DNA from: Candidatus Enterousia sp.
Lineage (GTDB): Bacteria; Pseudomonadota; Alphaproteobacteria; Rs-D84
NCBI GenBank assembly: GCA_045587125.1
Contig: JAZNBN010000023.1
Span: forward strand, 879 to 64,878
Reading direction: 5' to 3'
Length of the DNA: 64,000 nucleotides
This document shows, in pieces, positions 1 to 64,000 of this stretch. The translations under genes and the position numbers were made by a program. How positions within the stretch are numbered: position 1 is the first letter of the stretch; each line of letters opens with the position of its first letter. The notes beneath the pieces were generated by a model. It was given only the letters and a program-made list of their open reading frames with translations, was not told where the DNA came from and did not search any database.

Positions 1-2538
1 ACCTGCGATTTTTGGTTGTGATGCGGATTTGTCTGCACGGGCATTTTGACCAACCACATTTGCAATTTCCATCAATGCAGATTGTGGTATCCATGATCCG
101 CATGTAAATGCGTCACCGGCGGCAAAGTATGCAGTTGCCCAATCTTGCTTGCTTGAAAAATCAGCAGCCTTGATTTCTCTGTGATCTTTTTCATCACGAA
201 CCGCCAATGTCCCATTAATCGCATTCATGATATCGATATCATTAGATTGCAATGTTACACGGATGCGACAGAACGAACCATACAATTCATTACTTGCCAC
301 GAACTGACTTGGTTTCAATCCCATTGTTGGGTAATCTGTTGGAACTTTGTTGTTCTTTAATTTTACCCACATATACGTTGAACCCGTGTCACGTGCACCC
401 ATTACACCGCCACCTGTATTTGAAGACATACACATATTCTGCTGTTTTGTTAATTTTGCATTATATGTTGCCTGGGCTTCTTTTTCCAAATCATAAATCA
501 AATCTTTGAACAAAGACTGAGCCGCCTGGGATTGAACGTATGTATAATATTCAATCATAACAGGTTCTGTATACGCAACACCATTTGCACCAACTGTGTT
601 ACATGGTCCCTGGTCACCGTTTGCGGCATAGCACAATGGATTACCATTTGCATCTACGTCTTGAACAGTTTCTTTATCAACGGTAACCGCGGTTGCGGAA
701 CCTGCATCATACCAACCGCCACGTGTTGAATCTGCACTGCCCCAGCTGGCTGTTGTATTATCAGCCTTTTTATATCTGGCACGTTCAATTGCCAAATGTT
801 CTTCACAAACAGGTGCGTTTTTAACTGTATCAACACACAATCCCAAAACGATTGTATAATCCAGAACACCACCAACCTTGTTCATAGATTTATCAAATGA
901 TGCATCACCTGTATTTGTCAAACTTGAATAAATATCTGTACGATTGCGATAGCAATTTACAAAATCCGCACCGCACATAGAGCGCACACAACTGGTCGCC
1001 ATATTCTGACATTGTTTACGCATATTTGCGATTGCAGCATCATTATAACTGGTTGACAGACGTGAATTCAAAGATGCAACTGCACCGATTGGGTCAGCCG
1101 CCCCTGGGCCATATGCCGGAACCAATGTTGAAAACGCATCGTTCGCAGCATACGAATATGTATATGCGCCATTTTTAATTGTTTCATATGCATATATACA
1201 ATTTGCATCTGTGTTTACGATTGCGGCACAACCTGTTTGAATATCAGAATATGTCGCCGAACCGTTTATACTTTTATCTGTTGCACCATTGCCAAATACC
1301 TGGGTATAACATGCAGCCCCAGAACCGCCACCGCATGTACGCATTGCGCAAGATGCGATAACTTCATTACATTTATCTTTGGCATCTTTATCAAATTCTT
1401 GCATTAATCCCTGGATTTTAGATTCCAATATAGATTTTCTGTCATTATGTGCAGCCGAAAATACTTCGTCAATATAATCAGGATCTGCCAAATCTTTTTT
1501 AGACGGTGTACGTTCCAAGAAAGTCATATGACAATATTTGTTTGAACCAATTGTATCTGCACAAGAAGAACGTAGATAACGGTTGACCTGACTCTTGGAT
1601 AATACATCTGCTTCGCCAACTGTATCAATTGTCAAACCTGCATCACCAACGACACCCTGGGCCGCCTGCAAAGACGCAACCGATGTACCTTCGATACAAC
1701 GCAGTGGATTTGCTTTACATGCATTTATAAAGCAATTATCAACCATTTTATAACATGTTGAAACCGCATTTAACGCAGCCAAATCAGCACCCGCTTCTAT
1801 TTCTGTGGCAACACGACCGGCACCAATTCCAGCCTTGGACGATGGTTTCCAAGCCGACACACCGAACAATTCTTTGACACCTGCGGCCTGGCAACGTGCC
1901 AGGGTAGAATCACAGAACAATGCCTGTTTTTTAAATTCTTTATCAGATGTACATAATTCAAAATCTTCACCACAAACATCATCTTTGTGCAGACAGTTCA
2001 AATATCTTTTAACACAAGTTTGTGTATCATATTGATTTTCAATTGCCGCGGCGGCAATTTTTTGTCCCAAAACACTGCCATCTGTTGGGTATGTGTATCT
2101 GGTTACTTCGCCATCTTCATTTGTTGTTGCAACATTTGACAACGCGGTTGTAGAAGATGTTCCAAACAAACTGTTTATACCGTCAGATGAACATTGCGCC
2201 AATGTACTGATACAATCAGGCATTTGTGCATGGAATAAAACATTTGTTGTACATTCTGAAAAATCAGAACCACAAGAATCATCAGACGTGATACATTCTG
2301 TATACGCATCAATACATTCGATATTATCCAATAAATTTGAAGTTGTTGATGACGCAACCGCCGCCGGCGCAGTATTATTTGCAGCCGCCAGATTCATCGT
2401 AATTGTCGGCATACGACGACCAGACGCAGACATAACAGTTGCCCCTTGAACCATTCCGGCACGTGGTGTTGCCGCAAAAGCGCCCGGAATCATAGTAAAT
2501 ACAGCCAATAAACTAACAGTGTTTTTGAGAAATGTCAT
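1..2538 (-). CDS. Large Cys-rich secreted hypothetical protein, running off the window start (>846 aa)
   Basis: ATG at 2538 after a purine-rich GGAGTAAGGGG. Signal-peptide-like start MTFLKNTVSLLAVFTMIPGAFA, then repeated C-x-x-x-Y-x-x-C...D-x-C-G-x-DF-x-x-C motifs. Absent from the ORF track, consistent with no stop inside the window; spot-checked open at 1-60. Confidence 0.85.
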   Translation of the reverse strand, partial: MTFLKNTVSLLAVFTMIPGAFAATPRAGMVQGATVMSASGRRMPTITMNLAAANNTAPAAVASSTTSNLLDNIECIDAYTECITSDDSCGSDFSECTTNVLFHAQMPDCISTLAQCSSDGINSLFGTSSTTALSNVATTNEDGEVTRYTYPTDGSVLGQKIAAAAIENQYDTQTCVKRYLNCLHKDDVCGEDFELCTSDKEFKKQALFCDSTLARCQAAGVKELFGVSAWKPSSKAGIGAGRVATEIEAGADLAALNAVSTCYKMVDNCFINACKANPLRCIEGTSVASLQAAQGVVGDAGLTIDTVGEADVLSKSQVNRYLRSSCADTIGSNKYCHMTFLERTPSKKDLADPDYIDEVFSAAHNDRKSILESKIQGLMQEFDKDAKDKCNEVIASCAMRTCGGGSGAACYTQVFGNGATDKSINGSATYSDIQTGCAAIVNTDANCIYAYETIKNGAYTYSYAANDAFSTLVPAYGPGAADPIGAVASLNSRLSTSYNDAAIANMRKQCQNMATSCVRSMCGADFVNCYRNRTDIYSSLTNTGDASFDKSMNKVGGVLDYTIVLGLCVDTVKNAPVCEEHLAIERARYKKADNTTASWGSADSTRGGWYDAGSATAVTVDKETVQDVDANGNPLCYAANGDQGPCNTVGANGVAYTEPVMIEYYTYVQSQAAQSLFKDLIYDLEKEAQATYNAKLTKQQNMCMSSNTGGGVMGARDTGSTYMWVKLKNNKVPTDYPTMGLKPSQFVASNELYGSFCRIRVTLQSNDIDIMNAINGTLAVRDEKDHREIKAADFSSKQDWATAYFAAGDAFTCGSWIPQSALMEIANVVGQNARADKSASQPKIAG

Positions 2539-2662
2539 CCCCTTACTCCATATTTTATTATTTTATTCTATCATAAAAGACAATATATGAAAAGGGAAAA
2601 ATTGTATAAAATTTATATTTTTTGCGAATCGGTTACAATATATTTTTATCTTGTTTTTGTCC

Positions 2663-2734
2663 CCCTGACCTGCCCCCAACGTGGGGCGGGATAGTTTAAG
2701 TTATTGCGAATGCAATTACGAAAACTTGGGTGGG
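2663..2734 (+). repeat. 72-bp palindromic repeat, copy A (DUF559-associated)
   Basis: CCCTGACCTGCCCCCAACGTGGGGCGGGATAGTTT...AAAACTTGGGTGGG; one mismatch to 2918-2989. Confidence 0.9.
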
Positions 2735-2758
2735 ATATACAAAAATTTACAAAACTTT

Positions 2759-2897
2759 TGTCATTCTGGACCCTGAGTCCAGAACCCAGGTCATCATTCC
2801 TTTTTATACTAAGGCCAAACCTGGGTCCTGGGGTCAAGTCCCAGGATGACATAAATGAATAATTTACTGGATTGCCACGCTGTCGCTCGCAATGACA
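2759..2897. repeat. Cluster of TGTC-tagged REP-like hairpins
   Basis: TGTCATTCTGGACCCTGAGTCCAGAACCC, GGGTCCTGGGGTCAAGTCCCAGGATGACA and GGATTGCCACGCTGTCGCTCGCAATGACA; related units recur at 38121-38268. Confidence 0.75.
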
Positions 2898-2917
2898 ACG
2901 TTTTTTAATCTCCACTG

Positions 2918-2989
2918 CCCTGACCTGCCCCCAACGTGGGGCGGGATAGTTTGAGTTATTGCGAATGCAATTACGAAAACTTGGGTGGG
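2918..2989 (+). repeat. 72-bp palindromic repeat, copy B
   Basis: Direct repeat of 2663-2734, ending 10 bp before the DUF559 stop codon. Confidence 0.9.
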
Positions 2990-2999
2990 GGGGGTACAA

Positions 3000-3383
3000 T
3001 CAAGAATACTTAGACACAAAAAATTCATAAAAATCTAATTTTTCATTTATACAACGATACAAAGTATTTATTACTTCTGGTAAAAATTTACGAGTAATAT
3101 ACGCATTTGGAATTCTTATTAATTTATACCCTTGGGATTCTATAAATTTTGTACGATGATTATCATATTCAATATTACCGGCATGCTGATCACCATCCAA
3201 TTCAATAACCAACTTAATAGAATGACACACAAAATCCACAATATACGGACCAATTGGTTGTTGTCTACGAAATTTCACACCTAACAGATTATTATTTATG
3301 TTATACCAAAACAACCTTTCTGCATATGTCATATTTTTACGCAAACATTTTGCAATTTTAACATTATCCGATACATTTGTCAC
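3000..3383 (-). CDS. DUF559 / Vsr-like endonuclease-domain protein
   Basis: LRKNMTYAE..FW, GVKFRRQQPIGPYIVDF, LVIELDGDQH, D..RT.FIESQGYKLIRI motifs. Confidence 0.9.
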   Translation of the reverse strand: MTNVSDNVKIAKCLRKNMTYAERLFWYNINNNLLGVKFRRQQPIGPYIVDFVCHSIKLVIELDGDQHAGNIEYDNHRTKFIESQGYKLIRIPNAYITRKFLPEVINTLYRCINEKLDFYEFFVSKYS

Positions 3384-3390
3384 ATTACAC

Positions 3391-3462
3391 CCCCACCCAA
3401 GTTTTACTAAGACCTGATTCTCAGGTCAAGTAAAAACTATCCCGCCCCACAAGGGGCAGGTC
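3391..3462 (-). repeat. Inverted copy C of the DUF559-flanking repeat
   Basis: Reverse complement reads GACCTGCCCC..GTGGGGCGGGATAGTTT-[different hairpin]-AAAACTTGGGTGGGG. Confidence 0.85.
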
Positions 3463-3480
3463 TTGGACTGCATAAACCAA

Positions 3481-3510
3481 CAAAAAAACATGGGCAATGC
3501 CCATGTTTTT
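3481..3510 (-). terminator. Intrinsic terminator
   Basis: AAAAAAACATGGGC-AAT-GCCCATGTTTTT downstream of 3530-4417. Confidence 0.75.
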
Positions 3511-3529
3511 ATTTCTTAATCCAAACGGA

Positions 3530-4417
3530 TTATTCTTGTGTTGGCTGTGCTGGTTCTGTTTCATATGAACGATCAATATTTTCCCATGAATATTCATAAC
3601 CGCCCTGACCATTAGATTTACGCATCAAAACATACCAACCTTCGCCTGTATTGTCTGCAACATTTCCAGCATCATGGTATTCTGTATAAACTTCTTCTAA
3701 GCCATCACCGTCGGTATCAGCAACAATTTTTACATCCTTAACACCTTCATATTCGGTATTTGAGTGATCAAAATAACCTGTTGTAACTTCAACAACACCA
3801 TCTTGTGCAGAGATTCCAGTTACAACGTTATCTTTGTCTGTAGTTGGTTTAACTGTAACATTCGCACCTTCACCCGAAGAAGTCAGTTTAAGTTGTTTTG
3901 CATCCAATTCAGTCTGCAAGTTTGTAATCTTAGAAATAGATAATGTATTAACATCAGCATCAACGATTGTACCATCCGCAATCTTACCAGATGTAATTGC
4001 ACCATCTTCAACATCTGCCGTTCCTATCAAACCATATGTCGCTGTAACTGCACCATCAGTCTGAGTAACAGTTTGAACTACACCAGTAGTATCAGTAGCA
4101 GAAAAATCCATACCTTCAATCTTAGTTGTTATAACTTTGTTCTGAACAGGGTTTAAACTTGTGTTACTAAGTACATCATCAACCTCTACTTCTGTTTGAT
4201 CACCATATGACACAGTAACAACACCATCTTGTGCAGAGATTCCTGTTACGAAAGCACCCGTTCCACTTGTTATAACGTTCTTAGCATTTTCCAACACATT
4301 CTGTTTTGTTGCTAAACCTTCATCAACATAATTCTTTGAAGCTACGGCTGCGTCTGCAGAGTTTGCAGATACCAAACCAATCAAAGATGCCAAAATACCG
4401 GCTGTTAATTTTTTCAT
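3530..4417 (-). CDS. Secreted fibre-like repeat protein
   Basis: Signal peptide; ASKNYVD, DDVLSNTSLNPVQNKVI, DGAITSGKIADGTI and LQTELDAKQ motifs resembling trimeric or phage-fibre-like proteins; duplicated VTGISAQDGVV. Confidence 0.75.
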   Translation of the reverse strand: MKKLTAGILASLIGLVSANSADAAVASKNYVDEGLATKQNVLENAKNVITSGTGAFVTGISAQDGVVTVSYGDQTEVEVDDVLSNTSLNPVQNKVITTKIEGMDFSATDTTGVVQTVTQTDGAVTATYGLIGTADVEDGAITSGKIADGTIVDADVNTLSISKITNLQTELDAKQLKLTSSGEGANVTVKPTTDKDNVVTGISAQDGVVEVTTGYFDHSNTEYEGVKDVKIVADTDGDGLEEVYTEYHDAGNVADNTGEGWYVLMRKSNGQGGYEYSWENIDRSYETEPAQPTQE

Positions 4418-4604
4418 GTTTTTCTCCCTTCTTTCTTTTTTTGTTTTTTTTGTTTCGTTGTTTTTCCTTGGTCCACCTATCTGCTAACTATATTACGCTA
4501 TTCAATCAATCTTTCAATTTGTCTATATGATATCATATTTTACAAACTTAAACAAATACTTTTTTTAAAATAATCCTATTTTTTAAATTATTTGTTTTCT
4601 GATT

Positions 4605-5375
4605 TTATAACGTTGTTTCCCCCGTATCAGACGTAGGCGTTTCAGATTTTTCAGACGATGTTTCGTATATCAGTTCCAATTTCATCCAATATGGTTCCCC
4701 ATTACCATCAACCGATAATACGCATGTTGTTTCAATGCAATCAACCGGTTTTGGCAATGCATACGCAATTACCGCCGTGGACGTTGCCAATCCAGACCCA
4801 ACCCGAACGTTGGTATCTGCATTAACGGAAATCTTTTCCGTGGTATTATCAACAGATACATACGTGTCACCCGATGTATATGAAATACCCTCGCCACCAT
4901 TAACAGTTATAACACCATTTTCATCAAAGGCGATGTCAACACTGCCACTGCCCTTTAAGTTTTCAGATGTTAATTTAATCTGCTTGGAATTTAATTCCGT
5001 AGTCAGACCATTTACCTGGGTCATTTCAACCGCCGTCGCAGTTGTAATTGCCCCCAACTCATTTGTAACAACGATACGTGATGCCTCGTGCCCTTCTATA
5101 TTCAATTTCGTTCTGTTTAATTCATTTATCGCCCCCGTTACCGTATCCACAGTCGTTGTCATTATCACATGTCCCAACAACGTATCATGGTCTTCTACCA
5201 TTTTTTTAACAGGTGCAACCAATCCATCAACATAATCACGTGATGTTAATTGCATAATTGGCTTTGCAGATGATGACGAGTCTGGCGAGACCATCGGTGC
5301 AGCACACACCCCCCCACCATACATAACAGCAAATGTCGCAATCACAGATGTAAAAATTTTATCTCTTGTTGTCAT
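4605..5375 (-). CDS. Secreted fibre-like protein
   Basis: Signal peptide; TSRDYVD, TVTGAINEL, LNSKQIKLTSENLKG motifs shared with its neighbours. Confidence 0.75.
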   Translation of the reverse strand: MTTRDKIFTSVIATFAVMYGGGVCAAPMVSPDSSSSAKPIMQLTSRDYVDGLVAPVKKMVEDHDTLLGHVIMTTTVDTVTGAINELNRTKLNIEGHEASRIVVTNELGAITTATAVEMTQVNGLTTELNSKQIKLTSENLKGSGSVDIAFDENGVITVNGGEGISYTSGDTYVSVDNTTEKISVNADTNVRVGSGLATSTAVIAYALPKPVDCIETTCVLSVDGNGEPYWMKLELIYETSSEKSETPTSDTGETTL

Positions 5376-5399
5376 AAGGCACCATTCCCGTAAAATAAA

Positions 5400-6557
5400 T
5401 TATTCTACCACCGATTCTTCTACTACTGTTGTGGTTGCGGTGGTTTGTAACGCAGACGCATCAACAACCGCAAACGGTATCCAAACACCCGTACCCGGAC
5501 CAGATACAGAATAGAAATAATTACCTGAATTATCTGGTGTATCCAACGCAACAGTATCACCACTGACCTTTATTCCATTCCCAGCCTTTAATGCCAATGC
5601 AATTTTATGCGCAACATTATCAACAGTAATACCTGTATCACCTTCGTATATTGCACCTTCGCTGACCGTGGCATTCAATGTGTTTGTTTCTGCATCAACA
5701 TACAAACCAGAACCAACATTAACAGAAATTACGTCTGTGGTGTCATCAATTGAAATCGCAGTACCTGGAATCAATTTTTCTTGTACATTTTCTACATCAC
5801 TGCCTGCGCCAGTAACTGTGATAACACCATTATTAAATCCAATTGTAACATTGCCTTCACCCTTTAAATTTTCCGGCGTCAGCATATCTTGTTTTTGATC
5901 AATTTCAGAATATATTTGTTTAACTTCTGAATTATGCTGTTCTATTAATTGATTTAATGAATTTTCAATAGCCTGCACCTGTGCAAACGTAACCATTAAT
6001 TCTTCTAATACAGTTTCATCACCCTTCTTAACAGTCAACAAACCTGTATCCTGATTGTAACCAAAATCATATTCAGCATCTACGTATGTATTAAATTCAT
6101 TCTGAATATTTTCAATTTCATTATAAATATTTGTAATATCTTGACGTATTTCTTCTAAATCCGAATCTGAAAGCTCGCCACTCTGTGAAGGTGGACGAAC
6201 ACCAGTACCATTATTGCCACCACTGACCGATTGACCTGTGGTTAAATATTTACCAATTGACAAACGTGGTGTAGATGCCGCACGCGAAGAAGACACACGA
6301 GTAGCACCAATCGTAGAACCTGAATCAACACGCATTGCACCACCACGCAAATTTTCACCAGATGTCGTTTTATTAGAACTTGCAGATGCCTTGACACGCG
6401 TCGGCGCAGATGCTGTTGGTGCAGAACCACTGGCGGCACTGGCGGCACTGGAATAAGTAGACGCCCCACCTAATGTTCTGACCGATGGTGCCGCAAACGC
6501 GGACATTGATATGCCCAATGTGCAAATTATCGCCAATGTTGATATTCTTGTAGTCAT
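5400..6557 (-). CDS. Secreted protein with Ser/Ala-rich N-terminus, coiled coil and fibre-like repeats
   Basis: Signal peptide ending AFA; IDQKQDMLTPENLKGEGNVTI, LIPGTAISID and LKAGNGIKV repeats. Confidence 0.75.
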   Translation of the reverse strand: MTTRISTLAIICTLGISMSAFAAPSVRTLGGASTYSSAASAASGSAPTASAPTRVKASASSNKTTSGENLRGGAMRVDSGSTIGATRVSSSRAASTPRLSIGKYLTTGQSVSGGNNGTGVRPPSQSGELSDSDLEEIRQDITNIYNEIENIQNEFNTYVDAEYDFGYNQDTGLLTVKKGDETVLEELMVTFAQVQAIENSLNQLIEQHNSEVKQIYSEIDQKQDMLTPENLKGEGNVTIGFNNGVITVTGAGSDVENVQEKLIPGTAISIDDTTDVISVNVGSGLYVDAETNTLNATVSEGAIYEGDTGITVDNVAHKIALALKAGNGIKVSGDTVALDTPDNSGNYFYSVSGPGTGVWIPFAVVDASALQTTATTTVVEESVVE

Positions 6558-6622
6558 GTCTCTCTCTATTTGTTTTTATATTGTACTGGTTATCCTAACA
6601 AATATCCCTATAATTTTTTATC

Positions 6623-7459
6623 TTAGAATCTGTAACGTAACCCAACAGATACAGAATTATCCAAAATTAAACCAATTTTATTTCTAAATTCATATTCATC
6701 TGTACCAACAATCAATTTTGTTTCATGTCTGGTACCATTAAATGCCGCCAAACGATAACGAACGTCTAATGTTAAATGCTGATCAAAATCATACGCATAA
6801 CCAATCATCGCTGCGCCCATCAATGACCCATTGCGTTTTGTACGATGTCCACCATCAAAAATTATACTGGTATGTTCACCGTCCAGTTCTGTTTTTGGCA
6901 CAGCCAACCCTAAACCAACACCAACGTACATACCATTATAAAAATCATTATACGCATTGGCAATTACGTATGGCACAGTCAATGTAAAGTTTATACCTTC
7001 ATCATTATCTTCAAAACGACCCATTATACCTGCTTCTATATCCAAACGCCATGCAGTATCAAACGCATAACCAACTGTAAACGCACCACCATAAACAGGT
7101 TCAAAAGAATATTTATCATGATCATTACTGGAATCAAGATATGGCCATGTTGAAGAATATTCATTTTCCCATGACAACATACTCAGATTCATACGACCCC
7201 CAACATACCACGCACCACATGATTTCTTTGGCATATTGTAACGAACAGGCTGATACTGAGGCATTTCAGGTTGTTGTACCACAGGCATCGCATTTGGCGT
7301 ACGGCCAGAAAACTTAAAATTATTAACAACTGTTATGTTATCAGACGTCCTTCTGTACATAGACGTGCGGTCATTCTGTGCATGTTGCACGCCTTCTGTT
7401 GCAAACGCACCGCCTGTCAATGCAATCATACATAAAACAAAACCAAAAATCTTTTTCAT
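6623..7459 (-). CDS. Outer-membrane beta-barrel protein (Opa/OmpA-like porin family)
   Basis: Signal peptide; WYVGG, YVGVGLG, LDVRYR strands; C-terminal GLRYRF. Confidence 0.8.
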   Translation of the reverse strand: MKKIFGFVLCMIALTGGAFATEGVQHAQNDRTSMYRRTSDNITVVNNFKFSGRTPNAMPVVQQPEMPQYQPVRYNMPKKSCGAWYVGGRMNLSMLSWENEYSSTWPYLDSSNDHDKYSFEPVYGGAFTVGYAFDTAWRLDIEAGIMGRFEDNDEGINFTLTVPYVIANAYNDFYNGMYVGVGLGLAVPKTELDGEHTSIIFDGGHRTKRNGSLMGAAMIGYAYDFDQHLTLDVRYRLAAFNGTRHETKLIVGTDEYEFRNKIGLILDNSVSVGLRYRF

Positions 7460-7588
7460 TTACGATTCCTCCACTAAATGTTAAGCATACTATATCACAA
7501 TTTTGACTTTATTCCAAATGCTAAAAACACAATTTTTTTGATTTTATTTTTATTTGACCGTATATAAAAATTTTACTATATTACCCAC

Positions 7589-8383
7589 ATGGAAGAAAAG
7601 ACAACTATATCTTTTGCGAACGTAGCCGCACGATATGACGGAACCCCTGATATTTTAACCGATGTATCTTTTAATATCGGTGCCGGTGGTTTTTATTTCT
7701 TGTCTGGGGCATCTGGTGCCGGCAAAACAACTTTACTGCGTCTGATATATCAATTACACAAGCCCTCTAACGGGCAAATAAAACTTTTTGGGCGTGTAAC
7801 CAATGATATGACACGCGATGAAATAACAAATATCCGCCAAAAAATGGCCATTGTATTCCAAGAATATTCATTACTGTCCCACCTTAGTGTTTTTGACAAT
7901 GTTGCCCTGCCCCTGCGTGTTCGTGGCGTGCCAGATGCAAAAATAAAAAAACTGGTGACCAAGGTATTGGATTGGGTTGGATTGGGTAAATACGCAGATT
8001 CAAATCCAAAATCCCTGTCTGGTGGTCAACAACAACGTGTATCTGTGGCACGTGCAATTATTGTTCAGCCTTCAATATTACTGGCCGACGAACCGACTGG
8101 AAACCTGGACGATGAAAACGCGTCCAGATTGATGGAATTGTTTATACAAATGAATAAAATGTTTGGAACAACAATTATTTTGGCGACCCACAATACAAAA
8201 CTTATGGAAACATATAAATTTCCTGTGATTCATGTTGAAAACCATCGGGTTAATTTTATCAACAAAAATAAAAAATCAGATTCTGTAAACGAATCGGAAA
8301 CAAAAAGAACTTGGCGTGGTCCAAAACCACAAAATTACTTTGCGGAACTGTCGAAACAATTTGACGATATCGGAAATAAATAA
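7589..8383 (+). CDS. ftsE: Cell division ATP-binding protein FtsE
   Basis: GASGAGKTT, LSGGQQQR, LLADEPTGNLD; directly upstream of an FtsX-like permease. Confidence 0.9.
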   Translation: MEEKTTISFANVAARYDGTPDILTDVSFNIGAGGFYFLSGASGAGKTTLLRLIYQLHKPSNGQIKLFGRVTNDMTRDEITNIRQKMAIVFQEYSLLSHLSVFDNVALPLRVRGVPDAKIKKLVTKVLDWVGLGKYADSNPKSLSGGQQQRVSVARAIIVQPSILLADEPTGNLDDENASRLMELFIQMNKMFGTTIILATHNTKLMETYKFPVIHVENHRVNFINKNKKSDSVNESETKRTWRGPKPQNYFAELSKQFDDIGNK

Positions 8384-9222
8384 TGAAAAAAAATACAGTA
8401 TTTTCATTGGTACATGAACAATCTGTCTTTATGACAGCGATTTTGGCATTACTATCATTTTTATCAATAATAGCATTGGGAATTGCACTGTCTATTGGCA
8501 CAGGCGTAATGCGTTGGAATAATCAATGGGAATCTTTTGCCACTGTCCAGGTAACAGATTTAAAAAAAGCAGATGACGTTAAAAAAATCATAGATAAAAA
8601 TGCGGATAAAATCGATACCATAAATGAAATCACAACCGAACAAATGCAAGATCTGATGGCACCATGGATTTCATCTGGGGGTGATATTTTGAAAAATTAC
8701 CTACCAAAAATGTGGGAAATAAAATTCAAATCTATCCAAGACATGCACAATGTTGGCGAACAAATATCACCGAACGCCCGTTTTTTAACACATTCTGATG
8801 CGTTAAGTCCATCTACCAGTTCTGGTTGGAAAATGATTGCAATATCTTCTTTTGTATTATTGATGATATTGGGAACAATTGGTATGTGTATATCGTACAT
8901 TGCCCGAAACACTGCATTACTGCACAGACGTGAATTAGAAATATTAAACCAGGTTGGTGCATCTGATACATTTGTTGCAAAACAGATGCAAATTATTGTC
9001 GGAAAAATTAGTTTAATCGCAGCAACCATTGGTTTTTTTGTTGCCGCACCCGTATTACTGATTGTAATATCTGTTGCACACAGTGCACGCGTAGGCCTGC
9101 TTGCCACATTGGGATTATCTGGGGCGGGTTGGTTATTATTATTATTGCTGCCTGTTTTGATTGTATTTTTTGCAATCTATATCACACGTCGTACAACATT
9201 TAATATTCTAAAAGCCAATTAA
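8383..9222 (+). CDS. ftsX: Cell division permease FtsX
   Basis: Four TM segments; HRRELEILNQVGASDTFV motif; coupled to ftsE. Confidence 0.85.
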   Translation: MKKNTVFSLVHEQSVFMTAILALLSFLSIIALGIALSIGTGVMRWNNQWESFATVQVTDLKKADDVKKIIDKNADKIDTINEITTEQMQDLMAPWISSGGDILKNYLPKMWEIKFKSIQDMHNVGEQISPNARFLTHSDALSPSTSSGWKMIAISSFVLLMILGTIGMCISYIARNTALLHRRELEILNQVGASDTFVAKQMQIIVGKISLIAATIGFFVAAPVLLIVISVAHSARVGLLATLGLSGAGWLLLLLLPVLIVFFAIYITRRTTFNILKAN

Positions 9223-9223
9223 A

Positions 9224-9745
9224 ATGAAAAGACGATTATTATTAACCCCATCTTTTGTTGTATTCAGTTGCTTTATAATTGGTGGCATGCTGTTCAAAGT
9301 TACCACACCTTGGCAGTGTAACGAAATTCAACAAAACGACAGTATCTTTGTTCTGACGGGCGACCAACGCCGTATACCGTTTGCAATCAAAAAAATGCAA
9401 GAATATCCAAATGCAGACCTGTATATAATCGGTGCAGGTGCATCACAACACGATATGGATTTAGCACGCAAAGCAATTATTGAATCTAAATCAAAATCCA
9501 CATATCAAAACGCATTAGCCATCAAAGATATCGCATCTGAAAAAAAACTGAAACGAATCGTTATAATAACAACCGAAGACCATATGCAACGTGCAAAATA
9601 TCTGGTGCATTATGAATTACCAGAAACAAAAATTATATCTTGTCCCGCGACATTAATTGGCATGTCACCTGGAAAAAGACTTGAAAGATGGACCACAGAA
9701 TATATAAAATATCTGGTAACCATGATTGGAATCAAAGAAAGTTAA
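9224..9745 (+). CDS. YdcF/DUF218 family protein
   Basis: IFVLTGD..RI, SKSTYQNA, IIITTEDHMQRA, EYIKY; usual position after ftsEX in Alphaproteobacteria. Confidence 0.8.
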   Translation: MKRRLLLTPSFVVFSCFIIGGMLFKVTTPWQCNEIQQNDSIFVLTGDQRRIPFAIKKMQEYPNADLYIIGAGASQHDMDLARKAIIESKSKSTYQNALAIKDIASEKKLKRIVIITTEDHMQRAKYLVHYELPETKIISCPATLIGMSPGKRLERWTTEYIKYLVTMIGIKES

Positions 9746-9759
9746 ACAAAGGAAAACAT

Positions 9760-10467
9760 ATGATACGAACTATTATATTTAAAATCGCACTGGGTACATA
9801 TTTTACACTGTGGACACCATTGTTGTTAATTGGCCTGATTTCTAAAAAATTGTCTCGCAAATTTGTATTTGCAGATGCAGCCGGTGTTTTGTTATTGGCA
9901 CGATTTATCACAGGTATAAAATATACCGTGCATTATCCCGCAACCGAAGAAAACGGTATTCCTGTTATGCCGGACAGCAATCAACGTCTGGACGGCAAAG
10001 CAATTATTGCATCTAAACACATGTCTATATTGGAAATCGCAGTTATATCCAAAGTCATGCCAAAAACATTTTTTATAATGAAACGTGAATTATTATGGAT
10101 TCCAATTTATGGATGGGCATTTGCACGTGCAGGCATGGTTGGTGTAAACCGTGGTCGTGGTAAAACGAATATGAAAAAATTAGCCGAAACGGTTGAACAA
10201 CGTGTATTAGATGGTTATACATTGGTAATATTCCCCGAAGGCACACGGGCGAAACCTGGACAAAAAATCCCGTTAAAACGCGGATTGTTACTGTTGGCAC
10301 ACACATTAAAATTACCTATTTTACCGGTTGGCACAGACGCAGGTCTGTATTGGCCTAAAAAAGGCCGCATGCATTCGGGCATGGCAAATGTATGGTTTGA
10401 ACCACTGTTGCCATGTAATGCATCATTGGATGAAATCAGTGAAGCTATTAACCGGCACAGTGCATAA
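9760..10467 (+). CDS. plsC: 1-acyl-sn-glycerol-3-phosphate acyltransferase
   Basis: SKHMSILE (NHxSxxD variant), MKREL, IFPEGTR; start moved to ATG 9760 after AAGGA. Confidence 0.85.
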   Translation: MIRTIIFKIALGTYFTLWTPLLLIGLISKKLSRKFVFADAAGVLLLARFITGIKYTVHYPATEENGIPVMPDSNQRLDGKAIIASKHMSILEIAVISKVMPKTFFIMKRELLWIPIYGWAFARAGMVGVNRGRGKTNMKKLAETVEQRVLDGYTLVIFPEGTRAKPGQKIPLKRGLLLLAHTLKLPILPVGTDAGLYWPKKGRMHSGMANVWFEPLLPCNASLDEISEAINRHSA

Positions 10468-10490
10468 AAAATCCCCATTCGGGGATTTTT
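10467..10490. terminator. Bidirectional intrinsic terminator
   Basis: AAAAATCCCC-ATTC-GGGGATTTTT between convergent genes. Confidence 0.8.
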
Positions 10491-10917
10491 ATTCACACCA
10501 ACTATGCCGTCTGCCACCATTATACGAACGGGCCAGACCACGATTTATCATAATATTGCCAACATTTCTGCCATCTTTTAACACTACATTTGCATCAATA
10601 CGACCTAAATATTTATCATCTTTAACAGAATCCAATTCAACCTTGGTACCCTGTGGCAAAATATTTGATAACGTATCTTTGGCCAGATGTGCCTTGTCGA
10701 TTTCCGATTTACACTTGCCATGAATTTCCGGCGTATCAATATTCAATATACGTACACGCACAGGAACAGAAATATCATCATCAAACAAAACAGTCGCACC
10801 AAACGTATCCCCATCAATAACATAATCAACCACCGCCGGCACAGCATATGCCCCATCCCCAATTATCAGCATACAAACTATACTGAACCTACGAAACCAT
10901 TTGTTTGCATTGACCAT
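10489..10917 (-). CDS. Thermonuclease (SNase-like) family protein
   Basis: VIDGDTF, VRILNIDTPE, DKYLGRI, GLARSY; start uncertain because it overlaps the upstream gene. Confidence 0.85.
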   Translation of the reverse strand: MVNANKWFRRFSIVCMLIIGDGAYAVPAVVDYVIDGDTFGATVLFDDDISVPVRVRILNIDTPEIHGKCKSEIDKAHLAKDTLSNILPQGTKVELDSVKDDKYLGRIDANVVLKDGRNVGNIMINRGLARSYNGGRRHSWCE

Positions 10918-12689
10918 AATTTTTTATACACCCCATTTTTACGTAACAACTGTTTATGCGAGCCACTTTCTACAATTTTACCTTTATCCATGACGATAAT
11001 TATATCCATATTGCGAAGTGTTGACAACCTGTGTGCAATCGCCAAAGTCGTTTTATTTTTCATAACCTTTTGTAATGCAGATTGTATCATCATTTCATTT
11101 TCTGAATCCAGTGCAGATGTCGCTTCGTCCAGAATTAAAATTGGTGCATTTTTCAATAACGCCCGTGCAATCGCAATACGTTGACGCTGGCCCCCGGATA
11201 ATTTAATTCCCCGATTACCAACCAACGTGTCATACCCATCAGACTGCTTCATAATAAAATCATGAATATTCGCTTTTTTAGCAGCCTGCACAACCTCTGC
11301 CTTAGTTGCCCCAGGTCTTGCATATCTGATATTTTCCAATAATGTACGATTAAACAACGCTGTTTCTTGCGGGACCAATGCAATATTTTGACGTAAACTG
11401 TTTTGCTTAACATCACGAATATCCACCCCGCCTATTTTTATACATCCATCGTTAACATCGTACAAACGCAATAATAAATTCACCAACGTTGTTTTACCGG
11501 CCCCAGACAACCCAACAACCCCAACGCGTTGTCCGTTTTTGATACACAGATTAAAGTGTTTCAAAACATTTTTTGCACCATAACCAAACATAACGTTATC
11601 AAATTCAATATCCGCATTGCCTATTTTCATTTGTTTGGTCAAAGGTATATCTGTAACACTGCGTTCTACAATTAATTCATCCCACGCCAAACGGGCCTTT
11701 GCACGTGTTTCAAAATACCCAATTATTACTCTATTCATTCTTACAAAAACATTCGTAACAGATGTCGCAGATGCCCAAACGAACGCAGCCGACGCAACCG
11801 TCATTTGCCCATCACGGATTTGCACAAAACACATCCACAGTATCAAAGCCCTAAGTGCCACCCAAACCAAACTAAACGGCATCCAACGCCATCTATCCAA
11901 ATAATGGTTTTGTCGTTCCAGTTTTATAACAGGCGCCCGTAAATTCCATATATACTTGTTTTCCAAATGTTCTGTTCCAAAATAACGTGCAGTCATTATA
12001 TTATCAATACTGTCGGTCTGAACACCACTTATCTCTGACATCAATTTAGTTTTTTCTTTTAAAAGTACATTTATTTTCTTTTGTACATAAAATTGCCAAA
12101 TTGTACGCAATATTCCATTTCCCAGAATAATAACAACAAACCATACATTCATTGAAAACAGAACCCCAACAACACACAACAGTCCCAAAATATTACCAAT
12201 TAACGTCGCCCAAAAATCCCACGTCAAAGCAGAAAAATTACCTGTTATTTCTTTTCCCATAGAAACAACATATCCCGCAGATTTTTTTACAAAAAAATCA
12301 GTATCGTTATTATATAACCTGTTGTATAAAATAAACAGTTTATACCTGTTTACAATCTGGGCATATTTACCTAACAAAAAAGACCGCACAAAAGTTATCG
12401 CATTTTGAATTAAATACATCCCTACAATACCAAACAATATTAACACTACACTTTTAATATCTATGGTTAATGCATTTTCCAAAATATAAAACATCCACTG
12501 TGATGTTAACGGCATCACAATCAATCCCACACCGTCATACAACAAAGTAAAAATAAACATTGCACCGATATAAACCGGAAATTTTTTAATAACCAACCAA
12601 TAAAAAGACGTCAAACTTTTCGGGAATGTCTTTGGTATTGCTTTATCACATTTATTCACACGTTTTTTATGTGTTACGATTCGAAACAT
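10878..12689 (-). CDS. ABC transporter, fused permease/ATPase (MsbA/Atm1-like exporter)
   Basis: N-terminal TM domain; GLSGAGKTT, LSGGQRQR, ILDEATSALD, IAHRLST. Confidence 0.9.
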   Translation of the reverse strand: MFRIVTHKKRVNKCDKAIPKTFPKSLTSFYWLVIKKFPVYIGAMFIFTLLYDGVGLIVMPLTSQWMFYILENALTIDIKSVVLILFGIVGMYLIQNAITFVRSFLLGKYAQIVNRYKLFILYNRLYNNDTDFFVKKSAGYVVSMGKEITGNFSALTWDFWATLIGNILGLLCVVGVLFSMNVWFVVIILGNGILRTIWQFYVQKKINVLLKEKTKLMSEISGVQTDSIDNIMTARYFGTEHLENKYIWNLRAPVIKLERQNHYLDRWRWMPFSLVWVALRALILWMCFVQIRDGQMTVASAAFVWASATSVTNVFVRMNRVIIGYFETRAKARLAWDELIVERSVTDIPLTKQMKIGNADIEFDNVMFGYGAKNVLKHFNLCIKNGQRVGVVGLSGAGKTTLVNLLLRLYDVNDGCIKIGGVDIRDVKQNSLRQNIALVPQETALFNRTLLENIRYARPGATKAEVVQAAKKANIHDFIMKQSDGYDTLVGNRGIKLSGGQRQRIAIARALLKNAPILILDEATSALDSENEMMIQSALQKVMKNKTTLAIAHRLSTLRNMDIIIVMDKGKIVESGSHKQLLRKNGVYKKLWSMQTNGFVGSV

Positions 12690-12868
12690 AAATCCCCCTT
12701 TTTTGTGTTCATCGTGCAATATATACTGATTTCAAACACTTATTTCAACACAAAATTGACAAAAATTGACAAAAAGTTCGCTTGACTTTTCCATTTTTTG
12801 TTTTATACTGATTGTATCAAAATCAAAGATAAAAATAAATTCTATTCTCCTAACCTTTCTTTGAAATG

Positions 12869-12894
12869 AAAAATCGCCCATCGGGCGATTTTTT
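12869..12894 (-). terminator. Intrinsic terminator of tolB
   Basis: AAAAATCGCCC-ATC-GGGCGATTTTTT. Confidence 0.75.
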
Positions 12895-14212
12895 ACGGTA
12901 ATCTGGGTGACCATGTTGGTTCTACCCCATTTATATTATCGGGCAATTCAATATCATAAACATTTTGTCCGGTAATATCTATACTGCGAATATGACTGAT
13001 GCGTTCCAATCCATCTGAATCCGGTTCTGTTTCATAATATACCAATCTGCGTGACCCAGGTGCCCATGACGGTGCCTCCATAAACCAACCACCCGCCAAT
13101 ATTTTTTCATTTTTACCACGTGGATTCATAACCCCGATATAAAATGTATCATTTGCCATCTTGGTAAATGCAATATATTTCCCATCAGGCGACCATGCAG
13201 GTGTCGCGTATTTTCCGACCCCATACGTTATACGTTCTTCTTTACCGGTTTCTAAATCCATGACATGAATTTGCTGACGGCCTGTTCTGTCTGAATTAAA
13301 CGCCAACTTTTTACCATCTGGGGAATAAGAAGGACTGGTATTAATAGAATTTCCAAATGTCAATTGACGTAATTTCTTAGATTCAATGTCATATTCATAC
13401 AGGTGTGTTATCCCATTTTTAACCAAAGACAATGCAACACGTGATCCGTCTGGTGAAAACCGTGGTGCAAAACTCATACCGCCAAATTGCCCCAGTCTGC
13501 GTTGTTCACCTGTATCTAAATCAAGTGTCCAAACCATAGGGTCATCATTATAATAAGACAAAAATACAATCGTCTGCATATTTGGTGAAAAATGAGGCGA
13601 CATTACAAAAGTATCTTCATCAGATAAAAACCGCATACCATGACCATCTTGGTCCATAATTGCCATACGTTTTACACGCTTTTTAACAGGCCCTGTTTCT
13701 GCAATAAATACAATTTGTGTATCAAAATAACCAACCTCACCCGTTAATCTTTCATAAATTGCATCTGCCATAATATGTGCCAATCTGCGCACAGATTTAC
13801 GCGATGCGACCAAAGCCTGGGCTTCTATTTGTTCTTTGGAATCGATATCCCATACAAAAAATTCTAATTTATAACTATCATTTGGTGCATTAGACAATTT
13901 TGCCTGAACCAAGATTTGTGTTTTTATTGCCTGCCATAATGTAAAGTTTGGCACATCATACATTTTAACATATTCTGGCAACGCGTCATGACTTACGATA
14001 CGAAACAGTCCCGAACTTTTTAAGTCATTTTCAACAACACTGCGAATTAACGCTGCATCTTTATTTGACACACCATCAGATGTTTCAAATTTCAACACAG
14101 CAATAGAAATGGGGTCCGCCGCACCTGCAACAATATCAACTTTCAATTCCGCACGTGCAGGCAATACAAACAAAGCAGATGCAATCACAAATGCAAATAT
14201 CTTGTTTAACAT
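12893..14212 (-). CDS. tolB: Tol-Pal system beta-propeller protein TolB
   Basis: DLKSSGLF, AHIMADAIYERLTGEVGYFDTQI, repeated P.(F/W/Y)SPDG units. Confidence 0.95.
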   Translation of the reverse strand: MLNKIFAFVIASALFVLPARAELKVDIVAGAADPISIAVLKFETSDGVSNKDAALIRSVVENDLKSSGLFRIVSHDALPEYVKMYDVPNFTLWQAIKTQILVQAKLSNAPNDSYKLEFFVWDIDSKEQIEAQALVASRKSVRRLAHIMADAIYERLTGEVGYFDTQIVFIAETGPVKKRVKRMAIMDQDGHGMRFLSDEDTFVMSPHFSPNMQTIVFLSYYNDDPMVWTLDLDTGEQRRLGQFGGMSFAPRFSPDGSRVALSLVKNGITHLYEYDIESKKLRQLTFGNSINTSPSYSPDGKKLAFNSDRTGRQQIHVMDLETGKEERITYGVGKYATPAWSPDGKYIAFTKMANDTFYIGVMNPRGKNEKILAGGWFMEAPSWAPGSRRLVYYETEPDSDGLERISHIRSIDITGQNVYDIELPDNINGVEPTWSPRLP

Positions 14213-14328
14213 AATATAAATCCTTTCCGTTATTTTCAGGTAATTTTATATTCAATATAAAAAAAAAGCAAGCAACACAACCGTCCACACCAATGTCAAC
14301 ATAACCGCCATCACAACCGTAAATATAT

Positions 14329-14361
14329 TTGTATTGACAATTGTAAATACAATGGTATAGT
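14329..14361 (+). promoter_or_regulatory. Sigma70-type promoter overlapped by a 24-bp palindromic operator
   Basis: TTGACA (14334-39), 16 nt, then TATAGT (14356-61) with an extended TG; TTGTATTGACAA|TTGTAAATACAA palindrome with one mismatch. Confidence 0.7.
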
Positions 14362-14406
14362 GCATTGTAAAGACTATGGTATTGCAGTAAGTATAGGAGT
14401 TTGCAT

Positions 14407-14631
14407 ATGCCAAATGTAATGCAACAATTATTTGTAATGAATATAGAGTCTTTGTTACGTGAATATGCCGCGTACAAGGCCTTTAACAAATCGGATTGCG
14501 TCATAAATATGCGCATCCCCCGCCCTGTTCTGGATAAAATAAAAGAACTGGCGGATTCACAGCACGTTCCATACCAATCATTAATATCATCCGTACTGTT
14601 CTCGCTGGCGAATGTCGAAGAAACAAAATAA
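14407..14631 (+). CDS. Small ribbon-helix-helix (CopG/antitoxin-like) protein
   Basis: VINMRIPRPVLDKIKELADSQHVPYQSLISSVL fits the RHH pattern; start codon uncertain (14407, 14419 or 14437). Confidence 0.65.
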   Translation: MPNVMQQLFVMNIESLLREYAAYKAFNKSDCVINMRIPRPVLDKIKELADSQHVPYQSLISSVLFSLANVEETK

Positions 14632-14649
14632 CAAACAAAGGGTACGACA

Positions 14650-15600
14650 ATGGATAAAAAAACAAACTTTGAAGCATTCCAAACATTAAATCGGACCCGA
14701 CAAACAATCCCCCTGCCCGACACACAATTGGAACTGTTCCAAATGGCACCCACAGTACCCCAAACAGAAAAATCAGATTATTGGTTTTATTCTGACCTGC
14801 ATAATTTATTCGGCGAAACCATTTTTCCATCACAACCCAGCATGCAACTGCACGCATACAACCGCATAATTATGCCATATGAAATCTTTCCGAAACAAAA
14901 CCCAGAATACACATACGCACAAAAAGCACAATTTTACGACGATCATATTGGTAAAATAAATCGCGCATATAAACTGGGATACCAAGTATTCCACAATGCA
15001 CGCGACATACAATTATCAAGATACGCATGTTGGTGTTTTACCAATCAAAGACCCCACATGATATTTGCACGCACATATTTCTTAAGCCCCACCATAAAAG
15101 AAAATATGACATTCGAAGAAATTATAAAAATTTCAAACTATTTCCAACGCATATATTGGCGCAATAAACTGTCTGAAAAAGAATCCAGATTATCCGGAAT
15201 AATAAAAAGCCTTAACGGAAACTTTCGTGATTTCTATCATCAAACATCACCATATTTATATGGCGGACTGTCTGGTTCAGACATAAAAAACAAACTGGGG
15301 TTTTATATATCAGAAAACGAAACATTACTGGATTACATGGGATTATACACATTAATCGCACGCACCAACGCCATCGGTCGCGCAATAGACACATACAACC
15401 ACCAGTCAAACAAATCACTACAAACATTACAAATGTTGTTACGCCACGAATTAATATCAGAACGTAATAAAATGATACAAAATACAAATCGTGCACCCGA
15501 ACAAGAATTTTCAGAAACACATGCACAAAAATTAAAACAACAATTGGAAAAAATTGAAAAACAATTTGCACAAAAGTACGCTTGCCAAACAATCAGATAA
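14650..15600 (+). CDS. DinD-like (DNA-damage-inducible protein D) protein
   Basis: DIQLSRYAC...ARTYF, R...RNKLSE, LYGGL...DIK, LLDYMG occur in the order of DinD motifs recalled from memory; divergent. Confidence 0.65.
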   Translation: MDKKTNFEAFQTLNRTRQTIPLPDTQLELFQMAPTVPQTEKSDYWFYSDLHNLFGETIFPSQPSMQLHAYNRIIMPYEIFPKQNPEYTYAQKAQFYDDHIGKINRAYKLGYQVFHNARDIQLSRYACWCFTNQRPHMIFARTYFLSPTIKENMTFEEIIKISNYFQRIYWRNKLSEKESRLSGIIKSLNGNFRDFYHQTSPYLYGGLSGSDIKNKLGFYISENETLLDYMGLYTLIARTNAIGRAIDTYNHQSNKSLQTLQMLLRHELISERNKMIQNTNRAPEQEFSETHAQKLKQQLEKIEKQFAQKYACQTIR

Positions 15601-15620
15601 AAAATATGAACAATAAAAAT

Positions 15621-15652
15621 AAAAAAAATGCGACCAAACGGTCGCATTTTTT
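15621..15652. terminator. Bidirectional intrinsic terminator
   Basis: AAAAAAAATGCGACC-AAAC-GGTCGCATTTTTT. Confidence 0.8.
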
Positions 15653-15664
15653 AATCTTTTGATT

Positions 15665-16015
15665 TTACCATGCTGTCAATTGAGCTGCACAATCCAAAGA
15701 CCCGCTTGGACCGGCCGCACTGATCAAGAATCCAAGTACCGCACCAATACTGAACAACAATACGAAACCAACCAGCACACCAATACCCTTATCTTTTACC
15801 TCTTCAATTTTAACATCGCCAGCTTTGATAAAGCCCCACGCCCACTGTGCGATATAAAATCCAGCACCAATAAATGCCAATGTACGCAATGTTTTCAATA
15901 GTCCGCCCAATTTTGTGATCAATTCACACAAACCTTCGTTTGCAGCCATCGCAGGCGCAACAGACGCCATAATTCCAACAATTGCGAAATTTACTTTGTT
16001 CATAATTTTTTTCAT
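15665..16015 (-). CDS. Small membrane protein, TrbC/VirB2 pilin-like
   Basis: Long signal peptide ending PAMA followed by two hydrophobic helices, as in VirB2 propilins. Confidence 0.55.
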   Translation of the reverse strand: MKKIMNKVNFAIVGIMASVAPAMAANEGLCELITKLGGLLKTLRTLAFIGAGFYIAQWAWGFIKAGDVKIEEVKDKGIGVLVGFVLLFSIGAVLGFLISAAGPSGSLDCAAQLTAW

Positions 16016-16108
16016 ATAAAACCCCTTTCTTTTTTAAGATTTTATCATAAAAAACAAACTATTTCAATAATATTACAAATAAAAAACGTCCCAAACGGGA
16101 CATTTTTT

Positions 16109-16438
16109 TTATTTTATGAAAACATAAGTTTTCTTTGCAGCCTTTTTACAACCACTTTCCAATGTCGCAACAGATTTCAAGACCTGACGTTCTGTACGTG
16201 CAACCTGACCCATGTTATCACGATAGTACAAATCACGACATTTTGTGTTGCGATATACAATTTCTTTATCTATATCCAATGTACGAATTTCATCAGAATA
16301 ATGATCGCCACGTTCAAAAGATGTAAATATACAATCTTTTTCATCTTGAACATAACGAACATCGCCACGATAGTATTCATAAGAAGAACAACCAGCAACC
16401 AACACAAAACCAAACAATGCAATCAAAGTCTTTTTCAT
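16109..16438 (-). CDS. Hypothetical lipoprotein
   Basis: MKK-hydrophobic-VAGC lipobox. Confidence 0.75.
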   Translation of the reverse strand: MKKTLIALFGFVLVAGCSSYEYYRGDVRYVQDEKDCIFTSFERGDHYSDEIRTLDIDKEIVYRNTKCRDLYYRDNMGQVARTERQVLKSVATLESGCKKAAKKTYVFIK

Positions 16439-16595
16439 TTTACACCCCTGGGTATAATTTAAGTTTAATCCCTATCACACTCCCGATTTAAATGGATTGT
16501 TGCACAAATAGACCACATGTCAAGTTTTTCAAATAAAAAATCCATATTTAACCTCAAAATATGCTATAATCAAAAACAACCAAGGGGAATTTTTT

Positions 16596-17537
16596 ATGAA
16601 ATACGCTAATCTAGGTCTGGTAAACACCAATCAAATGTTCGCAAACGCTTTGGCTGGCAACTATGCGATACCTGCATTTAATTTTTATAATATGGAAACT
16701 TTGGGCGCCATATTGGACGCAGCACGCATAACACACAGCCCTGTTATATTAGCAGTATCAGAATCTGCCATGAAATACATGACCCCAGAAACATTAATCG
16801 GACTGATAAAATCTGCAAACATTAGTCCCAAAGACAATATCGCCCTGCATCTGGACCATGGTTCCAGTGTGGACGCATGCAAACACGCAATTAAACTTGG
16901 TTTTTCATCTGTCATGATTGATGCCAGCGCAAAGCCATTTGCCGAAAACATAGAACTTACCAAACAGGTTGTTGATTTCGCACACAAACACAACGTATCT
17001 GTTGAATCAGAACTGGGGACACTGGGCGGCATAGAAGACGAAAACACTTTTGGCACAATAAATTATACAAACCCAGATGACGTAGAAAAATTCGTACACG
17101 AAACAAATATTGATTCACTGGCCATCGCCATTGGAACCAGTCATGGCGCATACAAAAGAAAACGTGAAAACGAAGATTTGCGCTTTGATATATTGGCAGA
17201 TATCGCTCTCAGATTACCTAAATTCCCATTGGTATTACATGGCGCATCAAATATCCCACAAAAACTATTAACCATAATAAACGAATATGGCGGAAAAATT
17301 TCTGGTGCATTGGGAATTTCTGAAATACAACTGCGTCGTGCAACAAAAATGAACGTATGCAAAATAAACGTAGACAGCGACCTGCGCTTGGCCTTTACCG
17401 CAGCGGTCCGCAAATCATTATTTGAAAAACCAGAAAACTTTAACCCACGTGAATTTTTAACCAACGCCCGTCAAATGATGACCCAAACATGCATTGACGA
17501 AATAAGAACAATCATGGGTTCAGAAAACAAAAAATAA
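16596..17537 (+). CDS. fba: Class II fructose-bisphosphate aldolase
   Basis: YAIPAFN, ALHLDHG, SVMIDAS, VESELG, AIGTSHGAYK, PLVLHGAS, KINVDSD. Confidence 0.95.
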   Translation: MKYANLGLVNTNQMFANALAGNYAIPAFNFYNMETLGAILDAARITHSPVILAVSESAMKYMTPETLIGLIKSANISPKDNIALHLDHGSSVDACKHAIKLGFSSVMIDASAKPFAENIELTKQVVDFAHKHNVSVESELGTLGGIEDENTFGTINYTNPDDVEKFVHETNIDSLAIAIGTSHGAYKRKRENEDLRFDILADIALRLPKFPLVLHGASNIPQKLLTIINEYGGKISGALGISEIQLRRATKMNVCKINVDSDLRLAFTAAVRKSLFEKPENFNPREFLTNARQMMTQTCIDEIRTIMGSENKK

Positions 17538-17643
17538 AAAATAAATTAGAATGATTTAGATACACGCAGCGCCGGCAACGTAGTGTACAAGTGTTACATA
17601 AGTTGCCGGTACCGTGTGTAGATGAATTATTATAATTTATTTT
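17538..17643 (+). repeat. ~106-bp structured palindromic element, type A (GCCGGCAAC stem)
   Basis: AAAATAAATTAGAATGATTTAGAT-stem-CGTAGTGTACAA..TTACAT(A/G)AG-stem'-GATGAATTATTATAATTTATTTT; fills the gap between two convergent stop codons. Confidence 0.9.
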
Positions 17644-19237
17644 ATTCAACCAATTTCCAACCGGTAAACGTATACCCTGGTTTAACTGGGTCGGACGGCA
17701 ATGTAACCGCACCGTCATAGTAGCACATATTCTGGATATGCGCGCCACCATTATCCGGATTCCAATCAATATTGATTGTGTTTGAATTACAGTATGATGC
17801 TGTTACAGGTTTATCTAAATAGGCAAAACTGTAATCATCACCAAATGCAACACCGCTTAAAATCGTATCACTTCCAAATAAATCACTACCTCCGTCCAAC
17901 GCCCAGAAATTTGTAACCCATGGCGAATTTGTTTCAACAAAATTCAATGAAGAAAACATTGCTTTGATAAGTGCTCCCATTTTTTCTTGGTCTGAAACAT
18001 CGTCATTATTATATATAGAAATTAACGATAACATTTCTGGACTTATACTATCAACATGATTATATGAGGCAACCTCTGTAAAAATAATATTAAATAATTC
18101 TGACTTCAAATCTTGTTCACTATTTATTTCTCCATTTTTTGTGCGTTTCATTACCTCTATAACCTTATTCACATTCTTAGTGGATAAATTTTTACGCAAT
18201 TCCTGTTCAGCCTGTGAAACAAAAGCATCAGCATCATCTGCTTTCAACATACTATATATCTCGGAAACATCTTCTAAATAATTCAATAAAATTTTCGCAT
18301 CTTGACTATAAATATTCTCATCAGATTCCATAAATTTCATTAACAATTCAGTAGCAGGCGTGGGCATACCAATCTTGACTAACCTTAGCCATTTATTATC
18401 CCCAGTAATCGTTCTTTGAAAATCTGCATTTGGCAAATATTTTGGATAAACGGTTACAGTTTGCTGATCTGGATGTGGATATCCATCACCCGTCAATACC
18501 CCAGGCGTATTTTCATCATATGAATTTATTGACATTTCAAACAAATACCTCCCCGCATACAAAGCCTGACCAGGTTCAAGCAATTCACAATCATTAAAAC
18601 CATTATCAAACATCCCAAAAAAACCATTCCATTCTTGTCCATGCAATGAACACTCTAAACTCATGTAGATCTCAAATTCTGACGCAGCAGCAACAGGTTC
18701 AAAAGCAACACTTTCTTTACTATACCCCGTGTCGCACCCAAAATCTGCGATTGGACAAACACTTGGGTATGCATTACAGGTGCCGCCAGCAAACTGTTTG
18801 CCGGTGGTTTTGAATTCACTGTGCGTGCAATTATTGGAATGTGGTGGACATTCTACGTTTTTACTGCACGCCAATTCGCATCCCATATAACATTCGTTTT
18901 CACCCACTGCACCCGCGTCTGATGTATAATCTGTTGGACATGTGTTTACACCGTTGTTTTCAGATTCAACAGTAAATTTACCACCCGGACAATATGACCC
19001 AACCGGACATTCGGTACATTTTAATGTTCCATCTGAATTTAATAAATATTGACCGGCACCGCATTCATATTCATTTAACGTCCATGTTGCGATTGTATTT
19101 GCAGTCGCATCGTTTTCGAACACACCAAGCACATCAACCGTACACGTGCCCGCACCGCCGGTAATTATCCCATCCGCAGCGAACACAGGCGACATTAAAC
19201 CCATTACCAACATTGACGATAAAAAATATTTTTTCAT
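17642..19237 (-). CDS. Cys-rich variable surface protein, paralog 1, with C-terminal InlB-B/Flg_new-like repeat
   Basis: Signal peptide; CPVGSYCPGG motifs; C-terminal TLPSDPVKPGYTFTGW; N- and C-termini shared with 38452-39756. Confidence 0.85.
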   Translation of the reverse strand: MKKYFLSSMLVMGLMSPVFAADGIITGGAGTCTVDVLGVFENDATANTIATWTLNEYECGAGQYLLNSDGTLKCTECPVGSYCPGGKFTVESENNGVNTCPTDYTSDAGAVGENECYMGCELACSKNVECPPHSNNCTHSEFKTTGKQFAGGTCNAYPSVCPIADFGCDTGYSKESVAFEPVAAASEFEIYMSLECSLHGQEWNGFFGMFDNGFNDCELLEPGQALYAGRYLFEMSINSYDENTPGVLTGDGYPHPDQQTVTVYPKYLPNADFQRTITGDNKWLRLVKIGMPTPATELLMKFMESDENIYSQDAKILLNYLEDVSEIYSMLKADDADAFVSQAEQELRKNLSTKNVNKVIEVMKRTKNGEINSEQDLKSELFNIIFTEVASYNHVDSISPEMLSLISIYNNDDVSDQEKMGALIKAMFSSLNFVETNSPWVTNFWALDGGSDLFGSDTILSGVAFGDDYSFAYLDKPVTASYCNSNTINIDWNPDNGGAHIQNMCYYDGAVTLPSDPVKPGYTFTGWKLVE

Positions 19238-19257
19238 ATCTCTTGCCCTTTCGTTTA

Positions 19258-19305
19258 TAAAAAATAATCACCTTAATGGCACGACATGCCATTAAGGTGA
19301 TTATT
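19258..19305 (-). terminator. Attenuator-type intrinsic terminator in the 5' leader of paralog 1
   Basis: Perfect 19-bp stem AATAATCACCTTAATGGCA-(5 nt)-TGCCATTAAGGTGATTATT, followed by a U-run on the minus strand about 25 nt before the ATG. Confidence 0.85.
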
Positions 19306-19328
19306 CATAAACGCAAACTGCGTTTGCG

Positions 19329-19388
19329 TTAAAATTTGTTTTTAACTCTCTCTCTCTCTCTCTCTAGATTTCTGCGGAATTTTGCCAT
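19329..19388 (-). CDS. Putative leader peptide MAKFRRNLERERERVKNKF containing (AG)10
   Basis: GAAGGA RBS then ATG at 19388; conserved with 39924-39968; too short for the ORF track. Confidence 0.7.
   Translation of the reverse strand: MAKFRRNLERERERVKNKF
19346..19365. repeat. (CT)10 dinucleotide microsatellite
   Basis: Read directly from the sequence. Confidence 0.95.
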
Positions 19389-19415
19389 TTTTCCTTCACT
19401 TTTCTTGTTATACGA

Positions 19416-19444
19416 ATTTTATCACAAATTAAAAAATCCCACAA
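19416..19444 (-). promoter_or_regulatory. Putative promoter of the leader and surface gene
   Basis: TTGTGG, 17 nt, then TAAAAT with an extended TG; the TGATAAAAT element is conserved at 39996-40004. Confidence 0.55.
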
Positions 19445-19453
19445 GGAGATTTT

Positions 19454-19549
19454 AAAATAAATTAGAATGATTTAGATAAAAGAAAAACGGGAATCGTAGT
19501 GTACAAACGCTACATGAGATTCCCGTTTTAATTTTAGATGAATTATTAT
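19454..19549 (+). repeat. Structured palindromic element, type B (AAAACGGGAATC stem), right end truncated
   Basis: Same termini and core as type A, with a different but still complementary stem; near-identical to 40103-40208. Confidence 0.9.
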
Positions 19550-19560
19550 CCGATAAATAG

Positions 19561-19664
19561 AAATAAATTAGAATGATTTAGATACGCACAGTGCCGGCAA
19601 CGTAGTGCACAAGTGTTACATGAGTTGCCGGCACCGTGTGTGGATGAATTATTATAATTTATTT
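19561..19664 (+). repeat. Structured palindromic element, type A
   Basis: Direct repeat of 17538-17643; overlaps the efp stop codon. Confidence 0.9.
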
Positions 19665-20228
19665 AGCACGTTCTACGTATTCTAATGTTTCCGTATTAAC
19701 AACAATTTTTTCGCCTTGTTCAATAAATAATGGAACCTGAACACGAACACCATTATCCAAAATTGCAGGTTTACCACCACTGCTGGAAACTGTTTGACCT
19801 TTTAATGCAGGTTCTGTTTCTTCAACGGTTGCAATAACTGTCTTTGGCAATGAAATAGATACAGGTTGACCTTCTACAAAGTTTGCCTTGACCGTCATTT
19901 CAGGTGCCAAGAATTTCATCATTTCACCCAAAGAATCAACAGGCATTGTAAATTGTTCATAGTCAGACAAATTCATAAAGAACGCATCTGTGCCATCTGC
20001 ATACAGATATTGACATTCAATATCTTCAACCATTAATTTTTCAACTTTGTCTTCTGCACGCCAACGATCACCACCTTTGTTACCAGAATCAATATCACGC
20101 AGGTCTGCCTGAACAAACGCGCCACCCTTGCCTGGTTTAACCTTGGTAATTGATGTAACAGAATAACGTTTACCATTGTGGGAAATCACCCAACCAACAC
20201 GCATATCATTTGCAATATAAGATGCCAT
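19659..20228 (-). CDS. efp: Translation elongation factor P
   Basis: KPGKGGAFVQ, QYLY.DG, KPAILDNGVRVQVPLFI. Confidence 0.95.
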   Translation of the reverse strand: MASYIANDMRVGWVISHNGKRYSVTSITKVKPGKGGAFVQADLRDIDSGNKGGDRWRAEDKVEKLMVEDIECQYLYADGTDAFFMNLSDYEQFTMPVDSLGEMMKFLAPEMTVKANFVEGQPVSISLPKTVIATVEETEPALKGQTVSSSGGKPAILDNGVRVQVPLFIEQGEKIVVNTETLEYVERAK

Positions 20229-20293
20229 AATAAATACCTCTTTTTATTTAACTGTTTGGATTATAAGAATAATAACACACAACGCAAGATTTT

Positions 20294-20836
20294 TTATTGA
20301 CCTTGGCGTTTATGTGTCCAATATCTGTCGATACTGTCCATAATCAATTTATCCGCTGTTTCACGATCTGCCCAACCAACAACCTTGGACCACGCATGTG
20401 GTTGCAAATCTTTGTAATGCTGAAAAAAATATTTTATCTTGGACCGCAAAATCTTTGGTAATTGGTCAATAAATTCCGTATCTGTATAAAAAGGATCAAC
20501 CTTGTCCAACGGAACACAAATAATCTTTTCATCACCACCGGCTTGATCTTCCATAATCAATGCACCAATTGGCCTTACTTCAATCAAAATACCCGGACGC
20601 AATGGCGCATTACATACAACGACACAATCCAACGGGTCACCATCATCACCCAATGTACCTGGAAAATATCCATAGTTCGCAGGATACGCCATTGGTGTAT
20701 GTAAAATTCTGTCCGCCTTTAATAATCCTGTCTCTTTATTAATTTCATATTTCACATAACCACCTTCGGGAACTTCTATAATTGCATTCATTTGTTTTGG
20801 CGGCATTGCCCCGGGGGTGATTTCATTCAAAGTCAT
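20294..20836 (-). CDS. ppa: Inorganic pyrophosphatase (family I)
   Basis: KYEI, YPANYGY, DGDPLD, D..GGDEKI, FFQHYKDL. Confidence 0.95.
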   Translation of the reverse strand: MTLNEITPGAMPPKQMNAIIEVPEGGYVKYEINKETGLLKADRILHTPMAYPANYGYFPGTLGDDGDPLDCVVVCNAPLRPGILIEVRPIGALIMEDQAGGDEKIICVPLDKVDPFYTDTEFIDQLPKILRSKIKYFFQHYKDLQPHAWSKVVGWADRETADKLIMDSIDRYWTHKRQGQ

Positions 20837-20899
20837 AATTACTCCTATTTTTATTACTGACCAATACTATCATAAAAAACAAGTTTTGCAACCTGCCCT

Positions 20900-20928
20900 A
20901 AAAAAATCCGCCGTTGGCGGATTTTTTT
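20900..20928 (-). terminator. Intrinsic terminator of dnaN
   Basis: AAAAAAATCCGCC-GTT-GGCGGATTTTTTT. Confidence 0.8.
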
Positions 20929-20936
20929 ATTCTCTC

Positions 20937-22055
20937 CTACATTCTCATCGGCATTAATACATACAAAGCATCTGTATTTTTGTCCGTAGAATTTATTTTT
21001 GTTGGTGCCAATGGGTCTTGCATTTCCATTTGGAATTTTTCACCTTCAACCTGACCGGCGACATCCAACAAGAACTTTACATTAAAGACAACTGTAAACG
21101 AACTATCGTCATTATATTCAATGTCTAATTCTTGGGTTGCAGTACCTGCATCTGGGCTGGACGCATTGATAACCAATTTGTTCATACTGAACGTCAATTG
21201 AACAGATTTTGTTTTATCAACACTGGCCACAGAAACCAAGTCAACCGCGTTAATAAATTGCTTTCTATCCAAAATTGCAATTTTATCATTACCTTTTGGA
21301 ATAACGACACGATAATTTGGATATTGTGCATCAACCAATTTACTGGTCAAAGTTGCCGCCCCAACTGTAAAACGAGCCTTGGTATCAGACAATTCAACCA
21401 TAACGTCATCAACGTTGGCATCTTCTAATAATTTTGACAATTCACCAATAACTCTGCGTGGCAAAATAACCGCTGGCATTTCATTGCTGCCCGCAGGTGC
21501 AGGTATTGCACACAATGCCATACGTTGTGCGTCTGTTGCAACGGCTGTTAATTTTTTAACATCTGCATCATCAGAAATATGGAAATAAATACCACCCAAA
21601 TGATAACGAACATCATCTGTTGGAATTGCAAACTTTGTTTGATTGATTAAGTGTGCCAAATCACCAGTTGTCATTTGAAATTTGGTTGTCAAATTGCTAC
21701 CCGCCATAGCAGGGAAATTTTCTGCCGGCAAAGTTGGTAAACGAAATACAGCACGTCCACTGGACACAACCAATTGGTCACCAGACTGTTTAAAAGAAAT
21801 TTCTGCATCATCTGGCAATTTACGAACAATATCGTACAACATCTGTACAGGAACAGTGATTTTACCACCCAGTGTAATATCAGCCGCCACATGTTCGACC
21901 AATTCCAAATCAACATTTGTTGCAGATAAAATCAAATCATCTGCTGCTTCTATTTTAACATTCATCAATATCGGCAGTGTTGCACGCTTTTCCACAATAG
22001 ACTGCATATGTCCCAGCGCACGTATCAAAACCTGACGAAATACTGAAAATTCCAT
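20937..22055 (-). CDS. dnaN: DNA polymerase III beta sliding clamp
   Basis: TLPILMNV, VATD..RM, SKLVDAQYPNYRVVIP, C-terminal YVLMPMRM. Confidence 0.95.
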   Translation of the reverse strand: MEFSVFRQVLIRALGHMQSIVEKRATLPILMNVKIEAADDLILSATNVDLELVEHVAADITLGGKITVPVQMLYDIVRKLPDDAEISFKQSGDQLVVSSGRAVFRLPTLPAENFPAMAGSNLTTKFQMTTGDLAHLINQTKFAIPTDDVRYHLGGIYFHISDDADVKKLTAVATDAQRMALCAIPAPAGSNEMPAVILPRRVIGELSKLLEDANVDDVMVELSDTKARFTVGAATLTSKLVDAQYPNYRVVIPKGNDKIAILDRKQFINAVDLVSVASVDKTKSVQLTFSMNKLVINASSPDAGTATQELDIEYNDDSSFTVVFNVKFLLDVAGQVEGEKFQMEMQDPLAPTKINSTDKNTDALYVLMPMRM

Positions 22056-22180
22056 TATACGCTCCTGTTTCCTTTTATATTTACGTGTGTTTTCCTACAC
22101 CCTTTGAGGCAAGTTTAACAAAAAACACCGATTCGGTGCAAGACCAAAAGCACAACAAAAACAAAAAAAACAACAAAACT

Positions 22181-24241
22181 TTATACTTTTATCATATTTT
22201 TGATTAAATCCATAACAGGCACACTAAACCATTCGGGATCATCTTCATATACAGGCGCACCCTTTTTCATAGCTGTTTTACAAGGATTATCATCAGCCAA
22301 CCAATTTTCCAACAAATCCCCCGCGACCAAACCGATACCCGCGCCTGCAACCAAACTGATACCACCTGTAAATGGTGCCAACAACAACCCCAATCCTGTT
22401 GCGGAAACAACTTTGCCTGCCACAGATGCACCATTAATACTGATATCTGGTTCTGCTAGGCTTCCACTGATTGCAACTGAATTTACAACATTACCCGTCA
22501 AAGATAATTTCAATCCGCGCACCGGCACCGTTGTCAAAGACAATTTCATTTCCTCGTCCCCCAAATTCAAAGAACCAACCAACCCTATGTTCAATGCATT
22601 TGTTTCAATTGCAAAACCATTTTCTGTTTTTAACACCCCATCTCGCAATATTGCATTTAATACCATACAAGAAACTTTTATTTGATTATGCTTTTTTTCT
22701 GAACTAAATAAATCTTCTATATTATGTCTAAGTGATGTTAAAAAATCCCTGCCGTACATATAAGATACCAATGCAGAATGTGCATACCCCGCCCCCACAG
22801 AATAAACCTGAACCGGTCCTGATATTGTATTCATAATATCTGACAGATTTTTACCATTTGCCTGAACATAAAACTCAATATTCACAGGCAAATCAGATAA
22901 AAAATCATTTATATACACTTCTTCTAATACATTTCCCACAGAAACACCCCGACCAAAAAATGCAACCTTTGACCAGATATGCCCATCTTTATCAACATCT
23001 GCATCTATGGCAAAATCTATATCACCTTTGGCAAAAGATAAATCCGAATCGATTCGAATATGATTATTTTGTGCACGTAACATCAGGTTTAATTTTTGCA
23101 AATTCAAACTACGATAAACAATAAAATCGTCCATTTTCACATCAATATTAACCGTCTTGCCATAAAATACATTACCGAACAAAGGTATATCTTTAAATAC
23201 ATTTAACTTACGATGTTTTACGATAATACGACGTTCATACATTCCAGGAAAAGCCTTTTGCAAATCGAAATTTTTAGAATACACATCTAAATCTATAACA
23301 TGATTTTTATTGGTCCAATCATATTCACCTGTAAAAGACACTTTGACATTATGAAACATTATATCTGATTTACGTAATATTAATTTTTTTCTATCAAACC
23401 CACCCGCTATATCAACACCTATATTTTTAACAGCCGATAAATTTACATCGAAAAAATCACCCAGCATTGTCATATCTGGCAAATCACCCTTAACAATAAA
23501 ATCTATTGGTAATTTACTTGTTCCTTCTAATGCAACATTCGCAATCAACGCATCACCACCTGTGGCAAGTGCCATCTGCACAGGATAAACTTTTCGTTCC
23601 TGATTATATTCAGACACAGAAATTATAAAAGGCAACATATCTTTATCTGCTTTTATCCATCCTGAATATTCACGATTTTTTTTCTTATTACTTAAATGAA
23701 TATTAAATCCAGCCAAATCATATTTTTTATTTAAAATATTCATTTTTAAATTTTTTATTTCTATTCCACCCAACCCCATATCTTTAAACGGATATTTTTC
23801 TGGCTCTGTCTTTGCATCTAGATTCTCTTGAACATTAAATTTTGGCACAGAATATTCACCATTTGCCCCCTCTTCAATATTAACATCTACATCATATAAT
23901 TTTATATTGTGAATAGTCGGAGTGCTGCGAAACAATGAAAATAAATTTAATCTAACGTCTATTTTTTTTGTGCTATACGCACACTTATTCTTTGCCCAAG
24001 CCGCATTTTCCACACAAACATCATCTAATTCTATTTGCGGTCGCAAAGACAATTTCCACGAAACATTCCCATTTATTTTAACTGGCACCCCTGTAACTTC
24101 TTGTAACACAGACACGACACTGCCACGCAATGTATCAATATTTACCTGACTAAGTGCAACAACCAATGCCACAACCAACGCCACAAAAATAATTGTGAAC
24201 AACCTAAGCACATCAAAAAAAACACTTCCGTTTGTTCTCAT
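22181..24241 (-). CDS. AsmA family protein
   Basis: N-terminal TM anchor, G.PVKING...SLRPQI, beta-rich body, C-terminal ISGSLAEP. Confidence 0.75.
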   Translation of the reverse strand: MRTNGSVFFDVLRLFTIIFVALVVALVVALSQVNIDTLRGSVVSVLQEVTGVPVKINGNVSWKLSLRPQIELDDVCVENAAWAKNKCAYSTKKIDVRLNLFSLFRSTPTIHNIKLYDVDVNIEEGANGEYSVPKFNVQENLDAKTEPEKYPFKDMGLGGIEIKNLKMNILNKKYDLAGFNIHLSNKKKNREYSGWIKADKDMLPFIISVSEYNQERKVYPVQMALATGGDALIANVALEGTSKLPIDFIVKGDLPDMTMLGDFFDVNLSAVKNIGVDIAGGFDRKKLILRKSDIMFHNVKVSFTGEYDWTNKNHVIDLDVYSKNFDLQKAFPGMYERRIIVKHRKLNVFKDIPLFGNVFYGKTVNIDVKMDDFIVYRSLNLQKLNLMLRAQNNHIRIDSDLSFAKGDIDFAIDADVDKDGHIWSKVAFFGRGVSVGNVLEEVYINDFLSDLPVNIEFYVQANGKNLSDIMNTISGPVQVYSVGAGYAHSALVSYMYGRDFLTSLRHNIEDLFSSEKKHNQIKVSCMVLNAILRDGVLKTENGFAIETNALNIGLVGSLNLGDEEMKLSLTTVPVRGLKLSLTGNVVNSVAISGSLAEPDISINGASVAGKVVSATGLGLLLAPFTGGISLVAGAGIGLVAGDLLENWLADDNPCKTAMKKGAPVYEDDPEWFSVPVMDLIKNMIKV

Positions 24242-25224
24242 GGCAATTTAAATTCCAACAACTTCATAACAGGCAACATAAATTCAGGCACAGTCGCACG
24301 CAAAGTCATCATACGACCAGATGACGGATGCTGAAATGTTATCTTGTATGCAAACAAAAATAAATTATTTGTTTGTAGCATTGAAGTTAGCATACTATCC
24401 ATCTTTTTATCACGTCCATATAAATTATCACCAACAATCGGGGCATTCAAAGACAACGCACTATGCAATCTTAATTGATGTGTACGCCCAGTTTTCGGTG
24501 AAAACAACACCCATGACACACAGCCAGATGCCTGAGACAAAACCTTGTATTCCGTAACCGCACGCTGTGGACGTTGTCCTGTACCATTATTTATACGTTG
24601 TGGGGTATCAAAAACCTGCCCTTTGACCATATAGTTATCAATCACCCCGGTTTCAGGATTAACACCACCATTTAGTAACGCCAAATATTCTTTGTGTGCA
24701 GTTTTATTTTGAAATGCGTCCGATAATTTTTGTGCGGCCCTTTGATTTTTCGCAACCACCAAAACACCACTTGTTTCCCTATCCAAACGATGCACCAAAG
24801 ATATTTTATCATATGGAAATAATGCCGCAGCCATTTTATCAACAGATTTTCTGATACCGGTTCCACCCTGAACAGCCAACCCAGCAGGTTTATTAAATAC
24901 AACAATATCATCATCGTTGTGAATGATACATTTTCTTAATTCTTCTAAATCTGTCAAAGAAAACAATTCACCATTTTCTGTTTTTTTATCAGGCACCTTG
25001 GCATAACTTGTAACGGTGGGCGGCACACGTACAACATCACCTGTACGCAGGATTTCTTGACCATGCACACGTTTTGAATTCACACGAATTTGACCACCGC
25101 GACACAATTTATAAAAATCTTTCTGTGGCATAGACGCAAAATGTCGCAAAAACCATCGCAACAAACGAACACCATCTTCTACCTGGGAAATTGTAATAAA
25201 TTCTGCCAAATTACTACCCCGCAC
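24238..25224 (-). CDS. RluA/RluC-family 23S rRNA pseudouridine synthase
   Basis: S4-like N-terminus, NKPAGLAVQGG, VHRLDRETSG, TGRTHQLR, PIVGD.LYG. Confidence 0.9.
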   Translation of the reverse strand: MRGSNLAEFITISQVEDGVRLLRWFLRHFASMPQKDFYKLCRGGQIRVNSKRVHGQEILRTGDVVRVPPTVTSYAKVPDKKTENGELFSLTDLEELRKCIIHNDDDIVVFNKPAGLAVQGGTGIRKSVDKMAAALFPYDKISLVHRLDRETSGVLVVAKNQRAAQKLSDAFQNKTAHKEYLALLNGGVNPETGVIDNYMVKGQVFDTPQRINNGTGQRPQRAVTEYKVLSQASGCVSWVLFSPKTGRTHQLRLHSALSLNAPIVGDNLYGRDKKMDSMLTSMLQTNNLFLFAYKITFQHPSSGRMMTLRATVPEFMLPVMKLLEFKLP

Positions 25225-25235
25225 ACAACGTAATT

Positions 25236-25700
25236 TTATTCACCATATGTTATCTGAACATAGTTTGTTGAACTGCCACCATTACAACTGCCTGTGGCAC
25301 CACCACTTTTTCCACCCGTCAATCTATATTCAACCGAATCGGACCACGCCTTGGCCAACAATGCCTCACATTCTGTTTTACCCAATCCATCAATGGTAAC
25401 AATAAACTGATGCGGATTAGATGGATCAACAGACAAAGCATATTTTCCACCGTATGGATTTGTATTTGACATCCCAATCACGCCAAATATTGTCGCACCA
25501 TTCATAGCAGAAAAATCATCATATTCCCCATGAATTGTGCGTACCATAGTAACCATTTGAACAACTTCGTCATTAACTGCTGTCAATTTTTGAGTACGCA
25601 TTGCAGTTGAAATCATTCCAATTGCGCCAACTGTGATAACCCCCATAATTGCCAACACACCCAACATTTCAATCATTGAACGACCAGATTCTTGTCTCAT
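25236..25700 (-). CDS. Type IV pilin / pseudopilin
   Basis: Class III signal ESG|RSMIEMLGVLAI with Glu at +5; NPYGG motif; C-terminal Cys pair. Confidence 0.8.
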   Translation of the reverse strand: MRQESGRSMIEMLGVLAIMGVITVGAIGMISTAMRTQKLTAVNDEVVQMVTMVRTIHGEYDDFSAMNGATIFGVIGMSNTNPYGGKYALSVDPSNPHQFIVTIDGLGKTECEALLAKAWSDSVEYRLTGGKSGGATGSCNGGSSTNYVQITYGE

Positions 25701-25750
25701 ATTTAAACCTCTATTTGCTATTTAACAATTCTTATTCTATCATAAAAAGC

Positions 25751-27169
25751 ATGAATATTCAATTTTCTGATTTAATAGAAAACGCACCTGCGGCCCCCGG
25801 TATATACAAGATGTATGATACCGATGGTAACCTGTTATACGTAGGCAAAGCAAAAAACATTTCCAATCGGCTTAAACAATACCAAGACATTTCAAAACTG
25901 GAATTACACAAACAGGTTATGCGAACACTGGTTTCACGCATAGAATGGGAAACAGTCCCCACAGAATCAGATGCATTACTGCGCGAACAAGAATTAATAA
26001 AAACACAAAAGCCAAAATACAACATTATGCTGACCGACGGTAAAATGTATCCTATGTTGGCATTAACAAATGAAGAATACCCACGTCTATTAAAATTCCG
26101 TGGAAAAATTTCGCAACGACGTGATGTATATGGTCCATACCCATCTGTATCTGCTTTGAACGAAACAATCAAAACAATACAAAAAGTTTGCCAAATACGC
26201 ACATGTACAAACACACAAATGCACAATCGAACACGTCCATGCTTATTACATCAAATCGGACGTTGCAGTGCACCATGCTGTTACCCAAACCAAGAAAAAT
26301 ACGCAGAAAACATGCGTATAGCACGAAAAATATTAACAGGTGACAGCGAACCAATCATCTCAGACTTAACAAAACAAATGCAAACATTTTCTGACAAAAT
26401 GGATTTCGAATCTGCCGCCATTATACGCGACAAAATATCCGCATTAACACACACATCAAATCGCGGTATACGCCAAAAACATGCGTACAGCACGAATTTG
26501 GATCGGAACAAAAATGTATCTGATTTAGAAAAATGGTTAGGTATAAAAATAAATTTAGCGGGTGTATTTGATAACTCTCATATATTTGGGAAAAGTCCTG
26601 TTGGTGCCATGATAACCTTTGGGCATAATGGATTTGAGAAATCTGGTTACAGACATTTTAAATTACAAGACAAATCACGTGCCGGAAACGACATAGCAAT
26701 GATGTCAGAATTCATAAAACGTGCCACAGAACGTGGTCCAAAACTGGACTTAATAATTGTTGATGGCGGTATTGCACAATGGAATATTGCGAATCGGGTT
26801 GCAGGTGGAATACCGGTAATGGGCGTTACCAAAGGCGAAGTACGTGATGGTGACGAACATTTTATATTACCCGACGGCACTGTATCAACAAACCTGCCCA
26901 AAGACAGTCCTTTGTTTTTAATGTTACGCCGTGTTCGTGACGAAGCACACAGATTTGTAATAACATATCATCGTTCGGTTCGTGCAAAACAAATGACCGC
27001 ATCTGTACTTGATGAAATAGAAGGCATTGGTCCAACCAGAAAACGTGCATTACTGCAACATTTTGGTTCATTACAATCAATAATAGACGCCGATTTACCC
27101 GCCTTGATTCATGTACCCGGCCTTGGCAAAACAGCCGCTAAAAAAATATATGCCCATTTTCATTCATAA
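25751..27169 (+). CDS. uvrC: Excinuclease ABC subunit C (compact)
   Basis: PGIY..LYVGKAKN GIY-YIG domain, PCLLHQIGRCSAPC, FESAAIIRD, FDNSH, IVDGG, RDEAHRF, HhH. Confidence 0.95.
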   Translation: MNIQFSDLIENAPAAPGIYKMYDTDGNLLYVGKAKNISNRLKQYQDISKLELHKQVMRTLVSRIEWETVPTESDALLREQELIKTQKPKYNIMLTDGKMYPMLALTNEEYPRLLKFRGKISQRRDVYGPYPSVSALNETIKTIQKVCQIRTCTNTQMHNRTRPCLLHQIGRCSAPCCYPNQEKYAENMRIARKILTGDSEPIISDLTKQMQTFSDKMDFESAAIIRDKISALTHTSNRGIRQKHAYSTNLDRNKNVSDLEKWLGIKINLAGVFDNSHIFGKSPVGAMITFGHNGFEKSGYRHFKLQDKSRAGNDIAMMSEFIKRATERGPKLDLIIVDGGIAQWNIANRVAGGIPVMGVTKGEVRDGDEHFILPDGTVSTNLPKDSPLFLMLRRVRDEAHRFVITYHRSVRAKQMTASVLDEIEGIGPTRKRALLQHFGSLQSIIDADLPALIHVPGLGKTAAKKIYAHFHS

Positions 27170-27217
27170 ATGATATAATCATTCTATTCATGGATTTATA
27201 ACAAAAGGAGAAAAAAC

Positions 27218-27817
27218 ATGAAATTTTTTGTAAACTTTTTATCTGCATTTCGCATCGCTGCTGCATTTGCAATAATTCCAACATTAATGTTTGGTTTATA
27301 TTGGACAACATTTATTCTTTATATCTTGGCTGCATTATCTGACTTTTTTGATGGATACTTGGCACGCAAATACAATGTTTGTTCAAAACTGGGTGGTGTA
27401 ATGGACCACATCGGCGATAAATTATTGGTTACGAACACATTAATAATGTTAACAATCATGATGCCTGTTTGGTTTGTTACGGTTCCTGTTATCATAATGA
27501 TTGCACGTGAATTATATATCAGTGGTTTACGTGAATTTTTAGGCACACAAAAAATAGAAATGCCTGTCCCAAAGGCACGATTTTCCATGGGAAAAATTAA
27601 AACATCTTTTCAAATGATATCCATTGCGGCATTTTTGTTATTGTTCGCCATCAGTTCATTAATATCCGCCGAAACAACCAGTCGTTTCTTTATGTACGCA
27701 ATTTATACATTACCACATATCGGAATTGTAGGCATTTGGGCATCTCTGATTGCATCAATCTGGTCTGCAACAGAATACACAAAAACATTTATTGAAAAAT
27801 TAAAAAAAGTAAAATAA
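27218..27817 (+). CDS. pgsA: CDP-diacylglycerol--glycerol-3-phosphate 3-phosphatidyltransferase
   Basis: DFFDGYLAR...S.LG..MDHIGDKLL; follows uvrC. Confidence 0.85.
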   Translation: MKFFVNFLSAFRIAAAFAIIPTLMFGLYWTTFILYILAALSDFFDGYLARKYNVCSKLGGVMDHIGDKLLVTNTLIMLTIMMPVWFVTVPVIIMIARELYISGLREFLGTQKIEMPVPKARFSMGKIKTSFQMISIAAFLLLFAISSLISAETTSRFFMYAIYTLPHIGIVGIWASLIASIWSATEYTKTFIEKLKKVK

Positions 27818-27836
27818 AAAAATCGTCTATACGCAT

Positions 27837-27860
27837 AAAAACCGCCATTTGGCGGTTTTT
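27837..27860. terminator. Bidirectional intrinsic terminator
   Basis: AAAAACCGCC-ATTT-GGCGGTTTTT. Confidence 0.8.
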
Positions 27861-27871
27861 ATTTATCTTGA

Positions 27872-29005
27872 TTAAAACCAACTTTTTTTATCTGATTTTA
27901 TGTTGGCAAATTCATTTAAAATCTTTTTTTGCTTATCAGATAATTTTGTTGGAATATGCACACCCACATCTATATACAAATCACCATACGACCCCGAACG
28001 ACGCATAGATGGCATACCATGCCCACGGACACGTAATTTTTCACCAACCTGGGTACCAGACGGAACTTTGACACCCAACTTTTTATCATCTATTGTTTCA
28101 ATTTCTATTTCACCACCCAATGCCAACGTAGTAAAAGGCACATCTATATGCATAATTAAATCATTGCCATGGCGTTCAAATCTTTTATCCGGTCTGACAC
28201 GTATATCTAAATAGAAATCACCCGCAGGTGCACCATTTGTACCTGCTTCGCCCTGACCCGCCAAACGCAATCTGGCACCATCTTCTACACCGGCTGGAAT
28301 TTTTACCTCCAACGTACGTTGTTTATTTTGCACACCACTGCCATCACATTCACTGCATTTCTTAGAAATTTTGCGTCCCAACCCATTACATTCTGGGCAT
28401 GGGCTTTCCATTGCAAAGAAACCTTGACGTGTTTGTACAAAACCACTGCCACCACAACGTTCACACACAGGTGCAGGTTTTCCGTCTGCCGTCCCATGAC
28501 CATGACATTTTTCACATTCTACATTACTAGAAAATTTAACAGTATGTGTTTTACCAAAGAACGCATCTTTTAAATCTATGACAACCTCGTCCAGCAAATC
28601 ACGTCCGCCACGTTGGGGTGCACCGCGTTGTGGTCCGCCACCGAAATCGCCACCGAAACCGAATCCACGCATTGCTTCACGCAGTATATCTTCCATACCT
28701 GCGCCACCACCCATATTAAAGTGAAACGCACCATTACCAAATGGATTACCGCCACCAAAACCTGCACCAGACGCATTTCCACCCGCAAACGCAGCATCGC
28801 CGAAACGGTCATAAGCCGCCCTTTTCTGTGGGTCTTTTAATATATCAAATGCGTTATTAACTTCTTTAAATTTTTCTTCTGCATCTTTGTTATCAGGATT
28901 TCTATCCGGATGATATTTCATAACTAATTTATGATATGCTTTTTTAATATCAGAATCTGTTGCATCACGTGCAACACCCAAAACTTCATAAGGATTTTTA
29001 TTCAT
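27872..29005 (-). CDS. dnaJ: Chaperone DnaJ
   Basis: HPD J-domain, G/F region, four CxxCxGxG repeats; start moved to 29005. Confidence 0.95.
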
Positions 29006-29139
29006 TTTTTCTGTCCATATAATTATATCGTTATGACATATATAAGATATCACATCTAAAATTCAAGTCCATAATATTAAATATGCTTAAATTCTTTGGA
29101 CTTGCGTAAATTTCAAAAATGTACTAATAATTAATTGCT

Positions 29140-31119
29140 ATGATAGAAAAGAATACAAAAACATATGATGCGTCAGACATCCAAGTCCTAGAAGGATTGG
29201 AACCTGTACGCCTGCGTCCCGGTATGTATATTGGTGGCACAGATGAAAAGGCATGGCATCACCTGCCAATTGAAATAATGGACAATTCTATTGACGAAGC
29301 GGTTGCTGGCTTTGCAAAAAAAATTACTGTTCATTTAATTGATTCAAAAACAATTGAAATTACAGACGATGGCCGTGGTATTCCTGTGGACGAACACCCA
29401 AAATACCCTGGTAAATCTGCATTAGAAGTTATATTAACCACACTGCATTCTGGTGGTAAATTTAATAACAATGTTTATAAAACCAGTGGCGGTCTTCACG
29501 GTGTGGGTTCTGCGGTTGTAAACGCATTGTCCAGTGAAATGATTGTTGATATTGCACGTGATGGTTATAATTGGCATCAAACATTTTCAAGGGGACTGAC
29601 AACTTCCCCAATGCAACGTGGCGAAGCGACCAACAAACATGGCACAAAAATACGTTTTACAATTGATGACGATATATTTGGTGCAAATGCAACATTTAAA
29701 CCGGTTAAAATATATCGCATGGCACGTGCCAAGGCGTTTTTATCACGTGGCGTAAAAATAGATTGGTCATGCAATCCGGAATTATTAACCGAAGACATGA
29801 ATATACCTGCCAACACAACGTTCTTTTATCCAAACGGTGTTGCAGACTTCTTGGCTGAAAAAACAGACTCTAAACCACGTATTTTACCACGTATTTTCAG
29901 TGGCAGTGTTGACTTCCCAGATGACAGTGGCCGTGTTGAATGGGCACTAACATTTTTAACCGATGAAAATGGTGCTGCATCTGACGATGGATTTTTCTCG
30001 TCTTATTGCAATACGATTGCAACAATTGACGGCGGCACCCACGAAACAGGTTTTAAATCCGCTATAACCAAGGGGATTAAGGCATACGGCGAAAAGGTAA
30101 ACAACAAAGCCGCCACAACCATTATTGGCGAAGACGTATTTGATTCAGTTGCTGCGATTGTATCTGTATTTTATAAAACACCACAATTTTTGGGTCAAAC
30201 CAAGGAAAAACTGTCTAATCCAGAAATTGCCCGATACACAGAAAACGCCCTGCGTGATCCATGGGAAATGTTTTTGGCATCCGACCCCAAAACTGCAAAT
30301 GCATTACTAGAATTTGTTGTAAATCTGGCAAACGCACGCATTAAAACGAAACAAGTAAAAGAAATTGCACGTAAAACACCGACCAAACGTGTTCGCATGC
30401 CGGCTAAATTAGCAGACTGTTCAAAACACGGCGTTACCGGAACAGAATTGTTTATTGTAGAAGGTGAATCTGCGGGCGGCACCGCCAAACAGGCACGTGA
30501 TCGTGCAACCCAGGCTATTATGCCCCTGCGTGGCAAGGTATTAAATGTTATATCCAATTCCGATGAACGATTCGGTGCCAACAAAGAATTAAACGAATTA
30601 ATTGATATTATTGGTGCCGGCACAATGCGTGATTGGAACGAAGATAAATTACGTTATGAAAAAATTATCATTATGACTGATGCCGACGTTGACGGCAGCC
30701 ATATCGCATCATTACTGATGGCATTTTTCTATCAGTACATGCCGCAATTGATTTATGGTGGTCATTTGTATTTATCATGTCCACCATTGTATAAATTAAC
30801 ATGCGGAACCGAATCGATTTATGTTGATTCAGATGAAGAACTTGAATCTTTAAAAGCCGGTAAATATAAAAACAAACGCGTTGAAATATCACGATTCAAA
30901 GGTTTGGGTGAAATGATGCCGAATCAGTTAAAAGAAACAACAATGTCCCCCAAGACACGTCGTTTAATCCGTGTTGACCTGCCACCACGCACAGACGAAG
31001 GGGCCGAAGACACAGAAAAAACACGCACAATTGTTTCTGAATTGATGGGTAAAAAACCTGAATTCCGTTTCAAGTTTATAACTGAACACGCACAATTCGT
31101 CAAAGATTTGTTTGTATAA
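29140..31119 (+). CDS. parE: DNA topoisomerase IV subunit B
   Basis: LEGLEPVRLRPGMYIG, ELFIVEGESAGG, MTDADVDG, RFKGLGEM; 659 aa without the proteobacterial GyrB insertion; LMG..PE.RF tail. Confidence 0.85.
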   Translation: MIEKNTKTYDASDIQVLEGLEPVRLRPGMYIGGTDEKAWHHLPIEIMDNSIDEAVAGFAKKITVHLIDSKTIEITDDGRGIPVDEHPKYPGKSALEVILTTLHSGGKFNNNVYKTSGGLHGVGSAVVNALSSEMIVDIARDGYNWHQTFSRGLTTSPMQRGEATNKHGTKIRFTIDDDIFGANATFKPVKIYRMARAKAFLSRGVKIDWSCNPELLTEDMNIPANTTFFYPNGVADFLAEKTDSKPRILPRIFSGSVDFPDDSGRVEWALTFLTDENGAASDDGFFSSYCNTIATIDGGTHETGFKSAITKGIKAYGEKVNNKAATTIIGEDVFDSVAAIVSVFYKTPQFLGQTKEKLSNPEIARYTENALRDPWEMFLASDPKTANALLEFVVNLANARIKTKQVKEIARKTPTKRVRMPAKLADCSKHGVTGTELFIVEGESAGGTAKQARDRATQAIMPLRGKVLNVISNSDERFGANKELNELIDIIGAGTMRDWNEDKLRYEKIIIMTDADVDGSHIASLLMAFFYQYMPQLIYGGHLYLSCPPLYKLTCGTESIYVDSDEELESLKAGKYKNKRVEISRFKGLGEMMPNQLKETTMSPKTRRLIRVDLPPRTDEGAEDTEKTRTIVSELMGKKPEFRFKFITEHAQFVKDLFV

Positions 31120-31206
31120 TCACATATACATTCCCACCACACATATCTTGACAAGCCTATTTTTTAGGGCATAATTGCTTGCGCTGTAAAATCTAAGGAA
31201 ATAAAA

Positions 31207-31671
31207 ATGTGCATTAAACAAGAATATACGCATAACAGTAAGAAAAAGAAAAACACATACGTTATCGGTAACAATAATTTTAGAATGGATGTATTTGCAT
31301 ATCAGCAACACACACCTTTGGTTATTAACATCAAAAATGGCAAACCACAAATTCAACCTGTAAAGGGTACAAATGTGGCCACATTATTTCCAAACCCACA
31401 TGCAATTGATATGGCGAACAAAATGGCACTTAATGCAAAAAACATGGGGTCTGGTATTGCAACAACAATCATTGAGTATCTGGATTACAAAAGCAACAAA
31501 CCTGTACTGCAATTATATCCAAATGACATATATATTTTTGATGATTATAAACAAAACTGGAAATCACGATTGAATCATGCAACCCGTCAAAATCTGACAC
31601 GTGAATTAAAAAAACGTAACATGAATCACATTGATCTTATACTGGCTGAAAACAGAAGTAGATATATATAA
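31207..31671 (+). CDS. Hypothetical protein
   Basis: AAGGA RBS; upstream TTGACA-16-CATAAT; downstream terminator at 31671-31697. Confidence 0.6.
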   Translation: MCIKQEYTHNSKKKKNTYVIGNNNFRMDVFAYQQHTPLVINIKNGKPQIQPVKGTNVATLFPNPHAIDMANKMALNAKNMGSGIATTIIEYLDYKSNKPVLQLYPNDIYIFDDYKQNWKSRLNHATRQNLTRELKKRNMNHIDLILAENRSRYI

Positions 31672-31695
31672 AAAAATGCCCATACGGGCATTTTT

Positions 31696-33105
31696 TTATT
31701 GAATACCGACCATAAATTCATCACCCCAACCGGCAACCGGCTGACCACCGACAACGCATTGCAGGTCTTCAAACCCTTGTTCTACTTGTTTCTTTTTCAT
31801 AACACTACTGGTTATCAAACCACCTGTTGTACCCAGAACAACACCTGCGATGGAATCTGATGCCAAACGTGCCGTATTAAACTTGCCTTCTGCGTCTTTC
31901 CACTTGCTTACCTTAAATCCAGCGAACATAGTGTCTAACTTTTCAGCCGCCACAACCAATTTTTGTTTAGCCTGTTCATTTGCACTATTTTTTTTGATAG
32001 TATCGCAGCTAGTTTTAAGTTCTGCGGATATACTATTAAATTCTGCATATGTCATACGTCCACTATTACACATAGTCATATATGTGCTCAAATTGACCTT
32101 CAAATCTACACAGTATGTATCAATCATTGTTTGCAAGCTACTAAACGTAGATATACAATTAATTGGCTTTATTATATTATCATCTTTGCCATCATTATCG
32201 TCACCACCGCCTTTGGCAACACACTTGCCCTGTTCTGCGTTCCATTCTTTGTCTTTATTTACTTCGCCTATACAACGACAAATCTTAGATTTAACATCCC
32301 AAAACGCACCGCTTTCTTTTTCTCTATGACAGTATGAACATTGCTCAAACAAATTATAATCAGAAGATATATACTCAGCGCATTCAGACTTTTTATCATC
32401 AGGCTTTTTATCATCTTCTCCGCCATTATCTTTTGGCACACAACTGTTTGTTTCTTTATCAAGCACACCATCACCACAAGAGATATACAAGCACATATCA
32501 CCACTATATACATAAACACCGGTATTTACTCTCTTATCTACTGTCGCTTTGATTTCATACATTGCACCCTTTACCGACGTGTCTTGAATTGGACTGTTTC
32601 TACATGGCAAAGGTCTATATTCTTCCCATGAATCGCCAAATGTTTCTGTACGACATCTATAAAAATAAGAACCATTCGAAGCAATCGTACCATTTGGACA
32701 TTCATAATGTTCGCCCATTTGATGAGTATCACATTCCAAACACGTACCATCATTAAAATAAAGATATTCATTCGCATCATATGATCTTGCCAGATAACCA
32801 CCCAATTGATTACCAACCAAGTAACCACCATAACCACCAGCAGCACCACCAAGAACAAAACCAACACCAGGTCCCGCAGCCCAAGGAACAAGTGTCCCTA
32901 ACCCCATTCCTCCAACAGCACCTACCACGGCACCACCAGCGGTAAACGGAATCGCAGTCATTGTCTGAATATGATCTTTGGCACCACACTTACGGGTCAC
33001 ATAACATGCGTTCATTATATCATCTGTAGACGCAGCATGAACATTTGTACAACAAAAAACCGACAACAAAATAGATGCACATAAAAACTTTCTCATAATC
33101 TCCAT
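31696..33105 (-). CDS. Cys-rich secreted protein with Gly-zipper segments
   Basis: Signal peptide, GGAVVGAVGG/GGAAGGYGG zippers, many Cys, hydrophobic C-terminal IAGVVLGTTGGLIT. Confidence 0.75.
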   Translation of the reverse strand: MEIMRKFLCASILLSVFCCTNVHAASTDDIMNACYVTRKCGAKDHIQTMTAIPFTAGGAVVGAVGGMGLGTLVPWAAGPGVGFVLGGAAGGYGGYLVGNQLGGYLARSYDANEYLYFNDGTCLECDTHQMGEHYECPNGTIASNGSYFYRCRTETFGDSWEEYRPLPCRNSPIQDTSVKGAMYEIKATVDKRVNTGVYVYSGDMCLYISCGDGVLDKETNSCVPKDNGGEDDKKPDDKKSECAEYISSDYNLFEQCSYCHREKESGAFWDVKSKICRCIGEVNKDKEWNAEQGKCVAKGGGDDNDGKDDNIIKPINCISTFSSLQTMIDTYCVDLKVNLSTYMTMCNSGRMTYAEFNSISAELKTSCDTIKKNSANEQAKQKLVVAAEKLDTMFAGFKVSKWKDAEGKFNTARLASDSIAGVVLGTTGGLITSSVMKKKQVEQGFEDLQCVVGGQPVAGWGDEFMVGIQ

Positions 33106-33187
33106 CCTATATTTATAGATTTATCATTACTATTTTATCACAAAATCACATATCTTCCAAGCATAAAAAAAGCCCAATTGGGCATTT

Positions 33188-34465
33188 TTATTTACATTCA
33201 TTTATCAACTGTTGAATCTGGGCAGACAATACCAAATCAGATGCCTGTTGTTTTTCAATTTGTTTGATTGCATATAAAACAGTTGCATGGTCACGACCAC
33301 CAACAAAGTTACCAATTTCATTCAATGACAAAGATGTTGCATTTTTCAATACCACCATCATTATCTGACGTGCCAATACCAATGAACGACTGCGACCCGC
33401 ACCACATACTGCATCATAAGACACAGCCAACTTTTCACACATTTCACGAACCATCACAGATGGTGTTTTTGATTTTTGCAATGTATCTGACAACAAACGT
33501 TGTGCAACATTCATATCAACATCCGCACCCATCAATTCTTTATATGCTTTGATTTTTATTGCAACACCTGCAATCAAATGACCATTATTTGCAATACGAC
33601 CCGCCAACGCATTTGCAACATCAGATTTTACACCTGCGCGCATCAACATAACAGATTTAACATGTGCATTTGGTGCAACAACATCTGCCACCAACCCAGA
33701 TGCCAACAAAGATTGTGCACATCTGTCAAAACCTGTCAGATTATTTGGTGCCGCATTTGCAGTCAAAACAACATTTTTACCTGCACTGCGTAAATCAACA
33801 ATCAATTGCATAAATTCTTCGGTTGATGCCTTTTTACCAGACAAATTCTGAACATCATCCAAGATAAAAGTATCACAGTTACGGCAAAAATCTTTGAACG
33901 CAAAAACGTTGTGTTCTTTTAAAGAACGTGTAAATTCAGAAACAAATTGTGCACCTGTCATTTTTACAACATTACCATTGGATGCACCCATAATGCATTC
34001 TGTAAGCAAAGTCTTGCCACAACCAGACGCACCATAAATAAACAGTGGTGAAAAAGAAACCAAACCCGCCGCTAATTTTTTACATGCAGACAATACGAAA
34101 ACATTTTCATCTGATGCAATAAAGGAATCAAATTCAACACCCTGTTTTGGTTCTGTAGCTGGGGCATAAACCTGGGTATTATTGTCATTTGCAATACGTT
34201 GTGAATTATTCCAAGACGCATTGCGAACAACAACACGTGTTTTCAAACCGAATGTTGCAGCAACATCAGATAACACCCCACCATGAACACTGTTAATAAA
34301 ATCAGCTGAAAATTGATTTTGTGCACCCAAAACCAACACATCATCAACAATTTCGAAATTCAGTGGTGCAATCCAAGAAGTAAAACTAGCAGAATCAATT
34401 TTTGCGGCAATGGCCCCCTTGATATCTTCCAAGTTTACCATTTGAATTTTTGCCACTGTCTGCAT
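33188..34465 (-). CDS. dnaA: Chromosomal replication initiator DnaA (divergent)
   Basis: Domain I F.SWIAPL, PLFIYGASGCGKT, ILDDVQ, domain IV SLNEIG..GGRDHATVLYA; start 34465 after AAAGGAG. Confidence 0.85.
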   Translation of the reverse strand: MQTVAKIQMVNLEDIKGAIAAKIDSASFTSWIAPLNFEIVDDVLVLGAQNQFSADFINSVHGGVLSDVAATFGLKTRVVVRNASWNNSQRIANDNNTQVYAPATEPKQGVEFDSFIASDENVFVLSACKKLAAGLVSFSPLFIYGASGCGKTLLTECIMGASNGNVVKMTGAQFVSEFTRSLKEHNVFAFKDFCRNCDTFILDDVQNLSGKKASTEEFMQLIVDLRSAGKNVVLTANAAPNNLTGFDRCAQSLLASGLVADVVAPNAHVKSVMLMRAGVKSDVANALAGRIANNGHLIAGVAIKIKAYKELMGADVDMNVAQRLLSDTLQKSKTPSVMVREMCEKLAVSYDAVCGAGRSRSLVLARQIMMVVLKNATSLSLNEIGNFVGGRDHATVLYAIKQIEKQQASDLVLSAQIQQLINECK

Positions 34466-35007
34466 GTCGTTTTCTCCTTTCCTTCCCTTAAAAGAGTTTC
34501 CTGCCACCGCACAAAGGTTATAAAAGCCACCTGCAAAAACGCTATTTTTCCATTTTCTTGGAATCACAGCACTTTTATTTGCCCTACTTTTTTCATCCCT
34601 CTCCGCGGCGATTGAAACCCTTATGAACTTAAATTCTGTTTTCTAAAAAGATATCCTTTCTTATCCTTTTAAACCCCAGAACACCCACAAAGTTTTCGCA
34701 CCCACTTTTGAATGCATTCTCTTTATGAAAGTTTTTCATTCACAAAATGAACAACACCATCCACAAAGTTCCTGCACCCACTTCTTTCAGTTCCAGCCCA
34801 TCGTTCCAGAACCCTTTTTGTTCCAACCCACTAAAAACATCTTAATGATTTGGACCCTGGTTTTGATTGAAATTTTTGTTTCTCAATCTGTTTTGGATAC
34901 GTCAAATAATTTATAAGATATATTTCGGTTTACAACCAAATATTAAACAATTTTTGAACATTTCTTTTTTGACAACGATTCGGATTTTTTGGCTGTTTTT
35001 TGCGGTT

Positions 35008-35040
35008 TGTATATACACTGTATATACACTGTATATACAT
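35008..35040. repeat. Tandem 11-bp repeat (TGTATATACAC) x3, each containing a 10-bp palindrome
   Basis: Read directly; the third unit ends in T instead of C. Confidence 0.9.
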
Positions 35041-35048
35041 TTTAAAGT

Positions 35049-36071
35049 TTAGATTTTTACATAACCGCCATCAACTTTTCGCACCAAACCTTGTAATTCT
35101 AAGACAACTAATTCGCTCTTAATTTCCGAAACTGATTTTTTGACAATTTCTGCCAATACAGATTCTGACACCGGAATATTACCCAAACTATCAATAAGAA
35201 TGTTTTCCGAATCATTTTTAATTGTAATTTTGTTATTATTTTTTTCTTTTTTATCACCACAGAAAAAATCTTGAACCCCGACACACAACTTTGCATCGCC
35301 AGAACGAATCAGTGAATTTGGTCCCAACGCCCGTGGATCCAAGGGATGCGATGGAATTGCCCAAACTTCACGTCCGTATTCTATTGCGAATCGTGCGGTG
35401 GTCATAGAACCAGACTTCATATCCGCCTCGCCTAATATCAATTTTTCGGACAAACCCGCAATCCAACGATTTCGTTGCACAAAATTCGTAGTTCTTGGTT
35501 CAAATCCAACCGGCATTTCACTAATTACCGCGCCACGTTCCAAAATTTGATAATACAACGATTCGTTTTCCACCGGCCAAATATAATCTGCTCCACCCGC
35601 CAAAACCGCAATTGTTTGTACATTACCCGATGCACGCAACGCACCACGATGTGCGGCGGTATCCGTTCCAATCGCCATACCGGAAACAACCGCATATCCA
35701 TGTCCTGCGAACGATTCGGCTATTTCTGCAATCAATTGTTGTCCGGCCGCCGTTGCATGACGCGTTCCCACCATTCCGACCATTGGACGACTTAAAACAT
35801 CTAAATTGCCACGCACTGTTACAACAGGCGGATGATTTGACAACTGTTTTAAATTTTGCGGATACATATCGTCTTCATCTGATATATAATGTATATTTAA
35901 CCGCTCTGCCCGTTCCATTTCACACAAAACATCATCTTTTAATTTATCTGGCACATCTATATATTGTAATACTGCACGCGCACTGCCAAACTTTTGAATC
36001 AATTTAGCATATTTGGCCGCCCCAACCCCAGGCATTCTGAACAACAATAATTTTTCAAACAAATCTGACAT
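35049..36071 (-). CDS. dprA: DNA-processing protein DprA
   Basis: VGMVGTR, VVSGMAIGTD.AAH, FVQRNRWIAG, SGSMTTA, GREV.AIP. Confidence 0.95.
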   Translation of the reverse strand: MSDLFEKLLLFRMPGVGAAKYAKLIQKFGSARAVLQYIDVPDKLKDDVLCEMERAERLNIHYISDEDDMYPQNLKQLSNHPPVVTVRGNLDVLSRPMVGMVGTRHATAAGQQLIAEIAESFAGHGYAVVSGMAIGTDTAAHRGALRASGNVQTIAVLAGGADYIWPVENESLYYQILERGAVISEMPVGFEPRTTNFVQRNRWIAGLSEKLILGEADMKSGSMTTARFAIEYGREVWAIPSHPLDPRALGPNSLIRSGDAKLCVGVQDFFCGDKKEKNNNKITIKNDSENILIDSLGNIPVSESVLAEIVKKSVSEIKSELVVLELQGLVRKVDGGYVKI

Positions 36072-36138
36072 GATTTAACTATACGACAAAATTGATAATT
36101 TTTCCTAATAAAAAATCCGCAAATGCGGATTTTTAAAA

Positions 36139-36963
36139 CTAACCTACCAAGTCAAATAACGGCGAATACTTTTCACAAATTTCTTTGACTTGGGTATCTG
36201 TTGAATTTTTCAAAGTCCCCTCACATTCAACTTTTACGATACTTAACTGTTTAATAACTTCTTTATATTGTGACGCATCATCTTTTTGCAACGTCAGAAT
36301 CTGGGAACGCCACAGCTCTGCGTCTTTTAACGCGGCCTGACCCTCAACCTTGCCACCAATTTTCTCATTAACAAACAATTCCATAACTCCAACACCAATC
36401 GCGGCACCACCAACAGATGCAGCAATAGTACCGCCAATACGTGCACCTTTTTTGGCATCCAGGATTCTTTGGCGCATATCTTCTTCGTTTGCCCAAGAAC
36501 CACATGTAATCGTTTGACCCATTTCGAAATATTTTGCAGGAACATCACTGACATTAATACGTGTATCATCAGACTTTAACCCGACCTTTACAAAACAAGT
36601 ATTATTTGCAGGTTCTTCTACATCTTCTATCATAGATGCATAATTATTCAAATTACTGTATCTGGATGCCCAAACAAAAGTATTTCCAATACCTATATTA
36701 TTTCCAATACATGCACTTTTTTCTTTTTCACGCATATCTTTAACCGCCGGTTCCATAACCTGTGGTGTAACTGCCAAATTTGCATTTCCAGTTGTAGATT
36801 TGCCGTTCAGAGCAGCCATCGCGGAAATTTGATTTGTTGAAACAGTTGCACGTCCAGAAGATGCCATCTGTCCGGCCACCAACGCACGACCACGTGGTGC
36901 AGATACCGCCATCACAGGACTAACCATTAAACATACTGCAAGAAACGCAAAAAACTTTTTCAT
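36139..36963 (-). CDS. Secreted hypothetical protein with Gly-zipper
   Basis: Signal peptide ending PVMA; GGTIAASVGGAAIGVG. Confidence 0.7.
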   Translation of the reverse strand: MKKFFAFLAVCLMVSPVMAVSAPRGRALVAGQMASSGRATVSTNQISAMAALNGKSTTGNANLAVTPQVMEPAVKDMREKEKSACIGNNIGIGNTFVWASRYSNLNNYASMIEDVEEPANNTCFVKVGLKSDDTRINVSDVPAKYFEMGQTITCGSWANEEDMRQRILDAKKGARIGGTIAASVGGAAIGVGVMELFVNEKIGGKVEGQAALKDAELWRSQILTLQKDDASQYKEVIKQLSIVKVECEGTLKNSTDTQVKEICEKYSPLFDLVG

Positions 36964-37061
36964 ATCTCTTTCCTTTTAATATATCTCAGGAGTATTATAC
37001 CACAAAAAGACCTTAAAATAAAGCACAAATAAAAAAGAAGGCATTTGCCCTCTTTTTTTTA

Positions 37062-37649
37062 TTATTTTTTCCATTTCCATTCTATCTTAGATTCGTTACC
37101 TTTTATCAATCTGAACACATTTCCACGATGACGCCACAGACACAGCAACCCAATCGCCAAGAAAGCAAAACCAACATCTGTACTGATTGCGAAACCCAAA
37201 ATCGGAATTAAACAAAATACAATTGTTGCACCCAATGAAGAAATTCCGCTGGTCAATGCAACCAACAACCATTCAATACCACAAACGACAAAAGACAAAG
37301 GACTGACCGCCAATAACACACCAAACAAACAAGAAATACCTTTACCACCTTTGAATTTTAACCAAATTGGATAACAGTGCCCAACAATCGCAACAAATCC
37401 GCACCATGCCCCAAAAGAATCCCCTGCAACGTATTTACCAATAAACACAGCGATTATAGCCTTGGCCATATCCAAAATCCAGGTAAGGCCCGCCATACGC
37501 AAACCGCCCACACGCATAACATTTGTTGCACCGATATTACCACTGCCAACCTGGCGTAAATCGCCCTTGCCCGCCATTCGGGTCAGCAATAAACCCATAG
37601 GCACAGAACCCAACAAATAAGAAATAATTACTGCAAAAATATAAAACAT
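37062..37649 (-). CDS. plsY: Glycerol-3-phosphate acyltransferase PlsY
   Basis: YLLGSVP, GSGNIGATN, GHCYP..LKFKGGKG, RH..N..RL..G.E. Confidence 0.95.
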   Translation of the reverse strand: MFYIFAVIISYLLGSVPMGLLLTRMAGKGDLRQVGSGNIGATNVMRVGGLRMAGLTWILDMAKAIIAVFIGKYVAGDSFGAWCGFVAIVGHCYPIWLKFKGGKGISCLFGVLLAVSPLSFVVCGIEWLLVALTSGISSLGATIVFCLIPILGFAISTDVGFAFLAIGLLCLWRHRGNVFRLIKGNESKIEWKWKK

Positions 37650-37722
37650 ATTATTTTTCCTTGATTTTATGTTTGTTTTTTATAAAATACCAGAAACATT
37701 TAGAAAATAAAAGGAAAATAAC

Positions 37723-37983
37723 GTGGCAAATCATAAGTCATCTGAAAAAAGAATTTTGGTCTCGGCCAAAAAGAACGCAATCAACACTTCACGTCGCAGT
37801 GTTGTTAAAACCGCAACTAAAAAGGCATTGAATGCCATCGCATCTGGCGACAAAGCCGCTGCAACAACTGCGGCCCGCAGTGCAGAAAGCAAGATTATGA
37901 AATCTGCTGGCAAAATCATGCCGAAAAAACGTGCAGCACGTAAAATCTCACGTTTGGCTAAAAAAGTTGCCCAAATGGCATAA
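37723..37983 (+). CDS. rpsT: 30S ribosomal protein S20
   Basis: MANHKSSEKR...N.SRRS..KT..K...AARKISRL. Confidence 0.95.
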   Translation: MANHKSSEKRILVSAKKNAINTSRRSVVKTATKKALNAIASGDKAAATTAARSAESKIMKSAGKIMPKKRAARKISRLAKKVAQMA

Positions 37984-38003
37984 TTGCGTTTTAAAATTCT
38001 AAT

Positions 38004-38031
38004 AAAAAATCCCCAATTGGGGATTTTTTTT
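38004..38031 (+). terminator. Intrinsic terminator of rpsT
   Basis: AAAAAATCCCC-AATT-GGGGATTTTTTTT. Confidence 0.8.
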
Positions 38032-38120
38032 ACAGCCATGAAGACGAAACTGTTTTTTATTCGGTTGTGTTTTTTTAGAGACAAAACAAACTGTTTTACC
38101 ACCTTTGTCATTATTCTTCC

Positions 38121-38268
38121 TTGTCATCCTGGGGCTTAACCCCAGGACCCAAGTCATTCTTCTTCCTTGTCATTGCGAGCGGACGCGTGGCAATCCAGTT
38201 GATGCATTATTATTACAAAGCCAAATTTACTGGATTGCCGCGGTCGTTACACTCCCTCGCAATGACAA
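38121..38268. repeat. Cluster of TGTC-tagged REP-like hairpins
   Basis: TGTCATCCTGGGGCTTAACCCCAGGACCC; TGTCATTGCGAG..GTGGCAATCCAG facing CTGGATTGCC..CTCGCAATGACA. Confidence 0.75.
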
Positions 38269-38347
38269 AGGTGCTTAATTTTTTTATTAAAAAAATCCCC
38301 CAAGTGGAGGATTTTAGGGACGGGAAACTGATTATATTCACATTCAC

Positions 38348-38453
38348 AAAATGAATTAGAATGATTTAGATGCACGTGGTGCCGGCAACGTAGTGTACAA
38401 ATGTTACATGAGTTGCCGGTACCGCGGGCAGATAGATTATTATAATTTATTTT
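38348..38453 (+). repeat. Structured palindromic element, type A
   Basis: Homologous to 17538-17643 and in the same position relative to the paralog's stop codon. Confidence 0.9.
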
Positions 38454-39756
38454 ACTCAACCAACTTCCAACCGGTAAATGTGTAACCCGGTTTAACTGGG
38501 TCTGGGGTTGGTAATGTAACCACACCATCATACGTACACATATTTTTGATATGATCACCACCATTATCCGGATTCCAATCAATATTGATTGTGTTGGCTT
38601 CACAAACACCACCTTGTGACACGCCCAATGCACCATACATAACTGCTCGGAAGGCACGATAGTGTACTATACCAAGCCGCAGGCTGTACACACAGTACTC
38701 TGAGCACTCGGACGCACAACTGTCCGCCGATCCGAAGTCGCTGTTGAAGACCCAGGGGGCGGATGTAACCATTTCTTTCGCGCCACCGGCTGCTTGGTAA
38801 CCATCCATTTGACAATAACAATACTGACCGGCGCTGGACGTACTATAATTCTTGTCTGACGATTCGCTGAACGTTACAAAATATTTTGCAAATGTTTCAA
38901 AATTCGCTTCATTTGTCAACCCATCTGTCGAACCAGACATAAAATGTTCAAAGTAATCCATTATAACATTTGCCTTGGCTTGACCATATTGGTTTCTTAA
39001 TTCTTGGCGAAGTTCTTCCATGGTTTTACTACCGTTCGTTACTGCCTCAAGATTATTCATTGCGTATTCAATGGCAGGGTCCGTAGTCGCCTGACAACTC
39101 GCTTTGCCGTATACAACACCATCGGCAAATCCAACAGCATACGTACCGGGACCACTTAATTCACTACTTAGGTCTGCACCAAAATTACTGCCGTCTGGGG
39201 CTATATATGTATAATTTCCATTACTATATTTGATGTAATCAAGCGGTATTAATGGTGTTTGTTCAACCAATGTTATTTCACCATTTATATGATAACCTTT
39301 GTCACAGGCCGTGGCGTAACATGCGTCCGCCCCGTCGCCAAAGTAATCGTTACCGCCGACCGCCGTGGCGTGGGCTATGTTTGCCGTGGCAACTGTACAT
39401 GCGGTGTAGCACTGATTCTGCGCGCCGGCACCGGCATCAGAATTTGGATATCCCGTTGGACATTGGGCGATACTGTTGTCCGCAGTTTCAACCGTATACC
39501 CACCACCAACGCAATATGAGCCCGCGGGGCATGTGGTTTCTGTAACCGATGTGTCCGTTACGTTCAGGTATTCACCCGGGGCCAATGTATAATCTATCAA
39601 ATCCCATGTCGCAATTGTGTTTGCGGTCGCGTCATTTTCATACACACCCAATACGTCAACGGTACATGTATTCGCACTGGTTATTATTTTGTCGGCACCA
39701 AATGCAGGTGCAATAAACGTTCCCATTAATGCGGTGGTTAAAAAATATTTTTTCAT
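38452..39756 (-). CDS. Cys-rich variable surface protein, paralog 2, with C-terminal InlB-B/Flg_new-like repeat
   Basis: MKKYFL signal, TCTVDVLGV.ENDATANTIATW, CPAGSYCVGG, C-terminal DPVKPGYTFTGWKLVE identical to paralog 1. Confidence 0.85.
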   Translation of the reverse strand: MKKYFLTTALMGTFIAPAFGADKIITSANTCTVDVLGVYENDATANTIATWDLIDYTLAPGEYLNVTDTSVTETTCPAGSYCVGGGYTVETADNSIAQCPTGYPNSDAGAGAQNQCYTACTVATANIAHATAVGGNDYFGDGADACYATACDKGYHINGEITLVEQTPLIPLDYIKYSNGNYTYIAPDGSNFGADLSSELSGPGTYAVGFADGVVYGKASCQATTDPAIEYAMNNLEAVTNGSKTMEELRQELRNQYGQAKANVIMDYFEHFMSGSTDGLTNEANFETFAKYFVTFSESSDKNYSTSSAGQYCYCQMDGYQAAGGAKEMVTSAPWVFNSDFGSADSCASECSEYCVYSLRLGIVHYRAFRAVMYGALGVSQGGVCEANTINIDWNPDNGGDHIKNMCTYDGVVTLPTPDPVKPGYTFTGWKLVE

Positions 39757-39841
39757 ATCTCCGTCCCTTCTTTTGTTTTTTGTTGTTTATCTCTTCTTTG
39801 CCACTATCCCTATTCCTGCCTTTGCAGAAGTGACAAGATTG

Positions 39842-39890
39842 AAAAAAAATAATCACCTTAATGGCACAATATGCCATTAAGGTGATTATT
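39842..39890 (-). terminator. Attenuator-type intrinsic terminator in the 5' leader of paralog 2
   Basis: Same 19-bp stem as 19263-19305 with a different 5-nt loop; U8 run on the minus strand. Confidence 0.85.
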
Positions 39891-39923
39891 CAACAACGCA
39901 AACATAGTTTGCGTTAAATGTTT

Positions 39924-39968
39924 TTAACTCTCTCTCTCTCTCTCTAGATTTCTGCGGAATTTTATCAT
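39924..39968 (-). CDS. Putative leader peptide MIKFRRNLERERES containing (AG)9
   Basis: ATG at 39968 in the same position as in copy 1; (CT)9 at 39928-39945; weaker RBS than copy 1. Confidence 0.65.
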   Translation of the reverse strand: MIKFRRNLERERES

Positions 39969-40102
39969 TTTTTGCACTTTTCCCCTGTTATCGGCATTTT
40001 ATCATAATCACCACTTTATTAAAAGCAGAAAATTAAAGATAATGGTATAGATACGCACAAACCCGACATCGTTGGTCGTACAGAAGTATATAATCCTTAA
40101 TC

Positions 40103-40208
40103 AAAATAAATTAGAATGATTTAGATAAAAGTAAAACGGGAATCGTAGTGTACAAACGCTACATGAGATTCCCGTTTTGCTTTTAGATGAATTATTATAA
40201 TTTATTTT
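40103..40208 (+). repeat. Structured palindromic element, type B
   Basis: Near-identical to 19454-19549 and overlaps the secretin stop codon; a degenerate half-copy lies at about 40028-40092. Confidence 0.9.
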
Positions 40209-41835
40209 AGTTTAGAGGGGCACCCCAATTCTGCTGAATCGCTCTCTCCGTATCCATTGGGCTGACCAAAACCTGTGGCGTCAAGATTACAACCAATACT
40301 TCACGTGTTGATGACGATTCGCGTGAACCAGACAAAGCGATAAAGTCAGGATCACCCAAACCATAACGTTTATCTTCGTTTGTTTGTTTTTCAAAACCTG
40401 ATACAACCAACATTTGACCAGATTCCATAATTACTTCTTGCATGAAACTACGTTCTTCTACCTCTGGCAATTGCAGTGTTACTTCACCAATTGTCTGGGT
40501 TGACATACGCAACAATTCACGAACAGACATACGGAACAGTAATAAAATCTTGCCGTTATCTAATACATTTGGCAACAACTGCATTGTAAATCCTGTTTCC
40601 AAATCGTCTTGGTCAACTGTACTGGATTCAACAGTTGTAAAGTTACGTGATTCAAAACGTTTAATATACCCTGTGGTACGTGTATTACTTACCGGTGCAA
40701 CACGATTACTGCGTGTTGTAACACCAACATTTGTAACCAATGAAACTTTACCCTGCTTTGCCAAAGATTCAATCAAGGCCGCACTGCCCGCCGCCCCAGA
40801 CAAAGAACCATTCATAATTTGATCTTGGGTATATGCACCTTCTACTGTTGTACCGCCTTCCTGATGGGTTGCACCTGTCAATGCAGATACTGCATTTGAT
40901 AATACTGCAATGTTCATTGAACTGGCCTCGGTCGATGCAAGATTATTCTTTGGATTTGCGACAATATTCAAACCAGACGTTGAATTAATAGCCGCCGCCA
41001 AATTCAAACCAAATGCCGAATCATTTGAAATTGTTACCTGTAATACCTTGACATCAATTGTAATCAATTGCGACAAACGTTTATTTTGACGTTCAATATA
41101 ATCACCCACACGTGCCAACACAGATGGAGATGCCGTTACAGTAATTGTTCCCAAACTGCGAGAAACTGTAAAGTCTGCATTTTCACTTTTACCAATAATT
41201 GATGCGATTGCACTTTCAACTTCGTCCCATTCCTTTAATGTAGATTGCAAAGAAACTTCATTTGCATCATCTGTTGACACAGCGGTTTGATATGCAACCT
41301 CGGTCCCCAAGGCGAACAAAGTAAATGTTTTTGTTTCTGTTTCATAGAAAACGATTGAATTTTTATCATAATACCACAATAAATCTAAATCTGTTGCAAC
41401 CTGGGACAACAAACCAGACAATTTGCCAGTATATGCAACATTAACCGTCTTTCTTAATTTATCCTGTGCAACCTGACTATCGATTTTAACAGGAATACCT
41501 GTTGCGGAATAAATATCATTTGCCAACACCTGCAAAGACACAGGTTCATTTAATAATATAGTAACCCCCGTATCAGATTCAAATTTAGACGGCAAATTGT
41601 TACGATGTTCCAACACCACTGATTTATTTCCCAACCATACACCTTCGGACATAGAAACGGTATCACCACTGGCCACCTTGGCACGTGGATTTTTAGCCAT
41701 TTCGAATGCATCATATGCATTTATAAAATCTGTATCAACAGATGCTGCAACCTTGGCAGACTGTTCTTTAGCACATCCGACCAATGCACCAACCGCCAAA
41801 GTACACAGAACAATTTTTCTTATTGATTTTAACAT
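40207..41835 (-). CDS. Type IVb pilus secretin lipoprotein (PilN/BfpB/TcpC-like)
   Basis: LVGC lipobox, Y.G.LSGLL.QVA, GTITVTASP, secretin domain (ESLAKQGKVS, TGFTM..LP, SGQMLVVSGFE, LVVILTP). Confidence 0.85.
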   Translation of the reverse strand: MLKSIRKIVLCTLAVGALVGCAKEQSAKVAASVDTDFINAYDAFEMAKNPRAKVASGDTVSMSEGVWLGNKSVVLEHRNNLPSKFESDTGVTILLNEPVSLQVLANDIYSATGIPVKIDSQVAQDKLRKTVNVAYTGKLSGLLSQVATDLDLLWYYDKNSIVFYETETKTFTLFALGTEVAYQTAVSTDDANEVSLQSTLKEWDEVESAIASIIGKSENADFTVSRSLGTITVTASPSVLARVGDYIERQNKRLSQLITIDVKVLQVTISNDSAFGLNLAAAINSTSGLNIVANPKNNLASTEASSMNIAVLSNAVSALTGATHQEGGTTVEGAYTQDQIMNGSLSGAAGSAALIESLAKQGKVSLVTNVGVTTRSNRVAPVSNTRTTGYIKRFESRNFTTVESSTVDQDDLETGFTMQLLPNVLDNGKILLLFRMSVRELLRMSTQTIGEVTLQLPEVEERSFMQEVIMESGQMLVVSGFEKQTNEDKRYGLGDPDFIALSGSRESSSTREVLVVILTPQVLVSPMDTERAIQQNWGAPLN

Positions 41836-41869
41836 ATCTACATTCTCCTAAGTATGACCTTGTATAAAA

Positions 41870-42757
41870 TTATTCTTCTGTGGTTGAAACAACCAAAACT
41901 CTATTTCCCTTATAAAACTTAGCATATGGGATTGGTGTTGCACGTCCAAAGTTACGTACCAACGCAGATGCAACATCTACAAAACGTCCCTTGAATACCG
42001 CACTGGCTTCTATTGGATATTCACGAGATGTTGCCCAAACTAAATCCCAACCTTCTTTATCACACCAAGACTGTAAAACTTCACGCAAGGTCTGACCATT
42101 TGCAACAACCCAAGAACGAACTTGATCCATAACAGGCGCCGCTGGTTCTGCATCAACCGCAACTGCGATTTCTGTTTCTTCTTCGGTAACAATTGTTTCT
42201 TCCTCTTCAACATTCATACCCATTTTAACAGCAAACGCATCATAAGAATCTGCATACTTGCCACATGTTTTACGTCCACTGCGTGAAACAGCCAAAACAT
42301 TTGCACCATCATCTTCTAAAACTTCACGATGTAACAATGGCATTTCCGCAGAAGAATTACATTCATCATCAAACCCCGCAGGAATTTGATTACCATGCAA
42401 CATATTTGCACCACCAGACCAACCTGCAAAATCACCAAAATTTGCAACATCAAAATCATTTTGCACAACCATATCCGAACCAATTTTGGAAACAACACGA
42501 ATATTATCCTGTTGTTTTGTTTTGGAACACGCACCTGTTGCGCAACCAATTACAACGTCTGCATCAGACCCAGCCAACGGCCACGCCGGAACATACGCCT
42601 GGGCAGCACCATTTGAATACTGATACCCGGCATCATCAAACGTCCTTGCCTGTTCATAAAAAACCTCTGATGTAACAACCTGAGGTAACATATCTGCTGC
42701 AAAACAATAGCCAGCAGCAGTTGCAAACATAGCACAAATCAATATCTTGCGGAACAT
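41870..42757 (-). CDS. TcpQ-domain (PilL-like) pilus assembly protein
   Basis: C-terminal W....GQTLREVLQSWC..EGWDLVW....YPIEA...F.G.F..V; directly upstream of the secretin. Confidence 0.75.
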   Translation of the reverse strand: MFRKILICAMFATAAGYCFAADMLPQVVTSEVFYEQARTFDDAGYQYSNGAAQAYVPAWPLAGSDADVVIGCATGACSKTKQQDNIRVVSKIGSDMVVQNDFDVANFGDFAGWSGGANMLHGNQIPAGFDDECNSSAEMPLLHREVLEDDGANVLAVSRSGRKTCGKYADSYDAFAVKMGMNVEEEETIVTEEETEIAVAVDAEPAAPVMDQVRSWVVANGQTLREVLQSWCDKEGWDLVWATSREYPIEASAVFKGRFVDVASALVRNFGRATPIPYAKFYKGNRVLVVSTTEE

Positions 42758-42933
42758 TATAAGACTTCCTTTCCCTATTATTTTACTTATTTAATCTATA
42801 TTATAACAATTTGACCGAATCTGTGCAAGACTAAAAAAAAACAGATTATTCAACAAAAAAAATATATACATAAAATCGCACGAATCGCAAAAAGTATGTT
42901 ATACTGAACAAGAAAATCAAAAAAGGGATTATT

Positions 42934-43473
42934 ATGCAAAGCGTTATTTTATTTGGCACCATGGGTCTTATTATTGTTATTTTTACGATTATTATCATAG
43001 CGATTCAGAAAAATAACGCTCATATCAGAAACATAAACAAAACATTGGAACACCAATACAGTCTTATTATAAAAATACAATCGGTATTAAAAAACAAATC
43101 TGCCACCAATGCGGTAACTGAAAACGCGGAAATGATTTACCAGGACCTGTTACAAAACTTAATCCCAATTATGGCATCTATTGATGTAATGCCACGCAAC
43201 ACACCCGAACATCCATTATGGCGTGCACTGGGCGGAATTATGGACGAATACGCAAAAAATCCATTTACACTTGAAAAATTACGTCGCAGCATCAAATTAA
43301 ATTCTGAAATCGCACGCAGTGTTGACAACTATATGCGTCGTACAGACAGTTTTCTACACTATCTAACAACAACCGAATCAGATGGACTGTTATCATCCAC
43401 ATTCACAGATGGTCTGCTTGGACAATCATTAACATTCTTTGCCCAGGCAAAACAATTGGCAACACAAAGTTAA
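42934..43473 (+). CDS. Membrane-anchored hypothetical protein
   Basis: N-terminal TM helix; AAGGGA RBS; 4 nt before sufB. Confidence 0.7.
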   Translation: MQSVILFGTMGLIIVIFTIIIIAIQKNNAHIRNINKTLEHQYSLIIKIQSVLKNKSATNAVTENAEMIYQDLLQNLIPIMASIDVMPRNTPEHPLWRALGGIMDEYAKNPFTLEKLRRSIKLNSEIARSVDNYMRRTDSFLHYLTTTESDGLLSSTFTDGLLGQSLTFFAQAKQLATQS

Positions 43474-43477
43474 ATAT

Positions 43478-44806
43478 ATGACACGACTATCTGAAAATCT
43501 TGTTCGTGAAATATCTGAAAAACGCAGTGAACCATCGTGGTTATTAGAATGGCGTATTAACGCCTATAATAAATGGAAAACAATGTCCGAACCACATTGG
43601 GCAGAAATAGATTACACACCAATAGATTATAACAGTTTAGATTATTACAACGAAACAGCACCCATTGATAATTCTGATTTAGGCACCATCTATGATAAAA
43701 TGGGATTGCCAGAAAGTGAAAAAAAGGCATTAATGGGAATGGCAACAGACACCGTCATAGACAGTCGTTCTGTTCACACATCATACACATCTGAATTAAA
43801 AAAATTAGGGATTATATTTTTACCTTTTTCAGAAGCCGTTCAAAAACACCCTGATTTAATAAAAAAATATTTAGGCAGCGTTGTTCCCAGCACAGATAAT
43901 TTTTTTGCAGCGTTAAATGCGGCTGTTTTTTCTGATGGCACATTTGTGTACGTTCCACCAAACACAAAATGCCCAATTGATTTAGCCAGTTTTTTCAGAA
44001 TAGAAACTGCAAAAATCGGACAATTTGAAAGAACATTAATCATTGCCGACACAGGTTCCGAACTTACATACCTAGAAGGTTGCAGTGCCCCCAGACGACC
44101 GAATCACCAATTGCATAGTGGTGTCGTTGAAATTATTGTACACGATAACGCAACCGTTAAATACGCAACTGTACAAAATTGGTTCGCAGGTGATTTTGAT
44201 GGCACCAAAAATAACGGCGGCATATTAAACTTTGTTACCAAACGTGGCAAATGTGAAAATAACGCTAAATTATTATGGACCCAGATGGAGATTGGATCTG
44301 CATTAACATGGAAATACCCATCTACAATTTTGTCCGGAAACAATGCGTATAGCGACTTTTACTCGTTGTCTATAACGCGTGGTGCCCAGATGGCAGACAC
44401 AGGCACAAAAATGATACACATTGGCGACAACAGCACATCTAATATTGTATCATACGGTGTTGCAACAGACATATCCAGCCAAACATTTCGCAGTTTGGTT
44501 ACATTCACCGGAAACAATTGTAAAAACGCATCTAAATGTGACAGCAGACTAATAGGTGAAAACGCAATCGCAAACACCCTGCCTAAAATAATACATATTG
44601 GCACAAACAATCAACAATCGCACGAAGCAACCACAGGTGCCATTGATGCAGACGCACTGCAATATTTAAATATGGCGGGCATTGAAACAGATTCTGCAAT
44701 TGCTTTATTAATCGGTGCGACTGCAACACCTGTATTATCACGACTGCCGATGGAATTTTTGGTTGAATCAAAACAACTGATACAAATGGCATTATCAAAG
44801 GATTAA
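43478..44806 (+). CDS. sufB: Fe-S cluster assembly scaffold SufB
   Basis: EPSWLLEWR, DNFFAALNAAVFSDGTFVYVP, GQFERTLII, YLEGCSAP, NFVTKR, TWKYPS, SHEAT. Confidence 0.9.
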   Translation: MTRLSENLVREISEKRSEPSWLLEWRINAYNKWKTMSEPHWAEIDYTPIDYNSLDYYNETAPIDNSDLGTIYDKMGLPESEKKALMGMATDTVIDSRSVHTSYTSELKKLGIIFLPFSEAVQKHPDLIKKYLGSVVPSTDNFFAALNAAVFSDGTFVYVPPNTKCPIDLASFFRIETAKIGQFERTLIIADTGSELTYLEGCSAPRRPNHQLHSGVVEIIVHDNATVKYATVQNWFAGDFDGTKNNGGILNFVTKRGKCENNAKLLWTQMEIGSALTWKYPSTILSGNNAYSDFYSLSITRGAQMADTGTKMIHIGDNSTSNIVSYGVATDISSQTFRSLVTFTGNNCKNASKCDSRLIGENAIANTLPKIIHIGTNNQQSHEATTGAIDADALQYLNMAGIETDSAIALLIGATATPVLSRLPMEFLVESKQLIQMALSKD

Positions 44807-44810
44807 CACA

Positions 44811-45488
44811 ATGCTTGAAATAAAAAACTTATCTGTTTCATTAAATGATAAATTATTACTGGATGATATAAACATTCGCATAAACGACGGCGAACGTATA
44901 CTATTATCTGGCCATAATGGCAGTGGTAAATCAACGCTGGCCAATGTAATTTCAGGCGATTCAAAATACACCATTAATAACGGTCAAATATTGTTTAACG
45001 GCCAAGATATAACACACGAAAACGCAACAACACGTGCTTTATTGGGAATATTTTTGGGTGCACAACATGTGCCTGAAATCCCGGGTCTGACCATTATCAG
45101 TTTATTAAAGCATTCATGCAACGCCCATAAACATTTTCAATCCGGTCAAGATCTATCTATGGGTGAATTTCTAGAAAACCTGGAACACTGGCGTACGAAA
45201 CTAGACATTCCGCGTGAATGGCTGAATCGCAGTGTAAACGTTGGTTTTTCTGGCGGAGAACGAAAAAAAATAATGTTATTACGTCTGGTTATGACACAAC
45301 CAAAATTAGCCATCTTAGATGAGCCTGATTCTGGGGCAGATATTGAAACACAAAAAATGATAACGAACACCATATCTGAAATGCCAAAAACAACATTTAT
45401 ATATATCAGTCATCAACAAACATTTTCAGACATGATAAAACCAACACACACAATAACTTTATCAAACGGTAAAATTATGATACAATAA
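44811..45488 (+). CDS. sufC: Fe-S cluster assembly ATPase SufC
   Basis: GHNGSGKSTL, RSVNVGFSGGERK, ILDEPDSG. Confidence 0.85.
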   Translation: MLEIKNLSVSLNDKLLLDDINIRINDGERILLSGHNGSGKSTLANVISGDSKYTINNGQILFNGQDITHENATTRALLGIFLGAQHVPEIPGLTIISLLKHSCNAHKHFQSGQDLSMGEFLENLEHWRTKLDIPREWLNRSVNVGFSGGERKKIMLLRLVMTQPKLAILDEPDSGADIETQKMITNTISEMPKTTFIYISHQQTFSDMIKPTHTITLSNGKIMIQ

Positions 45489-45524
45489 ACACTGTTATTT
45501 TAAATATAGATGGAGGGAACAAAC

Positions 45525-46448
45525 ATGCAAGAAAACAATACTTCGAAAATATCAAATTGGATATTATGGGCACCTTTAAAATTTGGTTTATTGTTTTTTG
45601 GTCTGATTTTTTTAGCGACAACAATTAATGCCTTTGTATTGGAACGCTTTTTTACACCTAATGTATCGCAAAGTATATTTATTATACTAATATCTATTGC
45701 CCTTGGTTACAGTGCAATATTCTTGGCAAAAAAACTGCCCATAAAAAAGATGGACAGAAAATCATTTATATCATTACACATCGCACAAACCTTAATAACA
45801 ACAATTTGTTTTTATATACTAACATATTTTCTGATATACAACATGCAATCAATTATGTTTAAAATGACAATAATGGCGGCACAATCCATTATAACATTCT
45901 TTATAACAATGCTTGCATTTGGCATAATATTTTCATATATTACCGGGGTTTACTTTTCTAATCTATACGCCAAATTCCGCCGTATACAAGATTTTAATAT
46001 ACCAACATGGAAAATAATTTTAAGTCTTCCGTTTGGATTTTCTGCATTATGGATCCCAGGCTTTTTGTTGGACACAAACAGCAAACAACACGCGGTTATC
46101 ACAAGCAACAAAAAATACAATAAATTTATCAATTGGACATTGAATAACACCACAAATACTGTATCTGCATTTATATTTATCACGCTGTTTTCTATATTAT
46201 TATTTGGGGTAACGCCTGTATTATTAACATTTATTTTTGCATTAATGTACGGCATATGGACATTGCAAATCGGAACAAAAAAATTCAAAAAAATAATTCC
46301 TGGCAAATATTCAACAACCGCCATAATTATTAATGTAATTTTAATATTGACCATTATTGGATTCAGTATTATTGCAACCACTAAACCCGACACAATGATG
46401 ATAAATATTTCTGACACACATGAAATAACAGAAACAATCCAAGGATAA
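45525..46448 (+). CDS. Polytopic membrane protein, hypothetical
   Basis: Multiple TM segments; GGAGGG RBS before ATG 45525. Confidence 0.7.
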   Translation: MQENNTSKISNWILWAPLKFGLLFFGLIFLATTINAFVLERFFTPNVSQSIFIILISIALGYSAIFLAKKLPIKKMDRKSFISLHIAQTLITTICFYILTYFLIYNMQSIMFKMTIMAAQSIITFFITMLAFGIIFSYITGVYFSNLYAKFRRIQDFNIPTWKIILSLPFGFSALWIPGFLLDTNSKQHAVITSNKKYNKFINWTLNNTTNTVSAFIFITLFSILLFGVTPVLLTFIFALMYGIWTLQIGTKKFKKIIPGKYSTTAIIINVILILTIIGFSIIATTKPDTMMINISDTHEITETIQG

Positions 46449-46452
46449 AAAA

Positions 46453-47499
46453 ATGAATGGAATAATAATTTTCACAGCACTTATATTGTTATTATGGTTG
46501 GGACGTTCTATTTTAATACCATTATTAATCGCAACATTTTTATGGTATTTAATGAACGCTATTTCTGATTATTATCGCAAAGTATTACCATATCGTGATT
46601 CTTCGGACACAAAACATAAAATATTACACAGAACTTTTAACCTAGTATCACATATTGCAACATTATGTACCGTATTGGGGATAATATATTTATTTATAAC
46701 TCAAATTCGTCCTATGTTTTCAGAATTGTTCGCCATGTTGCCAACACTGCAAACCAAATTAATAGAATTCGGCACATACCTATCAAATTCAGTTGGCATA
46801 AAATTTGATGCGAATTCATTACCAAACATAACAAACATTGCATCAAACATTGGTGCATCTGTTGCGAACATCGCCACATCAATGGGCATGGTATTTGTAT
46901 ATATGATATTTATGTTCGTAGAACAAAGTACATTCAATCAAAAAATTTCTGCTTTGTTTACCAACAAACGCCAATCGAAAAAATCACGTTATATTTTAGA
47001 CAGTATTGATTACAACATGAAAAGATATTTATTTGTTAAAACAACTATATCTGGCATAACGGGTTTACTTTCTTTTGTATGGTTGCAATTAATTGGGGTT
47101 GAATTTGCGGGTGTATGGGCATTTATAGTATTTATCACCAGTTACATTCCAACAATTGGTGCCATTGTAGCGTGTGGTCTGCCGATATTATATTCATTAC
47201 TGGTTGCACCATCTCTGCAACAACCAATATTAACCGCCATTGGATTAATTGCGCTTCAGATAATATTTGGAAATATATTAGAACCAAAATTTACAGGCAA
47301 AACATTAAACCTGTCTACATTGGCCATTTTAATAAACTTGGTATTTTGGGGTATGCTGTGGGGGGTTGCAGGAATGTTTTTCAGTGTTCCAATGTTGGTG
47401 GGAATATTTGTTATATGTGCACAATTTGATTCAACCCGCCCTATTGCAGTACTGTTATCAGCAGACGGGAACATTCCAGACAAAAAAGAAGACGAATAA
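46453..47499 (+). CDS. AI-2E (PerM/TqsA) family transporter
   Basis: RYLFVKT.IS, F...YIPTIG, GNILEPK..G..LNLS, FWG.LWG..GMF.SVP. Confidence 0.85.
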   Translation: MNGIIIFTALILLLWLGRSILIPLLIATFLWYLMNAISDYYRKVLPYRDSSDTKHKILHRTFNLVSHIATLCTVLGIIYLFITQIRPMFSELFAMLPTLQTKLIEFGTYLSNSVGIKFDANSLPNITNIASNIGASVANIATSMGMVFVYMIFMFVEQSTFNQKISALFTNKRQSKKSRYILDSIDYNMKRYLFVKTTISGITGLLSFVWLQLIGVEFAGVWAFIVFITSYIPTIGAIVACGLPILYSLLVAPSLQQPILTAIGLIALQIIFGNILEPKFTGKTLNLSTLAILINLVFWGMLWGVAGMFFSVPMLVGIFVICAQFDSTRPIAVLLSADGNIPDKKEDE

Positions 47500-47534
47500 C
47501 AAAACACGCTATACGCATAAAAACCGGACTTTTT

Positions 47535-47984
47535 TCAGATCCGGTTTATCATTGCAATTGCATTTTCCAAAATCACACGTGCAGATTCTGAATCTAAATT
47601 TTCCTTTAATTTTGACATACCGACCCATCCCATATTTTCCTGGGCCGCCGCAGACGTTAAATTTTCTTCAATTGTACATATTGGTAAATCTGTAACCTTG
47701 GCCAATGCATCTATGAACATACGTACCATTTTTGTTGTATCACTGTCACTGCCATCGCTGTACAGCGGTAATCCAACAACAATTCCAACCACAGATTCTT
47801 TTTTTGCAATATCTGCAATCAAATTTGCATGATTATCCGCCCCACGTGGCACAACCACAACAGGTCGTACAAACACAAAGTCATGTCCCGCATCAGATAC
47901 AGCCACACCAATGCGACGCAATCCCCAATCAATTCCCAATAAACGTCCCGAATGTGGAAAAGCCTTGAAATCTGGTAAAATCAT
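47535..47984 (-). CDS. ruvX: RuvX/YqgF (pre-16S rRNA nuclease)
   Basis: LLGIDWGLRRIGVAVSD, IVVGLP, EENLTS, DSESARVIL. Confidence 0.9.
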   Translation of the reverse strand: MILPDFKAFPHSGRLLGIDWGLRRIGVAVSDAGHDFVFVRPVVVVPRGADNHANLIADIAKKESVVGIVVGLPLYSDGSDSDTTKMVRMFIDALAKVTDLPICTIEENLTSAAAQENMGWVGMSKLKENLDSESARVILENAIAMINRI

Positions 47985-48020
47985 TGTATAATTCCTCTTG
48001 TTTTTAATATAGGATTGAAA

Positions 48021-48317
48021 ATGGCATTTAGCAAGCAACAATTACAAAAATTCGCAGATTTAATTAAAATCGAAATATCCGATGAAAAACTGGAACAGAT
48101 GAACATAGATTCTGTTGTTGAATGGTTGGATAAATTACAACAAATTGACACAAACGGCGTTGAACCATTATTGAACCCAGCCGAACACAAATTACCACGT
48201 CGTGCAGACATTGTAACAGATGGCAATATTCGTGATTTAATTTTGGCAAACACACCTGATAACGCAGGTAATTCACGTGGATATTTTGCGGTACCAAAAA
48301 TCATGGACGGTGAATAA
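48021..48317 (+). CDS. gatC: Asp/Glu-tRNA amidotransferase subunit C
   Basis: L.QIDTNGVEPL, R.D.V.DG, YFAVPKI; in the gat cluster. Confidence 0.85.
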   Translation: MAFSKQQLQKFADLIKIEISDEKLEQMNIDSVVEWLDKLQQIDTNGVEPLLNPAEHKLPRRADIVTDGNIRDLILANTPDNAGNSRGYFAVPKIMDGE

Positions 48318-48319
48318 AC

Positions 48320-48724
48320 ATGAATAACAATCAAGATGTTAAAGGAACAAATCTTCAAGTATCAATTAGCACACTTTCTGACATCGAAAGTACGAATTGC
48401 GGTTCACACACATCCACAACAATAAAAAAATTAATACGTGATTTGGCAAACACACCTGTTCCATTAACAAGTTGTGTTTACCGCTTAGCCGCCCAATACA
48501 TCAACGAAGACTCGATCAGAATGTATGTTCTTAGCGATGGTGGTGCATACGAACCAACACAACATCACAATGCCACATTCTGTATTACGCACAGAACTTG
48601 CCATAAATGTGCCACCGACAAATGTGCAAAAAATATAGCCACAGGCAAATGCAATGACGAATACATACGTAATACTTTGGGCACAACATTATTTCCCAAA
48701 TATTATGAAGACAAACAAAGATAA
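48320..48724 (+). CDS. Hypothetical Cys-motif protein (paralog of 48737-49150)
   Basis: CHKC....CAKNIATGKCNDEYIRNTLG..LFP.YY. Confidence 0.7.
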   Translation: MNNNQDVKGTNLQVSISTLSDIESTNCGSHTSTTIKKLIRDLANTPVPLTSCVYRLAAQYINEDSIRMYVLSDGGAYEPTQHHNATFCITHRTCHKCATDKCAKNIATGKCNDEYIRNTLGTTLFPKYYEDKQR

Positions 48725-48736
48725 AGAAGAACAAAC

Positions 48737-49150
48737 ATGCCAAAGAAACAAAATAAAATACCTGTAAGATTTGTAATACCAGATCAATATGATACTTTTA
48801 TGTCTACGAATATAAATCTGGGCTTTGTATCGCCTGAACAGGCACATAAAATAATAGACGAATTCAAAACGCATAAACCTGCAAAAAATGCATGCATAAA
48901 AGATTTAAGCATAACACTTGAAGAACATGTGTATTTTTGTCGCCACGGCAACGAACATTACAGTTCATTAGATTTATCTGGTATGTTTTACCCGGATGAT
49001 AAACCTATATGTGCAAAATGTATTCCTTCGGACATTGCCAATGCAAAATGTTGTGCACGTAACCTGCGGGCGGGGAAATGCCAAGATAATTTTATTAAAC
49101 AAACATTGGGTGCAATTTTGTTCCCACAACATTACGGAAAGCGAAAATGA
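48737..49150 (+). CDS. Hypothetical Cys-motif protein (paralog of 48320-48724)
   Basis: CAKC...CCARNLRAGKCQDNFIKQTLG..LFP.HY; stop overlaps the gatA ATG (ATGA). Confidence 0.7.
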   Translation: MPKKQNKIPVRFVIPDQYDTFMSTNINLGFVSPEQAHKIIDEFKTHKPAKNACIKDLSITLEEHVYFCRHGNEHYSSLDLSGMFYPDDKPICAKCIPSDIANAKCCARNLRAGKCQDNFIKQTLGAILFPQHYGKRK

Positions 49151-50613
49151 TTAACCTGACACTGACAGAAGTTTTAAAAAAATTAAACAACGGCGATTTC
49201 AGTGCTGTTGAATTAACACGTGCATATTTGGACAGAATTGAAAAATACGGTGCTGATTTAAATTGTTATATCACAACAACGCCTGAACGTGCCATGGCAG
49301 ACGCAGCCGCATCTGATGCACGACGTGCCGCAGGCAACGCATTGGCACTGGACGGCGTGCCAATTGCAATGAAAGATTTATTTGCAACACGTGGCATTCG
49401 CACAACTGCGGCTTCGCGTATGTTAGAAAATTTTGTTCCAGAATATGAATCAACTGTTTCACAAAATTTAATTGACGCAGGTACAGTATTACTGGGCAAG
49501 GCAAATCTGGATGAATTCGCAATGGGCACTTTCAGTAAAACCAGTTACTTTGGTGCACCTGTAAACCCATGGCAAATGGCTAAGAAATTAACAGCCGGCG
49601 GTTCTTCTGGTGGGTCTACATCTGCGGTCGCGGGCGGTTTGGCGATTGCTGCGACCGGTACAGACACAGGTGGTTCGATTCGTTTTCCAGCCGCAATCAC
49701 AGGTATGGTTGGCATGAAACCAACGTACGGTCTATGTTCACGTTGGGGTTGCATTGCATTTGCATCTTCATTGGATACACCCGGTCCAATTGCACGTACG
49801 GTTGATGATACTGCATTGTTATTATCTGCAATGGCGGGGCATGACCCAAAAGATTCAACCAGTGCACCAAATGGATTTACCTGCACTGCCCCACTGGAAC
49901 CTGTATTGGGTAATGGCAAAAAATTGCGTGTTGGTGTTATCCAAGAATTTAACGATGTAAAAATTTCAGACAATATGAAACAACTGTTTGAAAAGCGCAT
50001 CGCAGATTTAAAATCAATGGGCGCCGAAATTGTTGAAGTATCAATTCCAAATATCTTGGATGCATTGGCCGCGTATTACATCATCGCACCGGCCGAAGCC
50101 TCGTCAAATTTGGCACGTTACGACGGAATGCGTTATGGACTGCGTGTCGAAGGCAAAGACATATACGATACGTTCAAAAAAACACGTGCAGCAGGTTTTG
50201 GTGACGAAGTTAAACGTCGTATGATTATTGGTACCGCCGTATTGTCCAGTGAATCATATGATGTATATTTTATGCAGGCCGCCCGTGTTCGTCGCATGAT
50301 TGCAAACAGTTTTAATGATGCATTTAAACAATGCGATTTGATTGTATGTCCTGCATCTGCGGGGACAGCAATGCCACTGGATTCAGGATTATCACCACTG
50401 GAATTCTACGCACTGGATTTATTCACAGTTGCAATGAATCTGGCCGGTGTTCCTGCATGCAGCGTACCATGTGGCGTGGCACAAAATGGTCTGCCACTGG
50501 GCATACAGGTCGTAGGTCGTCGCTTTGACGACATGCGTGTCCTGCAATTGGCAAAACACATTGAAACCGCTGCATCCATCGACAACCGCCCAACAACAAT
50601 TATGGGAAAATAA
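49147..50613 (+). CDS. gatA: Asp/Glu-tRNA amidotransferase subunit A
   Basis: Amidase signature GGSSGGS, GTDTGGSIR, ASSNLARYDG, GFGDEVKRR. Confidence 0.95.
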   Translation: MINLTLTEVLKKLNNGDFSAVELTRAYLDRIEKYGADLNCYITTTPERAMADAAASDARRAAGNALALDGVPIAMKDLFATRGIRTTAASRMLENFVPEYESTVSQNLIDAGTVLLGKANLDEFAMGTFSKTSYFGAPVNPWQMAKKLTAGGSSGGSTSAVAGGLAIAATGTDTGGSIRFPAAITGMVGMKPTYGLCSRWGCIAFASSLDTPGPIARTVDDTALLLSAMAGHDPKDSTSAPNGFTCTAPLEPVLGNGKKLRVGVIQEFNDVKISDNMKQLFEKRIADLKSMGAEIVEVSIPNILDALAAYYIIAPAEASSNLARYDGMRYGLRVEGKDIYDTFKKTRAAGFGDEVKRRMIIGTAVLSSESYDVYFMQAARVRRMIANSFNDAFKQCDLIVCPASAGTAMPLDSGLSPLEFYALDLFTVAMNLAGVPACSVPCGVAQNGLPLGIQVVGRRFDDMRVLQLAKHIETAASIDNRPTTIMGK

Positions 50614-50660
50614 AAGGAAAATAAAAATGACCGTGAAAACGGCCGCTTTTAGAAAGGAGA

Positions 50661-50736
50661 TGGTGGCTAGGGACGGAATCGAACCGCCGACACAGGGATT
50701 TTCAGTCCCTTGCTCTACCAACTGAGCTACCTAGCC
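50661..50736 (-). tRNA. tRNA-Phe(GAA)
   Basis: GGCTAGGTAGCTCAGTTGGTAGAGC..CTGAAAA..GGTTCGATTCC..ACCA; 76 nt with encoded CCA. Confidence 0.97.
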
Positions 50737-50791
50737 AACGCGGAACGAATAATAAGACACTAAAAACAAAAAAGCAAGGGAAAAAGATAAA

Positions 50792-52312
50792 ATGTTTACA
50801 ATAAAAGGCAAAACAACAGATTGGGAAGTAGTAATTGGACTGGAAACACATATTGAAGTGTTATCAAATTCTAAATTATTCAGTGGTGCATCTGCGGATT
50901 ATAATCCAACTGTTGCCCCAAATACCCAGGTTTCAATGGTTGATGTTGCAATGCCTGGAATGTTACCGGTATTAAACGAACATTGCGTAGAACAGGCAAT
51001 CAAATTCGGTCTGGGAATAAATGCAGAAATATCCCGTCGCAGTTGCTTTGCACGCAAACAATATTTTTACCCTGACCTGCCCCAAGGCTATCAAATTTCA
51101 CAACCTGCGGATCAACCACCTGTTGTTGGACGTGGATGGATTGAAATTATGGGCGATGATGGGAACCCTAAAAAGATTTTCATTGAACGTGCACACATGG
51201 AACAAGATGCAGCCAAAAATAAACACGACATGCACCCTTCTAAATCTTTTGTAGATTTCAATCGTACAGGCGTTATGTTGTTGGAAATTGTAACATTTTT
51301 GGACACAAAAAATCCTGAAAACAATTCATATATTTCATCACCAGACGAAGCAGAACGTTACCTGCGTGCGATTCGTGAAATTGCACGTGCATTGGGCGTA
51401 TCACGTGCAAACATGGAAGAAGGCTCTATGCGTGCAGACGTAAACGTATCGGTTCGTCCAGTTGGTTCAAACGAATTCCGTACACGTACAGAAACAAAAA
51501 ACATGGTGTCCTTTAAATTCATTAAAACAGCCATTGAATACGAAGCTCGCCGTCAAATTGAAATCTATGAAAATGGTGGCACTGTCACCCAAGACACAAT
51601 GCGTTTTCACCAAGATGACGGCACAACATCTGTTGCACGCAGCAAAGAAGACGCACTGGATTACCGTTATTTTCCAGATCCAGACTTATTACCAATTGAA
51701 ATTTCAGACGAACAAATTGAACGCATCCGCAGCACAATGCCTGAATTACCATCTGCAACACGCGCACGCTATACGCATGAATTTGGGCTGTCTGAATATG
51801 ACGCAGAACGCTTAACCGAAACAACAGATATATCACGTTGGTATGATTCTGCGGTTGATGGCGACACAAAACGTGCCAAAGCAATTGCAAACTGGATGAT
51901 TTCTGAATTATTTGCGCACCCAGAAAATTGGGACGTAAAAAATGAAAAATCTGGGATTGTGGACGAAATGCGTATTATCACACCATCTGATTTAGCAGAA
52001 CTGGTTGATATGCTATCCGAAAACACAATTAACGGAAAACAGGCCAAAGAAATCTTTATAAAAATGCTTGATGGCGAATCGGGTACACCGCGTAGCATTG
52101 CAGACAAATTTGGAATGAAACAAATGACAGACACTGGGGCGATTGAGGCAATTGTTGACGAAGTTATTGTGTCCAACACCGCACAGGTTGAACAATATAA
52201 ATCCGGCAAGACAGGTCTACTTGGATTCTTTGTAGGAAACGTCATGAAGAAAACAGGTGGCACTGCGAACCCAGCAGTTGTAAATGAAATATTACGCAAA
52301 AAATTAGCATAA
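50792..52312 (+). CDS. gatB: Asp/Glu-tRNA amidotransferase subunit B
   Basis: VIGLETH, RKQYFYPDLP.GYQISQ, MEEGSMRADVNVS, DYRYFPDPDL. Confidence 0.95.
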   Translation: MFTIKGKTTDWEVVIGLETHIEVLSNSKLFSGASADYNPTVAPNTQVSMVDVAMPGMLPVLNEHCVEQAIKFGLGINAEISRRSCFARKQYFYPDLPQGYQISQPADQPPVVGRGWIEIMGDDGNPKKIFIERAHMEQDAAKNKHDMHPSKSFVDFNRTGVMLLEIVTFLDTKNPENNSYISSPDEAERYLRAIREIARALGVSRANMEEGSMRADVNVSVRPVGSNEFRTRTETKNMVSFKFIKTAIEYEARRQIEIYENGGTVTQDTMRFHQDDGTTSVARSKEDALDYRYFPDPDLLPIEISDEQIERIRSTMPELPSATRARYTHEFGLSEYDAERLTETTDISRWYDSAVDGDTKRAKAIANWMISELFAHPENWDVKNEKSGIVDEMRIITPSDLAELVDMLSENTINGKQAKEIFIKMLDGESGTPRSIADKFGMKQMTDTGAIEAIVDEVIVSNTAQVEQYKSGKTGLLGFFVGNVMKKTGGTANPAVVNEILRKKLA

Positions 52313-52326
52313 AAAAGGATAATACA

Positions 52327-52500
52327 ATGACAAAAGTTATCAGCATAATTGAAGACAATTGTATCACAGGTGTTCAATATGGGGTTATTGAATTTCCAGA
52401 CACACCTGTATACACCGGACACCCAAATGCAAGCAAACAAAAAATAATGAACAAGAAATATATAAAACAATTACAAAACGCCAGAATCAGACAAAAGTAA
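52327..52500 (+). CDS. Small hypothetical protein (57 aa) with basic tail
   Basis: AAGGA RBS; MTKVISIIED...KQLQNARIRQK; fills the gap after gatB; below the ORF-track cutoff. Confidence 0.55.
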   Translation: MTKVISIIEDNCITGVQYGVIEFPDTPVYTGHPNASKQKIMNKKYIKQLQNARIRQK

Positions 52501-52503
52501 AAA

Positions 52504-52863
52504 ATGATTATTATTGCACGGGCTTTATTAGAAGAATACAAAAACGAACTACTTGCTGAAATAACAAAATTTCGGGTTAAAAATGGTATTCAGGAAAAAA
52601 TAATTGTAATAAACATTCCTGAAACACTGGAAAATCACAACAAATCGATAATCGAAAACAGTATTCAGGAAGAAATGATATTAGAAAATATACCTGAAAT
52701 ACTTGAAAATCCAGGCAAATTTATATTGCCTGAAAACGACATATCTTTGGAAGAAAACCGTGCACGCAAGTATCACACAAAAAATATGGCCCAGCAATTT
52801 AATCGTGCCCAACAACGCTTTCACAAACGTACATACTACAACATCCGAACCAAAAAGAGATAA
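52504..52863 (+). CDS. Hypothetical protein with internal repeat and basic tail
   Basis: IQE....NIPE.LEN occurs twice; tight operon spacing. Confidence 0.6.
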   Translation: MIIIARALLEEYKNELLAEITKFRVKNGIQEKIIVINIPETLENHNKSIIENSIQEEMILENIPEILENPGKFILPENDISLEENRARKYHTKNMAQQFNRAQQRFHKRTYYNIRTKKR

Positions 52864-52867
52864 ACAA

Positions 52868-53038
52868 ATGTATATTGATGATCGTATCCTGTTCATCATG
52901 CGCGAAATGGCCAAATTCGAAGCACAATGTAAAATACACCATCGTGAAAAGCAACGCAGGGATTATTATCTAAAACATATATATAATCGTACACAACAAC
53001 GAATTCAAAGAACATATAACAATACAAGACACAAATAA
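52868..53038 (+). CDS. Small basic hypothetical protein (56 aa)
   Basis: ATG 4 nt after the previous stop and stop 5 nt before miaB; tail similar to that of 52504-52863. Confidence 0.55.
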   Translation: MYIDDRILFIMREMAKFEAQCKIHHREKQRRDYYLKHIYNRTQQRIQRTYNNTRHK

Positions 53039-53043
53039 AAATC

Positions 53044-54345
53044 ATGAAAAAATTCTTTATTCAAACCTTTGGTTGTCAAATGAACGTATACGACAGTTGG
53101 CGTATTGCGGCAATGTTAGAACACCGCGGATTAACACAAACAGACAACGTATCAGACGCAGATATTATTATATTAAACACATGTGCCGTACGTGCCAAGG
53201 CAACAGATAAAGTATTTTCTGCATTGGGTCGCATTAAACGTGCAAAAAAGCCATCTGCCCTGTTCGGTATTGTTGGTTGCGTTGCCAAGGAAGCCGGTGC
53301 AACTGCATTTCGCAGAATTCCTGAATTAAATTTTGTTTTGGGTCCGCAAAGTTATCATAAATTACCACAAATAATCGAAAACCCAGATGCCAGATTATTA
53401 AACATTGATTTAGGTGGTCTGGAAAAATTTGATGAAATGCCACAAATGATAACCAGCCCAACTGTTACATATATTCCTATCCAAGAAGGCTGTAATCACG
53501 TATGCACATACTGTATTGTTCCATACACACGTGGTCGTGAATTATCCCGTTCTTTTAATGACGTTATGCGTGACACCTTGCATGCTGCGTCTACTGGTGC
53601 AATCGAGATATGTTTTCTGGGGCAAAATGTAAACGGATATAAATACACAAACGAATCAGGCAAAACATATCGTCTTTCTGATTTAATTCGTGAAACCGCT
53701 AAAATAGATTCTGTAAAACGCATCCGCTTTACATCCAGTTATCCAACCGAAATGACAGACGATTTAATAGACATGTTTGCCACAGAACCAAAATTATTAC
53801 CATTCTTGAACATGCCGATACAAAGTGGTTCTGAAAACGTACTTAAACGCATGAACAGACCATACAGTTTGGAACTGTACATGGACATAATACATAAATT
53901 ACGAATCGCCCGTCCAGACATTCAAATATCATCTGACTTTATTGTCGGGTTTCCTGGTGAATCAGATGATGATTTTGAGCAAACTATGAAGATAGCAGAG
54001 ACCGTCAAATATATAAATTCATACTCTTTCAAATATTCACCACGTCCACACACTGCGGCAGCGTTGATGCCTGATCAAATACCTGAAAATATCAAAGCCC
54101 AACGATTGGCTAAATTGGACGAAAAATTAAATGAATTACAACGCACGTTCAATGAAAGTTGTATTGATAAAACAATGGAATGTTTATTAGAAGGTCCTGA
54201 TAAAACCGGTAAAAACTATATATACCGCACACCATACATGCAACAATGCGTTGTTTCTGTACCTGCCGGCACAACTGCCCCAACTTTGGTCCAGATTCAA
54301 ATCACCGATGCAAACAAAGCATCACTGCGTGGTAAAATAGTTTAA
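53044..54345 (+). CDS. miaB: tRNA-2-methylthio-N6-dimethylallyladenosine synthase MiaB
   Basis: TFGCQMNVYDS, NTCAVR, QEGCNHVCTYCIVP radical-SAM motif, LGQNVN, SDFIVGFPGE, FKYSPRP. Confidence 0.95.
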   Translation: MKKFFIQTFGCQMNVYDSWRIAAMLEHRGLTQTDNVSDADIIILNTCAVRAKATDKVFSALGRIKRAKKPSALFGIVGCVAKEAGATAFRRIPELNFVLGPQSYHKLPQIIENPDARLLNIDLGGLEKFDEMPQMITSPTVTYIPIQEGCNHVCTYCIVPYTRGRELSRSFNDVMRDTLHAASTGAIEICFLGQNVNGYKYTNESGKTYRLSDLIRETAKIDSVKRIRFTSSYPTEMTDDLIDMFATEPKLLPFLNMPIQSGSENVLKRMNRPYSLELYMDIIHKLRIARPDIQISSDFIVGFPGESDDDFEQTMKIAETVKYINSYSFKYSPRPHTAAALMPDQIPENIKAQRLAKLDEKLNELQRTFNESCIDKTMECLLEGPDKTGKNYIYRTPYMQQCVVSVPAGTTAPTLVQIQITDANKASLRGKIV

Positions 54346-55892
54346 AAAGCAATTCTGGTATTCAATGCTACTTTATAAGACATAACATTGTCCGTATTAG
54401 ATACACTGACAGATAAATCCCCACCCATTGCATCTGTCACCGACCAAATACCAACTTTACCATTTAACATAAAATACATATCTGTATTAAAGACACCACG
54501 TGCAGAATAAAAATATTTAATCCCTGAAAATTCCGTATCAAAATCAATATCCGTTCCAAGATATAAATTAGCATCGTAATCATTATAATTATCAACACTG
54601 TAATAATCAGTCCAAAGTCCCACAAACGGTGTTACAGACACAGTATCTATAAACTGAAACACATGTCCAACATCTGCATTTATATATCCAGAATTTACCC
54701 ACGGTTGTTTAATTTCTTTATTATTGTAAAACACTCTTTCTATATCTGTATCTAATGCCAACAAACCTACATCTCCACGAACAAACATATTTGAATCTAA
54801 TAAATATTTTGCACCGACATTCAATCCATATATACTGCCGCTTAATATATCAATATCACTTTGATAATCTAATGTACCTATTTTAAATATCGCATATAAA
54901 GACAAATTATCAGATACTTTGAATCCAACGTTTGTGCCCAATCCATACGCATAAAAATTATCCGATGAAATTCCAAATATTTCACCACCCAGATTTCCAG
55001 ATTCATAATGTCCATCTACAAAATTTAACGAATTAATTATACGCAACGGTTGGAACAATTTATCTGGATTAAACAATAACGAATCGCTCATAATATCATC
55101 CAATTCGTCATACGTCATTGCATTATCCAAATACGAAAACAACAAATCATGTTTACCTGAATCACGTGCTGAATTTAAAAAATCACCTAAATCATTCGGA
55201 TAAATTTTTGCATAATCTGTTGAACGCACATGACCGACATATAATTTATTATTTTTTATATACCCATAATCTGAAAACATAGGATTTTGATTATTAGATA
55301 TAAATTTTACCTCTGTTAAACCACGCACATCATTTAATACAACACCTTGATATAACATATCTAAATTACCTAAAACAAAAGAAACTTTGTTACCTAATTC
55401 AATTGAGTTATTAAACTCTTGCGGGATTCCATCTATATTTATGATTGTATTTTGTATAAAAACTTTATCTGCACTGTTTGTAACATCGATTACCCCAGTC
55501 AAAGACAACACTTCTGTACTTTCAACAAACGCTGTATAATTTACATTAAAATCCACATGTTTTATTTCATCACTGGTACTGATTTTATGATATAAAACAG
55601 AACCTGTACCCAAATCAAAATTTGCATTTATATCACCTGTATTTCTAAGAAATAAACTTGTTCCATCTGCCAAGAAAACATCTGTTTGGATTACACCATG
55701 ATTTTCCAGTTCTATCAAACCATCTATAATCAATTTATCAGGTGCAACAATTACGTCATTCAAGATAATTGTATCTGTACTAAAATTACGAATCGTGCCA
55801 TAGATACCAGTCCCTATGACCTCGGCACCAAACACACGATTTGATGCACCCAGAAACAACAGTGAAAACAAAATAACTCCTAAGACCTTCAT
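54342..55892 (-). CDS. Autotransporter-like outer-membrane protein
   Basis: Signal peptide, beta-rich passenger, linker helix, amphipathic C-terminal strands ending in Phe. Confidence 0.6.
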   Translation of the reverse strand: MKVLGVILFSLLFLGASNRVFGAEVIGTGIYGTIRNFSTDTIILNDVIVAPDKLIIDGLIELENHGVIQTDVFLADGTSLFLRNTGDINANFDLGTGSVLYHKISTSDEIKHVDFNVNYTAFVESTEVLSLTGVIDVTNSADKVFIQNTIINIDGIPQEFNNSIELGNKVSFVLGNLDMLYQGVVLNDVRGLTEVKFISNNQNPMFSDYGYIKNNKLYVGHVRSTDYAKIYPNDLGDFLNSARDSGKHDLLFSYLDNAMTYDELDDIMSDSLLFNPDKLFQPLRIINSLNFVDGHYESGNLGGEIFGISSDNFYAYGLGTNVGFKVSDNLSLYAIFKIGTLDYQSDIDILSGSIYGLNVGAKYLLDSNMFVRGDVGLLALDTDIERVFYNNKEIKQPWVNSGYINADVGHVFQFIDTVSVTPFVGLWTDYYSVDNYNDYDANLYLGTDIDFDTEFSGIKYFYSARGVFNTDMYFMLNGKVGIWSVTDAMGGDLSVSVSNTDNVMSYKVALNTRIAF

Positions 55893-55940
55893 AATACGAA
55901 AATCCTAGCACATAAGAATATTTTCTTAAAGTAAAAACAT

Positions 55941-55970
55941 AATAAAAACACCCGTACGGGTGTTTTTATT
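55941..55970 (-). terminator. Intrinsic terminator
   Basis: AATAAAAACACCCG-TA-CGGGTGTTTTTATT. Confidence 0.75.
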
Positions 55971-55984
55971 AGATATAGGCAAAA

Positions 55985-56539
55985 TTACTTTTCTAATTTA
56001 CCCCAACCCGCTTTATATCCACCATCACGTTCCAAATAGATATTTGCGCCATCAATCTGTGCAGCACTCAAACCTTGAATAATATAAGTTTGTTTCAAAT
56101 GACGACTTTCACCGGCTTGTAACATCGGCAAATTAACATTTATTAAATGTGCATTATTACAGCATTTTACATCGTTATAACATGATTCACATTGATACAA
56201 GCGCACTGTGTATGGCACCGCTGGACGCAAATCCTTTAAATCAACCTCCATTTTCAAACCTTTGTCTGTTTCACGGAATTTGATATGTCCCATTCTAGAC
56301 TGTCCACCATCACTGCTATGTGTGTACATTTTTGCATACACATGGTTAACATCTGCATCTGTATGTGTCTGATAAAAAACGATTGTATCAGATTCTATCA
56401 CTTCTATCGGCTGTGCCTGATACGCATGATGTTTTACATGATGCCTTTTATCAGGACAATTTGTTGTACAACCTGCCAACAATGCGACCGCACCCAAAAC
56501 AGATGCAAATGTAACTATTTTTTGTGTTAAACTTTTCAT
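55985..56539 (-). CDS. Lipoprotein with a degenerate Cu/Zn-SOD-like domain
   Basis: LAGC lipobox; GHIKFRETDKGLKMEVDLKDL.P and NLPML resemble SodC strands; metal-binding His motifs not seen. Confidence 0.55.
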   Translation of the reverse strand: MKSLTQKIVTFASVLGAVALLAGCTTNCPDKRHHVKHHAYQAQPIEVIESDTIVFYQTHTDADVNHVYAKMYTHSSDGGQSRMGHIKFRETDKGLKMEVDLKDLRPAVPYTVRLYQCESCYNDVKCCNNAHLINVNLPMLQAGESRHLKQTYIIQGLSAAQIDGANIYLERDGGYKAGWGKLEK

Positions 56540-56726
56540 AGATTTCTCCTTTTGTTTTTGTGGTTACACAGAATACTGTAATATATTTTTTATCACATTT
56601 CCCCAGGTTTGATTCCCTAGGAATCTTAGCTTTTCGTGCGTATAGCACATTTTGAAGACAATCCTGTAACGCATATATTTTACATATGTTATATTTACAA
56701 TTGCATACTTACCAAAGGAGAAAAAA

Positions 56727-57083
56727 ATGTATGAATTAATACAACATCTGATTGCTTTTAAATACGCATGCAAAATCAATCATTGGTCAACAGACAATTA
56801 TTCAAAACATCTGTTATTTGACAGATTATCTGAAAACATAGATGACTGGGTTGATTCTATTTCTGAAACATACTTTATGGCAACAGACAATAAAAAAGTA
56901 TTCAACCAATCCATCTTAAACCCAAAATTCGTAAATACGAATCTGATAAAATCATGCGAAAATATAATTTCACATCTAGAAGAATTACAAAATGATGGCG
57001 AAACAAATGAAGGTTTAAATTCTTTATTAAGTGCAATAGAAGAAGGATTCTTAAACAAACTGGCACTTGCAAAATTAGATTAA
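56727..57083 (+). CDS. Small ferritin/Dps-like four-helix protein (DUF5856-like)
   Basis: HW.T.NYSKH.LFD.L......VD...E pattern; AAGGAG RBS. Confidence 0.6.
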   Translation: MYELIQHLIAFKYACKINHWSTDNYSKHLLFDRLSENIDDWVDSISETYFMATDNKKVFNQSILNPKFVNTNLIKSCENIISHLEELQNDGETNEGLNSLLSAIEEGFLNKLALAKLD

Positions 57084-57090
57084 CAAACGT

Positions 57091-57122
57091 AATAAAAATG
57101 CCCCAAATGGGGCATTTTTATT
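57091..57122. terminator. Bidirectional intrinsic terminator
   Basis: TAAAAATGCCCC-AAAT-GGGGCATTTTTA. Confidence 0.8.
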
Positions 57123-57735
57123 AGAACATAAATCTGATACCAATATCGCCACCAAAGTTATGCAGACCAGAACGAACATCTGCATATGTATAGCGTGCAG
57201 CTACATCAACTGCAAAACTTTCCATATCAAATGTTAAACCCATCGTACCCATCGCAGCAAAGTGCGTTTTATCTTCTGTATGATGTGGGACATTTGCACC
57301 ACTGCGTGTTATGTCTGCAAATGCGACACCTGCACCCATACCAACGAATGGACGAACCATTTTATAAGAACCAAATTCCATATATCCATTCATCAACAAT
57401 GTCTGCATTTTTGATTCAACATCAACACCACCTACGGTGCCAAAGTTTTCTTGATCTGACATTTTACCAAAATAAGACCATTCGATTTCAGAACGTACTG
57501 TATCACATACTTCCAAACCTAATGCTGCACGGCCTTGGAAAACAAAGTCTGTCATTGCTTCTTTATTTCCATCATAACTGTAATTCAGGTTTGTATAACT
57601 GATACCGCCACGCAGCCCAACATATGGGTCCATTCCCCACATTTGCCAAGAACTGCCCTGGTCTGGATGATTAATACCCGCGAATGCAGGGCATGCTAAC
57701 AACACTGCCAGTGTTGAAATTGCTATTTTTTTCAT
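57121..57735 (-). CDS. Outer-membrane beta-barrel protein (Opa/OmpA-like)
   Basis: Signal peptide, PYVGLRGG, RSEIE, PFVGMGAG, terminal RFMF. Confidence 0.8.
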   Translation of the reverse strand: MKKIAISTLAVLLACPAFAGINHPDQGSSWQMWGMDPYVGLRGGISYTNLNYSYDGNKEAMTDFVFQGRAALGLEVCDTVRSEIEWSYFGKMSDQENFGTVGGVDVESKMQTLLMNGYMEFGSYKMVRPFVGMGAGVAFADITRSGANVPHHTEDKTHFAAMGTMGLTFDMESFAVDVAARYTYADVRSGLHNFGGDIGIRFMF

Positions 57736-57912
57736 TTTTTCTCCTTTTATGTTTTTTTTACAAAGTTTCATGTCAACACTATGATTGTATCAAAGTAATT
57801 TAATTATTGTTATAGGTATGGATACCTGTTCTATACGCACAAAATCTGGGATTTTTTTCATATTATAAATAATTTTTAAGCACATAAAAAAACCACCATA
57901 CGGTGGTTATTT

Positions 57913-57988
57913 TGGTGGACGCGCAGGGACTCGAACCCTGGACCCACTGATTAAGAGTCAGTTGCTCTACCAACTGAGCTACGCATCC
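57913..57988 (-). tRNA. tRNA-Lys(CTT)
   Basis: GGATGCGTAGCTCAGTTGGTAGAGCAACTGACTCTTAATCAGT..GGTTCGAGTCC..ACCA; 76 nt. Confidence 0.97.
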
Positions 57989-58039
57989 ATATCCGATATT
58001 ATTCCTTGAATAACGGTGACAATTATAGACTTTTTTCTA

Positions 58040-59248
58040 CTAATTGCAAGTTTTTATCGCACACCAATCAACCGGACGCAATTCTACATTTTTTATTTCT
58101 TCAATATTCGCTGTACCTGCCAACCACATTACACGCCTTAAATCTTCCTTTAAATAATCGAAAACAGACACAACGCCACGCCAACCACCCAATGCCAAAC
58201 CATATATAACAGGCCGACCAATGGCCACAACGTCTGCGCCACTGGCAATCGCTTTAAATATATGTTGACCACGTCTGATACCGCTGTCAAAAATAATAGG
58301 CACACGTTTGTTTACACGTGCCGCTATCTCAGACAAAACTTCAAACGCACCGGACGCGCCGTCAAGTTGTCGCCCCCCATGATTTGAAACCCATATTGCA
58401 TCTGCGCCCCATTCTATTGCTAAATCTGCATCATCTGGGTGTTGAATTCCCTTAACAATGACAGGCAAATGCGTCATTGATTTAACACGAAAAACATCAT
58501 ATGGGGTTAAAACATTTTGCGATGCAGCAAATATACTGCTTATACCCTGCCCTTGGGTTTTCACACTTTTCTGTGCAACATTCGGCAATTTCAAAGGAAA
58601 TTTAAATTTATTTCTGGCATCTGCAATTCGGTTACCACCAATCGGTGCATCAACTGTTAGTATAATTGCACGATATCCTAAGTCCTGTGCTTGTTTAACT
58701 ATTTTACGATTAAATTCATCATCTTTACTAAGATACAATTGAAACCATTGTGGTGCACCATGACCTGCTTTGGCAATTTCTTCCAAAGTACTGCTGGCAT
58801 AATTACTGACACTCATTATTGTACCAGATGCCGCCGCCCCACGTGCTGTTCCTGCCTCGGCGGACACATGTGCCAACCCGTGTGCAGCCGCAGGTGCCAC
58901 AATAACCGGCAAAGATATATCTATCCCCAGTATTGATGTTGCAATATCTGGGATATCTACACCGGTTAAAACCCGCGGATAAATATCAACCATATCAAAC
59001 GCAGAAACATTCCGTTGCATAGTTTTTTCTGTTTCTGCCCCACCACGAATATAATCAAAAGCACCTTTTGGAATTATTTCTTGGGCCTGTTTTTCTAAAT
59101 CACCTATGTCATATATGACAACATCATTATCACGTTCTGATGCACGATATTTTTCTGGTTTATTTCTGCTATTATTTTTAACAACAACCCATACAACCAA
59201 CAGAACAAGTAATATTAAACACAACACAAAAATTATTTTTTTAATCAT
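58040..59248 (-). CDS. FMN-dependent alpha-hydroxy-acid oxidase (lactate oxidase-like) with N-terminal TM anchor
   Basis: FDYIRGGA, WFQLY, ILTVD, VIVKGI, WVSNHGGRQLDG, DSGIRRG, IGRP. Confidence 0.9.
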   Translation of the reverse strand: MIKKIIFVLCLILLVLLVVWVVVKNNSRNKPEKYRASERDNDVVIYDIGDLEKQAQEIIPKGAFDYIRGGAETEKTMQRNVSAFDMVDIYPRVLTGVDIPDIATSILGIDISLPVIVAPAAAHGLAHVSAEAGTARGAAASGTIMSVSNYASSTLEEIAKAGHGAPQWFQLYLSKDDEFNRKIVKQAQDLGYRAIILTVDAPIGGNRIADARNKFKFPLKLPNVAQKSVKTQGQGISSIFAASQNVLTPYDVFRVKSMTHLPVIVKGIQHPDDADLAIEWGADAIWVSNHGGRQLDGASGAFEVLSEIAARVNKRVPIIFDSGIRRGQHIFKAIASGADVVAIGRPVIYGLALGGWRGVVSVFDYLKEDLRRVMWLAGTANIEEIKNVELRPVDWCAIKTCN

Positions 59249-59329
59249 AAAAATCCCCCTGTTATAACCACCAGATTATCACAAGTTTTTTATTTTTATG
59301 ATTAGACAGTATTCATAAAAACGATTCGT

Positions 59330-60592
59330 TTACTTTTTCAAATAAGAAGATGGATTATATGCCTTGGTACCTTTACGGATTTCAAAATGCAATTGTGGTC
59401 TGTCCACCTTGCCTGTTTCGCCGACCATGCCAATTGTTTGCCCAACAGAAACTTTTGTTCCACGTTTAACGTTCATAGAATCCATGTGTGCATACACAGT
59501 CATCCAACCTGCATCATGCTGAATAATAATCAGATTTCCCATACCTTTTACTTCATTACCCGCATATGCCACAACACCATTTTCTGCCGCCTTGATTGCA
59601 GTTCCCTTTGATGCAGCAATATTTATACCATCATTAAACAGACCATTTGATTTTGCACCATAATCAGACAATATCTTGCCACGCAAAGGCCAACTAAATT
59701 TCGTAGAAGAACGTGCTGTTATTTTTGGTAACTTTTTTGATGGGTCCGAAGATATTTTCTTTACTGGTTCTGATTTTGTTTTTGCCGCCACCACAGGTTC
59801 TTTACCAGTTTGTCCATTTGATTCTTGGGCAACACCTACACCCTGTAAATCAGGCACACGCAAAACCTGACCCACAGATAAGGTAAATGGTGGCTTGATA
59901 TTATTCATAACCGCCAAATCATTAACCGGCACAGAATATTTACGTGACAACGAATACAAAGTATCACCTGGGGCAATTTTTATTTCTTGCAATTCAACAC
60001 GCATTTCACCACGTGAAACCACAGGTTTTCTGACCGTTAATGTATCTTGTTTGGATTCCACAGTCTTTGCGGCAACCTGTAATTTTTGTCCAACAGACAA
60101 TTGATATGGTTCTGATAAATTGTTTAATTTTGCCAATTGGTCAACAGACGTGTTATATTTTTTAGATAAACTATATAATGTATCCCCTGCAACTATAACA
60201 TGAACATTATCAGACAACTGTTCCGATTTACCATATTCTGGCACAACCAAATAATCATCTTTGATTTCCTGTTTATATTGCCCGTACATAATTTTCCCAC
60301 CTGAATCCACAGACGAATCCTGTGACGGGGCAACATAGTCATCAACACTGGCATAAATAACATAATCATCTGATGTTTCACCACCATATAAATCAGGCGA
60401 TGCATATAAATCATAGTCTGTTGCAGCAGAATTATAAATTTCCGGGTGTGTATTTGGGTCCGCCAACAATGCGGGATAACGAGCTGAAATAAAGTCCCCA
60501 ACCGAATCGGGCAATGACATTATTTTTGGTCGCAAATCACACGCAGTTTGCGTTACCAAAACACCAGATAAAATGCAGATGATTTTTTTCAC
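59330..60592 (-). CDS. LysM/M23 peptidase lipoprotein (NlpD/DipM-like)
   Basis: Lipobox-like TAC; two LysM repeats (GDTLYSLS); M23 domain NDGINI, TVYAH, LHFEIR. Confidence 0.9.
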   Translation of the reverse strand: MKKIICILSGVLVTQTACDLRPKIMSLPDSVGDFISARYPALLADPNTHPEIYNSAATDYDLYASPDLYGGETSDDYVIYASVDDYVAPSQDSSVDSGGKIMYGQYKQEIKDDYLVVPEYGKSEQLSDNVHVIVAGDTLYSLSKKYNTSVDQLAKLNNLSEPYQLSVGQKLQVAAKTVESKQDTLTVRKPVVSRGEMRVELQEIKIAPGDTLYSLSRKYSVPVNDLAVMNNIKPPFTLSVGQVLRVPDLQGVGVAQESNGQTGKEPVVAAKTKSEPVKKISSDPSKKLPKITARSSTKFSWPLRGKILSDYGAKSNGLFNDGINIAASKGTAIKAAENGVVAYAGNEVKGMGNLIIIQHDAGWMTVYAHMDSMNVKRGTKVSVGQTIGMVGETGKVDRPQLHFEIRKGTKAYNPSSYLKK

Positions 60593-60615
60593 ACACCCAT
60601 TATAGCATAAAATAA

Positions 60616-61320
60616 CTATTTACGCATAAATAAAATGCTGATTTCAAACAAAGCATACAAAGGTAATGCCAACAACATTTGAGAAACGACATCTGGTGGC
60701 GTTAAAATTGCAGCCAAAACAACAATTAAAACAATGATATACCTACGCATTTTTATAACATTTAATCTGTCTATAATTCCAATTTTATTTAACAAAACCA
60801 TAATCAAAGGCAATTGAAATGCCACACCGAATACCTTTAACATTTTAATAATGAATTGTAAATATTCACGGGCGTCTGGTAAAAATACATTTGGCACGTT
60901 ACCCGCAGTATTTAATCCAACAAAAAAATTAAACACGATTGGTAACAATAAATAAAACACAAATGCTGCACCACATAAAAACAAAATTGGTGATAAAATT
61001 AACATCGGCCAGATAAAATTTTGTTCTGACTGTTTAAGTCCCGGTTTAACAAATGCCCACACATGCCAAAAAACCACAGGCACAATTGCAACAATTGCAA
61101 ACAAAGCAGCCAAAGAAAACTGTATCATCAATCCATCTGTAACCGCTGCATACAACAACATTCCATCCGACCACACATTTAACAAAGGCTGGGTCAACCA
61201 AGATTGCATCCAAGGTGCAACATACCAACCACAAACAAAGAACACCATAAATAACAAGAACACCCATAAAATTCTTTGTTTAAGTTCTGAAAAATGTTGC
61301 ATAAGTGTCATTTTTTTCAT
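60616..61320 (-). CDS. tatC: Twin-arginine translocase TatC
   Basis: HFSELKQR, PGLK..E, FGVAFQLP, AAILTPPD. Confidence 0.95.
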   Translation of the reverse strand: MKKMTLMQHFSELKQRILWVFLLFMVFFVCGWYVAPWMQSWLTQPLLNVWSDGMLLYAAVTDGLMIQFSLAALFAIVAIVPVVFWHVWAFVKPGLKQSEQNFIWPMLILSPILFLCGAAFVFYLLLPIVFNFFVGLNTAGNVPNVFLPDAREYLQFIIKMLKVFGVAFQLPLIMVLLNKIGIIDRLNVIKMRRYIIVLIVVLAAILTPPDVVSQMLLALPLYALFEISILFMRK

Positions 61321-61616
61321 TTTGACACCTTTTTCTTTACGCATGATTTCTGGGATTTTTTCTTTACAGGCAATTTAACAGATATACCATTTAACACGTC
61401 ATCTGTGGTTGTGCGAATCAATTCATCAATTGGTTTTTCTAAATCAATTTGTTGTTTTAAATTTTCAGAAACATCCGTAATTTTCCATATAAAACTGCGT
61501 ACCATATTTACCAATCGTGCCAAAACACGCGCCACATCAGGCCACTTACGCACAGGAATAACCAAAACTGCGACAACAAATATTACAAAAAATTCAGACA
61601 AACTTATTCCAAACAT
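61317..61616 (-). CDS. tatB: Twin-arginine translocase TatB
   Basis: MFGISLSEF..I.VVAVLV TM followed by an amphipathic helix; coupled to tatC. Confidence 0.8.
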   Translation of the reverse strand: MFGISLSEFFVIFVVAVLVIPVRKWPDVARVLARLVNMVRSFIWKITDVSENLKQQIDLEKPIDELIRTTTDDVLNGISVKLPVKKKSQKSCVKKKVSK

Positions 61617-61624
61617 TTTGACTC

Positions 61625-62242
61625 TTAATCATAAAAATCGTCACCACCACTGGTACTGATTGTTTTATGTCTTTGTATTTGAAAATAATCTTTTGCAAAT
61701 TTTGTTTTTTCTTTTAAATCACGAAATACGACTTCTGTTACAGCACCCGTTGCATCAACAACCGTCCACGCACTTAACTTCACAGGATTTTTATCAAACA
61801 CAACAACCATATGTCCCAATCCCTCTTGTCCGCGAAGATTTAATTTCAATTCAAAATAATTTTTATAATCTTTTGTTTCTACGACATTTATATCTGCACC
61901 TGTTAAATCAATATTTTTACGAACCAATATACCTGCTGGCGTACTGGTCAATGGTACCGTTGTAATTTGATCCAAAGACCTGTCAAAGAAATACAAATCG
62001 TGTCCATCTGAAATCAATTGGATTGGCATATTGTCATAATCCAATCTGACCCGTCCTGGACGTAACATTGAAAACAGGCCCTTCTCTTGTCGTTTATTAG
62101 CCGTCTGAACAAATCCGCCACTAAGCCCAGTTATAGAATTCAAATATTTTTCGGCTTTTTTCACCAAACCAGAATCTACCGATGCAAACGCACCAAAAGA
62201 ACTCATAAAAAACGCCACCAAGAAGAATATTTTTTTTATCAA
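61625..62242 (-). CDS. lolA: Outer-membrane lipoprotein carrier LolA
   Basis: F.Q, RPGRVRLDY, LISDG, PLTSTPA. Confidence 0.8.
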   Translation of the reverse strand: MIKKIFFLVAFFMSSFGAFASVDSGLVKKAEKYLNSITGLSGGFVQTANKRQEKGLFSMLRPGRVRLDYDNMPIQLISDGHDLYFFDRSLDQITTVPLTSTPAGILVRKNIDLTGADINVVETKDYKNYFELKLNLRGQEGLGHMVVVFDKNPVKLSAWTVVDATGAVTEVVFRDLKEKTKFAKDYFQIQRHKTISTSGGDDFYD

Positions 62243-62243
62243 T

Positions 62244-63203
62244 TTATGCCTCCTTGAATAATTCTAAAATTCGTTTTTTTACATTTTCAATTGTATCACG
62301 TACAATTGCACCTGCCGCCCTTTCATGACCGCCACCACCCAGTGCGATTGCTATATTATCAATTGGTTTTCTACGGCTACGAATCGAAATACCTGTTTGA
62401 TCTGCTTTTTGTTCTTTTAATAAAACAATATATTCAACACCTTGGATTTGTCCTAATAAATTTAAAATTGTTTCACCACGACCGTCCAAATACTTATAAT
62501 CTTTCTTTTCTACAATTGCCAACGCCAATTTGTCATGATAAAAGAATTCTGCATTTGCAGCCGTTCTGGCCTCTAACTGTACAGCCTTACGCGGTTTATT
62601 ATTCATCAATTCAATTAAATTTCTGATATTAACACCACCATCAACCAAATCAGCCATAATACGCAACACTTCACCATTACGAGTAAATTTAAAATTACCT
62701 GTATCCGTCAATATTGCCAAAGCCAATAAATCAGCAATTTTTTGATTTATTTCCAATTTACCAGCCTGAATTATTTTATAGACAATAACTGCAGTTGCCG
62801 CGGCTGTATCATCATTTATGCACAAATTACCAATTGTATTTTCATTTTTATGATGATCTATTTCTATTACAAAGCCTGCATTATCAACAATTGGACGTGG
62901 TCCACCAATATGTACAGGATTTCCATAATCCATAACAATAGCCAAATCAACAGGTGCACTGATATCAACACGTTCATAATATTTTATACGCGAACGCAAA
63001 GGCACATAATCCAACGCATCTGGAATATTACCATCATAAACACACAATGGCTGAATTCCAAAATTCAGTTCTATTAAATGTGCCAACGCCAAAACACTGC
63101 ACATAGAATCGCCATCAGGATTTTTATGTCCCATAATTGCGATTGATTTTGCATTACGTACACGTTCTAAAAATTCTTTTATTTTTTTATCCATAACACC
63201 CAT
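62244..63203 (-). CDS. nrnA: DHH-family oligoribonuclease/pAp phosphatase NrnA
   Basis: GHKNPDGD, IDHH, ILTDTGNF, SIRS, GGGGH..AAG. Confidence 0.85.
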   Translation of the reverse strand: MGVMDKKIKEFLERVRNAKSIAIMGHKNPDGDSMCSVLALAHLIELNFGIQPLCVYDGNIPDALDYVPLRSRIKYYERVDISAPVDLAIVMDYGNPVHIGGPRPIVDNAGFVIEIDHHKNENTIGNLCINDDTAAATAVIVYKIIQAGKLEINQKIADLLALAILTDTGNFKFTRNGEVLRIMADLVDGGVNIRNLIELMNNKPRKAVQLEARTAANAEFFYHDKLALAIVEKKDYKYLDGRGETILNLLGQIQGVEYIVLLKEQKADQTGISIRSRRKPIDNIAIALGGGGHERAAGAIVRDTIENVKKRILELFKEA

Positions 63204-64000
63204 CTATATTGCAATATCTTCTAATACGAATTGAACACTTATATGACCGTTGTATTCATTTTCTTTCAATTTACCCAACATCTTTATTGTAGTATTTGTA
63301 TTTGCATCGTCCAGTAAAAAATCACCAACTGGCGTCCCAACCAAATTAAAACCAACAAAAGCCAATTTTGTTCCCGCACTTGTCCCCACACTTCCACGCA
63401 AATGTGCACCCCCTGCCTCCATAACGGACACATGTCGCAATTGCGCATCACGCAACACCAACAAGGGCTCTGGATTTCCCTGACCAAAAGGTTCCAAAGC
63501 CCCCAATTGACGCACCAACCGCATATTTGCCCCCCCGGCATCAATTTCTGCATCAACCAAGACCTGTGGACTGGGTCTTTCACCATGCAACTGTTCATTC
63601 ACAGCATTTTCCAAGAACCTGCAAAACGCATCTTCATTTTCTGCCGGCAAAGAAAATCCTGCTGCTGCCGCATGCCCACCACCCTCGGACACAATACCCG
63701 CAGCCAACGCATCATGAATAATTTTACCCAAATCAATTCCTGCGATTGAACGCCCCGAACCATTTATTATACCATCGGCACGTGTTGCCACACACGACGG
63801 TAAATTATACTTGTCTTTTAATCGTCCGGCAATGATTCCCATAACACCACCATGCCAATTATCACCGCACACAAATAAACTGCAACGTCCAGACTCGCAA
63901 CATTGTTGGGCCATTTCACATGCGCGCAACATAATTGCATTTTGAATATCGATTCGCTCCTGGTTCATTTGATGCAATTTTTCGGCCAAATCATACGCAA
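63204..64000 (-). CDS. recJ: ssDNA exonuclease RecJ (5' part outside the window)
   Basis: WHGGVMGIIAGRL, GSGRS, GGHAAAAG, LEPFGQGNPEP. Confidence 0.95.
   Translation of the reverse strand, partial: AYDLAEKLHQMNQERIDIQNAIMLRACEMAQQCCESGRCSLFVCGDNWHGGVMGIIAGRLKDKYNLPSCVATRADGIINGSGRSIAGIDLGKIIHDALAAGIVSEGGGHAAAAGFSLPAENEDAFCRFLENAVNEQLHGERPSPQVLVDAEIDAGGANMRLVRQLGALEPFGQGNPEPLLVLRDAQLRHVSVMEAGGAHLRGSVGTSAGTKLAFVGFNLVGTPVGDFLLDDANTNTTIKMLGKLKENEYNGHISVQFVLEDIAI

Follow-up and report, generated by a model that had tools for sequence, protein, structure and literature searches.

The window analysed here, a 64,000-nt stretch of DNA from an uncultured gut alphaproteobacterium (Candidatus Enterousia sp.) with a reduced genome of 1.10 Mb, carries on its minus strand a gene for a 531-aa surface protein (17642-19250; ribosome binding site AAGGG at 19250-19246, ATG at 19237). 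The protein has a signal peptide, a cysteine-rich N-terminal part and a C-terminal Flg_new repeat, for which Pfam PF09479 gave E = 1.8e-6 and 28.4 bits against a cut-off of 27. Pfam and NCBIfam searches detected nothing beyond this repeat, a search of genome contigs with the protein found no relative, and the ESM Atlas provided a lead of 0.81 to an Flg_new cluster, which is below the level that counts.

The DNA upstream of this gene contains a dense series of expression signals, all on the minus strand. The series is bordered by a hairpin followed by a T-run (AAAATCTCC-TTGT-GGGATTTTTT, 19431-19453), which is probably a terminator shielding the cassette from efp. An extended -10 promoter, TGaTAAAAT, was recognized by eye at 19416-19424, and transcription presumably starts from it; a two-hexamer promoter scan made no call for the minus-strand promoter of this cassette. 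A leader Shine-Dalgarno sequence, GAAGGA (19392-19397), is followed by a leader ATG (19388-19386), the sequence GCA AAA TTC CGC AGA AAT CT and the variable element, an (AG)10 tract (19346-19365; (CT)10 on the plus strand) that Tandem Repeats Finder reported with 100% matches. The tract begins approximately 50 nt downstream of the -10 element and lies 108 nt upstream of the surface gene's ATG, with a terminator and stop codons in all frames in between. Thus, it is located neither in the gene nor in the promoter spacer, in agreement with the initial annotation of this DNA.

Two hairpins separate the tract from the gene. The smaller, of 9 bp (AACGCAAAC-GCA-GTTTGCGTT, 19310-19330), was found by folding and by a terminator scan and may serve as a transcription pause hairpin. 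The larger, identified by the same means, is an intrinsic terminator (19257-19305) with a stem of 19-20 bp, a loop of 3-5 nt and a T-run, its hairpin (19305-19263) consisting of 20 pairs that precede the T-run. Both were called by the terminator scan, which thus yielded 2 sites against 0.4 expected from shuffles, and the fold of 19225-19420 (-49.4 kcal/mol, z = -7.2) was not equalled by any of 200 shuffles. A search of Rfam 15 with 19100-19700 gave nothing at threshold: generic hairpin matches to miRNA precursors were the only hits, and none exceeded 34 bits where the gathering score was 74. The promoter, ribosome binding site, leader, tract, hairpins and gene start had all been described in the initial annotation, and each was found in its place.

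Translation of the leader in all frames bore out the stops that had been assigned to the different tract lengths. With n = 10, as in the window, the leader ORF (MAKFRRNLERERERVKNKF plus TAA, 19329-19388) ends at 19331-19329. With n = 9, AGT TAA follows directly behind the tract, and with n = 8 or 11 (n mod 3 = 2) the long frame is read through to a TAA at 19303-19301, which lies 2 nt inside the 5' arm of the terminator.

The genome holds 16 copies of this cassette, each composed of an extended -10 element, a ribosome binding site, a 7-codon leader start, CT(AG)n, the small hairpin and a 19-20-bp terminator. Their flanks are near-identical and n ranges from 6 to 13, although these values, taken from assemblies of metagenome type in which the element is repeated, may reflect a consensus or errors of assembly. 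AG/CT tracts of at least 6 units number 16 in the genome and other dinucleotide tracts of that length are absent; indeed, the 16 cassettes and one (TCTGGT)5 make up all di- to heptanucleotide tracts above thresholds genome-wide. Because all 16 tracts of at least 6 units fall in the same cassette, the arrangement is not due to chance. The leader ATG is present in every copy, the -10 element reads TGnTA(T/A)AAT in 15/16 (TGcTAGAGT in the other), and GAAGG(A/G) occurs in 12/16, with a degenerate Shine-Dalgarno sequence in 4/16. A hairpin equivalent to that at 19431-19453 was seen by eye ahead of the promoter in 11 of the 16, and the terminator is present in the 12 aligned copies whose contigs contain the complete, intact hairpin.

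A search for further copies had been proposed in order to see whether one frame always ends at the base of the stem. The n mod 3 = 2 frame does so throughout, ending 36 to 42 nt past the tract (16/16), although the copies are paralogues, perhaps homogenised by recombination, and do not amount to 16 independent observations. In the 12 copies for which a script found a perfect-match arm, the long-frame stop lies -2 to +2 nt from the start of the 5' arm. Stops in the remaining two frames come +1 and +11 or +14 nt past the tract, leaving 26-39 nt before the terminator. A 3-nt indel in the spacer preserves the long frame, and in a copy with a 1-nt longer loop the overlapping TGA in TGAATAA serves as the long-frame stop instead. 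Two of the 16 copies are currently in the n mod 3 = 2 frame, and the copy upstream of the 531-aa gene is not one of them.

All 13 copies with enough downstream sequence are followed by an intact paralogue of 375-767 aa. One of these lies within the window, where a second cassette at 39.9 kb (39848-39990, minus strand; promoter TGaTAAAAT, leader ATG 39968-39966, (AG)9 at 39945-39928, small hairpin, terminator at about 39891-39848) serves a gene for a paralogous 434-aa surface protein (38452-39756, minus strand), with about 90 nt inserted between the terminator and the ribosome binding site. Its current frame, n = 9, ends directly after the tract (AGT TAA). The genes served by cassettes constitute one paralogous family marked by a signal peptide, cysteine richness and Flg_new, which gives approximately 37 tblastn matches in the genome. 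Besides the genes with a cassette, about 24 tblastn matches to this family have no tract within 800 nt upstream, and 13 of the 14 upstream regions that were read for such tract-less members contain a different, longer structured leader of roughly 250 nt.

Species of the genus and metagenome contigs revealed the same architecture with unrelated terminator sequences. An intrinsic terminator is present in all type A (leader-type) relatives, and the lineages have retained the ATG, the ribosome binding site and a spacing of 7 codons before the tract, while codons 2-4 differ. Relative to the start of the 5' arm, the long-frame stop lies at -4 (G002), -1 (G060), -6 (G068), +10 (G072 and G120) or +18 (G012); the long frame ends inside the 5' arm in the metagenome locus L157 and passes through the hairpin in G171, in which the U-run is weak (TTTTCGT). 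The remaining frames stop no more than 23 nt from the tract. In all 9 lineages a change of repeat number would bring the leader stop to the terminator, and in 8 of them exactly one frame does so. Exceptions are the metagenome locus L160, where two of three frames reach it, and G012 L063, where a spacer deletion has brought all three frames to the terminator. The G012 lineage is also without the small hairpin, and leaders of this type start about 6 nt after the -10 element with no Shine-Dalgarno sequence.

Analysis with RNAalifold recovered both hairpins, with compensatory double changes in 8 of 23 pairs; in the small hairpin, 2 pairs have undergone compensatory AU-to-GC changes across lineages. 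Tract length also differs among assemblies of relatives, subject to the same reservation. Three assemblies that share a near-identical locus (95% mean column identity) have n = 10, 13 and 14 there, and the two copies of G171 have n = 11 and 16. In metagenome contigs, an exact 24-nt pattern gave no match, and a looser pattern gave 9 loci, of which L159 proved to be an unrelated microsatellite. Outside the genus, no instance of the leader-plus-terminator form turned up, matches from other genera (L161, L163-L167) lying in different contexts. Logan contigs, with a best share of words of 0.40, were fragmentary and broke at 19335-19374, i.e., at the tract; one 180-nt Logan contig spans the tract with 11 gaps, and it is equally compatible with a further paralogous copy and with an allele.

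How readily such frame patterns arise was assessed by shuffling the spacers. At least one frame reached the terminator in 76-95% of shuffles by chance, and only the full pattern, with exactly one frame reaching it and two stopping at least 25 nt upstream, was unusual (probability 0.10-0.31 per lineage). This pattern was present in all seven lineages tested against shuffles; because lineages of one genus are kin, the product of these probabilities would overstate its significance.

The best-supported reading of these observations, to which we assign a probability of roughly two in three, is that the cassette is a stochastic ON/OFF transcription switch in which n mod 3 determines if the leader ribosome gets as far as the 5' arm of the terminator. 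It is preferred because all 16 genome copies fit it, as do independent lineages with differing terminators. In this model, the strong extended -10 promoter would give rise to a short transcript whose first ORF contains (AG)n, and replication slippage would shift n in 2-nt steps and move the leader ribosome among the three frames. In two of them, the ribosome would stop 26-39 nt short of the terminator, the 19-bp hairpin would form, and RNA polymerase would terminate some 20 nt ahead of the surface gene's ribosome binding site (OFF). When n mod 3 = 2, the ribosome would cross the small hairpin and halt on the stop codon at the base of the 5' arm, shielding the greater part of the arm as the coupled polymerase passes over the U-run. 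With the ribosome so placed the hairpin could not form, and the gene would be transcribed (ON). By this frame rule, both the cassette of the 531-aa gene (n = 10) and the second window cassette (n = 9) are predicted to be OFF. The initial annotation had arrived at the same switch and at the same state for the former copy, and these parts of its interpretation remain the best supported; its further proposal that the mechanism is new does not hold, as discussed below for Streptococcus gallolyticus.

Other explanations were considered for the same features. The tract might act independently of the reading frame as part of the 5' UTR, by influencing mRNA structure, processing, stability or promoter-proximal transcription, in which case the leader ORF would be incidental. 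Such a role would be compatible with the weak Shine-Dalgarno sequence of 4 of the 16 leaders and with the ability of simple sequence repeats (SSRs) in 5' UTRs to work via RNA structure and RNase III, as reported in the available portion of one study (PMC12721329). However, the predicted fold is the same for n = 5-14 and leaves the tract unpaired throughout, so that an effect of tract length via RNA structure alone is not predicted. The retention of the start codon, its ribosome binding site and the 7-codon spacing in leaders that differ at codons 2-4, together with the three-frame stop arrangement kept in 8 of 9 lineages, also argues against a frame-independent role, which is unlikely. Alternatively, the leader ribosome might affect translation of the surface gene, either by opening the structure from the base of the hairpin or by re-initiating at the gene's ribosome binding site. 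This is conceivable in compact copies, where the long-frame stop is about 65 nt from the gene's ATG, but it is highly improbable given that the ribosome binding site lies outside the hairpin and the U-run is canonical. Furthermore, at least 6 of 13 copies accommodate inserts of approximately 60-360 nt between the terminator and the ribosome binding site, which fits transcription control and not translational coupling.

A further alternative concerns the history of the element. Several relatives carry CGCAGAAnnCT(AG)n inside real coding regions, in the n-region of the signal peptide (L044, L045, L048, L050-L053 and L061), and the post-tract leader sequences of G060 and G072 resemble those coding sequences. 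The cassette might then be an evolutionary leftover, the 5' remnant of some ancestral gene whose (AG)n lay in frame and from which a terminator and a newly formed gene start have separated it, with no regulatory role and with the present gene expressed constitutively by read-through or from elsewhere. A functionless remnant would hardly be expected to persist as 16 intact copies in a reduced 1.1-Mb genome, with a conserved promoter, ribosome binding site and ATG, with covariation in both hairpins and with spacer indels that preserve the frame. Moreover, in compact copies the U-run lies only about 20 nt from the gene's ATG, too little to accommodate another promoter. Lack of any regulatory role is thus very unlikely, and control of transcription by the frame of the leader is the preferred reading.

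The claim that no described system has such an arrangement is contradicted by the pil1 and pil3 pilus operons of S. gallolyticus. As far as the accessible parts of the report describe it, a repeat in a leader-peptide gene shifts the leader stop relative to a premature terminator, which was shown genetically; expression is low when the stop lies at least 28 nt before the terminator and high when it falls just ahead of the terminator, inside it or past it (Danne et al. 2014, PMC3894217). According to the same parts, the two systems have in common a promoter, an SSR-bearing leader ORF, an intervening intrinsic terminator and then structural genes, and in each the repeat number moves the stop from far upstream to a position adjacent to, within or beyond the terminator; both would regulate surface structures of a gut-associated bacterium. 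They also differ in several respects. The repeat is a dinucleotide, (AG)6-23, in the cassettes and a pentanucleotide, GCAGA x 13-23, in the accessible description of S. gallolyticus, where both out-of-frame changes lengthen the leader, whereas a single frame of three is the predicted ON frame in 8 of 9 lineages here. The conserved small hairpin of most lineages has no counterpart in that description. Finally, 16 switches that serve one paralogous family in the 1.1-Mb genome of a Gram-negative alphaproteobacterium stand against two pilus operons of a Gram-positive organism, and the S. gallolyticus switch was tested genetically, in the text available, while the cassette is a predicted switch. 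The mechanism is therefore not new, the cassette being, in its probable reading, a large new example of the S. gallolyticus principle. A full-text literature search found no second organism besides S. gallolyticus with phase variation by a leader peptide and terminator. The two systems lack any sequence relationship, and this looks like independent evolution, which suggests that the device arose separately in uncultured, genome-reduced gut Alphaproteobacteria. Its 16-fold use in one genome, together with its reappearance in species whose terminators differ, would mark it as a general design rather than a curiosity.

In trp and pyrBI attenuation, a leader ribosome behind RNA polymerase decides whether a terminator hairpin forms. 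The cassette is like pyrBI in that a separate antiterminator helix is not needed: predicted folds contain only two independent hairpins, an alternative 2:3 antiterminator pairing was seen neither in these folds nor by eye, and a comparison by eye of the small hairpin's 3' arm with the terminator's 5' arm showed no complementarity. The cassette does not conform to the trp type, which combines mutually exclusive antiterminator and terminator helices with regulatory codons in the leader. Attenuation of trp is also treated in the discussion of the S. gallolyticus study, in the portion available (PMC3894217). The input to trp and pyrBI is a metabolite (charged tRNA or UTP), while the input to the cassette would be a heritable change of frame.

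Classical phase variation by SSRs takes place within ORFs, as exemplified by Neisseria opa. The type B loci of the genus are of this kind and share with the cassette the CGCAGAAnnCT(AG)n tract, a frame-dependent outcome and an association with surface or secreted proteins. Unlike an SSR of this kind, the cassette never alters the protein sequence, its tract being upstream of the gene's ribosome binding site and ATG with all three frames stopping before the gene. Phase variation through a promoter spacer likewise does not apply to a tract that far downstream of the -10 element. Control of termination in a leader is exerted at cwpV by an invertible-DNA switch. Other invertible switches on leader termination are those of C. 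difficile flgB and of E. coli fim via Rho, as given in the consulted portion of PMC12360218. What they share with the cassette, on that portion's account, is phase variation via premature termination between promoter and gene; they employ site-specific inversion and a recombinase and no leader translation, whereas the cassette would use replication slippage and the reading frame. The H. influenzae adhesin gene hmw1A likewise has its SSR transcribed in the 5' leader, but its heptamer repeats have a graded effect that depends on repeat number, involves an RNA hairpin and RNase III and is independent of frame, according to the available part of PMC12721329.

A broader scenario, which we put forward tentatively and rate at slightly less than an even chance, is that the genome encodes a combinatorial phasome. 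At least 16 independent leader-ORF attenuator switches, each with a one-in-three ON frame and a conserved pause hairpin that may keep ribosome and polymerase in step, would present changing subsets of the family with about 37 matches, the rest of which would be governed by the second, undescribed structured leader. The switches would have arisen within the genus from in-ORF (AG)n tracts, by way of a terminator that uncoupled the tract-bearing N-terminus, which would make them the first system of this kind beyond Gram-positives and the first deployed across a genome. On the preferred reading, the device would switch a gene without changing its protein sequence and would tolerate insertions between switch and gene. 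SSR surveys limited to ORFs and promoter spacers would overlook such loci. For Candidatus Enterousia-like bacteria, the findings suggest that a large surface-protein family is under strong pressure from host or phage.

Two additional candidates were rejected. A conserved upstream ORF in the second leader type satisfied the rule in only 5 of 13 cases, and this leader was therefore left as an RNA element. Loss of mismatch repair does not account for tract instability, as the MutS and MutL domains are present in open reading frames of 845 and 591 aa, respectively.

All of the elements that the initial annotation had listed at a single locus were found on the minus strand of the window between 19237 and 19453. 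An extended -10 promoter (TGaTAAAAT, 19424-19416) and a GAAGGA ribosome binding site (RBS; 19397-19392), both identified by reading the sequence, precede a leader ORF that begins ATG GCA AAA TTC CGC AGA AAT CT and continues into an (AG)10 tract (19365-19346, Tandem Repeats Finder). A hairpin/terminator scan called a small 9-bp hairpin (19310-19330) and a hairpin of 20 pairs (19305-19263) followed by a T-run, and the RBS and ATG (19237) of a 531-aa ORF follow about 20 nt past the latter. The predicted fold of the 196-nt leader has an energy of -49.4 kcal/mol (z = -7.2). Stops worked out for each number of AG units (n) bear out the three-frame behavior described for this leader: with n = 10 it stops at 19331-19329, with n = 9 immediately 3' of the tract, and with n = 8 or 11 at TAA 19303-19301, 2 nt into the 5' arm of the terminator.

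A second cassette in the window carries (AG)9 at 39928-39945, ahead of a 434-aa paralogue (38452-39756), and the whole genome (G000; 1,101,867 bases, 26 contigs, 38% G+C) contains 16, with n = 13, 7, 8, 9, 8, 10, 9, 12, 7, 10, 9, 6, 9, 6, 9, and 10, as read from assemblies of a repeated element in which consensus values or errors are possible. These are the only dinucleotide tracts of at least six units in the genome and, together with one (TCTGGT)5, its only di- to heptanucleotide simple sequence repeats (SSRs) above the set thresholds. Because the cassette flanks are near-identical, tract length is the cassette's most variable feature. The Shine-Dalgarno sequence is weak in 4 of the 16 leaders. 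With the three cassettes at contig ends left out, all 13 judgeable copies have an intact paralogue downstream (375-767 aa; signal peptide present, N-terminus conserved), and the sole feature that Pfam recognized in these surface proteins was a Flg_new repeat in the C-terminal part (PF09479, 28.4 bits; cut-off 27). At the end of contig C22 (locus L015), acidic, coding-like sequence replaces the terminator after the small hairpin of an n = 6 copy, which may reflect a chimeric contig end. Neighboring genes (efp, ppa, dnaN, an AsmA-like gene, a secretin, and a class II aldolase) indicate a Gram-negative host; the closest relatives of the aldolase, 89-65% identical, come from gut metagenome-assembled genomes. 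Candidatus Enterousia belongs to the order Rs-D84 and has a reduced genome (PMC12306168).

Frame geometry is shared by the G000 cassettes. The frame that carries the leader furthest (the long frame), which in this genome is n mod 3 = 2, stops +36 to +42 past the tract in 16/16 copies, and in the 12 copies with a perfect-match arm found by script this stop is placed at -2 to +2 relative to where the terminator 5' arm begins. The remaining two frames stop at +1 and +11/+14, i.e., 26-39 nt upstream. The frame is kept across a 3-nt spacer indel (…AAACATTTAAC… versus …AAACAAATTTTAAC…), and in a copy whose loop is longer by 1 nt, the long frame stops on the TGA within an overlapping TGAATAA.

Of 200 other genomes sampled from the genus, 16 contain CT(AG)7 or longer, a lower bound because metagenome-assembled genomes assemble repeats poorly, and three tract architectures (types A, B, and C) were met among these relatives. 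In type A, the leader ORF is followed by a terminator and then the gene, as seen in genomes G002, G060, G068, G072, G120, G171, and G012 and in metagenome loci L156, L157, L158, and L160. The terminator hairpins of these relatives are unrelated in sequence. Measured from where the 5' arm begins, the long frame stops at -4 in G002, -1 in G060, -6 in G068, +10 in both G072 and G120, and +18 in G012; it stops within the arm in L157 and continues through the hairpin in G171, while the other frames end no more than 23 nt past the tract. In 8 of 9 lineages, a single frame extends to the terminator, the exception being the metagenome contig L160, in which two of three do so. In L063, a G012 locus, all three frames reach the terminator because approximately 30 nt of spacer are deleted, and this copy may be a locked variant. 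Among all scored type A copies, the long frame, predicted to be ON, is now occupied in 2/16 in G000, both with n = 8, and in 3-4/14 elsewhere.

When spacers were dinucleotide-shuffled, 76-95% of trials had at least one frame that reached the terminator, and this property therefore means little alone. The full pattern, in which one frame reaches the terminator and the other two end 25 nt or more upstream, had a shuffle probability of 0.10-0.31 per lineage and was observed in 7/7 lineages tested; multiplying these values gives about 1e-5, which exaggerates significance, as the lineages are kin. RNAalifold recovered both hairpins from 20 leaders, with compensatory double changes in 8 of 23 pairs. 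Three assemblies carry n = 10, 13, and 14 at a near-identical locus (mean column identity, 95%), and G171 has one copy with n = 11 and another with n = 16. The G012 leaders (L057, L063, L065) have an in-frame ATG approximately 6 nt past the -10 TATAAT and no Shine-Dalgarno sequence, and their mRNA may be leaderless.

The simplest reading of these sequence patterns is that reading frame sets ribosome-mediated antitermination. A halted ribosome shields about 12-15 nt downstream, and a ribosome stopped at the base of the 5' arm would cover most of that arm, with shielding persisting while the coupled polymerase passes the U-run. Tract length might instead work via RNA structure alone, but the predicted fold is the same for n = 5-14, with the tract unpaired throughout, which speaks against this explanation. 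Similarly, translational coupling as the means of controlling the surface gene is argued against by inserts of 60-360 nt that are tolerated between terminator and RBS in some copies. Frame-set antitermination is also favored by compact copies, in which a second promoter would have no space. The small hairpin, which covaries and is absent from the G012 lineage, is positioned as a pause hairpin would be and might synchronize ribosome and polymerase.

The suggestion in the initial annotation that this mechanism is new must be withdrawn, as it has a precedent in Streptococcus gallolyticus, where GCAGA repeats within a leader-peptide gene change the position of its stop with respect to a premature terminator that precedes pil1 and pil3 (PMC3894217). 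Expression is low when the leader stops 28 nt or more ahead of the terminator and high when it stops just upstream of the hairpin, within it, or beyond it, and the model was confirmed by ATG, stop, and terminator mutants (PMC3894217). Thus, the Enterousia system is probably a new, independently evolved case of a known mechanism, differing in its dinucleotide tract, its predicted one-in-three ON frame, its extra hairpin, its sixteen copies in one genome, and its Gram-negative host. A full-text literature search found no second organism with an SSR in a leader ahead of a terminator; judging from titles and the starts of abstracts, papers citing the "attenuation-like mechanism" mostly concerned S. 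gallolyticus or other Gram-positive bacteria or were reviews, and none presented a second organism.

The other two architectures place the tract within genes. In type B, the 5' part of the coding region of secreted proteins contains CGCAGAAnnCT(AG)n with 7-22 units, which falls within the signal-peptide n-region (...ETRRTLERERE...; L044, L045, L048, L050-L053, L061, L152, L153, L162, L163). This arrangement is ordinary translational phase variation, and such in-ORF tracts are the likely source from which the leader ORF evolved. In type C, ...AATCT(AG)6-8 lies inside the type I restriction-modification specificity gene hsdS (Pfam Methylase_S, E about 1e-20; L020, L037, L038, and L041 from G007, G192, G167, and G064, respectively), which fits the known kind of phase-variable hsdS. 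In every context met (leader, coding region, hsdS, and intergenic), (AG)n is preceded by the 5' flank CGCAGAAnnCT, whose nucleotide sequence is conserved across all tract loci, including those in other genera (L164-L167).

The surface-protein family has 37 tblastn matches in the genome, 24 of which lack a tract in the 800 nt upstream. In 13 of the 14 tract-less upstream regions read (G000 contigs outside the window, L147-L151, e.g., C10:94450-94950 and C8:46400-46900), another structured leader of about 250 nt was found in two sequence variants. The common form (10 of 13) has the promoter TTTGATAAAAT, several hairpins, its own terminator, and an RBS. CCTCCTGACC is present twice in ten of these leaders, with alternative pairing to GGTCAGGAGG possible, and a set rule detected an upstream ORF in 5 of 13. 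The sole Rfam match of the second leader was sub-threshold (sRNA-Xcc1, 36 bits; gathering score 53), and this leader may represent an undescribed attenuator or riboswitch-like leader of the same surface-gene family.

The gene units are also bracketed by a hairpin element with a loop of 22 nt that is conserved (TCATGTARCRYTTGTRCACTAC) and stems of 11-12 bp that vary. It has 22 matches in the genome, five of them on the minus strand of the window (17580-17601, 19496-19517, 19602-19623, 38390-38411, and 40145-40166); it adjoins the 3' side of each surface gene and precedes each leader cassette, in a boundary-like manner. Short inserts between terminator and gene RBS occur in the window (39760-39848) and in copies on contigs C10, C16, and C17. 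Some have terminal inverted repeats, e.g., TTGTCATTGCGAG...CTCGCAATGACAA, and a count across the genome gave 61 occurrences of this 13-nt end at no more than one mismatch.

Follow-up and report, generated by a model that had tools for sequence, protein, structure and literature searches.

A putative phase-variable transcription attenuator upstream of paralogous secreted-protein genes in Candidatus Enterousia

Anatomy of the locus and its copies in the genome

The window analyzed is a 64,000-nt stretch of contig JAZNBN010000023.1 from Candidatus Enterousia sp. (GCA_045587125.1). Within it, two paralogous minus-strand genes are each preceded by a compact module comprising a leader ORF with an (AG)n tract, a small hairpin, and an intrinsic terminator (Table 1). 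The leader peptide follows the pattern MIKFRRNL(ER)n, its Glu-Arg repeats being encoded by the AG units. The first-pass annotation, based on the letters of this DNA, had described an (AG)9 tract and an early leader stop in copy 2, and both were recovered on the minus strand. Runs of (AG)6 are not expected by chance, as none arose in 100 shuffles of the window. A search of sequencing runs listed 24, all of DNA or of unknown type; contigs from four of these (four studies) break at 39918-39954 and are uninformative on n or on variants.

Table 1. Positions of the features of copy 2, copy 1, and their surroundings in the window
Feature	Position	Strand	Remarks
Switch module, copy 2	39756-40005	minus	promoter, leader ORF, hairpin 1, terminator, then gene
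Hairpin and T-run ending the upstream secretin gene	40133..40178	minus	secretin stop at 40207; read from sequence
Extended -10 promoter box TGATAAAAT (predicted)	39996..40004	minus	match to TGATA[TA]AAT
Leader ORF at n = 9, MIKFRRNLERERES + TAA	39924..39968	minus	ATG 39968; stop TAA 39926-39924
(AG)9 simple sequence repeat	39928..39945	minus	variable part of the switch
TAA stopping the leader at n mod 3 = 1	39914..39916	minus	overlaps hairpin 1 foot
Hairpin 1, 9 bp, AACGCAAAC-TAT-GTTTGCGTT	39895..39915	minus	-8.5 kcal/mol
TAA stopping the long frame (n mod 3 = 2)	39886..39888	minus	within 5' foot of terminator stem
Intrinsic terminator	39842..39891	minus	20-21 bp stem, 3-5 nt loop, 8-T run
Short palindromic insertion (TTGTCAC...GTGGCAA)	39798..39836	minus	39 nt; terminator-gene interval
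Regulated gene, 434-aa secreted protein	38452..39756	minus	signal peptide, 16 Cys
Copy 1 leader ORF, MAKFRRNLERERERVKNKF + TAA (short frame)	19329..19388	minus	(AG)10 at 19346-19365
Copy 1 hairpin 1	19310-19330	minus
Copy 1 terminator	19262-19306	minus
Paralogous gene downstream of copy 1 terminator	17642-19237	minus

The protein encoded downstream of copy 2 has a conserved N-terminal domain, a variable central part, and a Listeria-Bacteroides repeat at its C-terminus, and about 30 paralogs of it exist in the genome. It matched no NCBIfam family, and the paralog behind copy 1 gave a single repeat match below the cutoff. The only match for the protein in the protein atlas, at 0.83, was an unnamed Flg_new cluster, while AlphaFold2 run on a 9-row alignment yielded a model with a mean pLDDT of 44.4, which was too poor for a fold search. 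Similarly, the switch matched no Rfam family, and the sole Rfam matches in the window were two tRNAs.

Because the secretin gene upstream of copy 2 ends in a terminator element, the switch requires its own promoter. This element is a repeated intergenic motif, found 12 times in the genome and 4 times in the window, and it is also kept upstream of copy 1. A strict two-hexamer scan at copy 2 found no -35/-10 pair; 15 of the 16 copies described below nonetheless carry the predicted extended -10 box TGATA[TA]AAT, 27–34 nt ahead of the leader ATG. An AAGG core, the predicted ribosome-binding site, precedes the leader ATG in 12 of the 16, copy 2 being one of the four that lack it. The tract-to-ATG spacer of copy 2 measures 171 nt and includes the 39-nt palindrome, which is missing from most copies and has MITE-like relatives in the long spacers of five others; this spacer could in principle harbor a promoter. 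To judge from these features, copy 2 looks weaker than most of the modules.

Anatomy and copy number are directly observed across the genome. Its 1,101,867 bases hold 16 switch modules, and every (AG)n tract of at least five units sits in one of them. Tract polymorphism is equally plain, with n ranging from 6 to 13, whereas the distance from leader ATG to tract is 23 nt in all 16 copies. The module is always found upstream of a secreted-protein gene in the same orientation, and the genes are paralogs of one secreted protein family in all 13 copies with enough downstream DNA. In 7 of these 13, the gene ATG lies 104–108 nt past the tract and only about 20 nt past the T-run, a stretch occupied by the ribosome-binding site, which leaves no room for a separate gene promoter. 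In copy 2 and five other copies, 170–460 nt with inserted palindromic elements separate the tract from the gene. One leader (C22:38950) is followed by other sequence where the terminator would be expected, over the 145 nt that remain up to the contig end. Neither tract-less "locked" copies nor orphan terminators were found in the genome, and the ten further matches to the 11-mer preceding the tract were all unrelated sequence.

Leader stops and RNA structure

In all 16 copies, the three reading frames of the leader end at +1, at +11/14, and at +36 to +42 after the tract, and the foot of the terminator lies at +36 to +41. Consequently, two repeat classes end the leader early, and the class with n mod 3 = 2 ends at the terminator foot, with the long-frame stop at most 2 nt from it in 16/16 copies. 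The middle stop (n mod 3 = 1) falls 1 nt before hairpin 1 in every copy. These positions are observed rather than modeled, and at copy 2 they agree with what had been claimed for it: the long frame reads LKTFNANYVCVVE and stays open to the TAA at 39888-39886, the remaining two frames end early at AGT TAA and GTT AAA AAC ATT TAA, and the segment between tract and terminator is exactly 3 nt shorter than in copy 1. In all three frames, the leader ends ahead of the gene, which has its own ATG and signal peptide. The possibility that TGA is recoded was rejected, as TGA is a genuine stop in this genome.

The first-pass annotation had proposed selection on both reading frame and RNA structure, and only the latter part stood. 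Among shuffled spacers, 37–55% reproduced the pattern in which two frames end early and the third reaches the terminator, and about 80% gave a switch-capable layout. The frame design was therefore rejected as statistical proof; the layout by itself is not unusual, and selection on reading frame is not shown. The expectation that indels between tract and terminator are multiples of 3 also failed, since the hairpin 1 loop has gained or lost 1 nt in 2 of the 16 copies. The design survives such indels because TTGAATAA supplies stops in two frames. The long frame is under-represented, occurring in 4 of 29 modules (binomial p = 0.016), and the in-frame state of classical in-ORF relatives (0/9) is biased in the same direction.

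Selection on RNA structure is shown, and the conservation is visible already in the comparison of the two copies. As had been noted, their stems are identical and their loops differ (plus-strand TGC/ATA and CGACA/CAATA, corresponding to minus-strand GCA versus TAT and TGTCG versus TATTG), and the 4-nt linker that joins the hairpins carries two more substitutions. Accordingly, none of the 56 stem columns differs, but 7 of the 12 columns in loops and linker do (Fisher p = 8e-7). The suggested check on whether substitutions avoid the stems gave the same picture in the 11 type-A copies, where variation affects 4 of 56 columns in the stems and 11 of 13 in the loops and linker (p = 5e-8). Among 13 copies, 98.3% of the terminator pair cells are paired, compensatory double-sided changes occur at four terminator pairs, and the covariation score was reached by none of 500 shuffles. 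The copy 2 terminator has a predicted fold of -28.9 kcal/mol (z = -10).

The MFE and centroid folds contain two independent hairpins and no competing antiterminator pairing between hairpin 1 and the terminator, which is predicted to form when no ribosome is present. When a ribosome was masked at each stop (leading edge +12), both short frames left the predicted terminator intact, and the long frame dismantled it, so that all that remained was a 5-bp hairpin at the apex, apart from the U-tract. Hairpin 1 is also present in other species with other stem sequences, and its role as a polymerase pause or synchronizing element is suggested.

No fewer than eight further species in the genus have the same architecture, with different stems. 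We tabulated 20 modules, comprising 5 variants from this genome, 11 modules from 9 other species of the genus, and 4 from metagenome contigs. Exactly two early frames and one frame reaching the terminator were found in 16 of the 20, and the long frame occupies different n classes among them. In module L006 all three frames reach the terminator, and in L086 two do; no convincing terminator was found in G206, and G068 is cut by the contig end. Between two related species, a 2-nt indel shifts the long frame to another repeat class. At an orthologous locus in a sister species, 96.6% identical over 2,283 nt, n is 10 in one and 14 in the other. The design is retained in other species upstream of at least four unrelated gene families, and genus relatives include classical in-frame (AG)n genes, in which M-x-x-x-R-R-x-L-(ER)n is the true N-terminus of long ORFs.

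Proposed mechanism and competing explanations

The element is probably a phase-variable transcription attenuator in which the long frame is the ON state. The sixteen copies, stem covariation, the differing stems of other species, and a published precedent (PMC3894217) together give good support to the attenuator model of the first-pass annotation. In this model, the promoter would drive a short transcript that carries the leader ORF, the small hairpin, and the strong intrinsic terminator ahead of the Cys-rich surface-protein gene, and slipped-strand gain or loss of AG units would alter the reading frame of the leader. We infer that the leader is translated, that ribosome and polymerase are coupled, and which frame is ON. 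In the classes n mod 3 = 0 and n mod 3 = 1, the ribosome would halt 33 and 23 nt, respectively, before the terminator, which would then form and turn the gene OFF; copy 2 (n = 9) is predicted to be in this state, as would be copy 1 (n = 10). At n mod 3 = 2, the ribosome would pass hairpin 1 and halt over the foot of the terminator stem, on its 5' side, so that no hairpin would stand beside the U-tract and the polymerase would enter the gene. As each of the sixteen paralogs has its own tract, each could switch independently, and the earlier proposal that paralogs are toggled separately fits the different n of the copies.

Several other explanations account for part of these observations. The leader may be a relic, namely the detached N-terminal stub of an in-frame (AG)n gene, followed by a leaky constitutive terminator and with n neutral. 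The true N-termini of the relatives' long ORFs, the statistically ordinary frame layout, and the lack of a good ribosome-binding site at copy 2 all fit such an origin. Nevertheless, a dinucleotide tract that evolved neutrally should decay, whereas sixteen copies have kept the ATG, its 23-nt distance from the tract, six or more repeat units, and the three stop positions; tract-less copies are nonexistent in the genome, and the design persists in front of unrelated gene families elsewhere in the genus. We consider the relic explanation unlikely. It is quite improbable that leader translation switches the gene through Rho-dependent polarity or mRNA decay instead of terminator occlusion. The early stops do leave 23–33 nt and the remaining 5' UTR untranslated, and stochastic control by Rho-dependent termination is known for invertible switches (PMC12360218). 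However, the untranslated stretch is short and A-rich, and the long frame ends, in 16/16 copies, precisely at a covarying 20-bp hairpin with an 8-T run.

The leader and terminator could also constitute a separate gene for a peptide or small RNA, with the surface gene transcribed from a promoter downstream of the terminator. The long spacers with palindromic inserts in copy 2 and five other copies would offer space for one, but the ribosome-binding site takes up the short interval in 7 of 13 copies, and this, together with the invariable placement and orientation of the module before a secreted-protein gene, makes the explanation very improbable. Finally, the polarity might be reversed, such that the short frames would turn the gene ON and the long frame would turn it OFF; this could happen, for instance, if translation through hairpin 1 removed a protective or antiterminating structure. 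While the assignment of ON and OFF is a prediction and hairpin 1 has no assigned role, in the folds hairpin 1 forms no alternative pairs with the terminator, and the terminator is predicted to form when the ribosome is absent. In addition, the long frame is the rarer state, like the in-frame state of the classical relatives, and in the streptococcal precedent long means ON (PMC3894217). Reversed polarity is, in our view, barely credible.

Beyond the attenuator itself, a broader reading is conceivable, although we hold it only tentatively and rather doubt that its parts on origin, spread, scale, and hairpin 1 are jointly correct: the genus may have independently evolved a repeat-in-leader attenuator that behaves as a portable cassette. 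If so, classical in-frame (AG)n genes sharing M-x-x-x-R-R-x-L-(ER)n would have supplied the cassette, in the form of their N-terminal stub, and it would drive at least four unrelated secreted-protein families across species. It would make at least 16 paralogs independently switchable, beside at least 13 under a second, structured-RNA attenuator, and thereby form a combinatorial surface-variation system that takes up a substantial part of the 1.1-Mb genome. Hairpin 1 would then be a pause or synchronizing element in a three-position stop design. In these reduced-genome symbionts, the multi-copy attenuator itself points to heavy investment in stochastic surface-protein variation, which bears on their persistence in animal guts. 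To our knowledge, current repeat-based phase-variation predictors examine ORFs and promoters only; catalogues of phase-variable genes should therefore include repeats in upstream ORFs that have a terminator behind them.

Comparison with known systems

Translation-coupled attenuators also exist in repeat-free form, as in pyrBI, where the signal is physiological, namely UTP-dependent pausing. In the E. coli trp operon, the position of the leader ribosome likewise decides whether an intrinsic terminator forms; there, the (likewise physiological) signal is charged tRNA and a competing antiterminator hairpin is involved (PMC3894217), whereas here the signal would be a heritable frame change and no competing hairpin is predicted. 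A trp-type attenuator was thus rejected, given that the MFE and centroid folds contain no mutually exclusive antiterminator hairpin. In classical in-ORF dinucleotide-repeat phase variation, exemplified by Helicobacter outer-membrane genes, a tract of this type sits close to the 5' end of surface-protein genes, and one frame in three is productive. This general class of switch is outlined in PMC3894217. Such switching holds for the relatives but was rejected here, because the tract lies outside the regulated ORF and is separated from it by a terminator and a separate start codon with a signal peptide. Switching by repeats in a promoter spacer was also rejected, since the tract starts at least 50 nt downstream of the conserved -10 box.

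Other leader-based switches share individual traits. In Haemophilus influenzae hmw, heptamer repeats in the 5' UTR make up one arm of a long hairpin that RNase III cleaves, giving graded expression (PMC12721329). There too, a transcribed repeat upstream of an adhesin gene works via RNA and not via promoter spacing, but, in the part of that paper available, through neither a leader peptide nor terminator occlusion, unlike the switch modeled here. The E. coli fim and C. difficile flgB switches are invertible DNA segments that expose a terminator or a Rho site (PMC12360218). They resemble our model in their stochastic ON/OFF control through premature termination in the 5' leader; the available description attributes their switching to recombinase-driven inversion, in contrast to repeat slippage and translation in our model.

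The closest parallel is Streptococcus gallolyticus pil1/pil3, in which GCAGA repeats lie in a leader peptide and attenuation was shown experimentally (Danne et al. 2014, PMC3894217). According to that report, a leader stop well upstream of the terminator gives low expression, and one at, within, or beyond it gives high expression. Both systems have a repeat inside a leader ORF, a stem-loop terminator before structural genes, a frame set by n, surface structures as the known or predicted targets, and multiple loci per genome (two in the streptococcus). The pil1-type features are present in our modules as a predicted promoter with leader ORF, a non-triplet repeat, an intrinsic terminator, and a class-dependent stop position. 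The stop at n mod 3 = 1 lies 23 nt ahead of the terminator, nearer than the distances of at least 28 nt given for low-expressing streptococcal isolates (PMC3894217). The two systems also differ. The repeat unit here is AG and not GCAGA, and the host is a Gram-negative alphaproteobacterium with a reduced genome, where the streptococcus is a Gram-positive coccus. This genome has 16 loci compared with 2 there; one frame of three is long, as against both out-of-frame classes in the streptococcus; an additional conserved hairpin lies between tract and terminator; and the predicted targets are secreted Cys-rich proteins, not pili. Our targeted literature searches found repeat-controlled leader-peptide attenuation in a single streptococcal species, in PMC3894217 and in a review of the same bacterium. 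The likeness is one of architecture, known here from sequence and there from experiment. The mechanism itself is already known (PMC3894217), and its candidate version here is multi-copy and built from different parts. Finding the same logic 16-fold in an uncultured gut alphaproteobacterium, and genus-wide, suggests that it may be a general solution that evolves repeatedly.

Anatomy and conservation of the leader modules

The module at window 39756-40005 (copy 2) and its paralog (copy 1) were re-examined on the sequence itself, and the (AG)9 tract and the early stop reported by the first-pass annotation were both present on the minus strand; copy 1 holds (AG)10. Pairwise alignment likewise bore out a loss of 3 nt in copy 2, located between the tract and hairpin 1 (a 9-bp hairpin preceding the terminator), identical stems, differing loops (GCA/TAT and TGTCG/TATTG, minus strand) and a long frame open to its TAA. 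Differences between the two copies fall in 7 of 12 columns of loops and linker and in 0 of 56 stem columns (p = 8e-7).

Positions of features in the window, or on contigs (C-numbers) of its genome; L-numbers are individual loci
Feature	Position	Strand	Remarks
Predicted extended -10 box, TGATAAAAT	40004-39996	minus	
Copy 2 leader ORF	ATG 39968, stop TAA 39926-39924	minus	reads MIKFRRNLERERES
(AG)9 within copy 2 leader ORF	39945-39928	minus	
Hairpin 1 of copy 2, 9-bp	39915-39895	minus	-8.5 kcal/mol
Copy 2 terminator hairpin, 20-21-bp, with eight-T run	39891-39842	minus	-28.9 kcal/mol, z = -10
Copy 2 long-frame stop TAA	39888-39886	minus	long frame reads LKTFNANYVCVVE
Copy 2 putatively regulated gene	ATG 39756	minus	434-aa ORF, ribosome-binding site before ATG
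Copy 1 tract (AG)10	19346-19365		
MITE-like elements, examples	39798-39836; C10:42121; C16:56857 region		
Intergenic hairpin-terminator repeat	40133-40178, about 38394, about 19606, about 19500		
Second leader type, L087-L099, window's genome	e.g. C11:17130-17480, C10:125310-125665		
Second leader type, L061-L077	upstream of position 2001		

The window's genome (1,101,867 bases, 26 contigs, 96.75% complete) holds exactly 16 (AG)n tracts with n >= 5, and the same leader precedes every one. Their repeat numbers are 13, 8, 7, 9, 8, 10, 9, 12, 7, 10, 9, 6, 9, 6, 10 and 9, so that eight fall in class 0 of n modulo 3, six in class 1 and two in class 2. Paralogs of one protein family lie behind all 13 copies that have enough downstream DNA, the contig ending 55, 63 and 145 nt downstream of the other three. 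These proteins comprise a signal peptide, a Cys-rich conserved N-terminal part of ~150 residues, a hypervariable middle and a conserved C-terminus matching the Listeria-Bacteroides repeat (Pfam Flg_new, 27.2 bits; cut-off 27); the genome encodes 30 such N-terminal domains (tblastn, >= 50% identity, >= 119 residues). The leader ATG stands 23 nt from the tract in all 16 copies, and an extended -10 box, TGATA[TA]AAT, is found in 15. An AAGG core lies 4-14 nt upstream of the ATG in 12, copy 2 being among the four that lack it. Since copy 2 also has no -35 match and carries an inserted element before its gene, it may be a weaker member of the set.

Conservation of the RNA structure extends across the genome. 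In an alignment of the 13 complete copies, 98.3% of pair cells hold standard pairs, four terminator pairs have changed on both sides, slid registers fall to 28-49% paired, and none of 500 shuffles matched the covariation score. As the first-pass annotation had expected, substitutions avoid the stems: within type A (11 copies), variation touches 4 of 56 stem columns versus 11 of 13 columns in loops and linker (p = 5e-8). Two of the 13 have a second terminator variant, built on another stem sequence, whose 5' arm recurs in a third, contig-truncated copy.

Several further observations concern the surroundings of these modules. Six of 13 switch copies carry small MITE-like palindromic insertions in the interval from terminator to gene. 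These are bounded by TTGTCATTGCGAG / CTCGCAATGACAA, and the genome contains 56 matches to these termini; a second type has the sequence TGTCATCCTGGGGCTTG. An intergenic hairpin-terminator repeat, AAAACGGGAATC...GATTCCCGTTTT with conserved flanks, occurs 12 times, often 3' of family genes and 5' of switch promoters. At C22:38950 (L027), an (AG)6 leader retains hairpin 1 and the long-frame TAA; within the 145 nt to the contig end no terminator was found, unrelated acidic-coding sequence standing there instead, and the locus is either recombined or an assembly join. On the plus strand, hairpin 1 (39895-39915) is followed by AAATGTTTTT; this terminator-like arrangement could stop antisense transcription from the gene side. 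Directly upstream of copy 2 (40207-42757, minus strand) lie genes for a secretin (Pfam PF00263) and a TcpQ-like protein (PF10671), which may belong to a pilus or secretion apparatus.

Leader frames and the attenuator reading

Leader stop sites are fixed for each repeat class in all 16 copies. The class 0 frame ends at a TAA one base 3' of the tract and the class 1 frame at a TAA one base 5' of hairpin 1. The class 2 frame runs to a TAA two bases within the terminator 5' foot in 14 copies; in the other two (C6:43174 and C10:41977), both with a 1-nt insertion in the hairpin 1 loop, it ends at a TGA two bases upstream. TGA genuinely stops translation in this genome, where it terminates 55 of 559 long ORFs, with a median run of 5 codons to the next stop. 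As a geometric consistency check, a ribosome was masked such that its A site held the stop codon and its leading edge lay at +12. In the modeled folds the terminator would keep all 21 pairs under either short frame; the long frame would leave just an apical hairpin of 5 bp, separated from the U-tract.

Attenuation by a leader-translating ribosome, with the gene ON when the long frame carries it to the terminator foot and OFF after an early stop, is probably the best explanation of the element, and copy 2 is accordingly predicted to be OFF at n = 9. An attenuator of the trp type would also link leader translation to termination, but it was rejected because the predicted folds contain no competing antiterminator. 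A switch within the gene's own reading frame or in the promoter spacer was ruled out by the positions of gene, stops and promoter.

The first-pass annotation had proposed selection on both structure and reading frame. The structural half stands on the stem/loop contrast and the covariation; the reading-frame half does not hold up, and its expectation of triplet-only indels between tract and terminator fails at the 1-nt loop insertion in 2 of 16 copies. Of 5,000 shuffles of each spacer, made with the terminator kept, 37-55% reproduced the layout of two early frames and one reaching frame, and 77-87% yielded a layout of some kind capable of switching; multiplying across eight sequence classes gave 0.002, the classes being related to one another. 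Between two related species, a 2-nt difference 3' of the tract moves the long frame into another class. Given this high chance frequency and the occurrence of non-triplet indels, the layout shows robustness rather than demonstrable selection, and the 3-nt loss separating copies 1 and 2 therefore carries little weight taken alone. Only 4 of 29 modules with a single long frame currently stand in that frame (binomial p = 0.016 versus one third; a post hoc count of non-independent modules), which gives an indirect hint on which state is expressed; the in-ORF relatives described below show the same bias. The 29 comprise 16 from the window's genome and 13 others, including L035 (terminator cut) and L013 (start cut).

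Related modules and leaders across the order

In the accessible text of PMC12306168, Candidatus Enterousia is placed in the uncultured alphaproteobacterial order Rs-D84, most of its genomes being < 1 Mb. Relatives of the protein family reach 63% identity in Candidatus Enterousia sp. MAGs. Together with the leader type in common and the genome sizes found within the genus, this identity suggests that the window's genome is a member of Candidatus Enterousia. Among 201 genomes sampled from the genus, 22 contained (AG)7 or longer; sampling across the order gave CT(AG)7 in 12 of 151 genomes (3 of 22 genera), and the reversed control pattern had 0 matches. Twenty modules were tabulated, drawn from the window's genome, four metagenome contigs and nine further species. 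In sixteen of them two frames stop early, and the third runs as far as the foot of a terminator (-19.5 to -32.3 kcal/mol), into it or past it. The exceptions are L086, whose terminator two frames reach; a module in genome G206, where a convincing terminator was not found; one in G068, where the contig ends inside the terminator; and L006 (species G012), a natural deletion variant with the terminator 8 nt after the tract, reached in all three frames and hence predicted to be locked ON. Stem sequences vary from species to species, hairpin 1 recurs in most modules with differing stems, and the long-frame class is 2, 0 or 1 according to species. At least four unrelated gene families follow the modules: the Cys-rich family, a 204-aa Cys-free secreted protein, small Cys-containing secreted proteins, and a 236-aa protein without evident signal peptide. 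Tract length differs at a near-identical locus (96.6% identity over 2,283 nt), with n = 14 in a metagenome contig (L083) versus n = 10 in a sister species (L002).

In genus relatives and in one relative from another genus of the family, M-x-x-x-R-R-x-L-(ER)n is the true N-terminus of long secreted proteins. The identical start points to an origin of the leader peptide in an N-terminus of this kind. Classical in-ORF (AG)n loci are L042, L043, L047, L051, L052, L003, L009, L080, L082 and L111, the last with n = 21 and from another genus of the family. A frame check of 10 in-ORF loci, L111 not among them, identified the start in nine, and the assembled n placed the long ORF in frame at 0 of these 9. 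Additionally, further species of the genus have a restriction-modification gene that contains (AG)6-8 (L031, L054, L036, L004); the L031 tract falls between two Methylase_S specificity domains in a fused N6-methylase-specificity protein, which looks like phase-variable methyltransferase specificity.

Family paralogs without the AG switch have a leader of a second type in its place, seen in 13 of 16 examined in the window's genome and 12 of 12 examined in a 'Ca. Enterousia sp.' MAG. This leader, a structured RNA some 215 nt long, ends in an intrinsic terminator, and a short ORF starts 7-13 nt upstream of the first arm in most copies. RNAalifold on 14 copies gave 48 pairs, 14 with compensatory double changes, including a long-range helix whose five central pairs vary between paralogs. 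Its GGTCAGGAGG segment could pair either with upstream sequence or with the terminator 5' arm, in an antiterminator-like manner. Full-length matches of the IIb and IIc variant core to Rfam sRNA-Xcc1 (RF02221) score below threshold (28.8-38.6 bits versus 53). We regard this leader as a candidate new cis-regulatory RNA.

Comparison with known systems

Targeted literature searches turned up one experimental system of repeat-controlled leader-peptide attenuation, pil1 and pil3 of Streptococcus gallolyticus. There, in the accessible text of PMC3894217, GCAGA repeats in the leader peptide set the distance between leader stop and stem-loop terminator, and long leader peptides give high pilus expression. 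Compared with that account, the Enterousia element shares every sequence-level feature. It differs in its repeat unit (AG), its Gram-negative host, its cargo, an extra conserved hairpin, long frames numbering one in three rather than the two described for the streptococcus, and a copy number of 16 in the genome as against 2. The mechanism itself is already known; what sets the Enterousia element apart is its host, its multiplicity and its genus-wide spread.
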